Assembly: GCA_951406725.2 (NCBI GenBank)
Contig: OX597816.1
Span: 29,512,001 to 29,576,000 of the forward strand
Source of the DNA: Octopus vulgaris
Taxonomy: Eukaryota
Length of the DNA: 64,000 bases
Direction of reading: 5' to 3'
Within the stretch, counting starts at the first letter, position 1. Every line of letters starts with the position of its first letter. Positions 1-64,000 of the stretch are shown piece by piece. Below the pieces are notes generated by a model. The model searched no databases and had not been told where the DNA came from. It saw only the letters and a list, made by a program, of their open reading frames with translations. A program made the translations under genes and the position numbers.

Positions 1-2159
1 TAATTTTTGCTTAAAACATGAACCCTTTCAACGACATGTGAACATTTACAAACAACAACTCACAAATCATCGCTATGCCCTATTATGGTATCGGATTGTA
101 AAATGGATCTATTTTCGTAATTCTAAAATGAGAAATCAGTGGCTTTCTTCCAGCCTGACCTCAGAACCTGAGCAATAGGTCATACGGTGCATTGGGTGTA
201 ATTTCGAGGGTGTGTAAGCAATATGAGCTTCTCTAAGATGGTCAAGCTGTGAAACCTATTCTGTATGCTCAACAACTGCAGTAATTATATCATGGTTTGA
301 AAGCCCGCTACGCTGCATTGCTCAATCAAAGCACTGCTACAGCATAACATTACCACAGTGCACAGTGCCAATGTGACTAAGAGCTAGACTAAAGAACTTA
401 AGGGCTGGAAGTGCTGCCTCACTCTGCTTACAGTCCAAACGTGGCACTATCAGATTAACACCGTTTCCAAGTCATAACTAATTTCCTGCACGGACAGAGG
501 TTCAATAATATGGATGAAGTTGAAAATCGCTGCGTGGAGATTTTGACTATACACCATCCAGATTTCGTAAGCGTGGAATTGGGCTCCCGGCGCATGGATG
601 CCAAAAGATAATAGAATATAACGAGTTATAGTGTGGTGATTAAACTTTTTTTGCATGTTAAGTTGTTTGACCTAATAATTTTTGCTTAAAACATGAAAAG
701 ACTTTTGATTCAACCTGGTAATAACCGATATAAATGTCGGTTGTTAGGTTGATTCACGTTTCAAGCTGAATTAATATAAGCGGTGCGGTATGAGTGCACA
801 TACAAGCTTTGATGGCAGCTTTGGTTTCAGGAAAGAATTCAGATTTTATCGGTGATAGGTTTCCTGTTGTTCATTTTGTGACTATTCTGATAAAATTTAG
901 AAAAAATGATGATATATATCAATCGCGAATATATAAGAAGTATATTTTATTAAATTTCATTACTAAGTAATAATTAATTTTCTCTTGAAAATTATTGCCT
1001 TTTCATTACATGGTATAAGCATCAAGAAACAATGATAGTCTAAATTATTATGAGGTGCATATCTGGTTGCAAAGTATACTTTGACACTCGTCTTACGATA
1101 GATAGCTTTGGAAGTCCGTATATAACAACTATTATATATTGTCGAAAGTCTTATGTTGTAATATAAAAGTCAATTTATGACCTATAGAATTGTTTTGTAC
1201 ATTGATGACGTTTTAAAAATTTTGATATTTATTGCCGTAAGACTTACTGATTAATATGTATATCTTATTATCAATAGATATAAAGTAAATTCTTTTCAAA
1301 TCAAAATCTAACATAACTTAGCCTTTAGGATTGGCAAGCATATTGATTAAGTTCTTGAAGTTACAATTATCACAATGCTCGATTATCTTAAGTATGTTAT
1401 ACTTCCCACAATATAAGGGCTCCATTAATCCATAAATAAATTTCAATGAAGGCCCTGGGTTAAAATTTCATTAGACAATAATATAGACAAGAAGACTGTC
1501 AAATGATGTCAGCTAATTCAATAATTCAAGATATTCAATTGCTTCCTATTGTCCAACAGCCATCATATATCATTTATCACTTCCGAAATGAAATATGGAA
1601 TCTTACATAAAGATTTACTGTCCTTTTATTTCAAAGATAATTATCAAATGTATGAATATAATTTAAAATTGATTATGAGTGTTTAGTATGAGAAGACAAT
1701 GTATTCATAAGAATGATAACAAGTTGTTAGAGTTTCTGTCACAAGGGCATTCTAATATAAACCTCATTTATTGAATATTAATAGAATGAAGCAAAACAAG
1801 ACCCAATTATTAGCTTCAATTAATGTTTAGGCTTTTTCTCCCCCTTTTATTTCTTAACACGAACAATTTTAGTCAGTTAACAGGCTATTTATCAAACGTG
1901 GTCTGTTCCTAGATTAAGTCTAAATATTACATTCGGCAGTTTGACTATTAAAGTCGACAGACTGTAGCATCTAATACACTCCTGCACAAGGTGTGGTACA
2001 GTTCCTTTCTCCCTAAACATTTTTCATAAATACAATTCCTAACTTAAACATAGCACAAGACTTGCAGTTCTCCTAGTAGCATTCCTTAATAGGGGACAAG
2101 CCAATATAGTTCATTCTTCAGTAAAATGTTCCCAAATATTTTTTTGTATCTACTTTAAA

Positions 2160-2358
2160 TTCAAGGCTTGAAATTTGTAACGATGGGACAATTATGTCGG
2201 CCCCAATGCTTATTTGTTATATATCTTATCGAACCGTTGAGATAAACGGGAAAGTCGACCACGGCAGCAGTTTATCTCAGAGCGTAAAGCGAAGAAAATG
2301 CAACAAAGAATTTTGTCCGGCGTGCTACTAATACTGCCAGCGTGCCTCCGTAAAGCCT
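2160..2358 (-). mobile_element. Degraded SINE family B copy
   Basis: Matches the family B sequence at 34160-34556 (aaagtcgac...ctcagagcgtaa...tttgtccggcgtgcta...ctgccagc), with many substitutions. Confidence 0.6.
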
Positions 2359-2929
2359 TCGCCTATTTTACGCAGAATGTAGTTAAAAAACAATGTAAGT
2401 AGCTAGGTTTACATGCTCATAAACATATTCATACATGTAAGTATGAATGTAGATGTATGAGTAGTTTGACAATCATATTTAACCCTTCTAAAACCCAACC
2501 AAGAAGGTCCTAGTAACTAGATATATCACAGGCATTAGTAATCCTCATATCATAAGAGCCACTAGATTAGTTCAAGGCAACTATTGTAACATAGCTGTTA
2601 TGAAATGACTCAGAGGTATTGAGTACAAAGCCGACTGTAAATTCACTACTTGTAATATCGTGGGTTTTTGCCATAAAACTTCAGGGACCTCAATAGGCAA
2701 TCTTCTAAGGCAAACTTCTTAGATAATATTGGGAATCACAATTATACTTTAACGCTTCATACGTGTGCAGGAAAGCTGATTCGCAGATCAATGATCTGCG
2801 TAGTTGCATGACGCCATATATGCGATGTGGTTCATTTGAAAATTTCTTTTTTTGTATACTGAACAATATGGAGGAATAAAAAGAATCCATAAGTTTTAAT
2901 ATTCTCCGAGACCAGGAAGATGCAAAGAT

Positions 2930-3558
2930 ATTAGCAAGGAGAAGATAAGAACAGTAAAGACAAAAGCAAGGATAAAATTCCAAAGAGGCGATATTTTGAA
3001 AGAAAAACTGGATGTACAGTTGAGTGTGAGGTTTGAAGGGGTTAGAGGCAACGAAGGTGACAAAAAGCAGAAAACCAATGGGCTGGAGTTATGAGTGATA
3101 TCGTTACGAAAAGAGCTGCACACGAGAATCAAATGTCAGTAAAATGGGGATGGAAATATCAAAGAGAGGATTCAAGACGCGTTGAGAGATTTGTATCACA
3201 AGAGAACATAGATATTTGCATGTGAAATTTGGAAGAAATGTCAGTGGATCTTTCAAAAGAAAAGGGAACTGATCAGAGGATTTGAATCTTTTATTATTTT
3301 GATTATCATTGTTTTTTTGTTTTTTTCTGTTGGGTCATAGTGAATTGCAGAGAGTGGTAATGTATAAAGAGTTAAGGAAATACCCCACATGCCTAGAATA
3401 GTGAAACGGTCGCTAAAGTAGCCAAAAGACAGAGAGTGGCCAAAAAGCGAGCAGCGTTGTACGCCTATTGTGAAAACGGGTGGAATGGGGATGGTCTACA
3501 TTCAATAGAAGGAATATAAGGGCAGTAATAGGAAAATAAAATCTATTACAAGTCCTTT

Positions 3559-3560
<2 letters not shown>
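2930..3560 (-). mobile_element. Highly decayed CR1/L2-group LINE 3' fragment
   Basis: Minus-strand translation SSFSFKISPLWNFILAFVF resembles the SFF..T..LWN.LP C-terminal motif of CR1/L2-group RT ORFs. Many stops and frameshifts. Confidence 0.35.
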
Positions 3561-3613
<53 letters not shown>

Positions 3614-3794
3614 CAGCAGTAGCAGTAGTAGTAATAGTAATAGTAGTAGTAATTGTAGTAGCATTAGTAGTAGTAATAGTAGTAGTAGTAGTAGTAGTAG
3701 TAGTAATTGTATTAGTAGAAGTAATAGTAGTAGTAGTAGTAGTAATAGTAGTAGTAGTAATAGTAGTAGTAGTAATAATAGTAGTAGCAGCAGC

Positions 3795-3827
<33 letters not shown>

Positions 3828-3846
3828 GGTGGTGGTGGTGGTGGTG
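3558..3846. repeat. (GTA)n/(GCA)n/(GGT)n compound trinucleotide microsatellite
   Basis: Directly visible; explains the poly-Leu ORF 3413..3664. Confidence 0.97.
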
Positions 3847-4437
3847 GGAGGGGCTGATTATGGTGGCGGATGTGATAGTGTTCATGTTAGTATTAATAGA
3901 TTTACAGGTAGAATGTTAGAATAAACGATGGGAAGGAAGCCAGTGCGTATGGGAAGAAGTCGATGTGCGGCGGTGAATTAGGATTGGGAACTTTTTGTTA
4001 CTGCTGCAGGTGCTGACGTAGTTCTGTTTGTTACTCATTAATTAACAATGATGTATTTGTTGTTGTTGTTTTTTTTTTTTGGTTATTATACTTGTATTTT
4101 TTTACACCAATCTGGTAATTGAAATTGTTTCTGGCGTTGCCATAGCAGTTGTTCTTGTTCAACGAGTATCGGTGACGTTTACAACTGACGTTAAGTTCTG
4201 ACAGTTGTTTTTCATCACTTTTCAATCTTGCCGCTTAAAGCTGTCAAGATGCAGCTTATAGGAATAATAAACACAATAAACAGAATGTTAACTTTAATTT
4301 TACTTTTTAATGCTTGACATTCTCAACGAGTGCATGCGTTTCTTAGATCGGTTTAGTACAGGAATTTGCAGACAACGACTTCATATCTTAATTCATTGGA
4401 CATAAGAAAAATCTCCGGTCTAGATTGTCGGAAACTC

Positions 4438-4442
<5 letters not shown>

Positions 4443-4504
<62 letters not shown>

Positions 4505-4818
4505 GCGCATGCATGCGCAAATAAATATGTGTGTGTGTGTGTGAGTGCGTGTATGTGTGTGTGTGTGTGTGCATGTGAATATGTGTGTATGTGCATTTAT
4601 AGAGCTTTTCGCGGTAGCTTCGACATATTTTAGACATTGATTCTGTATGGAGGAGACAAGTCATGTTTCGACCTTCTTCCTTAATATAATTATACATATA
4701 TATATATATATGTGTGTGTGTGTGTATGTATATATATATATATATATGTGTGTGTGTATGTATATATATATATGGGTATGTATATATATATATATATATA
4801 TATGTGTGTATATATGTG

Positions 4819-4866
<48 letters not shown>
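4443..4866. repeat. (CA)n/(TG)n/(TA)n compound microsatellite cluster
   Basis: Directly visible, with a short unique spacer at ~4600-4690. Confidence 0.95.
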
Positions 4867-4868
<2 letters not shown>

Positions 4869-4898
4869 AGTGATCAAATGTTATATTTAATTGAAATT

Positions 4899-5664
4899 TA
4901 ATCATCAATGTACTTTTCCTGAATTATCTATGACTTCCTTCCATCTATTTACAAGCTTTTTAATCCCATTTAACGAAAAACTCTTTTGGTTTCAAAGTGA
5001 AGAACTCTGAAATATCAGTTTCCATCTGCGCCTGACTTGCGTGGCTTATGTTCCCCAGATGATTCGGTAAACTACGAAACAAATGGCAGTCTGAAAGAGC
5101 ATGGTCAGGAAAATAAGGTGGATGAGGAAATTTTTCCCAACCAAGCTCTTCGATCTTCTGTGATGTGATTCTTTGCAGTGTGGAGTCGCGCATTGTCCTG
5201 ATGAACCATCACTCCTTTTCCGTTCGATAAAGCTTGGTTCAAAGCTTGGTTCAAACGCTCTAATTGCTGACAGTATACTTGAGCATCGATTGTTGCATTT
5301 TGTGGTAACAATTCAAAGAGAATTACTCCTTTGCAATCCCACCAGATAGAGAGAAGAACCTTTTCCCCATTAAGTTCCCTCCCCGGTTGTGGTTGAGCCT
5401 TTTGCCTTTTACCAAGCCACTGTTTATGACGTTTAACATTTCGATAGAAGATCTATTCTTGGTCATCAGTCACAAGTCTATCCAGAAAGGGTGAAATGAG
5501 TTCGAGAGAATGGAGAGAAGAGCAGATGTCAGCTCGGGATTTGCCGTTGCTTTCGGACAATTCATGAGGCACCCATTTTCCAAATTGAAGAAACTTTCCA
5601 TGTTGTTGAAGATGACGATGAACAGTTGTATATTTTAAACCGAGCTTTATTGCCAATTCTTCAA

Positions 5665-5667
<3 letters not shown>
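4899..5667 (-). mobile_element. Tc1/mariner transposase remnant (mariner-type), 5'-truncated at a (TA)n run
   Basis: Minus-strand frames give WVPHEL, DRLVTDD, HQDNARLH, HPPYFPDHALSDCHLFRSL and a C-terminal KLVNRWKEVIDNSG. Frameshifted. Confidence 0.92.
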
Positions 5668-5741
<74 letters not shown>

Positions 5742-5760
5742 ACCATATATAGATATATTC

Positions 5761-6184
5761 TTTTATTCTTTTATTCTCTTCCTTTCTTCAGTCACTTAAC
5801 TGCAGGCATGCTAGAGCACGGATTTTTTAGTCGAATAAATCGTCCCTAGGACTTATTCTCTCTAAGCTTAGTACTTATTCTATCGTCTCTCTTGCCGAAC
5901 CACCAAGTTACGGCGACACATCAACGGAAGGGGGGGGAACACACACACACACACACACACACAAATACACACACGCACATACACAAACACACACACACTG
6001 ACACACCCAAACATATATATATATATGGGCATCTTTCAATTTCCGTCTTCCAGGTCCACCCCCAAATTTTTGGTCTGCTCGAGGCTAAATTAGGAGACAT
6101 TAGCGCAAGTTGCCACACACTTGGACTGAGCCCGATACCCTGTGGTTGAGAAGCAATCTTCTTACCACACTGTCACGCCTGTGC

Positions 6185-6187
<3 letters not shown>
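5761..6187 (-). mobile_element. SINE family A copy (tRNA-derived, internal microsatellite), diverged
   Basis: Collinear with the copies at 17310-17738 and 33518-33923. Confidence 0.85.
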
Positions 6188-6218
<31 letters not shown>

Positions 6219-6266
6219 CGGGAAGGTTTACGAAAATAAACAAAAGACTAAGGCAGGTGGAGTACA

Positions 6267-6324
<58 letters not shown>

Positions 6325-8499
6325 TATACCGGAAAGTAAGCATGTAGATAAATCAATACATCGTGAAGTAAAATCTCAGCGTTTCTATGTTATTGGCAAC
6401 TGTTTAAATCATTGAATAGATTGACGTAAATATTTTGATGTATTATGCAAGTGTGTACTGAGTGCTGCTTAATGTGGGAATTATGTAGACACCTATTTAT
6501 TGTTCTTGTTACTGTTCATCTGAAGTTTGCTTATATTAACTAAATATGGTTGAATGTATAAGCGGCCGTTACTATGTAATGTAAATGTGTATCTATTATT
6601 TTACTGACTATACCTGTATTTTTATCAGTACTACCGTTCGACGCATCGGTCTTAGAGGCATCTTGTAAACTATTTTTTAAATTATTAATTTATTAATCGT
6701 TCCCTACAAGTGGTATGTGAATGAAGTAGATACTTATGACTCACTAACAGATATCTAACACCGACTAGGCAAACATGAAATCTTTGAAATAGTTTCACCG
6801 AACATCTTAGGAGTATGAATGTAAATGTAAATCTATGAAGTGTAGTGCTACTGAGTTTGGTGTGCTGGGGTCAAGTCAGATGTAATTTATCAATTTAATC
6901 TGACCTCCAAATTTAAAAGCAAGTCAACAAATAGAATAAGAAAAAGATAAAATATTCACAATTAACAATAATCCGAATTTTTTCTATGAGCAGGAGGGAA
7001 GACACAAAGGATTGTAATAATTCACAAGCATATATGTAACTCTGTGGGAGATCAATGGATGCTTAGGTTGGATATCATATTAGTAATTGTATGACTTAAA
7101 AAGTGGGAGCGCTGTATTTTGAAAAGCTGAGCAAAATAGTACGCCTGTAACGGTTAAAACTTAAGGAAGATAACGACGAACAACTTTCTCTGGTCTCTTT
7201 TAAAAGGATCAATTAGTTTTGATAGTGTTCCATATTTTAAAGTTTGTAATACAAACTAAACTTTAATATCAAAATGAACTTAACGGTAATGTATTTAGGC
7301 GGCTATGAGAATATGAAATTCATGGTAATGTTAGATGCTAAACATGAAGCGGTATGCGAATTGGTCTAGGGAATTAATTATTATGGAAATAGATGTTACT
7401 TTGTAGGTAATATTTTCAGTGAATAAATTCGCTTTGCTATAAGAATTGGACGTATATTCATATGGAAACGTATATATTTAGCTTAAGGTACTATACTACA
7501 GGTAAATATATACGTATGCATTAAAGGGGAAGGTTACAATTTGAGCAGGCAATAACTTGCAATTGGGCTTCATATGATGTACACATTTGTTTTCTTTTTC
7601 ATAATACTTTATATTGCTTCTTAATAGGTTTTGAAATTTCTTCAAGAATTCTATCAACTTCTTCGACAAATGTATATATTTGAACAAAATGGCGACTCAA
7701 TTCATTCGATACCGTAATGTTATTCCTTATTACGTCACTACAAGAAACTAATCTGGACCAGTATTGCTTTCACTGCTAAAAATACAAAATCCAGTTTCAT
7801 ATTATCGTTCAAGAAATACGTTTTAGACACTTATAAATAACTGTTAATGCAAAACATTATACATTAGATTCTTGCCTGATTTTATAATTATCTTTAGCAG
7901 TTTTTCTATTCCTATAAAAAATATCCATTTTAACCAGTAGCTATATCATAGAGCAGAAGTTGTACATCAAAACTAGAAAATAAAACTAGTTTATCAGCTT
8001 GCAAATTTTTTCTCTAAACACAATGAAAGATTTAGTTTCCAAAACGGTAATCTCCACCACCACTTACAAAACAACACAGCCATTTCTTCTGCCACAAATA
8101 CCAATATTATGAGCATGATTACTTAGAAACTTGTGACAACAATCTCAGTCAGACATTTGACATAACAATTCAACCGATACAGACTTTCTAGGCAAAACAA
8201 CATTCATCAAATGAAGTGCCTACTCTCATATATGTTAATCCCAATATGTCTTTTTAAAAAATAGATGACAAAGATTCGAGAAAACATGATAAATCTAAGA
8301 ATAGTGAATTAATTTAATATAACAAATTAATTCCTGAATTCTCTGCACAAACTTTTCACAAATTGTTTGTGTGATTTTATAAAAAATACTTTGAAAGATG
8401 TAAAATATCGAATTTAATAATAAGTCATTATACCCTTAGTATAAGGTGAAGAAAATTGTATAAAAAGTATTTGCTGAGTAACCTGCAAAGAATTGGAAA

Positions 8500-8650
8500 T
8501 ATTGGTATTAAAGTTTGGTATAAGACCAGCAATTCTGGAGTAGAGATTAAGTCAATTGTATCAGCTCAACTGCTCAATAGTTACTTATTTGTTCGACCCC
8601 AAAAAGATAAAAGGCAAAGTCGATCCCGGCGGTATTTGAACTCAGAGAAA
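8500..8650 (-). mobile_element. Degraded SINE family B fragment
   Basis: gaccccaaaaagataaaaggcaaagtcgatcccggcggtatttgaactcaga matches the family B core. Confidence 0.6.
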
Positions 8651-9228
8651 TGGGTGATTCAAATGTGCCATACACAACGAGCAATTGGAGAACAAATGAG
8701 AGGGTGAATTAGTAAATGTGCGTAAGTGTGATGATGAAGAAAGGAGATGTGCCGGAAGGGGTATGAGAGTGGAGAGTATACATGAATACATGTTGATAGG
8801 TGGACGTGAACGCATTCACCTATATATTCATCAAATGCATAATCACACTTATACACATTTTTTATATAAGCACACACACACACACCACACACATACATAC
8901 ACACAGGCTGATTGCTAACTAGTTCAAATACTAGGAAATCCCCAAATTGTAGAAATCCAAAAGATAGGGCTCATGAGACTTTCCCATACCCTACATAAAA
9001 TACTGTCTATGTAATCACAAATTTTAAAACAAACTTATAATTTTCTTGTGTTTTCTAAGACATTCTCTAGAACAATATTTTGTGCAAAACAAAATATATG
9101 GCACCCTAGTCGTAACTTCGACTCCTAACTTGTTGTTTCTTGAGCTCTCTGGGTGAGACTTGGAGTTAACTTGTATAAATACAAAGTAAAAAGTCAAACT
9201 TATAAAAGTAATAAAATAAAAATAATAA

Positions 9229-10385
9229 TTATATTTCCAACAAATGGATCCTACAAACACTACCCTTGAACAAAGTAGCACCAATAATCATAAAGTATAT
9301 AAAACATTCCATGAGTAAATGGCAAGCAGTGCTACAAATCCAGACAAAGCCGAGACTCATAAAAACCAAAGCCATGCTCGTTAGAGGAGGAATATTCCCG
9401 GGAGACACGCTCTCACCTCGTCTTTTCTGCTTGGCACTGACACCTTTATCTGAAATGCTAAACAGAACTAGATGTGGATACAAATGATACGGCAAAACAA
9501 TCAGCCACCTCTTATATAAAGGTGATCTAAAACTGTATGCTACAAAAGATGAACAGCTGAAACATTACTACAGGCACTACATGGATATACCAAAGAATTA
9601 AACGTGAAATTTGGCTCAGAAAAATTTGCCAAAGCAACCTTGAAAAGAGGAAAACTACTTAAGAGTAGCAACATCACACTAGATAAAGCAAATGAAATAA
9701 GAGAGTTAGACCAAAGCCTTGACATACAAATACTTATGAATCAATGAACTAGATACGATACAATACACACAAACGAAAGAGAAGGTAATAAAATAATGTT
9801 ATAGATAAATCAGATTAATACTGAAAGCAGAGCTCAATGCAAAAAACAAGATAATAGTTATCAACATTCAGTTATAATATTGTGCACCCAGGCACAATAT
9901 CCCTAACTCCTGGCTAAAATACCTAACAGGAATACATAAGACGCTGGTCAAGAAATTCAATGAGATACTAGCAGAGCCATGGTAAAAATTGGGATACTCT
10001 AAACAGAAAAGAAATAGACAAAGTAAAATCCCAACTCTGGCTGAGAAGCTCAGGACTGAAAATAGAAACTGAAGGATTTTTAATTGCAGCACAAGATCAA
10101 AGCCACCAACCAGAGATCATCTGAGACGCATGATGAAGATAGAAGTAACTGCAGAATATCTGGAGATTGGGAAGAAACAATAAGCCATATTGTCTGTGGT
10201 TGCCGAATCTTGGCTAAGAATAAATATACCCACAGTCATGACAGACTTGGGACCTATATACACTGGAAGCTATGCAAGCACTGTGGAATGATAACTAAAA
10301 ACAAAGATGTTACATGCACACCTCAGAAAAGGTCTCTGAAAAGGACAAAGCAACCATGTTCTGGCATATGCCAATACACACAGTG
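9229..10385 (+). mobile_element. R4/Dong-like non-LTR retrotransposon fragment (RT plus zinc knuckle preceding the RLE), pseudogenised
   Basis: GIFPGDTLSPRLFCLALTPLS and ISHLLYKGDLKLY are decayed RT motifs (QGDxLSP, YMDD). CRISGDWEETISHIVCGC and YTHSHD are decayed CCHC and RHD motifs. Confidence 0.88.
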
Positions 10386-11716
10386 AAGTGTCCCCACGCT
10401 GAACTGTAACTTACCAAACCTGCTATTATACTTAAATAAACGCACGCACACACACACGGGCGCAGCCACAAACATTACCATTTCTATCAGAATTACTGTG
10501 GCAGACGTAAAAATATATGGTATAAATATATGAGAGCCTGACAAATAAAAAAGTGGTGGACAAAGCGTGTACAAAGTAAACAAAGTTGGGGACTGTTACA
10601 ACCAAATTTCTAATAGTATTTAGATATTTATCTTCGACGATATCACAAGGTGTGGATGTTAGATTTTCTCTTAGAAATGGAAGAAATTTCAAGTTTTATT
10701 GTTATCACATCATTATGTGTCTTCTAATTAGAATATTGCGCATGAAAGAAGCCATGCACTAAGTTACCTTTAGAAGATAATTGACGTGCGTTTTAACCAT
10801 ATTAAAAGGCTGTAAATAAAAATTATTCTTACTTAAATGAAAACTTAGATATAGGATAACGTAACGTAAGTGTTTCTATTCTCTTAGTCCATAAAATTAG
10901 AATTATTTTGATTTTCAAAAGCCATGCTGTGTACGCGTTAATTTTTACATTTTAAAAATTTTTTTCTTAGTCAGAGGAAGAAAAATAATTTATTTACCAA
11001 ACAGCAGAAACAAATTGAAGAAAGGTAGAACTAAAAAACTGAAGAATAAACCATGAGGCATCGAATATTCGTCCTAATATTTGCTAAATGCAAGCAAGTT
11101 TTAATAGCAGTGGTTAAAATATTTTTACTCATTATTTTTGAAAGTGACATAAATCTAAAATGTTCACATTTCAAAATGTCATAATTCTATGTAATGATAA
11201 TATCAGGCTTACAGCAGTTTGTTAAGTCTTCATTTACAACACAATACAAAGCAATAAACAGAGTATATGATAAAATCATGTGTATTGTTAAAATCGTTAT
11301 GGTAACAGTAAATATTTTATCATTATTCTAATCTCAACAATGAAGTAATACATGATATGATTATAATTATGCATGTATATATGTATTTCGCCATATAAAT
11401 AAGCGTGTACATAAAGACAGAAAAAGTAAAATTAAATAGTAATGGACAGACAAGAGCTGAATTTTAAAGTAAAGCAAAATTGTGATTTTGTGACAAAAAT
11501 ACTTCATATCAATTTTGCTTTCTGCAAATATATGCTTCACTGAGGAGTAGTGTCTTGTTCATAGAAGAAATATATAACCGTAAATTCATGTTTCTGACTG
11601 ATAGTTCACGAGTCTTCTACATAAGCATCTCTCCGCCTGTATGCGATAGCAATTTCTCGCTTTCACTTTCTAATTCGCATCTTCAAAACTGTTATATTGT
11701 AACCAATTTATTCTAC

Positions 11717-11790
11717 ACTAGCAGAGATACCCGGCGTTGCCCGGTTACATCCAATAGAAGAATTAGACTTTTCTGTTATATATATATATA
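11717..11790 (-). mobile_element. Short non-autonomous Helitron-like remnant
   Basis: actagcagagatacccggcgttgcccgg is the reverse complement of the 3' hairpin plus CTAG terminus shared with 12463, 18968, 36253 and 38491. Confidence 0.6.
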
Positions 11791-11807
11791 TGGATACACA
11801 CACACAC

Positions 11808-11852
<45 letters not shown>

Positions 11853-11956
11853 TTTATGTATAGTAATATAAATACATGAAAGTACATGAAGTTTGTTAAA
11901 AAAAGGGGGATCATGTATATACCTCCTGGCTGTTGAGATTATAACACCTCGTTGTA

Positions 11957-12419
11957 AACTCGTCTTTTGTGCTAGGCCACTGGTAATAATAATTTATTTT
12001 ATTACCCTATTTGATTATGTTTTAATATTGCTTGATAAATTTGTTCGTAAATCTTTTACCGGCATCCTCTCTGTTCGCCGGGTATGGTTTGCGTCTGCGC
12101 AGAGGTTTGAAAAGTTAAGATATACAAACCGTTAGATCTACATGTGCTTCTAACAGTCTGTGCGTCTAGGATTACGAAGGCTTCCCACTGAAGAACCTGG
12201 CCTGGAAAATATATTCTGAGTGTTTGCTAAAAAAGAGGTAGAAACCGTTCGGTCTGGGATATAGCTGAGATGGTAAATGTTTTTAATTTTCATTCCTTTC
12301 ATGAATTTATCCCTTTTGTGTTTCTAGCACTACGCCTCCTTATTTGGAAGCCTTTTATTATATTTCTATACGAAAAATATATAGTCTAACGACTAACTCG
12401 TCTTTTGTGCTAGGCCACT
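11957..12419 (+). mobile_element. Retrozyme-like monomer (438-bp unit plus 25-bp terminal redundancy)
   Basis: aactcgtcttttgtgctaggccact occurs at 11957-11981 and 12395-12419. The unit contains an HHR and is followed by (TA)n. Confidence 0.75.
12183..12259 (+). ncRNA. Type I hammerhead ribozyme
   Basis: tccca-CTGAAGA-acct...aggt-a-GAAA-ccgttcgg-TC-tggga: 5-bp stem I, stem II acct/aggt, stem III Accg/cggT, GUC triplet ending at 12254. Confidence 0.85.
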
Positions 12420-12421
12420 AG

Positions 12422-12462
<41 letters not shown>

Positions 12463-12463
<1 letters not shown>

Positions 12464-12960
12464 TAGCAGTATCGCCCGGCGTTGCTCGGGTTTGTAAGGG
12501 AAATAACTATATAAGCATTTTTAGAGAGCTACTTCCCTTTATAGATGCCAATTCGGGCTTTCTTAGCCATTTCTGTTTTGGTGTCTTCAAGCCATGAAGT
12601 CGTTGTTCTAAAAGAACGCTGGTCTCCTTGACAACGCTTTACGACGTTGATTTCCTTACACTCCCTCCCCCACAGCTTCACGAGGGAGGGAAGAAGGGGG
12701 AGAAGCAAACAGGTGCAGGTGTGACCATGGACGCCAACTCCGCCGCCATCGACACACGAAAAATTATGCATTAAAATGGAATAAAAAATGATGTTAAATT
12801 ATTTTTAAAATCGTAGACTCATTGTAGACGCGCGCTAATACTCAGACGGGCTCGATATGAATCACGACTATAAGATACCCGAATTTGGTTAAACTGCACC
12901 GCAAAATGTGGGAGTAGTTAGGAATCTAAATCGAAGGAGACAGACACTCACACAACTACA

Positions 12961-12975
<15 letters not shown>
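12463..12975 (-). mobile_element. Non-autonomous Helitron-like element
   Basis: Minus strand ends cccgagcaacgccggg (hairpin) then cgatactgCTAG-t; the 5' end runs from (TA)n. Homologous to 18670-18968 and 35889-36253. Confidence 0.8.
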
Positions 12976-13002
<27 letters not shown>

Positions 13003-13910
13003 AATGCAAGACCTATAATCCTGTAAGTAGTGTTTGCATCTGAATATCGTAAGGGTCGTCCAACACCTTAGAATATAAGTTTCTGGTAGATTTTCCACTG
13101 ACAGATTACTCAATTAACCAGTTTCAATATGAAAATTTTAAATTAATTCAATTTAATCTCTCTTATTGAATTAATTGGCTATGGAAACGTTTGTAGAGAT
13201 AATAATTTCATACATTGATTTGAATATCGTTGAATAAAATGATGTCTATATGTGAATTTATCCATATTCCTCTTTTTGTCGTACTCACACACACACACAC
13301 ACAACACATCATTTTGCTGAATAAGCCATAACGTCATATGGTAAATATATATATACTGACAGTCGGTATTTAGCTTGACCGTCTAGCGACGGATTATTCA
13401 CAACTGATTGCTTTGTAATCCTCAAACGAAACTATAATATAGTGATCTCGTTCGCTTTGGGGCGGTTATCTCCCTTCCCAGAATACGGAAATCTGCTTTC
13501 TGCGGTTGTAAGGGCTTTTTAGCTCTTATTAGCAATGTATGTGTGACTCTGCACCCCCAGTCACTGCTAGTTTCAAATGAATCTTTCGTTTTTGGTTTTA
13601 TATTACGTATAACCGTCTTTCTCATTTTATATATGACTGTGTGCGTGTCTTTGTGTGTGTGTGTATGTGTGTGCATGTGTGTGTATGTATGTATCAGCGT
13701 ATTTACGTATTATTTTTTTATTCCAATAAACCTACTGCTCTGTGCTCCTTAATTCTTGTACTCTTTGGATCTTTTACTGGTTTAAGTATGGGGTCATCAG
13801 GAGAGAATGCGCGCCGTTTCGGGGCCTACCTCACGGCGGCATCAATGTGCACCGGCCCCCCCTCACTGACATGAGGCCCCGCTTGCTTAATCAGCTGGTT
13901 ATCAAATAAC

Positions 13911-14255
13911 TGCCTTTAGTCGAATAAATCGACCCCAGGACTTATTCTTTGTAAGCTTAGTACTTATTCTACCAGTGTCTTTTGCCGAACCGCTAAGTTA
14001 CGGGGGCGTAAACACACCACCATCGGTAGTTAAGCGATGTTGGGGTGACAAACACAGACACACAAACATATACTCACATATACATATATATATACATATA
14101 TACGACAGGCTTCTTTCAGTTTCCGTCTCCCAAATTCACTCACAAGGCTTTGGTCGGCCCGAGGCTATAGAAGAAGTCACTTGCCCAAGGTGCCAAGCAG
14201 TGGGACTGAACCCGGAACCATGTGGTTCGTAAGCAAACTACTTACCGCACATCCA
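13911..14255 (-). mobile_element. SINE family A copy, 3'-truncated
   Basis: Collinear with the other family A copies. Confidence 0.9.
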
Positions 14256-17200
14256 CAATGAGTTCTGTCTATAACATTGGATTTTGCAATCCAAAATAGT
14301 TGAGGATCCTATCTTATAATCAATGGCCTCTATGCTTATCACACATAACACGTAAGAAAGTTTAGACGAAGAATACTTTTGAAAAAGAAAACAACGTCAT
14401 ATTAAACGCACGTCTGAGAATGCGTGCTCCTTCGAAAAGAATGGCACGAAGAATTATCTTTTACGAATGACAAAAGCTTGCACCTATCAAATTAAAACTT
14501 CGGAAGCTTTTGATTTCAGTTACTCTATGTAATACGAAGCTAGTGTCTTCCAGCATATTTCCCTTAAACATTTGAAGTATCAGTAAAGTTGTTGAATTAA
14601 ACAGCTCATTTCATTTAACATTTCAAAAGCTGAAACACCATAATCCCTACACATGCAATCTTATTAACAAAGAACAAAATCATCTGCTTCTGGTTTTAAG
14701 ACAGACGATTGGTCGGTTTAGATAATGGCTTAAAAGCTTTAAAAGACCATAAATCTATCTTCTTAGCCTACTCTAAATCATATCAATTCTGCAGAAATGG
14801 AATATGATTCAACAAGTTCATACTTGTAATTGATACTATAATTATGCATATTGTTAGCATTCCGCTCCAGAATTCAAATATGACATCGTTAGAGCTCGTT
14901 TAAAATCTTATATTTTCACTATTGATTTGAGCATGCTAAAAAATATTTTCTACTTTCTGATCGATCTGGTTGTGACCCTTTCGCATATTCCTGTCACTTT
15001 CTATCGCCATCTAGTTCTATTATTTAGATTGGGAGCTTAAATGCAATAAATGTTTCATTAGTTGATTACACAAGCATGGACGCCGCCCCTGCAGATGCGT
15101 TGAATTTACTCTCCTGATAGTACTCAGTGACCTTGACCATTCATCTTCTTGCATTCCATCGCTCAACATCAATGTAAGTAGCACTGTTGGCTCTTGTCCA
15201 CTGTAAGAATGTAGGAAGCACTATTGTACTCTTCCGATCCTTTTTTACCATCCGCCGTGCTGTACTCCAATGAATTCATCGTGTCTCTGGCAAGATAGCT
15301 GAACGCGTGCCATGCCTTGCCAAAGAGAGCATCGAAACTAAGCGGGGTAGGGCCATCACTCCCTTAGGTATTTCAAAGCATGCCCAACGATTGTATATAA
15401 TAGCTCACATCTTTTCAAAGGTTATATGGGTTGCTTTGATGGAGATTAAATCTGCATTATAATAGGATTATTTAAACAGCTTAAAATCAAAATTTGTTTC
15501 TATAATTTGATTATACACGAATGATCAAATTTTAGCCCTAATAGGAATGGTAGAGACTTAGAAAATATTTCATACTCTTAAAGTTTTGACCTTAAGCTAT
15601 ATTCATATTGTTAGAAGCTATATTCAAATTAGGCTCAGGTTAATCTCCTTATCAAAAATCTTGCAAACTTAAGCACCATGTTCCGAAAACCACGAATCTT
15701 TCCCCTTTAATTCTAAAAATCGGATCTCTATTTTTGATAAGAGAACTTCTATATATTCTGATGAAGTGATATTTAACTTCTATCGTATTTTACAAATACT
15801 CTTTAAACAGAAGCGCTTTTAGCAATAGGATCGAGTAGATTCTACTACACAAAGATTCGTACTTCAGCAAAACTAGAAGAAAATTTAAATGATTTAATGC
15901 ACCTTTCAATACAAACGTCACAACTACACTTGTATGAACTTTTCAAATTTATTTATTTATTTATTTAGTAAACGCTCCTATAATATCCATAAGTTTCACA
16001 ATTTTCTATATTAGAAATAATGTTAAAATAAGTAACAACAGTATATATATATATGCATATACGTATGTAAGCGTGTGTGGATGCATGCGTAAATATAGGT
16101 GCAGCTTTACGTATGCTATTTAGCACTTGACATCTACGTTTCTATCAGTACGTGCATTAGACTCCTGATATTAAAGGTGAGATCATGCATTCAATACCTG
16201 GATCTTGCTATGGTCTTTTTCCTTGCCCATCATATCCTGTTGTTCCAATTCATTCAGCTTACAATTAACAATTGCAGCACCTGAGGTCAAACCTGTAACC
16301 AAAAGGTGTCTTTCTAGATTAAGTTTTCAACAGGAGGAGTGACAAGCGCATGCCGTTTGATCCAAACGCTGTCATGGGTTACATATGCCGACAGGAAGCT
16401 CACCCCAGCAAAAAACATACATTCACATTATACATGTTAGATTTAATGATGTAAACATGATTTCACAATACGTTCTCTTTATCAGCTATTCAATGTATAT
16501 ATTTACTCAGTACGATTATTTCGCATTTTTTAGGTATTTTTCGTTGATCCATTTTACGATTGCACAGGAAGAATTCTATGGCATGTAACTTCATTCCAAT
16601 GTACGTCCCTGATGTATATTGGGATGAGGTCAAAACAACCCAATAGCCACAAATGCACTATCTTAATGACGGAGAGGGGAAATAAGTTACCTAGCAAACA
16701 ACCAGATCTCCGGTGATTTCGAATATTGATGGATAGCGTCTTCATATTCATGAAGGTTAAGCTCATCTCACGTTGTCACCGTATAACACTCATGTGTTAA
16801 AATGGTCTAATACTGTAGTCAAGGCACATAAATGTAAACATATACATTGACAAGGACTTTAATCGGCCGAAAAATGCCGAAAAATGTCAGAAACAATGAA
16901 GCTAAACATATTGTTCGACTTGCTAACAAAACTGTCAGATCTATCGCCTTGTGAATATATTTCTCTACGTATTTGCATATTTCTATTCATTCATGCATAT
17001 AAACACGTGCGGGCACAAACACATACACGCACACAGACACGCACTCACACATATGCGCGCGCACACTCACACACATACAGATATAGTATGTTACAGTATT
17101 AATTACTGTTGACTTTCATGTTTCCTCAGCATTGTATAATATGTTTCCCTTTCAGTCTATGTATACCCACCATCTCAGGGATATTACCTATATGGGTGAT

Positions 17201-17309
17201 ATAATCAGGAGGATAATAACATGGAATTTACCTGTTTGAAACTTAGAACGAGCCGAAGGTACGCCAGAGTCTGATCTCAATATTTGACGTGAGGTCTTCC
17301 ACGATTATT

Positions 17310-17738
17310 TACTCTTACTCTTTTACTCTTTTACTTGTTTCTGTCATTTGACTGCGGCCATGCTGGAGCACCGCCTTTAATAGAGCAACTCGACCCCGGG
17401 ACTTATTCTTTCGTAAGCCTAGTACTTATTCTATCGGTCTCTTTTGCCTAACCGCTAAGTGACGGGGACATAAACACACCAGCATCGGTTGTCAAGCAAT
17501 GCTAGGGGACAAACACAGACACACAAACAGACACACGCATACACATATATATATATATATATATATACATATATACGACGGGCTTCTTTCAGTTTCCGTC
17601 TACCAAATCCACTCACAAGGCTTTGGTCGGCCCGAGGCTATAGTAGAAGACACTTACCCAAGGTGCCACGCAGTGGGACTGAACCCGGAACCATGCGGTT
17701 GGTAGACAATCTACTTACCACGCAGCCACTCCTGCGCC
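17310..17738 (-). mobile_element. SINE family A, full length
   Basis: Minus strand shows A box TGGCTGCGTGG, B box GGTTCAGTCCC, an internal (TA)/(TG) tract and a (GAGTAAAA)n tail. Confidence 0.95.
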
Positions 17739-18669
17739 TATTTGTCCATTTTCTTGTAATCGCTTCCGTGTTTCATTTCGCTGTGTTGGGGGAAAATGTT
17801 AGCTAGTAAATGTAGAAAATTTTAGTTCCTGATACTCGTAATTATTGCTGTTTCCCTCTCTGTGTCTCGTTGAGACAAATGAAGACATACAAAGGGAAAG
17901 ATCAGGTAGCCTTCTGTGAATGCGCAGCCGGAAACCATTTATAGGAACAGGCGTATTGTTTATGGACACACTAGAAACATTTGAATTTTTGATTGAATAT
18001 GTATATACGAAACTTTTGATTATTTGTATATTTTCTTTAAAAGTTACATCAAACGGAAAAAAATCATTGAAAACAAAATGCAAACTCTTTATTACCATCA
18101 AAATATATAGGTTCCTTACGAACACAGATTCCACGTGTTCATTGAACTTCATATGTAGGCTATTTTTTGTTATGTATTCGATGCCATCACTTCGAAAATA
18201 CTACTTTATTATTGATGCCACTTCGTTCAGGTAGAGAGTTTCATATGAAATATGAGGGCCCGTTGAAATGCGCCTCGTCAGATGTAATAATTCTAGAAAA
18301 AAAACTTCCTTTGATTAGTACGTTATAGATGTGAAAAGTGTGAAAAATAAATTGACTTTCGCCGAATTTGAATTCAGAAAAGGAAATAGAAAAGAAATAG
18401 AAAAAAATCTCGCAAGGCAGTTTGTCCGATGGTCTAGCACCTTGGTCAAATCATATTAATAATATTAATATTAATAATATTAATAATTGAAATAAAGTAA
18501 CTTCTTGCTCGTCACAAAATCATTTATAATTTCTTTTATAATCATCTCTATTAAATATTTTAACACTAAATTGTAGATTTATTTTAGATTGTAGATCTAC
18601 CTTATGTTCCCCCGTGAATTATATTATTAATAGTATGTTGTATTGCTGGAATTATATAAATTAGTATAT

Positions 18670-18968
18670 ATTTATATATAAAAGTGAAGTTGTGTGTCTG
18701 TCTCCTACAATTTAGATTCATAACTACTCCCACATTTTGCGGTGCAGTGTAACCAAAACCGAGTATCTTATAGTCGTGATTCATATCGAGCCCTTATGGG
18801 TATTAGCGCGCGTCTATGATGAGTTTACGATTTAAAAAAAAAATTACCATCATTTTTTCCCATTTTGAATGCATTTTTTTGCTATTATATAAGGGAAGTA
18901 ACTCTCTAAAAAATGCTTATATAGTTATTTCCCTTACAAACCCGAGTAACGCCGGGCGATACTGCTAG
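18670..18968 (+). mobile_element. Non-autonomous Helitron-like element
   Basis: Ends cccgagtaacgccggg-cgatactgCTAG-t; homologous to 12463-12975. Confidence 0.8.
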
Positions 18969-19959
18969 TATTTTCTAAAAGACTTGGCTGGAAGAGAATT
19001 CATTGTGGTACAAGGACTTTGTTGACTGAAAATGTACCTGTGATCTTGAACAGAAGATAAAAGCTTAACTTTATATTCGAAACCGCCATATATATCTCTA
19101 ATACGATAATTAAAATAAATTTAGCAATTAATCAGGAAATGACACTTATGCTGCGATTGCGAACAGATAAATTGATTGTCTTTTGAAAGATTAGAGCGAA
19201 TGGTTCAGAGATATTGAGATTTCGTTCTGTCATACATTTTGGACCATGCTTTGTTTAATAATTAAATGTAGATACAAAATTTAGTTGTACAGGTTATAAT
19301 GTAATTGACGTGTAGTGCGAGAAGCATTGTTTCATTTAAAGAAAATTATTCAATTTTATTATAGAGGAACTTTTATTCCGTAAGAAATCTTCATCAATGT
19401 CTGCATTTAGTTATAACTATTTTAAGCGTGTAATCTCTTTAATTTGACAATAGGAGATTTTAACAATTGTCGACTTAGTGTTCAGAATATACAGATTAAT
19501 TCGATTTCTTTTCTTTCATTATATATGAATACTACTTTTAAATTGAACAGACATTTATGGTATATGTCAAATGAGACGAAATTCGATTCACTTTCAGACT
19601 AACCATCTCTCGTTTTCAATTTGTAGACCGGAAATACAATTAAACACAATCTGGCAGCCAAATGAAGAATAAATATCTCTCATTAAATAAAAAAAAATCA
19701 TAACATGGTTTAAAGACTCTGGGACTCACATTTGTTGATAGTCGTCTCTGCAATAGAATTTACGATATGTGTATTCAGGTCTATATATGATATAGGTAAA
19801 AGTGAAATATAACCACTAGTTTTATACGTCTTCACTTCTACGGAGTGGAATTTGCTATTGATATTATCTGCATTGGTTTAAAGTGATGACCATCGCGAAA
19901 GATTGTATATCTAGGACTACTATATACTTCAGTATATATTTAGTTGATATTGGAGAGTT

Positions 19960-20440
19960 ATTTGTCTCATATTTGTGGTCGGTCGGGAGTTCATGTATTA
20001 GCGCCCACGTTGGGTAAACTTGTTCGTATCTTTGGTAAAATATATACGTCCTATCATAGCTTTAAAAGTATATTTTGCATAAGATTGCTAAGATTGTTAT
20101 TAAGATCATTCCTCTGTTTAACCTTGGGATGTCCTCGAATTCTCTTTCCAGGGACAATAAGTATCATTCTGGCAAATCTCAAAAGACTCAAGTTGTATGG
20201 TTGATATTTCCATAGAATGTTGGGGAATTACTTCTAAATCTACTAATAAATTAATGTAGCAAAGCCATTTTTCTGACATTTAGACATTTTCTGTCTCAGA
20301 TGTTTACCGGAAAAAAATCCACCGTATGGCTTATAAATGCTTAGATTTTGAAGATGTTTTTCAAACCAGAACACACAACTTACTTCATAAAGAAGTACAG
20401 AGGCAATATAATGTTTGTATACTTTAACTATGACTATCAT
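19960..20440 (-). mobile_element. Decayed RTE-clade LINE 3' fragment
   Basis: Minus-strand KVYKHYIASVLLYE (cf. SVLLYGSE) and VPGKRIRGHPK (cf. GKRxRGRP). Confidence 0.55.
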
Positions 20441-20500
20441 TAATGTTCGATTTGAGTTCAAAAGTCACTAATTCGCTATACACACACATACATACATACA

Positions 20501-20534
<34 letters not shown>

Positions 20535-21265
20535 CACACACACGTAAGTATGTGTGTGATTATTCAGTTTTATATCTAGATTTTTTGTCAATAGAAAAAG
20601 AGTTAGTTTATAACCGAAAACCAAGACCCCTTCATTGGAATTCAACATCAAAAAGGTACTTTTATAGGTATGTATATGTGCAAGTTTGTATGTATTGTTT
20701 TATGTATGCATCCTCGTGCGTGTAGTTGCATATCTAGCCATGCTCATATATATTTCAATGGTAAAATTCTGGAAAGTTGTAAAGCTTCTACAGCTTTTAA
20801 AATGACTGTATGCTAAATGGCTTAGACACTATCTGCTGGCATGTCCCAACGTTTCATGCCACGGAAAAAAATTTCAGTTCGAAGTATTTAAACAAAATCG
20901 AACACAGACACACAGCGTATGTGTATTGCCAGTTTGTGGGTCGACTGCAGTTTTTAGTCATATGAGAAAATAGTAATAGTCGGCGATGTAGTGTTAGTGC
21001 ATATAGACATAGTCGCCGATATGGCAGGCTGCGGGTTTTGTTCGGTATACGGCATTGATAAGATAAAACAATGACGAAACATCCATATCCGTCGCTCCGA
21101 CTAAAAACCTGATGTGAGTTGTGTCCCTTGATTGTGACTTAGTTTCGGGTGTCTTTTTACATCAGGATCATAAACAATATATCCACTTACACCTAAAACC
21201 TCAACCGACCCAAGAGCTAACAACACACATACCAAATGAATGTGTTCAGTTTTGTTTATATATAA

Positions 21266-21305
<40 letters not shown>

Positions 21306-21485
21306 CTGTGTCTGCGTGTGTGTGTGTGTGTGTGTGTCTGTCTGTCTGTGTGTGTGTATACTTATAACGAACGAATCCCTCGGCAATTAAGTGACTTTTG
21401 CCAAATATTAATGAAGAGAATATATGCTCATATTTAAAGTTCGGTTCTCGCTTCATCGCAAATGATGCATACATACTTGCATACA

Positions 21486-21533
<48 letters not shown>

Positions 21534-21702
21534 TTAGATAGATAGATAGATAGATATAGATAAATGGATAGATAGAAAGGTAGATAGAATGATAGATAGA
21601 TATAGATATAGATAAATGGATAGATAGATAGGTAGATAGAATGATAGATAGATAAAATTTACTTGGGAAAGTATGTGTGGCGTTCGGTCATATAATAATA
21701 TA

Positions 21703-21788
<86 letters not shown>

Positions 21789-21835
21789 ATATATACATGT
21801 GTAGATGTACATACATGTATACGTATATAGATATG
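21266..21835. repeat. (TA)n/(TG)n/(GATA)n microsatellite cluster
   Basis: Directly visible. Confidence 0.92.
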
Positions 21836-21846
21836 CATATCTGGGA

Positions 21847-22280
21847 ACAGGACATCACAACAAAACATACAAAGTAAGAGGACACCAAATATTAACTTCT
21901 TTTTTCGAACAGCGTAAGAAACAAATGGAAAACAAGACCAACAATACAAAGAACAACCCTTCATCAGTTATCAGCTGTTTTTCTAATCCGTATTTCGAGC
22001 ATTTCACGACAAGATAGGCCTTCGATAAAACTGTTGCTCCCGCAAAGCAAATTGAATAGAATTCGAGATTTTGCGGAGGGTCAAAATTGGTGACAAAAAC
22101 AGGACAGAGAAGGCAAACAGGAAGGGTTGCTAAGCCTAAACAAGGTTGTGGTGGTGAACGCGAAGAAACAAGGTTGGACAGGAGACAGACAAGTACACTC
22201 CGTCTTCTGTTCGCAAAAAAGTTCATATACCATGTCCTCGTAGGTTGTATTTTTGTTGCTTACGCTTTGTGACGTCTTGT
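21847..22280. mobile_element. Microsatellite-embedded element with imperfect terminal inverted repeats (MITE-like or PLE-derived)
   Basis: acaggacatcacaa (21847-21860) matches the reverse complement of ttgtgacgtcttgt (22267-22280) at 12/14. Flanked by TA-rich repeats; 28300-28535 looks loosely related. Confidence 0.4.
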
Positions 22281-22289
22281 GCACACATA

Positions 22290-22340
<51 letters not shown>

Positions 22341-22376
22341 GAACACGTGTAGTATGTACATATACGTATTTATATA

Positions 22377-22454
<78 letters not shown>

Positions 22455-24104
22455 GTATATACATATGTGTAAATATGTACATTTATGTTATTGAAACCTA
22501 CACAAGTAATCATTGAATGTTAATTCTCACATATACCTACAGTTACAACCATATGCAATGATATACTTTCACATTAATAGATTAGGTAAACCTAATGTAT
22601 ATTTTTACTCTGGTAGAATTACTTGCTTATTTTACTGGGACATTTTTTAACCTCTAAAATTCTTTAGAACAGTTTTCTTCTTGAATTACATTTCTGCAAC
22701 TGTTATGTGGAGATGTTAGTTACTTAGTCCGAAATTTCTTACATGCTTCACAGCAAAATATGGTTGACAGGTGTCATGAAAGTAATGGATTAAAACTTGA
22801 CTGTGTCTTAGATTTCTGAAATATTGTTGCACTTACGTGTCTTAACTTTTTTTACAACTTATTCATTCAAGTTTATAGATTTTGTATGGTATACACAGGC
22901 ATACATCTAAACATATTTACTTATACACATTCATACATGTACACATACACATGCACATACATATATACATACTTATACAAATGCAAACATAGACGCATAC
23001 ATACATGAATACCTACATATACATACATAAACAAACATATATATATACATACATGCATGTGTGTGTGTGTGTGTGTGCTTGTTTCGTTCCCGTGTATACT
23101 TAGTGTTAACACTTTTTCAAAATGGCCGTATGTTGCAAATCTCGTCTCTAAGTAGGTACCTTAGTTTTCTGTGAGAATACGCAAATCATAAACCTAGAGA
23201 TATTTGTCAGGAGACAGTAAGCACTAACTATGCTTTTTCTAATTCTATGTTAGATTTCATCGTTCATGCATTTTAGTTTAAATTTTGACCGAACTCTTTA
23301 AATAGATACACACAAATACACATGCATATACATACATATATGCATATGCACATACACAAATTATTGGAAATGTGAAGGAAATGTCCATGCAATGCTGAAT
23401 CAGTCACAAACTCTTCATTCTCGCAACTGAATTCGAAAATTTTGGTGCATGCGCAAATAATGACTACAAAATTTTCCAGAATCCTCTTTCAAAATAGTCA
23501 TTTAAGCATTATTCCAGCTCTTGAAGTAGTCACTTTTCATGTACGTTTTCTATCCAGACCACTCAAGAGGCAAAAGTAAAGCTACTCGAAAATTATTATT
23601 AGCTAGAATTGATTCAAAAGTACTTGGTAAGTGTGCTCTACTCTAACCCCATCTCGGCAATGCCTCAGTGAATTTATTCGTCTGAAACTGCTAGAAAGCT
23701 CCTTATATACACACACACAAACACACACACTCTCACATATATACACACTTACATACATATATAAAGAGGGATTCATATTTTTGTGCATATGTGTTTGTGT
23801 TCAAGATGCAATGTCAACCAACGTCGTTTGGCATCTGTTGTGAGTTTGTCTATGTTAGTGGTACAACTAGAATTAGTGAAAAAGTACGTTCTAAGGTTTT
23901 AAAACGTATGTATCGAGAACGATTTGTTTGATTAAACGTTTCAAAGCTCTGCCTCAGCATGACAGCATTACAATGACTAAAAGAAGTATAAGATAGGTTA
24001 CTCACTATAACACTCACACCCATTCACACAAACACCAACACCTGCCCACATACACGCAAACATATATAAATATATATCAATAAATAAATATCTGTATGTA
24101 TGTA

Positions 24105-24164
<60 letters not shown>

Positions 24165-24361
24165 ATCCAAATATGAACAAAGGGAAAACACACAACAACG
24201 CGAGGATGTGGAACAAGTATAGTGTTATTATACGCTCAGAAAGGAAAGAAAGAAGGAGGATTTAACGTTCCGAGCCGAGCTATTCGTCAGAAACATACAA
24301 AAAGGAAAGGTCTTAAGGAAGGGAAGACGGATAAAGAAAATCGTCAACGATACACACGCGG

Positions 24362-24411
<50 letters not shown>

Positions 24412-24806
24412 GGATGTATGTAAGTATGTATGTATATAAACATATATTGTATTTCGGGATGGTCAGTTTTGGCAAAATAAACACAAGCACTATATGTTTT
24501 TCTACGATCGTTTATTACTCTTTCTTCTTTTATTATTTTAACTCATGTCCGCTGTTATAATAAGCGGAAATGGAATCTGGAAATGGTTATGTATTACGTC
24601 GTGGAAAATGTTGTGTATTATGTTGTATCGAACTTTTAGTATTTGCCTTACTTTTAGTGTGTATTTAAAAGTAAAATCATGATATTTGATACAGCAAATT
24701 TCATCTACTACGTAATCTCTCTTTCATCTATGTAATTTTCTTTCCTTCATATCATTATTTGTCTGGTTTGAAAAAGTTAATCGGCAATCGGATAAAGATG
24801 CATATA

Positions 24807-24848
24807 GACGCAGGAGTGGCTGTGTGGTAAGTAGCTTGCTTACCTACC
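24807..24848 (+). mobile_element. SINE family A 5' part (A box), interrupted
   Basis: gacgcaggagtggctgtgtggtaagtagcttgcttacc is the family A head; the sequence resumes at ~27125. Confidence 0.9.
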
Positions 24849-27124
24849 TCGCATGAGTTTCTATTGTCAGTGTACGCATGCGTCATTGTGTTGTGCACTG
24901 ACGAAGATAGCCGGCAGTGTTTAGCCTGCCAAAAGAAGCTGCTGCAAGGTAAGCCTTTTGTCTCTTGAGTTTAGTGGGTTTGTTGTCTGTGATTATATCA
25001 TTTACAAATAAAGACTCCTTACTGGGTTCAGGATCTTGGTCTGCTTGCGGTTCAGCAATATTGTTCACATTCAGTGAACATTTTTTTCGCATGGTGAGAA
25101 GTACAGTTTGGGGGCGTATCCTTCAACCAAAAGTTGTTCACTTTTTAATAGTGTGTTTTTACAACATTTTTCATTTATTGGAAAGCTGTATCTCTGGTGT
25201 TCACATTAAGTGAAATTTTTTTCTCATTGTGAGAATTATAGTTTGGTAACGTATCCTGCCATCAAACTTTGTTCGCCATTTGTAAATAATGTGTATTTTT
25301 ACAAATACATTTACCAATATTTGGAAAGCTCTATTTCCAGGTTCTAATCGGAGTACCATAGGGCTTGGAATACTTGAATACCCAGAATATTCTTATTACT
25401 GGGTTTGTTGAACTGTTGATTTCTTCTCCTATTGTGACTTTTTTTATTGAACTGTTTGCTTTTTCTCTTCTTTCCTTTAGTTTCCTTATTTCTCTCTTTG
25501 AAATTTGTGAACTATTGTTTTGGACTTTCTACTTTTTTAATTTAAAACATGGCCAAAATACGGATATAAAGAAAACTGTCCTCAAGAACAAAGCAAAGTC
25601 CAGTTGATTGAGGCCTCTGTAGAAGAAGGAACGAAGGCGGCCGAGGAGACGGTGGACTCCTCAAACAAAGGGCCGCAAGAGGAAGAAGGTGAGCAACAAT
25701 AGGTGCTCACCGAAGGATCCTAATGATGAGGGAGGGGCCCTCCTTCAGTTGAGAGAAAAGATAGATGAAGTGGAAGAGAAAAGGGACATTGCCGACAGTC
25801 GGTGACATAGCACCGGAATGTCCCGGGACCATGCTGGTAGGGGTTGTGCCACCGGCAGGGGAAGAGACACCGTTGGGGGGAATTGTGCGACCAACGGTAG
25901 AATTGACTACCTCGAACCCGGAGGAAGACGAACTATTGGTCTTCTTCTACAGAGGCGGAGATGTAGAAGAGGTGGTGGAAAAGCACCATAAGGGAGTACC
26001 TTTAACCTTTACACAGGATCCCGAATGTCCTCCGCAGATAGCTGTGGAGGTCATAACATTGTCTGTGAGGTATAGGCTGCAGGGACTCAATGAGGAATAT
26101 CGCTTGTGGCCGGGCGACGTCGGCTCGGATCCCGCCTTGGTCTTGAATGAAGCGTGGGTGTTGGCGGAGTATACGGGCACAAGCGATGTTGGGGAGGAAT
26201 AGTGACAAGAGATTGAAAAGCCTCAGTGTTATAATGTTTATTGTATAATATTTAATGTTTATTGCATGTTATTGTGTTTAAAGGGCTTAACGCTCCAATT
26301 CTTAAATGGACTATTAGTCCAAAAGTTGTAAAACTGAAGGAAGAGGTTCATTACCTCGTTTTATCTTCTTCTGGGAAAAGAAAAGGAAGAGAATAATGTT
26401 TTAAAGAATCAAAAAATCGGCGGGCGTTTTTTGCCTTCTCCCATTAATATCATCCTTTTCATCATTCACCTAAATCAATGTCTCTGTCCAGCCCGCAAGC
26501 TATCCTGTGTCATGCATTTATGGCAAGATTTTTGAAATAAAGTAGCTTGCTTACTCTCGACGCATGCGCCATCAATTGTCGGCTGCTGCTACTTGTAAAT
26601 GTCACGTCGCTTTGAGCTGCATGAATAAGAGAAATATAAGAGATTGGCTACCGGTAAAACGTTTTGTTTATTTGAGTTCGATGGGGATTTACTGTTGTGT
26701 TATATTTAATTGATACCTGCTGAACTCTAAACATTTTTGTCTGCTTGTGGTGAGTTTGGATGTATTCACATTTTAGTGAGTTAAAACTATTTTTGGTAGG
26801 CGTATCTCGCAAACAAAAAGTTTCTGTGTTTTGGTGGGCGTATCTAAACCAAAATTTTATTCTTGTGCTGTAATTCTTGCCTTGGAGTCCTGGTTTGTTG
26901 TAGTTCCTGCCTCGGAGTGCCTGGTTTTGCTGTTGCTACCAATTTAGAGTTGTAAAGTCGCTTTGAATTGCGTGAATGAAAGGGGAAAACGAGACACGCT
27001 AGAGGTAGGACTTCTTGTTTGTTTTTTTTTTTTAGCTCGGTGGGGATTTGTTGTTGTGTTATTTTTACTAAAATCCTACTGAACTCTAGGTATTTTTCCT
27101 GCCTGTGGTGAGTCTAGCTGTACT
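24849..27124. mobile_element. ~2.3-kb unclassified insertion(s) inside a SINE head
   Basis: Separates collinear SINE halves. Contains a second aagtagcttgcttac (26540-26554), internal diverged repeats and a GC-rich ORF. Confidence 0.7.
25765..26202 (+). CDS. Uncharacterised 145-aa ORF, probably the 3' part of a frameshifted longer ORF from ~25549
   Basis: GC-rich island with a complex, protein-like translation. Upstream acidic frames are broken by stops and frameshifts. No family recognised. Confidence 0.4.
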   Translation: MKWKRKGTLPTVGDIAPECPGTMLVGVVPPAGEETPLGGIVRPTVELTTSNPEEDELLVFFYRGGDVEEVVEKHHKGVPLTFTQDPECPPQIAVEVITLSVRYRLQGLNEEYRLWPGDVGSDPALVLNEAWVLAEYTGTSDVGEE

Positions 27125-27248
27125 CACTTGGTTCTGGGTTCCGTTCTACTGCGTGGCATCTTGGGCAAGTGTCTTCTACTAGAGCCTCAAACCGACCAAA
27201 GTCTTGTGAGTGGATTTGGTAGACAGAAACTGAAAGAAGCCTGTCGTG

Positions 27249-27285
<37 letters not shown>

Positions 27286-27299
27286 ATATAAATAAGTAA

Positions 27300-27353
<54 letters not shown>

Positions 27354-27555
27354 TGTCTGTGTGTCTGTGTTTGTCCGCTCACCATCGCTTGAGAACTGTT
27401 GTTGGTGTGTTTACGTCCCCGTATCTTAGCGCTTCGGCAAAAAAAGACCGAAAGGATAAGTACTAGGCTTACAAAGAATACGTCCTGGGTCAATTCTTCG
27501 ACTAAAGGCAGTGCTCCAGCATGGCTGCAGTCAAATTACTGAAACAAATAATAGA
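27125..27555 (+). mobile_element. SINE family A 3' part (B box to tail)
   Basis: cacttggttctgggttccgttctactgcgtggcatcttgggcaag continues the head interrupted at 24848. Confidence 0.9.
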
Positions 27556-27984
27556 ATATGTATTTCCTGTCGGCCATACGTTTACAGACTTACTACTTGC
27601 ATAAATACATAAAATTGTTGAAGCCTGATAGTTCTAGGTCTTCAAATATACAGGAATAACATTTTACGAATCGAGAAAATTGCACAAGGTGTTTAGTGAT
27701 TTGTGTGTTATGAGGTCAATTACTACCTTGGTAAATGTAACACATTTCAAGTTCATTAAGGAAACCAGTTTTCTATCCAAAGCAACAGCGAATTTGTTCA
27801 CAGTGGGCGACTTAAGAAGGGATTCTTTGAGTCAGTTTTAATAGTTCATAATGTAGGATACCTTCCGTATCGTACTAAACACTCAAACAATATTTTCAAT
27901 AGGTGAAGTTATTATCATGAATATATTGCTGTTGTCTCATTGGGGCTTAGCTACTGTCTCTGACGCATAATATTATTGTAACGG

Positions 27985-28200
27985 AAGGCGATTAGCTGGC
28001 TGAATCGAAAGCACACCGGGCGAAATTCATAGAAGTATTTCATCCGTTTTTATGTTCTCCGTTCAAAAAGTGCCAGGACTACTTTGCCTTTCATTCTTTC
28101 GGGTTCGATAACACAAGTAGCATCTGAGTGCTGGTGTCGATGTGATATACTTAAGCCTTCTCCCAAAATGTTTAGCTTTATAACAAAATATGAATCAATT
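27985..28200 (+). mobile_element. Degraded SINE family B copy
   Basis: aaggcgattagctggc...gactactttgcctttcattctttcgggttcgata matches family B. Confidence 0.65.
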
Positions 28201-28530
28201 ATTACAGTAAACGATCCATTTCTCACCTCAAATCCTTATCCTGTTTAGGAAATGGTGCTTGGATCGCACATAAATAAAGTGATTGACCGCTCAAGCATTT
28301 CTTGGTTATTTGCTGCTTGTTTTCGTATTCATTCGCTACTTTCGTCCAAGGAGTCTAATGCTCTTAGCTCAGTGTTTCCTTGGGGCTGACCATATTGCAG
28401 TAATCTCGAGTATAACCAGCTGAAATTGCAAAGATAATCTGGAACTTGACTGAGGGAAGAAAACTCCAAATGACCCATCCTTGTTTTCTTTGTATCGTCT
28501 ATCTGTATGCTTTGCGTTCTTGTCCCAATT

Positions 28531-28601
<71 letters not shown>

Positions 28602-28723
28602 TCACAATCAAGGAACGGCCATAATAGGCCATTCACCCACTAGAAATAACAGCCAAAAGCTTCAACCGCAAAATAACATCAATTCCGTAAACCAGGAGAA
28701 AATTAAAAAACATTTACCCTGTA

Positions 28724-28830
28724 ATTTCTTATACGATGCACCGTTTCGTCTACTGTTTAATGGTAAACTAACGTGATTAAATTAAATCAAGCCAATCTAC
28801 CATAGGCCCTTAGATTCATCAGTAAGAAAT
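28724..28830 (-). ncRNA. Type I hammerhead ribozyme, array copy 1
   Basis: Minus strand: atttctta-CTGATGA-atcta...tagac-GAAA-cggtgcatcg-TA-taagaaat. Perfect 8-bp stem I, near-palindromic stem III, GUA triplet. Confidence 0.88.
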
Positions 28831-29214
28831 AGCCAAGTCGGAACAGATATTTTTCACGAGGCATTCTCGTCCCTGCCTCGTCTATATCTGACCTAAAATT
28901 TTCAAATCGTCGCACTCGCGCCAAATTTATCGGCAGCAAATAAATATAAGCCGCCGATTCCATTACGGAATTAACCAGAAAATTCATAATTAATCAATAT
29001 AGGGTGGCAAAAAAATTTTGTAGAATTCTTTTGCCACCAGCGGCCTAGTGGGAAAAAATTTAAATAGTCATAAACCATTTTTAAGTTCAACATCACAATC
29101 AAGGAACGGCCATAATAGGCCATTCACCCACTAGAAATAACAGCCAAAAGCTTCAACCGCAAAATAACATCAATTCCGTAAACCAGGAGAAAATTAAAAA
29201 ACATTTACCCTGTA

Positions 29215-29321
29215 ATTTCTTATACGATGCACCGTTTCGTCTACTGTTTAATGGTAAACTAACCTGATTAAATTAAATCAAGCCAATCTACCATAGGCCC
29301 TTAGATTCATCAGTAAGAAAT
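29215..29321 (-). ncRNA. Type I hammerhead ribozyme, array copy 2
   Basis: Same core and stems as copy 1. Confidence 0.88.
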
Positions 29322-29702
29322 AGCCAAGTCGGAACAGATATTTTTCACGAGGCATTCTCGTCCCTGCCTCGTCTATATCTGACCTAAAATTTTCAAATCG
29401 TCGCACTCGCGCCAAATTTATCGGCAGCAAATAAATATAAGCCGCCGATTCCATTACGGAATTAACCAGAAAATTCATAATTAATCAATATAGGGTGGCA
29501 AAAATTTTGTAGAATTCTTTTGCCACCAGCGGCTAGTGGGAAAAAATTTAAATAGTCATAAACCATTTTTAAGTTCAACATCACAATCAAGGAACGGCCA
29601 TAATAGGCCATTCACCCACTAGAAATAACAGCCAAAAGCTTCAACCGCAAAATAACATCAATTCCGTAAACCAGGAGAAAATTAAAAAACATTTACCCTG
29701 TA

Positions 29703-29809
29703 ATTTCTTATACGATGCACCGTTTCGTCTACTGTTTAATGGTAAACTAACCTGATTAAATTAAATCAAGCCAATCTACCATAGGCCCTTAGATTCATCA
29801 GTAAGAAAT
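29703..29809 (-). ncRNA. Type I hammerhead ribozyme, array copy 3
   Basis: Same core and stems as copy 1. Confidence 0.88.
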
Positions 29810-30194
29810 AGCCAAGTCGGAACAGATATTTTTCACGAGGCATTCTCGTCCCTGCCTCGTCTATATCTGACCTAAAATTTTCAAATCGTCGCACTCGCGC
29901 CAAATTTATCGGCAGCAAATAAATATAAGCCGCCGATTCCATTACGGAATTAACCAGAAAATTCATAATTAATCAATATAGGGTGGCAAAAAAAATTTTG
30001 TAGAATTCTTTTGCCACCAGCGGCCTAGTGGGAAAAAATTTAAATAGTCATAAACCATTTTTAAGTTCAACATCACAATCAAGGAACGGCCATAATAGGC
30101 CATTCACCCACTAGAAATAACAGCCAAAAGCTTCAACCGCAAAATAACATCAATTCCGTAAACCAGGAGAAAATTAAAAAACATTTACCCTGTA

Positions 30195-30301
30195 ATTTCT
30201 TATACGATGCACCGTTTCGTCTACTGTTTAATGGTAAACTAACCTGATTAAATTAAATCAAGCCAATCTACCATAGGCCCTTAGATTCATCAGTAAGAAA
30301 T
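30195..30301 (-). ncRNA. Type I hammerhead ribozyme, array copy 4
   Basis: Same core and stems as copy 1. Confidence 0.88.
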
Positions 30302-30466
30302 AGCCAAGTCGGAACAGATATTTTTCACGATGCATTCTCGTCCCTGCCTCGTCTATATCTGACCTAAAATTTTCAAATCGTCGCACTCGCGCCAAATTTA
30401 TCGGCAGCAAATAAATATAAGCCGCCGATTCCATTACGGAATTAACCAGAAAATTCATAATTAATC

Positions 30467-30963
30467 AATAGTCGGTAAATCAATCAACTGGTTGTGTTTT
30501 TAAAAGTCCGGTTGTCGTCATTTGCGACCTCTTCAGAGAGAAAAACTCTTTCTTCCCAAATTAGCTTCACGTCTGTGTGGGCTCTTGTATAAATTTGAGG
30601 TATGAGCATGTATATGAGAAGAGGAAGGAGAAACAAAGAGGAAGTGTGTTTGTGCGTGTGTTTGTGTGTGAGTGCGCACTCTTACGTGAGTGCGTTGTGG
30701 TGTGTATGATTCTGAGTATGAGTGAATGCATGTTTATGTGGTGTAGCTGTTTCTTTGCGAATAGATGCGCTAAAGCGAATGTTTGTGTGTATATCTACGT
30801 ATGTTGTGTTTCTATGTGTGCTGCATCCATTTGGATATTTCCTTCTATTATTTACCTATCAGTCCTGACTTTTTGACAGCACAGTGTGTACCTGTGTTGG
30901 CATCATTGCCTGTCTGAACGTAATTCGGTTCTAACCATTCTATAAACCCATGCATATAAACAC
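30467..30963 (+). repeat. ~497-bp direct duplicate of 32903-33387
   Basis: Near-identical (one visible substitution and a 12-bp indel in the GT tract). Duplicate ORFs at 30577 and 33013. Confidence 0.95.
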
Positions 30964-30989
30964 CCTATATTGCCACACTATATTGATTA

Positions 30990-31096
<107 letters not shown>

Positions 31097-31104
31097 TTAT
31101 TATA

Positions 31105-31510
31105 GGCGCAGGAGTGGCTGTGTGGTAAGTAGCTTGTTAACCAACCACATGGTTCTGGGTTCAGTCCCACTGCATGGCACCTTGGGCAAGTGTCTTCTAC
31201 TATAGCCTCGGGCCGACCAATGCTTTGTGAGTGGATTTGGTGGGCGGAAACTGAAAGAAGCCCGTCGTATATATGTATATATATATATGCGTGTGTGTGT
31301 TTGTGTGTCTGTGTTTGTCCCCCTAGCATTCCTTGACAACCGATGCTGGTGTGTTTATGTCCCTGTTACTTAGCGGTTCGGCAAAAGAGACCGATAGAAT
31401 AAGTACTGGGCTTACAAAAGAATAAATCTCGGGGTCGAGTTGCTCAATTAAAGTCGGTGCTCCAGCATGGCCGCAGTCAAATGACTGAAACGAGTAAAAG
31501 AGTAAAAGAG
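31105..31510 (+). mobile_element. SINE family A, full length
   Basis: A box, B box, internal microsatellite and gagtaaaa tail. Confidence 0.95.
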
Positions 31511-32902
31511 TATATATTATATATTATATAATTTATGTGTGTGTGTGTATGTATGTATATATGTATATATGCATAAGCATGTGTATGCGTGTGTGTATCT
31601 ATATATTTATGTATTTTTGTGTGTATGAACGGTTCCTAGGTGTGCTTGAGTGACTTTTGTGTTATTTACACATTTTCGGCTCTACATTTAGAGTGTTAAT
31701 GCAAAGTCCAGATCAGCGTGCTTATAATCGAATGCCTGAACATCGGAATGTTGTTTTTCAGTAATTGCTTTTATGTACACATTTTATATGTATGAATATC
31801 TCCACGGAATAACGTTGTTTTTGTACCGATATTAAACCGTTTCGGTAAATTATTGGAAAAATCATTTCCGAATATCGCTGGTGTCACGCTTTCAAATATT
31901 ATTACATAGGTAACACTTTGATGCGTAATTAGTTTTGCAATAAATTAAACGAAATTTTACAGTATAAATATTGTGACAAATGATACTTTTGAAAATATAA
32001 TTTAATTTGAAAATTAAACATTCGTAGCATTAGAGGCACTAATTACAAATATATCATCTAATTAATACCTACAGGACTTCTTACTTCATAGTAACAGACC
32101 CAAGCGGCACCGCACGGTTTTGACAGTGGTTGTTGTTATTGCTTACTGATCTACAGTTGAAAGTCAGAAATTCATTAGTGACCATCACGTCTGTCATTAT
32201 CATATTATGTACGTAGATCCACATTATTCAATATACACATTCGTTTTTAACATGATAAAATTTGAATGAGATTACTTTCTGTATTATAACAGCTTCGGCA
32301 ACCACTCAGAACCTTACTTGTCAGTTTGTAGATGTTTGGCATGTAGAGGTGCACAATTGCTATTGTCGAGTATATCTTTGCTTATCAGTATTGTGCAAAT
32401 TTCCAATGAGTTTGTGTTTCAACTATTTCTCGCTGTGAAAATTTTTATTATCAACTTGAGAGGAATCTGCTCTTGTCCCCGAATGCAAACCAGTACATTC
32501 TACATTTATCTGGCAGCCAGTTGTATGAGATTTATCAGCTGGATATTTCGTTTCCATTAGCATTTACAGAACATATTCTTCGTCACTATGAACGGTTTCC
32601 TCTGACACATGTGGACTAATAATGTGTTAATTACTCTCCAAGTGCCCTCTTTTAACGGTAATTTTTTTCCCTCTACCACCAACCAATTACCTATTATTGA
32701 AATTCCAGCTGTGTCTTTTTCATATATTTTGTATGAGGGATTGATGTATTAAAACTAATTTTATATTATCGGATTTAAAACAAAAAATTCTCCAACCACT
32801 TGAAGTATTTAAGATTTGTTCCTGATTTGTTTTCAAACTTTCTAGTCTAATGTAGTTTTGCATGCTGATGACGAAATTTACATTTTATTTTTCATAGAAA
32901 TT

Positions 32903-33387
32903 AATAGTCGGTAAATCAATCAACTGGTTGTGTTTTTAAATGTCCGGTTGTCGTCATTTGCGACCTCTTCAGAGAGAAAAACTCTTTCTTCCCAAATTAG
33001 CTTCACGTCTGTGTGGGCTCTTGTATAAATTTGAGGTATGAGCATGTATATGAGAAGAGGAAGGAGAAACAAAGAGGAAGTGTGTTTGTGTGTGAGTGCG
33101 CACTCTTACGTGAGTGCGTTGTGGTGTGTATGATTCTGAGTATGAGTGAATGCATGTTTATGTGGTGTAGCTGTTTCTTTGCGAATAGATGCGCTAAAGC
33201 GAATGTTTGTGTGTATATCTACGTATGTTGTGTTTCTATGTGTGCTGCATCCATTTGGATATTTCCTTCTATTATTTACCTATCAGTCCTGACTTTTTGA
33301 CAGCACAGTGTGTACCTGTGTTGGCATCATTGCCTGTCTGAACGTAATTCGGTTCTAACCATTCTATAAACCCATGCATATAAACAC
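32903..33387 (+). repeat. Partner (probable donor) of the 30467-30963 duplication
   Basis: Runs aatagtcggtaaatcaatc...catgcatataaacac, as in the first copy. Confidence 0.95.
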
Positions 33388-33517
33388 ACCATCCAGTCAT
33401 AAAACCACAACCAACAGATAAATAATACGAAGAATTGAACATTTTTATCGCCCACACGCATGAACGCGCGTGCCTATAAACATGAATACGCATTCATAGA
33501 CACAGGTATACATACGC

Positions 33518-33923
33518 TTTACTCTTTACTCTTTTATTTGTTTCATTCATTTGACTGCGGCCATGCTGGAGCACCGCCTTTAGTCGAGCAAATCGACCCC
33601 AGGACTTATTCTTTGTAAGCCCCAGTACTTATTCTATCGCTCTCTTTTTGCCGAACCGCTAAGTTACGGGGACGTAAACACACCAGCATCGGTTGTCAAG
33701 CAATGCTAGGGGGACAAACACAGACACACAAACACACACACATATATATATACATATATACGGCAGGCTTCTTTCAGTTTCCGTCTACCAAATCCACTCA
33801 CAAGGCATTGGTCGGCCCGGGGCTATAGCAGAAGACACTTGCCCAAGATGCCACGCAGTGGGACTGAACCCTGAACCATGTGGTTGGTTAGCAAGCTACT
33901 TACCACACAGCCACTCCTGCGCC
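33518..33923 (-). mobile_element. SINE family A, full length
   Basis: Reverse complement of the 31105-31510 type. Confidence 0.95.
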
Positions 33924-34159
33924 TATGCATGCAGACGTATAAATAAGCACAACTCTCAAAATGAACGTACTCGCATAGATAGCTACATCACAGAAAGAGG
34001 TTTCCTCACGCAACCACACACAAACACGCGCGGGCATACACGCACACACGCCAGAACGTACACACACTGACTCAAACGCTCACCTTCCTTTCTCTATTTC
34101 ATTCTCACTTCCCCTCTTACATACACTACCACGCACTTCCATACATCTACATAAATATT

Positions 34160-34556
34160 CTTTTCTGCTCTAGGTACAAGTCCCGAAATTTTAGAGGAGA
34201 AGGTCAGTCGAATAGATCGATCCAGTACGCAGCTGGTACTTAATTTATTAACCCCGAAAGGATGAAAAGCAAAGTCGACTTTGGCGGAATTTGAACTCAG
34301 AACGTAAAGACAGACGAAATAACTATTTCTTTACTACCCGCAAGAGGCTAAACACAGAGAGGACAAACAAGGAAAGACAAACGGATTAAGTCGATTACAT
34401 CGACCCCAGTGCGTAGCTGGTACTTAAATTATCGCCCCCGAAAGGATGAAAGGCAAAGTCGACCTTGGCGGAATTTGAACTCAGAACGTAGCGGCAGACG
34501 AAATACCGCTAAGCTGTTTGCCCGGTGCGCTAACGTTTCTGCCAGCTCGGCGCCTT
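34160..34556 (-). mobile_element. SINE family B, full length with internally duplicated core
   Basis: Minus head aaggcgccgagctggcagaaacgttagc with a B-box-like gagttcaaattcc. The core is present twice. Reverse complement of 49394-49783. Confidence 0.9.
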
Positions 34557-35758
34557 ACGACCAGATAAATATTGAACTTTAACTGAAAGATAAATGATCC
34601 GGTTTAGAGATCATATGTCATGCCATTTTCAAACGTTACGAATGTCGATAAGAGGACTTTGACAAATATAGTTGACAGATTGATAAAAAAAAGATTAATC
34701 AATTAATCAATTAGCTAAGTAATTAACCAATTGACAAATTGCACTTGAACTAGTGCATAAGTTAATTATTGGTATAATGACACCCTTAAGATTATTTATG
34801 CATGGCTTGTTCCAATTCGACCTTGATTAAAAAGAGACATGAGCATATGTTATCCCGGGCAACATTATCTGATGTATCTTTAACGTTTTAAAAGGTTGTA
34901 AGATATGATTTGAGGGATATATGGGAGCTGTTTTTAGATGATTATGGACCGCGTACAGGCAGCGGTTACTTGCAACCGAGATGTCTCGGAATGGGTATAC
35001 AAGAGCCAAGTTCCAGTGTTAAACTAGATTTTTGATTATGACCAGGCAATATTAAATATAATCCACTCGGCTAATTTCTACACAGGTTCCGTTGCCAAAG
35101 TGTCTCTCATGAAGCCTCGTGTTAACTCGAGCCTGTATTGCCCGACAGATGCCCAAGGTATTACATACAGAGTAGAGAGTGACGTTGAATTATATTATTG
35201 CTTAATTTCTTTCACTACTATTTGGTTGTACCTACCAACTGTGCCAAATAAATGAAAAGGAGAAGGATGAGATAGAGGAAGGCGAGTTTTAAGAACCAGA
35301 AACATAAGGATGTTGACGTCATGCATTACATCGACTGCGTTTCTTTTGTCTTAAATCTCGATATGCATGAAGCCGTCTTTACTTCTATCTGGTTAAAATT
35401 CCCTGGCATATTAGGCGTGTGAAGTGAAATCAATCATCTCTTTTGGACTCTTAAAATGATCATAAATTTGTAAAGACAAGAAATTAGAATGCTAAAAGAA
35501 CGACAGAATCTCTCGGTCTTTATATTTTCGAACAGAGAGACCAGCACCCCCATCCAGCACAAAGCAGCATCCGTGGACCAGTTTCTGATAAAGGGTAATA
35601 ACATATGTGTCATATAGGCAGTTGGAAACGGTGTTTCCTGGGACTGAAGAATAATAACGTTTGTCCCATCCAGGACAGCCACATTATGCTTCCAAATAGT
35701 CTTTACTTTAAAGAACTATTACTAAATATCTCTCTTAGAGCGATTTAGAAATAATAAT

Positions 35759-36253
<495 letters not shown>

Positions 36254-36265
36254 TATATATATATA

Positions 36266-36312
<47 letters not shown>

Positions 36313-36399
36313 GCATACAACGGGCGACTGCTATTAATCTACTAAGAATATAGACATTCGATACTCTATTATTATTAATCATTATTTATTTACACAATT

Positions 36400-36830
36400 A
36401 AGGCGATGAACAGTCCGAGTAAAACGCTTCAAGTCATTTCGTTCGCCTCTGTGTTTTGAGTTAAATTTCCACCAAGGTCGAATTTGCCGGTCATTATTTC
36501 GGGGTCGATCAAATAAATACCAGTCGAGGCCCAGTTTTCGATCTAATCAGTAAGTCACCTCCGCCAAAATTTCAAGCATTCTGCCTATAGTAAAAGTGTA
36601 TGATTTATTTATAGGTTTAAGGCGGTGATCTGGCAGAATCGTTAGCATGCTGAGAAAAATGCTTAGCAACATTCTTCAAGTTCTGAGTTCAATTTCTAGC
36701 TGAGTGGACATAGTGTTTCATCCTTTTGGGGGTCAATAAAATAAAAGTCAGCTGTTTACTGGGCTCGATGTAATCGAATTTCCTCACCCCAACATTTCTG
36801 ACCTTGTACTAAAATCAGAAATCAGTATTT
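36400..36830 (+). mobile_element. Two adjacent degraded SINE family B copies
   Basis: aaggcg heads at ~36400 and ~36619, each followed by the B core. Confidence 0.65.
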
Positions 36831-38041
36831 ATAAATTCATTTGCATTTGATGGTCTTAAACTTGAGACATTTTCAAATGTCTCACCACTTTCAATGCAAC
36901 TGCAACGAATATGTTTTATTTCTTATTTCATTATTTTCATCCTGATACCCAATATATAACACAATGAAGGTCAGACAAGTGTTAATACCGATGGTACAGC
37001 ACACCTGTAATAGGGCGTATTAAGAAGCAAACTTTAAAAAATACAGTGTTGTATTTCACAATACCTAAACTTGTCTAACAGCAATGTGTAAGTTAAGAAT
37101 CCTAACTGAATCTTCAATAAGTATTAAAATACTATCGATTAGTGTTAAGGAAAAAAATTCACTATAGACGACTTTTTTTTTCTTCAAAAGTCCTCGACAG
37201 AATGAGTCTCTAAACACAATGGCTCTACAGGATTAGAAATATTCCATTTAAAATTGTACGTGCAAGCTACAATATTATGATGTAGTTTACAAATACAAAT
37301 TGGTATTTCGAGCCTGATCGATATTTTCTCATTCACGTTCATTGCAACGGTTTATTGATATGTGATAGGGATAAAGAAAATATATTTAAAAAAAAGCAAT
37401 TACAGTGAAATAAAAATATCGTTGCCATTAAATCTTTAACGGGAAAGATCTTTTTTTGTTATGTAATTTTTTTTAAAGAATATTGATTAATATCGATTTT
37501 TTCCTAGTGGCATCCAATCTGCTCTATCTAGTTAATAAAACTTCGCACGTTATTTTATTTGAAATTCCTTCTTTTAATCAATTGCCATTACCCATGTTAT
37601 ATATATTTAAGAAATATGTACAACAAAGTCGTCCATTAGATAATACATCTATTACCACATAACTTCCTATAACAGCTATTAGTGAAAATTTCAAAAAGGA
37701 TTTATAAATACCGCAACACGCACAGCGGTAGTTCCTGGAAACCCAGAACTATAATTCAAATTTGACTGCAACTTACAAAACGCCTCCACTATTCCTGCAC
37801 ATAACTCGCGAAATATCCATGTATGCATACGCAACAAAGACGCTCGTTATTTTTTCTCTCCTTTTCTCTGTATATATATATATATATATATACAAAAAGC
37901 AATAAAGATTCAAGTTAATTTAAATGAATTTACTTGAATATGGTACCTAACTTAGATGCACCAAAAAAAACTATACTGATTTAACAATACAGTAATGTGG
38001 GGTGATTATAAGCGAGAATGAAGCAACAAGAATGGATAGGT

Positions 38042-38132
38042 TTTTAGTACAATCGTTTCATACAAGGACAGGTTTTATTAAAAGTTGCAAAAATTACAGC
38101 ATATAAACGTGTCCCGTACTCATCAGCTAAAA
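38042..38132 (-). ncRNA. Type I hammerhead ribozyme (left arm)
   Basis: Mirror image of 38333-38423. Confidence 0.8.
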
Positions 38133-38332
38133 TACATGTGAGTTCTCTAGACATCCTAGTGGTTGAGGCTATACTCATGAAGTAATGTAGATAATTAAGT
38201 AACATAAACAGATTTCAAAAGTTCATTAAAGAACTTTAATGAACTTTTGAAATCTGTTTATGTTACTTAATTATCTACATTACTTCATGAGTATAGCCTC
38301 AACCACTAGGATGTCTAGAGAACTCACATGTA

Positions 38333-38423
38333 TTTTAGCTGATGAGTACGGGACACGTTTATATGCTGTAATTTTTGCAACTTTTAATAAAACCTGTCCT
38401 TGTATGAAACGATTGTACTAAAA
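38333..38423 (+). ncRNA. Type I hammerhead ribozyme (right arm)
   Basis: ttttag-CTGATGA-gtacgggaca...tgtccttgtat-GAAA-cgattg-TA-ctaaaa: 6-bp stem I, long stem II, minimal stem III, GUA triplet. Confidence 0.82.
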
Positions 38424-38453
38424 ACCTATCCATTCTTGTTGCTTCATTCTCGC

Positions 38454-38490
<37 letters not shown>

Positions 38491-38493
<3 letters not shown>

Positions 38494-39049
38494 GAGCAGA
38501 GATACCTGGCGTTGCCCGTGTCACATGGAATTGAAGATTTAGACTTTTATATTTTCGCTAAAGAAATGGAATACCTATGATTCGAATTTCATCAAAATAG
38601 GAGATTAATAATTTTAGTGAGGGCTCTTTCGCTCTTTACGCCCCCTAACAAATCTTCTAATCATGATATATTTATCCCATACTATTCATATTTATGCACA
38701 GATTCCAAAATGAAAATCTTAGAAAATCTATTCAAAGGTTTTTGTTCCTGAAAAATGGAGCACATAGTGCACACAGAGTTCTAAAATGTGAGAATTAAAG
38801 CCCCTAGAGAGGGTTCTTAAAGTCAGCCAAAAAGGGTGAATTGCTGGGAATCTTTTTTAACTTGCTTGTGACCTATGTCCATTGTTCATTTTTTTTTTTT
38901 TGAAATCGGAAATATGTGAATGTTCACTGCGTTTGTAAAAGAGAGCAAAGCCAAAGGAAAAGGAAAAATGAAAAAAATGAGAAAAATAAAGGGAAAAGGT
39001 GAAGAAAACTTACAGCGACAGCTGCTCTTCTCAGTTTGTGTGACGTTCC

Positions 39050-39050
<1 letters not shown>
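38491..39050 (-). mobile_element. Diverged Helitron-like element
   Basis: acgagcagagatacctggcgttgcccgtg resembles the shared hairpin/CTAG terminus. The far boundary is uncertain. Confidence 0.45.
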
Positions 39051-39109
<59 letters not shown>

Positions 39110-39627
39110 GAGTGAGAGAACCGTGCATGCCATCAAAATGACACTGGGTTAAATATACGAAGCCCAGTATACCTATCATGACTACCCATCTGTTAAGGGT
39201 ACACAAGGCACATGCATCACAACCATATGTGTGCGACATGGTGATTTCATATGGGGGGGACCCAGTTAGAATTTTTTTCTGGTCCAGTAACCCATCCTGC
39301 TCAAAGGTCCCTGAATAAGGATGTTGAACGAACCACCCATGTTTCAGAGGTGAATTATTCAAACCACAAAGAATCCCTCTCAACACATGGCTATGATGCT
39401 CCCCCACTACTTTTGCTCGTGATCAGAGATGCACATATCGTCAGCCAATAAGGGACATGGTCAACTGGTTACGGTCAAACAAATGACGAGCAAATCTGTG
39501 GTATTGAGCAGAATATTTGCTGTAGCCCATCTTTTATACCAAGACAAAACAATGTACATGATATCACTTCCAATCAGCTAAGATCAGAATCCATGTGAGC
39601 CACTGCCTGGTACTGCATCAGGGCATA
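39110..39627. mobile_element. Non-coding element inserted in a (TAT)n microsatellite
   Basis: ~520 bp of higher-complexity sequence flanked on both sides by (TAT)n/(CAT)n. Confidence 0.55.
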
Positions 39628-39649
39628 TATTATTATTAATATTATTATT

Positions 39650-39709
<60 letters not shown>

Positions 39710-39710
39710 G

Positions 39711-39771
<61 letters not shown>

Positions 39772-40950
39772 GTTTTTTGCTGGGTGTAATGGAAAGTGTC
39801 AGGTGTCAAGAGCCAGCATACGAAAGTGACACTTGTTTACTGGTCATGCTTCAAGGACCCTGCGAAGAATTCTTACAGTTCCAAGCAATGCTGACTTTTG
39901 TGTATTTGTATTATCAGTGACGGCAATCTGAGACGACCACGGTGAAGACTTTGGTAAGAAATTAGATTTTCTGAAATGCAGAAGCAGTCCTTTCTATATA
40001 AAATGAAAAGAACATTTAGTCAACAATTCTTGCCAGATGTTGCTTGGGACAATTTCTAGTGGTCAAGTGGTTGTACATAACCAAGGCAATATTGAGCAAT
40101 GTTGATATTAAATTCTGCCTGACATTCTAAAGGCAACTAATGAAACGAGGCAACTGATCGCTATCACTCTTAAATTCCTACATACCTGAAAGTCCAATCT
40201 GAAGCAGATTTTTAAACATTTTAACCAGAACCTCGGTCTAACGATAGAAACCCTCCCTTATTGGATGTATCTCTCCTCGTACCGCGTAACAAATCAACCA
40301 CCTCGCTTGATCTCAGCTCATAGGTATCCTTCCTACTCTTCCAAAATGTCTCCATTATTTGTATATCCGATATGTCGGACACCAAAGGTGTGATTGCATA
40401 TGCATACATAGTAACTTAGTGCATGCAGACGGTTCTTCAAAGTCTCCATTATTTGTGTTAGAGAATTCAAAGATAAAATGTATAGGATAGGTGAAAGAGA
40501 ACTTCTTTGGTGAACCAAGCGGTCGACGCAAATGGTATGCGGGGTACTCGCTTATTTTGACCACCGAACATAATGCCGTTGTGCTTTGTAGTGATCCAGT
40601 TGCTGAAAAAGGAATGATGATAGAGTGTACTTAGGACAGCCACCCGGTAACAATACCCTATCCTTGTAAGGTTTTTGAACTGATGCAGTTTGAATCCTGT
40701 CAAATCAGGAACTATTTATGAACCGCTGTATGATGTGGAGTTTGGCCTTAATATATTGGCCTGAAATAGAACAGGAACATCGTTGACTATAGGCAATCGT
40801 CAGCGTCTTGCTTCGCAACTTTTTCCGAAATCTTTTATTCCCTTTTAAGCAGAATGATGGGCTTGGAGTTATCAACCTCCTTCCCTTTGATCTTTTTTAT
40901 AATCAGCACTCTATGCCTTCCTTAGTTGTCAACTTTAGTAGACAACTACG
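39772..40950 (-). mobile_element. Decayed R4/Dong-like LINE 3' portion abutting (TAA)n
   Basis: Minus-strand VHQRSSLSPILYILSL (RT) and terminal QKSALLGTVRILRRVL (typical RLE-clade C-terminus), followed by (TAA)n. Confidence 0.65.
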
Positions 40951-41288
40951 AAAACAGAAGCAATCCTATTGAGTTTATTAATACAAATTGCAAAGCAGAA
41001 CCATATAAACTTGTACCCTACACAACAGTTTAAAAGACCCATTTATTCATCTGCTGAAAAACGTAGTAATATTTTATTGATATTGAAAATATCTAAACAC
41101 GTGCGCAGTATAGTTTTACGAATTAATATGTTAATTATTTCTTTCTATTATTTAATCTACATGATTTTTTTTGCATTTAATAACATCTTACATAATTTTT
41201 AGTAAACAAATGTATATATCTGTTATATTTTCATACATTTAATTACATTTACAATTGTTACATATATCTATCTATCTATCTATATATG

Positions 41289-41367
<79 letters not shown>

Positions 41368-41561
41368 TACAAAATTAGAGAATGGAGAAACATACTTAAA
41401 TCAGTAAAACATCAACTATCCGATGATACTCAATCCATACTTTAATACACCATTACATATGAGTAAAGGCAATATATAAAATGAAATGAGATATACAGTA
41501 ATAGTAAAAAGATAAAGAGATATAAGTAAAAAATTTCAAATATAATATGCAAATAAATCAA

Positions 41562-41675
41562 AACTGACAGCTGTTTCGGCAGTGAGGACAATCATACCTC
41601 ATTTAACCTATAAGCCATAAAGGCAGGTATAAATGAGGCATTAACAAGGATGCCCCACGGCCTCTTCAGAGAATT
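41562..41675 (-). ncRNA. Type I hammerhead ribozyme (weak stem I) in a (TA)n-flanked segment 41366-42218
   Basis: Minus strand: ct-CTGAAGA-ggccgtgggg...cctcactgcc-GAAA-cagctg-TC-ag. Palindromic stem III ACAGCTGT, GUC triplet. Confidence 0.75.
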
Positions 41676-42011
41676 AAATTAAATTTGTTATAATAGTGAA
41701 AAATATTATATAATCATATACATATAAATATAAAAATATAAAAATGTAAAATATAGAAACTTATACATCATAATGCTACACTTATATAATATAATACACA
41801 TTTGTACAAAAAAGGAAGGTAAACAGAACAAAATAAAACAAAATATATAACAGTGTATATATTAATATTAATAAGTACCGATATTATACATATTTGGCTA
41901 ATAGTTTTTTTTATAAAAAAAAGGCTAACACATATGGAGATGAAAAATAATAATTAAATCCGTGGTACAGTTCATAAAATTCTAAAGCTATAAAAGTTAA
42001 TAAAAATTACT

Positions 42012-42094
<83 letters not shown>

Positions 42095-42214
42095 TAATAA
42101 AAATAGATACAGTTAAGTTAGCACCAAGTCCATCCTTTCAAGATCGAAATAACTATCTAGCAGTATATTGGATATATATTATCCCATGGTGGGTTGAATT
42201 TTCAACCCCTATCT

Positions 42215-42447
<233 letters not shown>

Positions 42448-44169
42448 CCCTCAGGCTGTATGTTCTATTTCTCTTTTCTATCAATTTTTCCCCCAATTAT
42501 CGTGTTATAAACCATAACATTTCCTTTCCTTTTACTGTTTGAAAATCTGTCGCTAATGAGTTGTATCGTTCATTTGATTGTATATACATTGTGAAATTTC
42601 TTATAAGCATTTCTGCTTTTTCATATCAATAACTATACCAGAATTGTAAATCACCGTATCTTAATAGTGAAATATCATTTCTTACCAGTAAACAATACTA
42701 AGTAAGCAGCATATATTCTTGTTAGTAGCACAAAATTTATTTTGTTTTGTTGAATATTTGTGATTTACATTTAAGAAACATGTCCTAAAGCGACTGCATG
42801 TCATACAATCAATTTTAACATCCCTTTTCCGAGCATCAACGTAAAAGTTTCTACTTAATAACTGAACTTGAACTGACAGTAAAATTGTCTTTAAAAAACA
42901 GAAAATGTTTCAAAATTCGTAGCATATTAAAAGCCTAAGTTTTAGAATATCAAACGCTGCTTAAACTCAGTTTGCATGATTACTCATTAAACTGTGCATG
43001 ACTTTTGCGCTTAAGATCACTGTTCGATTGACAACGGTTACTGGCTTTTCCTTTGTGTGCAATGTTTTAATCCGTTGAGCTAGAAGATCAATCATTGCTT
43101 TCACTCATAAAGAAGCAATTTCAAGTAATTTTATCCATGGATATGATCTCGATCGATACAGAGGCAAGAGTTCCACCCCGAAAAACTCCACATCACTCGA
43201 ATTAGCCTCAAAAGAAGTGCAGGAAATTTGAAATTGATCGAATATGATCATTTGAGCACAAATGTTCCTCTAATTCATGTTTCATCTGAATCTCTTATAG
43301 TGTTAAATTCAAACAATTCTCATGCCCCTCGGAACTTGGAACAATGTGATACCGTCTTACATCAGAATTCATCATTCTTATTAGATCATGTAAAAGAACC
43401 AATATTTTTTTTTTATCTTTTCCTTAAAGGCTCGGATATTCGATCTTGATACTCTCAAACCACAACTCACGAACGGCATTCATTTCTCTCCGGTATCATT
43501 CACTTACGAAATATCTCACCAAACTTAGCTATTTTCTTCGGAACAAATTTGATTGCTCCTGTCAAGTCAAATTGTCACTTCCAATTTAATTAAGTTTTGC
43601 TAACGTGTTTCTTTTGTTGCCTTTCAACGTGTATATTCCTAGCACGTGAGGCAACAGTGCACGCTATAAGTAACGACCTGAGTATTTGGAACGTTTTTAC
43701 TTAATTTCGTCCAAGGAAATGAATTCGTCGTTGTTAAATAGCGTTTTAATGAACTTTCTTATTTTTTGTCGCCTCATCTGTCATTCAAACAGATAACGTC
43801 TGAATTAAGAGTCTAACGTGGAGATATGCTAGGTCTGGTGCTTCTCATTTAAGCAATTGATAGCGCTGTTAGAATTTTGCCAGATGAATTTACAATTTAG
43901 TTCCTTGGTGATGCTTGTTTTTGTGGTCATGCAATCATGGTACTGAACTCTGTAGAACAACTTATGAAAGAAATAGAGTCTTGTACTAAAAGGGAAAGTA
44001 ACGGGATGTGAATATTTTATTATTAATTACGGTTTGATTGTATTCCAAAATATAATAAAGATATTCAATTGTTTTCTATCTATAACCATCGATAAAATTA
44101 ATGGTTCACCTCACAATCAATAAGCGACTCTAGCGTTTCAGCAACTTTATTTTATTCTTTAAAACATCT

Positions 44170-44546
44170 GGAGTGGCTGTGTGGTAAGTAGCTTGCTTAC
44201 CAACCACATGGTTCCGGGTTCAGTCCTACTGCGTGGCTTCTTGGGTAAGTCTCTTCTACTATAGCCTCGGGCCTACCAAAGCCTTGTGAGTGGATTTGGT
44301 AGACGGAAACTGAAAGAAGTCCGTCGTATATATGTATATATATGTGTGTGTGTGTGTTTGTGTGTCTGCGTTTGTTACCCCATCATCGCTTGACAACCGA
44401 TGCTGGTGTGTTTACGTCACCGTCACTTAGCGCTTCGGCAAAAGAGACCGATAGAATAAGTCCCGGGGTCGATTTGCTCGACTGAAGACGGTGCTCCAGC
44501 ATGGTCGCAGTCATATGTCTGAAACAAGTAAAAGAGAGAAAGAGAG
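44170..44546 (+). mobile_element. SINE family A copy
   Basis: Collinear with 31105-31510, with a small internal deletion between two gaataagt motifs. Confidence 0.93.
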
Positions 44547-46217
44547 ATCCCTTTGATATCGATACGGATTCGCCCTTTAAGAAGCCTTCTTACCATTAAA
44601 TTTGTAATCCTTTAACTAATTTTGACCGCCTTGTATAACAATGCTGGAGAAAATATTGAATGTTAATTTGTCAACTGAGCTTATCTGGGAACAAACCTCT
44701 TTGACATTACATTGCATTGGTATGGATTTTTGAAGATATGGAGATATTTCATTGCTTGCATCTGGGCTTTGTTTCATGCTTTGTTGACTTTAGCGAATAT
44801 TAACATCCCCCATGTTAACAGGAATTCTAATTTCATCAGAGATATGGAGATAACATTAACAGAGTAATTTGAAACAGGACTTGCTTTAAAATGATGAAAG
44901 TTAAGGTATGGGAAATGCTGTTTTGATACAATTTAAATTTGACAGTTATTTAACGAATCTTAATCAGCCGGCTTGTGTGTTAATATTAGTTATGCAGAAT
45001 AAAATCGGCTGCATAGTACAAATTTCTACTGATATCAAAATTTGTCATTTTAATAAGCAGCGTCATTAACTGTGGATATCCATAATTGTACACCATGCAA
45101 ATATTATTGCAAAAGTTTCATGTTCTGCGTGGGATTACATACACTTTCTTGCATTTAAACGCCGACAGGTTTATGAGACACTCCGAAGTTAACAGTAAAA
45201 TACGGTTATTCTAGAATGCATTATTCTATGCGTTCTAGAACCCGGCAATTTGTCTCGGTAAAAAGAAAAAATATCTTTAGAGAAAAGGGTACTGTCGTAT
45301 GATGTACCGCGTTTATAATGTTTTCTAAATTTCCCTATTTAATTGCGTTGATCTACCTAATTCATTAAGGGAGCAGATAAAGAATTTTACATATTCAGTG
45401 ATAGATAGTCATTGTAATATTTTCCATTAATTGTTGTTGAAATAAACGGTGTTTTAGTTACATGAACATAATCGCTTTTATACTGCTTCACTTTGAAACT
45501 TATTAGACCAATTAAGCAGCGGTGAAAAGCCACATGATTCTATGTATCAAACGGAAGTCATTGTACGAAGTAATACTTCTAACTTCCTGTGTTATCTTTT
45601 CAGTCATTACACGCATATGTATGCATGTAAACATACAGGTACACATTGGTGTATGTAAATGTATATGTTTTTGCATATGTGTGTGGAATATACATATAGA
45701 AATAGGGTAAATACTCACCATGTTTTATTGTACTAAAATACTGACTACTGTCTATCAAATTACCATTAAAACTAAAAGAAAGTACCAGAAGAAAACAAAG
45801 TGTTTTATAAGTTCCGTGAAAGCGTTTTTAAGAGGAAGGTGCATACAAAAATAAAGCATTTCTTGTTCTGTCTCTTACTGACAAATTTGTAGATATCTTT
45901 AAAATGAAAAGACGTACCTTATTCTCTTTTATAATTTCTGAGAAACATCGCCACATATTTAAATCTACTATCCTAAGAGAATGAGTAGACAACTGTCTGC
46001 TTAACTCCAAGTTGGACACTATGTCTAACTGTGGATGGAAAAAACCCATATAGTTCTGAATAATAAAGGTTAAATACCGCCATCATTACTACAACTACCT
46101 GCAGTCATCACCACCGACAACGACAACTTATACGTCTGAGTTTGTTTATCTGAAATAGTATTTTCTACAACATTCTAACTCCTGTATCTTTGTATGTATA
46201 TAAGGATTTGAATAGTA

Positions 46218-46768
46218 TTGGGTTGTCCGGAAAGTTCGTGCCGATTTATAGAAGCTTACCTTTCGACTTACATGGTTGAGTCCATAAAATAGGATTTGAC
46301 TACACCTCCATTTAGAGCTCAGTTTAAGCTATCTATTCGTGGAAGAAGGTTTAAGATCCTATAACCTGTGTTAATTCTGTAACCCTTTAAAATAGAAGAT
46401 AAGGAAGTTTATTTTCGGCACTTGATGCTTTGGGAACCAGAAACAAATTTGCTGCAAATCGGCTGAGATGTGTTACCCCACCCTCGATATTCACCAGATA
46501 TTGCTCCTTCGGATTTCCACATATTCAGGTCTCTGCAGATTAATCTGAATGGTAAAAATTTGAGTTCCTTGCATGACGTAAAAAGATACCTTGATGAATT
46601 TTTTGTCATGAAACTACCTCAATTTTGGGTATTTTCAAGTTAAAAGAAAAATGGTGACGCATTGTGCAACAAAATGGTTCATATTTGGGTGATTAAAATG
46701 TAATGGCAAGTATTTATTGACCTTTTCCTTTCCTTTAAAAATCGGCACGAACTTTCCGGACCATCCAA
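46218..46768 (+). mobile_element. Internally deleted mariner element with TIRs and TA target duplication
   Basis: TIRs ttgggttgtccggaaagttcgtgccgattt and aaatcggcacgaactttccggaccatccaa, TA on both sides. Internal HPRYSPDIAPSDFHIFRSL. Confidence 0.93.
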
Positions 46769-47091
46769 TATATCAATTTCGGTATATGACCACATAAAAC
46801 ACGTCTCATGTGGTCAAGTAATCGTTCGTTTATGTAGGCATGTAACTGTTCGTTTATCGTGTAGATGATATGTGGGAATGCATCAGTCCCGAATTATGAG
46901 GTTTAGACATTTTAGTTCATGGAAAATTTCCAAAAATTCCAAGTTGGATGGTATCAAGTATTATAATCGTTTAGGGGAAGCTGTTTGCATTTCTAATATG
47001 TTATCATTTTAAATACAATATTCTTTAAATAAACATTTCAGATTTTGAGTTTATGTGAATTTTGCTAAGAATGGTAAATATAACATTCTAA

Positions 47092-47398
47092 TTTTTTTTT
47101 GCTCCTTCTCGAGCCATGCCCGGCTCATAAGGGCCGGTTTCCCGGTTTCTTGGCGTATAGGTTCCCCACCTGTACGGAACGCCAATCCGTCGCAGGTGAG
47201 CTGCAAGATGCGGGAGCAAAAAGTGAGAGAAAGTTGTGGCGAAAGAGTCAGCAGAAGTTCGCCATTACCTTCTGTCGGAGCCGCGTGGAGCTTAGGTGTT
47301 TCGCTCATAAACACACACATCGCCCGGTCTGAGATTCGAACCCGCGATCCCTCGACCGCAAATCCGCTGCACTAACCAATAGGCCATGTGCCTCCACC
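47092..47398 (-). mobile_element. SINE family C (tRNA head, conserved core, A-tail)
   Basis: Minus strand has A box TGGCCTATTGG, B box GGTTCGAATCTC and core gatggactggcg...gaaaccgggaaaccggccc shared with 62992-63243. Confidence 0.88.
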
Positions 47399-48602
47399 TA
47401 GTAACAATGGAGTGAGTGTTTAACTGACTGCAAATAGATATTCCACATCATACATAAAATACTTTTTCTCATATTCATTCACCCATATATACATATATAT
47501 TGATATACCGAGTTAGATAAAGCAAATCACTTATAAAACAATAATAAATACTTGACTGAAGCTTTCAAGAACATTCGTAAAGTAGTGGATCATTATATTT
47601 CCACCCAATCGTGCCTATTATGTCGCTAGTAGCATGGGTGCAGAGACATGACCGTCCAATAAAAAATGGTCAGTCTTCAAGTATGTGATGCCAAATTCAC
47701 TTTTATATTGGTATAGTCTCAAGAAATAGACGTTCCATTGAATAACACAGTATATCAGGAAATAAAGATGGGCGATATGATCGGAAGGCTTTTGATAAGT
47801 TTTGCTCATTTAGGTCAATAATATGTTTCAAATTTCACAATATTGTATTCCTTCATATGTGTAACATCACAATATACAGAAAATAAAAATGACTAGAAGA
47901 GGAATGGATTTAATTTTAGACGAATGCTAACTGAATTATTCAAGAAACCTCCCGGTAGTCGTTGAATTTTTGTTCAGGTCTAATGATTCGACTGAGTGAC
48001 ACACGTTTCTCGAGAGCTTATGAGGGATATCTCCTTAAAATGTTTTAATCTCGAATGCTACGCTGCCATCTTCAAAAATACAAGGATTAAAGAAGAATAA
48101 TAATTTCGGATATCGATTCACTATTGACGTGAGGTCACTGTTAGAGCGATTTTGCTTATGAGTCTGCTCAATGAAGACAGATCTAGGCAGAAACGACAAC
48201 GAAAACAGTTATATTTCAAAATCAATTATAACAACAACAACTGTAATAATGATGATGATGATGATGATGATGATTGGCGGTTTACGAGGAGCTACACACC
48301 AAAAGCGACCGACTGTATGTTCCTAGAAACGGGGGCGGAAGTGGTCTCATAGTTTGAAAGATCTGTGTTGTCAACGAGAAGAACAGAAAAAAAATCATAT
48401 GCATGAAATTATTGTTGATAAAATTTCGAGGTCACTGTCAATAAAATTCAAAATATCGGATTTCTTCATGTTTTCAGTCTTTATATTTCTACAAAAATAT
48501 TCTATTCATATGTGTTTATGTCTGTGTGCGAGTGTGAGCGTTTAAGTACACACACACACACACATATATATATGTATATGTCTGTTTGTTAGTGTGTGTA
48601 TA

Positions 48603-48644
<42 letters not shown>

Positions 48645-48707
48645 CACACACACGTATAGATGCATGAATATATATATATATATATATATATAGTTTGTGT
48701 GTTTATA

Positions 48708-48746
<39 letters not shown>

Positions 48747-49393
48747 GCATATGTATGTATCCTCATGACACCATCAAATTCAACATTCTTTTGACATTCA
48801 ATTACCTCGTGTTTAATATTCTGATACAATCAATTTGCTAAATTGCGCGAAAAAAAATGCAATTAGATTCCTGTGGGCATTGAACACGACTGATGTGAAA
48901 ATATCCCCAATACTATAATAAACTACAGATCTGTTCATTATCTAAACATTTCAATCCAATTTGTACATAATATTGCAATCTCTAAAAGCATTATGGTCTT
49001 TCTGGAATATATCCATGTGAATTCGGTTTTAAAAGCGTCAATATTGTCTTTCAAATATTTTCTTTTCGTAAACTAAAGCATAATAACAATCTCATCAGAT
49101 ATGTTTTAACACAATCTTTGTTTATATTAACTTTCTAATTGATTCTTTCTCGGTACTCTCAACAGAGAAATAGAAAATTATAAACTATATCAATGACAAA
49201 TCGCTATTTGATTAATGTTTATTTTTCTCTCTGTGGCAGAAGTGTTTAAATGTAAAACGAAAAGAAATATCAATAGGTGTAGTCACACACACAAATACAA
49301 ACTCAGAACAACGCTAAATTTTTTGTTAGTACAGTAGAATCAACCTTCAATTTTAGATCTATAGTGATTACTTTTATAATATAGTCCATCAGC

Positions 49394-49783
49394 AAGGCGG
49401 CGAACTGGCGGAAACGTTAGCACGCCGGACAAAATGCTCGGCAGTATTTCGTTTGCCGCTAGGTTCTGAGTTCAAATTCCGCCGAGGTCGACTTTGCCTT
49501 TCATCCTTTCGGGGGTCAATAAAATAAGTACCAGTTACGCACTGGGGTCGATATAATCGACTTAATCTCCTTGTTTGTCCTCTCTGTGTTTAGCCCCTTG
49601 TGGATAGTAAAGAAATAGGTACTTCGTCTGTCTTTACCTTCTGAGTTCAAATTCCGCTGAAGTCGACTTTACGTTTCATCCTTTCGGGGTCGATAAATTA
49701 AGTATCAGTTGCGTCCTGGGATCGATTTAATAGACTGACCCTCTCCCCAAACATTCGAGCCTTGTGTTTAGAGTAGGAAAGAA
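49394..49783 (+). mobile_element. SINE family B, full length
   Basis: Reverse complement counterpart of 34160-34556. Confidence 0.9.
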
Positions 49784-50820
49784 CATATTCTACCAGTAAC
49801 TCTTGAAAACGCTAACATTTCACAACGAACTTTTATTTTATGAACTCAGTGACTCTGAAAATATCATACAACAGAGCCCAGTGTTCTAAGAAATTTAAAA
49901 TTTAAAAATTGCTTTCAGTTCGTTAGCTATGCATTCAGTAAAAATCTTTTTAACATGATATTTTGAAACAGAATAGTTTTTGGTACGCCAAGACTGATTA
50001 CAAGGGGAAATGATTTCAAAGCTGGAACAACAATTACTTGTATGTCGGGAAAAATTAAGACAGACCGTTATAATGCATTGCACTTATCATTATTTGCTTT
50101 TACTCTTTCACACAAACATAGATCCATCTATCTTATCGGCATCTCCCACTCATTATTTTGAAAGAAACAAAAATGTAGTTATCAGAGATCAAGTTACAGA
50201 CTAGATATGTTAGGTATTACAATGTTTGAGGGCATAACATCGCATTGACCGCCGTACGTGACTGGTACTTTATTTCACTGGCACTGGAAACTTGAAATGC
50301 AAAACTGCCCTCAAAAGAAATTTGAACTCAGAATGTTAAAAACCGCAACGTATATCCATTACGTCTCGTCATTAACTGATGTAATTTCTGATATATACTC
50401 ATACCAACTCTCTTATGCTAGTATTTCGTTATGCTGACAAAGTTTCCAAAACATGGACGTCGCAAATCATTCATATATGTAGATATATTCCTTTAGGTGA
50501 TGAGCTGACAACCTAAAACAACGTGTATAATATATTTCCTCACTTTCTACATATTTTACAAGATATTTTAATGTAGGATAAAATTCTTTTCGAAAAAAAT
50601 TCTTTTCCAAAAAAAATCTTATCAATGGCCAGCATATTAAAAAATACCTTTAAAGGTTAAATTTATAAACAATTCATAAATAAGGGCAAACGAAAAAATT
50701 TCTAATGCCAAATATGCCAAAAAATTGGACATATTGTCCATTAACCATTAATTTTTTCACAATTCGCACGCTACTCGAAAAAAGGTCGACAGAAATTTCT
50801 AAAAAATTCCATTATTACCA

Positions 50821-50873
50821 TATCGGACCGATTTCAGGGTTAGCTTATAACAGCCCTCCCTTCGTCAGTGATA
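50821..50873 (-). ncRNA. Type I hammerhead ribozyme
   Basis: Minus strand: tatca-CTGACGA-aggg...ccct-GAAA-tcgg-TC-cgata. Confidence 0.78.
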
Positions 50874-51330
50874 CATGTGGCAAAAGAAATAAATGAGATA
50901 CTTACTCATACCCATGGAAGAAGCAAACACTAAGTCATGAGCACAATTAAGTACCCCAAATACATCCAAAATAGAAATACTCCTGCCCATTCGAGACACG
51001 TGCGATTTGAACTGATGTTCTCACAGAGTGAAAGAGTCCGGAAGTGAACGCTTAAATTTATATTTTAATGTAGGATAAAATTTTTTTCGAAAAATATTCT
51101 TTTCCAAAAAAAATCTTATCAATGGCCAGCATATTAAAAAATACCTTTAAAGGTTAAATTTATAAACACTTCATAAATAAGGGCAAACGAAAAAATTTCT
51201 AATGCCAAATATGCCGAAAAATTGGACATATTGTCCATTAACCATTAATTTTTTCACAATTCGCACGCTACTCGAAAAAAGGTCGACAGAAATTTCTAAA
51301 AAATATCTCATTTATTTCTTTTGCCACATG

Positions 51331-51383
51331 TATCACCGACGAAGGGAGGGCTGTTATAAGCTAACCCTGAAATCGGTCCGATA
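51331..51383 (+). ncRNA. Inverted hammerhead copy with core mutation (CCGACGA)
   Basis: Same as 50821-50873 but with a U-to-C change at core position 4. Confidence 0.65.
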
Positions 51384-51800
51384 TGGTAATAATGTGAGAA
51401 AATATTTTACAAGATTATTACTGTATCCTATATTGTAAGCATTTTTTTTTCTAATCGATAACTTTAAATTTTTCTTTCCCACCATCAAGCACTGAACTTC
51501 ACATTTAGTAATGTGACATTTTCTTATCTATTTCTATCGATTTTTCATACATTGGTCTTTGCAAACGATCAAGCATGATATTCTATCTCTTAGTTTTAAG
51601 CTTTCTTGCAGTTGCTATTTCCAAGTTTCTCCTTCCACGAATATCGCTCATTCCAATTATTTTCTCTTTGTATTATTTCCCTGAAATAACGAAAACTGCT
51701 TGATTATTCCTTTCATGATTGTTTAAGCTAAATGCATTGTAGTCTTCTTCTTGCATAACAGCCGTATGTCACCACACATACGCACATGCACACACACACA

Positions 51801-51838
<38 letters not shown>

Positions 51839-52010
51839 TGATTGTGTGGCAACAGACGATACTTCTCAGTACAGCTACTAATTTTATCTCATATAAAGTT
51901 TTTCTAACTAGATATTTTTCTTGTTGCAAGATCAGTGATTGAGTGTCGCTCGGTTTTCTATATATTGAGAGCAGGAATGAATTCCTGCTATCTCTAGCCG
52001 CTGTATGTTA

Positions 52011-52055
52011 ACCACTGACGATGGGCACAAATAGCTCTAATCCGTTCGGTCTGGT
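52011..52055 (+). ncRNA. Decayed type I hammerhead
   Basis: acca-CTGACGA-t-gggc...gctc-TAAT-ccgttcgg-TC-tggt. Stems are intact, GAAA is mutated, and ccgttcggTC is identical to the 12183 HHR. Confidence 0.6.
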
Positions 52056-52367
52056 GATCCCGTCATCTGCTAGAGGATGGTAGAGGTTTTCGACCCTGCT
52101 AGCAATATATAATTGATAACCAGCTGGAGGAAGGTCTTCCAGGGGTTGAGATATAAATATATACATATGCGTCTCTGTATGCATGTATGTTTATATATAT
52201 ATATATAATTTCAGCAAAAATTTAGATTCAAATGAATATGGTACTTAATTTAGATGCACCAGAATTTTGTATGGTGTTATCCATAAAAATCCGTGGGGTG
52301 ATTATAATCAAAATAAGCAACAAGAATGACTCCGGTAATTTGGTATATATGTATATATATATATATA

Positions 52368-52840
52368 AAATTAAAATCTTAGGGTAGCAAGAATATTCAT
52401 CGAAAAATTCTTAGTTACCAGTGGATGAATATTCTTCCTACCGTAAGATTTTAATTAATAAAAGTTTTTTTGGCTAATTCTGGAAGAAAATTGGCAATTA
52501 ATTTTGTTAATGCTGGTCGAGTTCCGCTTCTGCGCGGTAGATTTGAAAAATTAGAACCTATAGAGACGTGGCGGGTTATTCATCGCTCCGTGCCTATGTG
52601 TTCAGTGCTGGCAACCCCCTGAAGAAGCAGCGCCAGACATAGACTGAAATTATTTTATTTCAGTCTGTATTTAAGTCTGCAGAAACCTTGCAAGGTCTAG
52701 AATTAAGGTAAAAGTTTTTATTTTCCAATCCCTTTCGGAAATACAACAATTGGTGGCTTGGAGATTTAACTGCTCTTTCTAGCGAGTCAGATATCCTATT
52801 CTTCGGGTATCTCTTTTGTGTTTGAACGTACACTGTATTC

Positions 52841-52845
<5 letters not shown>
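52368..52845 (+). mobile_element. Diverged retrozyme-like monomer between (TA)n runs, with 5' fold-back
   Basis: Shares motifs with 11957-12419 and the 28600 array. Inverted repeat at ~52369-52401 / ~52424-52456. Confidence 0.65.
52614..52705 (+). ncRNA. Type I hammerhead with intact core and decayed stem I
   Basis: CTGAAGA-a-gcag...ctgc-a-GAAA-ccttgcaagg-TC. Perfect palindrome ACCTTGCAAGGT and an internal agactgaaat/atttcagtct hairpin. Confidence 0.72.
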
Positions 52846-52878
<33 letters not shown>

Positions 52879-52920
52879 AATGTATATGTATGTATATAAA
52901 TGTGTGGGGGTGTATGTATT

Positions 52921-52954
<34 letters not shown>

Positions 52955-52955
52955 T

Positions 52956-53916
52956 CAATAAATGGTGGGCTTGTGTCTCCCGTTACGTAAACGAGTAGCG
53001 GTGCATAAAGAACAAATAAATCTCCCGGAATACCGACAAATTCCACTGAGCGACCACATAGACTCATGCGCTAAAGACATAAATCCCAAATTCTACATAT
53101 TCCCCTTCTACCAATGTAAAGACGGGATCACCACACAGGAGAGAATTAACAAGGAGAATATCTTTATTGAAAAATTCAAACACAACTTAATATGCAAACT
53201 CCTCGTTGATCATACTTCCTTTTTCTACCTCATTCTTCATGGATGGACTAACACAAATATATAAGGATACCATGCATTCATCACGTCAAGCTAAAACTTA
53301 TATTCTTTAAATATCATTTTTACTATTGTTGTTATTACTATCATGTTTTATTATATATGATATAACAATCTGAAATGTAATTATAAATTGGTTTATGCAA
53401 AGTTATATAATTAGAAAATAATATAAATAAAGTATTAAAATCTGAATGTTAAGTTAACAAACAATTATATAAAAAAGATAATGCAAATGAAGCTAAAATG
53501 ATAATTTTATAAGTTAAGGTTTATTAACACCTTTTATTACAAAAAATTGATAAACACAAATTGAAGAACTCAAAAGAGTTGTCTCCCCTTATTCACAACA
53601 CAGGAACTGAAGACTACAATTACTACTACTTCCTGTTTTGCCAACACCCTTAATTAAACTAAACAACACATGGTTTTAATCCCATTGGATCCTAATACTT
53701 CAAGGTAATTTTTTCGTGAACAATCATTAAACTCAAGATACACAAAGAATTCACAATGTATCGGAGTACTTATTTTTTAATTTTTGTACGTATTTATTAT
53801 TATTCTTTTGCAAAAAAACAATGCAATTTTCTTTTTTCCCCTTTCTCACTTTAAAAAAAAAAATTTTACCTCACAATTCTTGAAAAGTCACATTATGACG
53901 GAAACCGGTTTGAATT
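52956..53916 (+). mobile_element. Penelope-like element 3' remnant (GIY-YIG endonuclease C-terminus, 3' UTR, decayed HHR)
   Basis: LRKRVAVHKEQI...PLSDHIDSC...FYIFPFYQ...ERINKENIFIEKFKHNL has the R..H, H and R..E..I...(P).LN pattern of PLE GIY-YIG ends. HHR relic at 53875-53916. Flanked by microsatellites. Confidence 0.75.
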
Positions 53917-54005
53917 AATATATATTTATATATTTTATCAATTTCTCATTTCATTAAAATTTTCTTTCAATTTAGCATTCTGCATTTTTACAATTTTTCC
54001 TTGCT

Positions 54006-54121
<116 letters not shown>

Positions 54122-55149
54122 GATGGTTGTCGACTGTTTAATGGAATGTGACTTTCTCAAAATCGACAACTGGCAGAGTTCATACACAGGAACCAAACTA
54201 GTTAAAAACTAAAACACGCAAATTCACAAGTAATATGGAGTCAAATACAAGTAAAGTTCATAAACGTGGTCAATCCATTTCGTGCAAATTCACATTGAGA
54301 TTCCAGAAGAAAATTCAGTGAAATCTTATCGTTTAATTTTGCATGAAGAATCCGAGTAAGTACATTGCTAGCAGACGTTTAGCAGGTGATTTCCTTTTTG
54401 TGCTCGCGTTTGGTACTGTTTTCATCTTTCACACATCACAACTTATGTTACGCATTAATTTCGCTAAATAATAATCTCTAAACCGAAAAAGTCACTGCCT
54501 GTTCCTATTCCATTTATTCCTAACACTTTTCCAGGATTAAGTTTCCTAATACATATTGCAAACTCTTCAATTACAAATATATTATTCAATTCATAAATGA
54601 TTGATATTTGCTGAAAATAGGAGATAATATACTTAAAATCAGTATTTTGGTAAAATATTTTAGAAAAATGTTCTTTTTATCGTTTTACTGTACCTTCCAT
54701 TGATTTAATGTGCATATGCCCATTGCTTCAGTGGAAAGGTGGGATTCTTGAACCTTTGGAACAATATGCATTTTCTAAGATAGCATAAAACATGTTAGTA
54801 TTTGAGAATCAGCAGTTCATTGACTATGCTTTGACAAATCCCTCTATCAATTTTCTTTCCTATCTCTTATTTCTGTATGTGCCCATGTTTTAACTCGTTT
54901 CAGCTCATGTTGAATTTTTGTGCGCCTGAAAAAATGCTTTTCTGGGTACATACTTGTGTTGAAGTAGCTGAGTTATCTCTATTATTTTCAGCAAACCATC
55001 GAAGCAATCCCGATTATCACCTTCTTTGACAACCAAGGATTTCAGAAGAAACACAACTTATTTTGTACTTCTCCCCATGAATATGGATATAAAAAATATA
55101 AAAGTATAAATATATAAAAACATTAAATTAAAAAACATAAAAAATATAC

Positions 55150-55213
<64 letters not shown>

Positions 55214-55442
55214 TCGTGTATGGTCGTTGACCGGTGTCATGAGTTCGTCTGTCCTTCAACAAGCTTTCATATTTGTCCCGCACACTTCTCATCATATATG
55301 AGTGTGCGTCTGTGTGTCTCTGTGTGTGTGCCACATGCATATTTGTGCATGTGTGTGTGTGCGTTTACATTGTGTGAACTGCAAAGTTCATAGTCTGACT
55401 ATGAAGGAGTGATTCTAGAGCTGTGAAATCTTGATTGCATTA

Positions 55443-55443
<1 letters not shown>

Positions 55444-55530
<87 letters not shown>
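55444..55530. repeat. (GATA)n tetranucleotide microsatellite
   Basis: Directly visible. Confidence 0.97.
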
Positions 55531-58122
55531 GTATGCATCTACGTTCTATTTTACTGAAGCGGATAAACGTCACAAAACTTTACTCGGAGTTTCACATATT
55601 AGATCATCGGCCAGAAGTGAACTTTTAAAAGTAATCAGCGATTTATAAATGCTTATAACTGCCGCAATGATATTAACTTGATAACTTCTTAAACGTTTAA
55701 AGCAGATTTAACAGGGGCGTATTACTTCGAATGGAATCTGTTCCGTAATGCAATTATAAGTTGACGCAAAATATATAAACATTTAAAAGTTAAAGAAAAC
55801 TGAATTATGCAAATTGCATATGTACATTGTAGTAAAAATGATAACTGTTTCAAAAGAAAAGTTGTTTCAGAAATTTAGAATTTAAAAAATTAAATTATAA
55901 CAAACCAAAATAATGATGAATGATCTTCCCAAAGCAAATAAATGAATAGATTTATTTCAGCAAAAATGGAATGAAAGTCTGTAAGAGAAGAAGAAACCAA
56001 AAGAGAGAATGCGGAAATCGTATTGTTGAAAGGAAGATATAGACTAAACATTAATAAGTGATTAATTACATTGTCAGCTTGTTTCGGATGCTGACGTAAT
56101 GCATGTGTTTGTATATGCAGGTATATATATATATGCATAAACATAGGAGAGGGGGGGTCGTAAAAGCGTTTAGAAATCATTCATTTGATTGAAATTTAGA
56201 CAGAGAAATCTATGTGTCTATGTATACGTTTGACAGAGCAGAATTACACATGGTGAAATGTGCATTTATACGGATTTTAACTGAACAAATGCCCAACTCG
56301 ACGAGAGTATTATTCCTAATTTCAACTACAAAATATTCAATAAGCTTAAGAATGAACTTATATTTTTCGATTGAAGAATCATATTTAATACGAAATTTAG
56401 TCGTCGCAACTTTTCAAATGTTCCTCTTCATAAAGAATCTGGCAGTTTTGAGCCATACTGCAAGCTTAATAAATGGCAGTTCTACGTAAATAAGAATTCT
56501 AATTACCCGCCATATGTCCCTAAGAATATAGTTCACGATATAAGAGACTAAGTCCTCTCTTTTTCCGCTGTGGAGGCGGCCTTCGGCATAGTTTCATCTT
56601 ATAACAACGGTGCCGTTTGAATCAGCGTATCCTCTGAGCAGATGCATTCTGAGAGGAACAAAAAATAACGTCAGGATATTTCATTGAACTAGCAAGGGCA
56701 AGATTTTGGTGTTTAATCAAAAATAGAGTATCTATGTTTGTCCTGATCTGTCTAAAGGGAGCATAAATAATATAGATTTCTCCGCAGAAGCACACTAAAT
56801 TTTTTTTTTAAATTGCATTAAGAGCTTCGCCTTTTTGTTTTTTTCTCCAACAATATCAGAATACTTGTTGACTGGACATAGTCTACTGTGACTGCCGTCT
56901 TAATGGCAATCGCTGGATCAAAGTGGTAGTATATAGATATTCCATGTTTGCAATAGACCCATGCGTAAAACTTACATTGGTTCCACTGAAGACGGTCTGA
57001 TAACAGGCTTCTATGGGTCCAATAAAATGTTAATAACATAGGACAGTTCCTCAATAACGCTATAGATATGCCAACAGAAAGAAGTTGATTTGGCTCCTTT
57101 CAAAATCCACGATTTGATATTAGAATGAGCAAGCCTTTACATTCATGCTTCCTACTGCCATCCCATAAAATGATCCTCATTTTTAAGCGGGAAGGATAAA
57201 AATTGCAATTGGCTTCTAATTGGCTAAATTTCTTCCATATTTTCACATACATCTGAAATCGTTCGTTTTCTGTTGATCAGGTTTTCTTGTTTTGTTTATG
57301 GTTTCATCGCAAGTCACATGGACATTGAAATTCTAGGCGGCTTCGGATACAAAATATGACCGTCCCCGAAGTGTACGTCATAAGAGAATAACTTCTTATT
57401 TTGGCGATGATTGTGTTTAACACAATCAGCCCCTTTGCATTCGGAATGCTGGGACATCGGATGTTCGATAGTTGCGTCTTCTCAAAATGAAGCAGGAGGG
57501 CCTTTGAACCTAAAAGGAAGGAGCTCTCATGGGTGCTATCGATCTGCCAATTGATAAAAAATTGTTTTTTGTATTGTTTACAGTGGCATCTGGAACGGTT
57601 ATTTGCATAATTATTCTCAATGCATCCAGACAGCTTCACATTTAAATGAAATATGCTATACGTACCAGCATATTTTCCGTTTGAATCTGCCTATATCTGA
57701 TTACACAATAATAAGAATTTTAAAAGTTCAGTTTGGTTTAGGTTTAGAACAGAATGCCAGAGAATGCTTTCTCCGGACGATGTTTTTACACTAATTATGC
57801 TATGATTCATAGATGTGTGTATGTGTCTGTTGTTCGTGTGTATACGTGTGAGTGGACAAACTAAATAAGGGCACTCGACACATTTATTGGGTATTACATA
57901 TATGAATCAAAATAGTCTAACTCTAACTCCTTGGTACTCCGAGTTTCAAAGTGTGATGCTAATTGTCAACCATTGGAAATTTTAATATATATATACCTAT
58001 ATATATGTATATATATATGTGTGTGTTTGTATATATATTTATATATAATCATGTATATATATATAGATATATAAACATACATATATAGATATATTCACAT
58101 TCATATATATATATATACATTC

Positions 58123-58178
<56 letters not shown>

Positions 58179-58205
58179 TTATGCGCATAAACGTGTACAT
58201 ATATG

Positions 58206-58240
<35 letters not shown>

Positions 58241-59434
58241 TTACATAGATATATACATACTTGTGTTCTATCTGTTTGTATGCTTGTCTATGTCTGTGTG
58301 TCTACGTGTGTCTGAGTACACGTGTGTATTCAGATCCAAAGGTATACGCATTATAAATTGGATTTTTGTAAATCGCTGTATCTTTTTTCTGCAACTTACT
58401 GTGTTTATCATTATAGCGCTACACCAGTTTGTGAAAGGTTTCATCTCTAACTAGACTCAATGTTTATTGACATTTAAAATTCCTTTGTGTGGATACACGA
58501 AGGAATCCAGATCGGAATATTAACCACAGTGCCACCCCAAACATTACCTCCCCACATAGGTCCACATAGAAATGCAAATGCACTCCCACCCACTAACAAG
58601 TATGTGCTAGTCTCTTTTTGTGTGGATGTGTGTAAGAGAGAGATTGTGGGGGGTAGAGTGCTGTTTTTGCATGTTTTTGAATGTATGAATGTGTGTTTCA
58701 ATTCTCGAAACAACATCATATTGTTCAGTGCCGGGGCCAGCGTTTAATTGATAACTATGAAACAATAGCTGGTCTTGAAGTGTGACATTTAAGATGTTCT
58801 TTATATAAATAATTGGAGTTCTAATACAAACAGAAGACAATGAAATTTAAAGATGTAAAGTTTTGTATTGAAATTAACAAATTTCTCAAGTGGATTTTAT
58901 AACTGTTAAGTATATCAACTGTTTGCATCTAATTGTAGAAACAGCATGATTTGCAGTTATTGACAGAAAAACCATGAGAAGCTTACTATTTGTTTCCTTT
59001 AATGGGGTAAACTTTTATATTCCTAGTTTTGTTCTTTATATTCCCTTGTTTATTCTGTCAAGCCTTTGTTAACATTACTATCGCTATTTCATTAAAATAT
59101 AGACAATTTCCAATGCTTTTTGTATTTACGACTTTTCCTTCAATACATTACTTGTCAAATAATCCAAATAACCATAGGGATTGTTTACCAATTGGATATC
59201 CAACAGATTATTTATTGATTGGAGACTTCTACATTCACAAAAAGTATTTTCCACATTATGTCTATATTATGTCGTTATTCATCTCTTTCTTTTCACTTTC
59301 ACCAGTTGAAATCCAACATGTTTTCCGAGTTACACATATCCACTTTCACACCTTAACTTCCAAAACTTTTTTCAAATTACCTTTTGGCTTCATTTTATAT
59401 CAAGTATGGGGGGAATATTTATTAGTCTCTACTT

Positions 59435-59825
59435 AATAGTAAATATCTGCATAGTGCCAAGGACTCCAAAGTTGCCATCAAGATGTATGACAAGATACTG
59501 TGATAGCCTGGGCTTCCGAGGTCCACAGCTCTTCAATGTCCTCCCGAAGAACCTAAGAGACCTGCATGGGGTGGATGCAGATATCTTTAAAATGAAACTG
59601 AATCTCTTCTTGTCAGGTATCCCAGATGAACCAACTTCACGGCAGGAGGTGCAGATGAGGGCAGCTGCATCAAACTCTCTCATGCACCAAATGACAATTG
59701 CTAAAAAGCATTCGTGAAGTAAAATCATGTAGCAACACCAAATGGCGGTGCCCCAGCATGGCCACAGCTTGTGAGCTGAAACTATATAAATAAAAAATAA
59801 ATAAATAAATAAATAAAATAATCTC
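59435..59825 (+). mobile_element. 5'-truncated CR1/L2-group LINE 3' end with (AAAT)n tail and candidate TSD
   Basis: SLGFRGPQLFNVLPKNLRDL...FKMKLNLFLSGIPDEP, stop at 59717. tagtctctactt flanks both sides (59423, 59831). Confidence 0.85.
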
Positions 59826-59949
59826 TTTACTAGTCTCTACTTTCACAATTGTAATTCTGGAAATTTCTACTGGAAATATTATTAAGAATATTCGTGATTT
59901 AAATATCCTTGAATTTATTGATTTTCGTGTTCAAAATATGAAACTCGTA

Positions 59950-60826
59950 CAACGAAAGGGGGTAACCAAAAAACCGGAATCTTGCAGTAATATTTTATTC
60001 ACTTAGTTTTAAATGTTTATCGCTTTCAAAGTATTCTCCATTTGAAGCTCTGCATTGGCTTAGACATGCTTTCCACTGTTCGGAGCTGTACTGGAACTCT
60101 TCTGAAGTGATGCCTTTTAACGCCTCCATCCTTTTTTTATTCTTCACCACTTCCACATTTGCAAATTCCGTAGCACAAACCTCGTCGCCAGTGACACCCC
60201 CCAGAAAAGGTCCCGATCAACTTCCAACTGTTTGTTCAGTTCACGAAACGCATTCTCTCGCGACTGCTGTTGATCTCCCGTGAGCAGCCGAAGCATAAAT
60301 TTTGCTGCAACTCTTTTTATTCGCAATCCCTCGCTCAAAATTCGTTGGCAGGTGCTCCAGACTACACCCGTCATATCAACAAGCTCGTCAGTGGTTGGGT
60401 GACGACTATCTCAGATAAGTTTGTGAATTTTCGTGATGTTTTCATTCGTTCGGGAGGAAGACGGTCGCCCTGAACGAGGTTGATCCTCAAATAATAAGTG
60501 ACCATTTCTAAAACGTGAAAACCACTCATAAACTTATGTTTTTTCATGACAGCAGCCTTGCAAGCTGTTTGAAGCATAACAACTGTTTAGGCCGCCGTTT
60601 TCCCCAGCAGAAAATAAAATTTCACAGAGGCATGTTGTTCCTTCGTTTCAGTCATCGCAAAAATCGCCAAACGGGAGAGACTCACTGCAAAACGAAGACG
60701 CATTACATGGCAGCACAACCTGACCCGCCTGAGGATCGCATCAATTGGCTTCTAGAGGCGGAAGCCTGAATTTCAACGGACTTTTCCCCCAGAAAACGTT
60801 TCCGGTTACTTTTCGGTACCCTCGTA
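59950..60826 (-). mobile_element. Internally deleted mariner element
   Basis: Minus-strand VYEWFSRF, DQPRSGRP and CQRILSEGLRIKRVAAKFMLRLLT (HTH and linker). Degenerate TIRs tacgagggtaccgaaaagtaaccggaa and gggggtaaccaaaaaaccggaa. Confidence 0.85.
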
Positions 60827-61595
60827 TTTTTACAGAAATCATGAAAATATTACAAATGGTGTTTATCTAACATTTGGTCTCTCAATACGAACCACAATTA
60901 TACGTCTATTGGAAACTTCTACAATATCATACATAGTGGCTACACTTGTGCGTTACTTTTCGGCATACACAATCTATTAAAAATATCACAGTTTACTTAA
61001 TCTACATCTAAATCAACTTGCTAATATTAACAGCCAATTCCCCCTTAAATTGCAGTAAAGGCTGTAATTTAAGGGAGAATGTTAAAGCATTATGGTGTTT
61101 GTTCGGCTACTTACGTTCTGAATGCAAATCTTGTTGAGATCAAATTTGTACTCATCCCTTCGAAATCGTAAGATGAAGAGCTAATGAATTACTGCGGTTG
61201 AATTTATTCCAACCAAAGTTTCTGGACTACTTGTACGAGGAACATTAGTTACTGAGTTAATCCAAACGTTCTTTGGAAGTTCACTCCTGACAATTTGCAA
61301 CTTGTATTTTCATGTTATAGCATTAATTTGATACAACTTATTGTCCAATAGTTGCTTAATTATTTCTTTTTAATTTTACAACTTCGATAATGAGTGGTGA
61401 AATAATTGCAATTAGAACCATTTTACGCTTCCTATGGAAAAAATGACTGTCTGCAAGGGCAGCAGAAAACAAATTAACTTTGCGAATTCAGAACGTAAAA
61501 AAAGAAGACATGTCGCCAACAGATTTGTCCGGCGTGCTAACGATTGTCAACTGGGCCTTTAGCATGCTTGTTAATACTGCAACTGCTATTACTCT

Positions 61596-61626
<31 letters not shown>

Positions 61627-62589
61627 ACTATACTACTACTACTAAGTTTAAAAACTTAGACAGTTTTCTATGGTCGGATACACAAACGATCATTAGAAAT
61701 TTCGAAACTTTAACATCTAAAATTTTCTGTAAATATTTTACCTTTCTTTTTTCTTTCACCACTACTGAAATATGTAAATTTAACGTTTATTACAACAATG
61801 CTATTAAACGCACGATAAAAATGAAGGATAAAAGCAACTGCCGATGTATACAAACTGCACAATTACGAATACTGTAAACCACAACAAAATCTATAAAAAG
61901 AAAAAAATTCAACAGTGTTAATATCAGTATATACTATTATTTTTGTAATAGTAATTAAAACAGAACACGGTGAGTTGGCTCTCCCCAAGTTCAAGGTCAG
62001 AGCTCTCGGTGATCGCTGTAATAGTAAACATATTTGACCACCGTTGATCGTTGACCGCAAGGGTGCGACACTTCTTTTGTTTCTTGTTCGCGCAGGAATT
62101 CAAAGCCCCATTGTTGATCTCCTTCACACCATCTGACGAACCTGTTTACAGATTTATGGAATTTTGCTGTCTATTCACCAAGTCACTTCCCTTCCACCTA
62201 CTATCCCCTCCAATCCTCACGTATTTATGATCATCTCAAGTACAAGACAAAAGTCGAAACTAATCAACATTTAATAATACCACATAGTAGTAGGAGCAAA
62301 TATGGCAGACTTAACAAAATAAAGGATATATTGTCGCCATGGCTACAAAGGTTAGCCACAACGATACTGATCAAAGTACTACTGGTGGTACCTAGCAATG
62401 AACAATGCTGTAAGGGCAAGGTTAAAGTAATTGTAGCAGTATTAATGGTGAAGTTGACAACAATGGCAGACAAAACAACCGTCTCTACATCTGCCACACA
62501 GGTCTCAATGCTAATGATTTTAATGTAATACAAATATGTCTTACGAAACATAGAGAAAAACTACAAAAGTTCATAAAATCGCTTGTGCT

Positions 62590-64000
62590 ATGATTAATCT
62601 GAAAGCGCGTCTCCCAGGAGGGAGCCAGCCTGGGGTCGAAATGTCCGCCACTGGCACAAACTCTTATCTGTATACGAACCTGGATGGTCTCTTGAAGAGG
62701 ACCTGCTCCAGCCCCGCGCTCCAAGCTCACCATCACACCCACCACAGGAAAAAGAATGTAAGAGGATGATATGAACCCAAGAAGAGTATATAGAAGTAAT
62801 ATACGCATATTGCTATGCATTAGGTAGGCTATCTAAAGAGAAACATACAGCACACTCTTATCAAATAGAGAGAACACGAAAATAAATTAGCAAATGCTAG
62901 GAGGGATATCTTCAGAAATAAAAGACTCACAGATAATGAATAACCGCGATCAAGCACGCAGCGGAAAATGAACTAAATATACGACAGAAAGTTGAAGCGC
63001 GTGGCTTAGTGATTAGGGTGTCAGCACCATGATCGGAAGATAGTGGTTTCGATTTCTAGCCCGGGAGACGCGTTGTGTTCTTGAGCAAAACACTTCATTT
63101 CACGTTGCTCCAGTCCACTCAGCTGGCAAAAATGAGTAACGCTGCGATGGACTGGCGTCTCGTCCAGCAGGGGAACTCATACGCCATAGAAACTGGGAAG
63201 CCGGGCCCATGAGGCTGGCTAGAATTTAATATTTATTTATTATTATACGACAGAAAGGAAATGAAGAACAAGACGAAGAAAACAACTCTCCGGGAGTCTT
63301 TAATTAAAAGACTACCATCTGACGAGAACACGTAAACGTCTGAAGAAATAAATTGCAATGCACCTGATAAACATAGCGAGGTAAGTGCTAAAGTAACAAT
63401 ATTTGAAGACTACACTTTTACTGAAGAGCATAGAGAACCTATGATAGAACTGAAGTAGAAAATCCTGAATAAGCTTGAAGTTGTAAGATACGCTAATATG
63501 TATGATAGAGAAACAATTCATAAACTCTCAAATGCAATCCAAAATAGAAAACAAATTATAATTGTCTATTTAACAAAAGAAATTTACAAGAACTAAAACC
63601 AGATCTCATGCAGTTAACGAATTATTTATGCAGTTGCTAATACAATTGAAACCAGTTATATGCTTCTGAATAAACAAAGAAATACAAACCTGAGAAGAAT
63701 TCCAAACTGCAAAAGTAAAATTGAAAAAGAGATTGAAATAATGAGAGGTGAAATATCAACATTAAATGAGCTCATTTGTGAAAACTATGTAAAATCCAGA
63801 AAAGGAGAAAAGATGAAGGGAAAACACATTCTCACTAAGAGGAAGGCTTTCAATAAAGGAAACACTCCAACAAAAATCCAAACAAAAGATAAAAAAAATA
63901 CGAAGATTTGAGAAGAGAAATAAGTTTTACAAGCAAAATAAGCTGTTCATATCCAATGCGAAAACATTTTACACATTACTAGGGAAGGAGAATATAACAT
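62590..64000 (+). mobile_element. 5' portion of a decayed R4/Dong-like LINE, interrupted by a SINE and running off the window
   Basis: TQEEYIEVIYAYCYALG, LNELIYAVA, KIEKEIEIMRGEISTLNEL and IRRFEKRNKFYKQNKLFISNAKTFY resemble the pre-RT region of R4/Dong ORFs. Confidence 0.65.
62992..63243 (+). mobile_element. SINE family C-related copy with 14-bp TSD
   Basis: tRNA-like head gtggcttagtg...gtttcgatt and core gcgatggactggcg. TSD tatacgacagaaag at 62978-62991 and 63244-63257. Confidence 0.88.

Follow-up and report, generated by a model that had tools for sequence, protein, structure and literature searches.

A putative hammerhead retrozyme copy in Octopus vulgaris DNA, likely written from a template longer than one unit

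We analysed a stretch of 64,000 nucleotides of Octopus vulgaris DNA (contig OX597816.1, positions 29,512,001 to 29,576,000; hereafter the window, with positions counted from its first letter). In it we found a 438-bp repeat copy that is a putative 1.05-unit, 5′-truncated non-LTR retrozyme, a solo monomer of a class already published. The template of this copy was likely longer than one unit. We propose that it was written into a (TA)n tract by a Penelope-type reverse transcriptase (RT), slightly over one unit and most likely from a ligated RNA ring, a reading that we favour and yet regard as about as apt to prove wrong as right.

Results

The 438-bp unit and the ends of the copy

The copy begins and ends with the same 25 nt (11957-11981 and 12395-12419, plus strand), an exact direct repeat at a spacing of 438, just as the first-pass annotation, made from the letters of the window, had described. 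The exact match cannot be extended; with one G/A mismatch the pair grows to 28 nt (GGT at 11982-11984 against AGT at 12420-12422), and the BLAST alignment of the pair is identical at 30 of 32 positions. No repeated complex 25-mer was found in shuffled windows (n=20). Random truncation would leave an overlap no longer than 28 nt in about 6% of copies, and this copy was picked out for its overlap. The repeat spacing defines a full unit at 11957-12394 (plus strand), a non-coding hammerhead repeat that is circularly permuted relative to the predicted ribozyme cut. The 3′ end of the element lies at 12419-12422 (plus strand), 165-168 nt past that cut, which the copy crosses without a scar, no bases being gained or lost at 12254/12255. 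The longest ATG open reading frames of the unit encode 39 and 50 amino acids and GC content is 0.38 for 12001-14000, so that the unit is short, low in GC and devoid of ORFs and LTRs, as retrozymes are. No ORF for RT plus GIY-YIG endonuclease, which would mark an autonomous Penelope-like element (PLE), was found in the copy.

The stretch is partly present in 20 of 24 public sequencing runs (9 studies, 4 coded organisms). Contigs of four runs, X1, X2, X4 and X6, which may stem from other individuals or species, were aligned at 80% likeness (889, 994, 1056 and 116 contigs, respectively). To the left of the element these alignments reveal a separate high-copy repeat (11870-11959, no strand assigned; depth 11,785-91,347 over 11870-11945 in X1, X2 and X4) that is cut off at the element's 5′ junction; the high-copy repeat between an (AC)n tract and the element occupies 11852-11959. 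One X6 contig (record 25) tracks the left repeat to 11959 and then diverges into sequence absent from the window. The AAC at 11957-11959 is thus common to the left repeat and the element, a 3-nt microhomology that leaves an element-only overlap of 22 nt and no TSD. These 3 nt are all that the left repeat and the element have in common, and no TSD flanking the copy was found at its borders; a long TSD is an optional trait of retrozymes in the passages of PMC7229834. The left repeat could be an opposite-oriented retro-arm from another RNA, or the body of a Helitron-like end at 11718.

On the right, a (TA)20 tract at 12423-12462 (no strand assigned) is likely the insertion target; the two relatives at 28600 and 52844 show this polarity towards (TA)n as well. 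It had been placed directly 3′ of the copy, which holds except for the 3 nt (12420-12422) that intervene. The same (TA)n is shared by a repeat at 12463-12964 (minus strand), with a hairpin and a CTAG end at 12463, which we take to be a Helitron-like non-autonomous repeat; it is not part of the element, and further copies lie near 18651-18971 and 35861-36254. No inverted arm is present in the flanks of the copy. The best match, 20 of 23 AT-rich positions at 11868-11890 (1 of 200 shuffles; BLAST E 0.2-1), we treat as due to chance. The window is AT-rich animal DNA laden with microsatellites. An inverted, 5′-truncated arm, an optional trait of PLEs, is thus missing from the copy and present in two of its relatives.

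A non-canonical hammerhead inside the unit

A descriptor scan and family variants identify a predicted type I hammerhead motif at 12183-12259 (plus strand). It consists of stem I (12183-12187/12255-12259), CUGAAGA (12188-12194), stem II (12195-12198/12236-12239), GAAA (12241-12244), a 4-bp stem III that has a loop of 2 nt, and GUC; cleavage is predicted after 12254. Every core base and the three stems are present, and an unpaired A12240 sits between stem II and GAAA; one such hammerhead per unit is what is found in retrozymes. The descriptor was composed after the motif had been seen and permits the extra base; it matches the real window 8 times, whereas shuffled 64-kb sequence averages 0.07 matches (n=60) and none of 3000 shuffled units has one. 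Among the 8 matches, only 12183-12259 combines an unpaired base ahead of GAAA with a paired position 10.1; at 10.1-11.1, a relative with a 488-bp unit has an A.C mismatch and a relative at 52.6 kb has A.A. Rfam gave no hammerhead match at gathering score in the whole 64-kb window, and at E<=10 over 11700-12600 it gave 30 matches, none of them a hammerhead and most of them microsatellite artefacts. The first-pass annotation had called the motif well formed. The core bases, the three stems and the excess over chance bear out a hammerhead, but with its extra A, decayed stem-II pairs and lack of an Rfam match that description is too strong. The hammerhead is more than chance, but it is not canonical.

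Folding is less informative. The free fold of 12183-12259 beats the forced hammerhead fold by 3.9 kcal/mol, a gap that does not discriminate, since it is 3.6-7.2 in three other hammerheads of the window. Free folds are unremarkable (z 0.61 for 12175-12270 and -1.06 for the monomer), and the circular fold of the 438-bp unit is no better than the linear one.

Family variants say more about the motif. Record 30 of run X6 covers all of it with three substitutions and one gap, three X1/X4 records cross 12188-12198 without gaps, and an X1 loose end carries identical letters; the extra A ahead of GAAA thus appears to be a family trait. Three stem-II positions that are unpaired here (12206, 12219 and 12235) are paired in relatives: the pair-restoring base makes up 98-100% of aligned depth at 12206 and 12219, and 29-69% at 12235. 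The fold is thus kept in the family, and the window copy has decayed; the restored pairs suggest selection on the RNA fold. The extra A may slow or abolish cleavage by the predicted ribozyme, and hence ring formation. In a passage of bioRxiv 10.64898/2026.07.22.740005 an active copy is defined by two consecutive units with complete hammerheads; the copy studied here has a single hammerhead and is a monomer derivative.

In natural hammerheads the core can accommodate an inserted base within GAAA (U13a) or a mismatch at 10.1-11.1, according to passages of Perreault et al. 2011 (PMC3088659), and the axolotl HHR_Amex2 is a variant-core hammerhead in passages of PMC7229834. The A.C and A.A at 10.1-11.1 of the window relatives are alike to such variants. 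A core insertion between 11.1 and G12 was found neither in the passages of PMC3088659 nor by a full-text literature search, which is weak evidence of absence.

Family copies in public sequencing runs

The unit belongs to a high-copy family, seen in all four aligned runs. Head-to-tail joints lead back by 438 in X2 (one contig, side 53) and by 423 plus 7 letters in X4. Many copies and head-to-tail order are features of retrozymes, the contigs here being equally compatible with arrays and with differently permuted monomers. Loose ends ahead of 11960 match the unit's tail in at least 14 (X2), 11 (X4) and 3 (X6) contigs, and loose ends past 12419 match its head in at least 5 (X2) and 2 (X6). Other copies thus join the unit's tail to its head, which places the 25-mer inside the element. 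This agrees with the earlier claim that the 25-mer belongs to the element and is not a host TSD, and comparison of homologues, which had been proposed as a check, indeed found other copies to be circularly permuted or tandem.

These contigs bear on a reading that we find scarcely tenable, in which the 25-mer is a host TSD or the unit arose at the DNA level, as a Helitron or satellite, with no RNA involved. Long TSDs are on record, in passages of the literature, for metazoan retrozymes; the 3′ end of the copy reads CTAG-T; and Helitron-like repeats have CTAG ends by (TA)n on both sides of the locus, as at the element. However, at least 28 contigs from three runs have the 25-mer inside the unit, it contains a motif conserved in the 488-bp unit, and the left repeat lacks it. 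The neighbouring Helitron-like repeats have no homology to the unit, and no GC-rich hairpin precedes the 3′ CTAG of the copy, unlike their own ends. Conservation of the ribozyme pairing also argues against this reading, which is already largely refuted. A Helitron 3′ end at 12419-12422 was considered separately and ruled out for want of a hairpin.

In each of the four runs, 87-100% of aligned depth disagrees with the window at five or more sites; the copy is aged and decayed. No listed contig spans the stretch or bridges its left junction, which is not proof that the allele is absent. An X4 contig of 1104 nt (record 24) aligns over 12286-12406 and continues with 982 unlike letters, so that another copy of the family appears to stop near 12406, its 3′ orientation being deduced from the alignment table.

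Four of 12 joints fall at 12249-12253, by the predicted cut (naive p about 2e-4). They may reflect cDNAs ending at this point, or the alignment may break where the stem-III loop varies, and they are not counted for the favoured explanation. Such joints would be seen if the RT ran to the 5′ end of a linear monomer released by the ribozyme and then switched to the 3′ end of that monomer or of a second one, so that a permuted copy arose seamlessly and with no ring. Template jumping is a known behaviour of non-LTR RTs. This course of events is nonetheless highly unlikely here, as the joints, with insertions behind 12247 and 12248 and short sides, can be alignment breaks, and no bases were added or lost at 12254/12255. 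Separately, an opposite-strand joint in X1 and X4 ties 12000 to 12253, beside the predicted cut, and maybe marks a two-armed copy starting there.

A motif scan of metagenome contigs gave two matches, which lacked both homology to the window and a hammerhead core and were put down to chance; the same scan of viral contigs gave none.

Relatives and other hammerhead elements in the window

One relative is an array of 3.8 units of 488 bp at 28600-30470 on the minus strand (28600-30990 with its inverted arm), whose 3′ end lies at (TA)n, 132 nt past the cut. The motif ctaggccRct, reported earlier for both elements, is indeed found in the array (minus strand, 29048 and 30028; a third copy is 1 nt shorter). 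The sharing goes further than had been claimed, because the whole 438-bp unit is homologous to the 488-bp unit: their global score is 249.5 versus 170.7 ± 11.4 for shuffles, none of 300 of which reached it. The inverted arm of the array (30970-30990) stands at a second (TA)n with 20 of 21 positions identical (0 of 500 shuffles). The 501 bp between array and arm (30463-30963) match 32899-33387 at 97% identity, as though the insertion had picked up DNA from close by.

A second relative, at 52369-52844 on the plus strand, is a decayed two-armed copy with its 3′ end at (TA)n, 146 nt past the cut, and an inverted arm at the left (TA)n. Its global score against the 438-bp unit is 218.5 versus 152 ± 11 shuffled (0 of 300). 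The core lies at 52619, with A.A at the stem II base; stem I is lost and stem III is palindromic. Past its conserved block this relative resembles loose ends of sister families in public contigs. The sense 3′ end thus lies at (TA)n in all three homologous elements of the window (at 165-168, 132 and 146 nt past the cut), and the inverted arms of the two relatives end 16-17 nt after the point where ACCCTA begins, at a second (TA)n.

The arms raise the question of later trimming, in which a longer or two-armed insertion would have been cut back by microhomology-mediated deletion, which would also have removed the rest of the left repeat and left an overlap of arbitrary length. We consider this unlikely. 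It would account for the 3-nt microhomology without a TSD, for the absence from the window of the left repeat's continuation and for the lack here of an arm that two of the three homologous elements retain; the age of the copy fits, and solo pLTRs without a TSD have been ascribed to deletion or recombination in passages of PMC3846280. However, the same passages have PLE insertion itself producing microhomology junctions without a TSD, what follows the left repeat is seen in a single contig, and trimming needs the 6% length coincidence.

The window holds further elements. An unrelated 497-bp hammerhead element (50551-51415, core at 50868 on the minus strand) has about 1.5 units (50563-51394), a 94-bp inverted arm and a 14-bp TSD at 50551 and 51402. 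A perfect 225-bp palindrome at 38007-38458 carries a type I hammerhead in each arm; its right arm ends at (TA)n and its left arm runs into a repeat also found at 52233-52328. Both are built with two arms, like the relatives of the copy, but the similarity of the 438-bp unit to these two is no higher than to shuffles. Just past the (TA)n of the 52-kb relative, a 100-aa frame (52962-53264) resembles the C-terminal part of a GIY-YIG endonuclease; its Atlas score of 0.86, with no Pfam match, makes it a lead only. Broken frames like those of a non-LTR retrotransposon were seen by eye at 9215-10386 (plus strand; no Pfam match), and a mariner-type transposase fragment lies at 5105-5770 (minus strand; PF01359, E 8e-24).

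Other conserved parts of the unit

Outside the hammerhead, depth peaks at 11965-12002, 12098-12116 and 12269-12306 coincide with blocks common to sister families. A predicted hairpin, GGTAATAA/TTATTACC, lies at 11982-12006 (plus strand), with CTAGGCCRCT on one side and CCTATWTTGAT on the other. In the 488-bp unit its position is taken by a hairpin of unlike sequence, with a fold z of -3.33 versus only -0.39 here. The block TTTGAAAA at 12102-12116 (plus strand; depth peak 12098-12116) is common to the 488-bp and 52-kb relatives, and a block just 3′ of the predicted cut (12272-12291, plus strand) recurs in sister families and falls in the top depth bin (12269-12287). A predicted domain at 12324-12413 (plus strand) is closed by the helix CTAGCAC (12324-12330)/GTGCTAG (12407-12413), with a fold z of -3.68 and 1 of 200 shuffles as good; at its place the 488-bp unit has CTAGTGGG/CCCACTAG, a covarying pair spotted by eye. 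The element's 5′ end, in unit register, falls at 12382-12395, the foot of a small predicted hairpin kept in the family and a possible RT stall site.

Discussion

Retrozymes, PLEs and a possible uncut template

Metazoan non-LTR retrozymes have reported units of 150-450 bp and vertebrate consensus sequences span 51-972 bp, according to passages of Cervera & de la Pena 2020 (PMC7229834) and of Li, Clavereau & Pollet (bioRxiv 10.64898/2026.07.22.740005). The model published in PMC7229834 has, in the part concerned, a circular RNA template and a borrowed RT, probably that of a PLE. On the features given in these passages our unit is like the metazoan retrozymes in being non-coding, of fitting size and low in GC, in having one type I hammerhead and head-to-tail copies, and in that solo monomers are common; unlike them, the 438-bp copy has an extra A between stem II and GAAA, a long stem II and no TSD. 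No hammerhead or retrozyme family of octopus or cephalopods was found in the literature by title or abstract, most subscription papers being outside reach.

Penelope elements offer the other comparison. The Penelope enzyme of the anole nicks AT-rich DNA on both strands and its RT starts inside the RNA, as passages of PMC11167929 report; the start lies 111-118 nt into the ORF and the hammerhead cut is at +26, which by subtraction puts the start 85-92 nt past the cut. PLE insertions are 5′-truncated partial tandems, often with inverted arms and a tail of 30-40 bp, and Naiads prefer (TA)n targets (passages of PMC8557442); inverted arms are typical of PLEs (PMC8557442 and PMC3846280, in part). On this partial record the copy is like PLE pseudo-LTRs in having an internal hammerhead upstream of the DNA 3′ end, a partial tandem, an AT-rich or (TA)n target and a microhomology 5′ junction, and the inverted arms of pseudo-LTRs are matched in the window relatives. 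Unlike PLEs as these passages describe them, the copy has no RT or GIY-YIG ORF, and no autonomous PLE has been tied to it by sequence. The overlap of 22-28 nt is slightly shorter than the PLE tail, and an equivalence of the two would be hypothetical.

In Penelope-type elements an internal hammerhead is the rule, because reverse transcription begins within the RNA, 3′ of the ribozyme (PMC11167929, in part); on its own it is no sign of a ring. The first-pass annotation had seen in the permuted monomer plus overlap a sign of a circular or multimeric template. A template longer than the unit is likely, in line with that claim; copying once round a circle is plausible, and at this locus it looks the same as copying of an uncut multimer or later trimming. 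The template may instead have been an RNA transcribed through a tandem array and left uncut, a linear dimer or multimer, with the overlap an ordinary 5′ truncation that fell soon after the first unit (a partial tandem or pseudo-LTR); this is possible though not probable. Head-to-tail junctions occur in DNA-type runs, which makes uncut multimer RNA no less available as a template, and the related array has 3.8 units; a non-canonical ribozyme may cut poorly; in vitro the anole PLE acted mainly on uncleaved RNA (passages of PMC11167929); and 5′-truncated partial tandems are the PLE norm. However, an uncut multimer requires the roughly 6% length coincidence, and linear forms make up under 5-25% of mussel retrozyme RNA, which passages of PMC7229834 describe as mainly rings.

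Proposed origin of the copy

A copy that runs over the cut without a seam and is longer than 438 nt requires a template longer than one cut monomer, which a ring, an uncut multimer, a jump between templates or a longer insertion trimmed afterwards could each account for. We rank the ring first because rings dominate mussel retrozyme RNA and explain a stop just past one lap. Head-to-tail or permuted copies exist elsewhere, as observed in the contigs. By analogy with retrozymes of coral, mussel and axolotl, source copies would be transcribed, self-cut at GUC and ligated into rings. A GIY-YIG endonuclease would then nick AT-rich DNA and RT would start about 165 nt past the cut site, as suggested by passages of PMC11167929 and by the shared polarity of the three window relatives. 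The cDNA would pass the ribozyme junction once and halt 22-28 nt into its second pass; this length is observed, and its cause is our supposition. The cDNA end, joined to the left repeat at the observed 3-nt microhomology without a TSD, would have been attached there through that microhomology. The copy then decayed, as observed, and a lone unit presumably cannot free a full monomer between two cuts.

A Penelope-type internal start is consistent with all three homologous elements of the window and with the further copy that seems to end near 12406, and PLE-type insertion with the inverted arms of two of these three elements and of the unrelated 497-bp element with its 14-bp TSD. Against the ring, the locus offers nothing that separates it from a linear multimer, and an overlap as short as this has its 6% chance in a copy selected for it. 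The copy also lacks a TSD and, unlike its relatives, an inverted arm; its hammerhead lacks Rfam support, the anole PLE mostly used RNA that was still uncleaved when assayed in vitro (PMC11167929, in part), and no autonomous partner has been tied to the unit by sequence.

A bolder form of the ring reading, which we hold to be doubtful, takes the overlap as a ruler of the enzyme. A Penelope-type RT that leaves the RNA:cDNA hybrid intact would lap the 438-nt ring, meet its own product and stall after displacing about 25 nt, so that insertion lengths would pile up just above whole units. The unrelated left repeat could be the second arm of one and the same two-strand insertion, templated by a different RNA, and the ring would come from a hammerhead active with an extra A before G12.

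Significance

Taken by itself, the 438-bp copy is decayed and unremarkable, a monomer whose class is known, and gives one data point on the open question of the template. Circular RNA as a more-than-unit RT template has already been proposed (PMC4209133, in part), and the circular-template, more-than-unit model is in print in passages of PMC4209133 and PMC7229834. Papers propose, without showing it in the passages concerned, that Penelope enzymes copy animal retrozymes from RNA circles. The extra A shared in the core is a cheap, testable ribozyme variant. If copies of a monomer plus a short overlap were over-represented genome-wide, the genome itself would speak directly for a ring template, and the overlaps would measure strand displacement by the RT.
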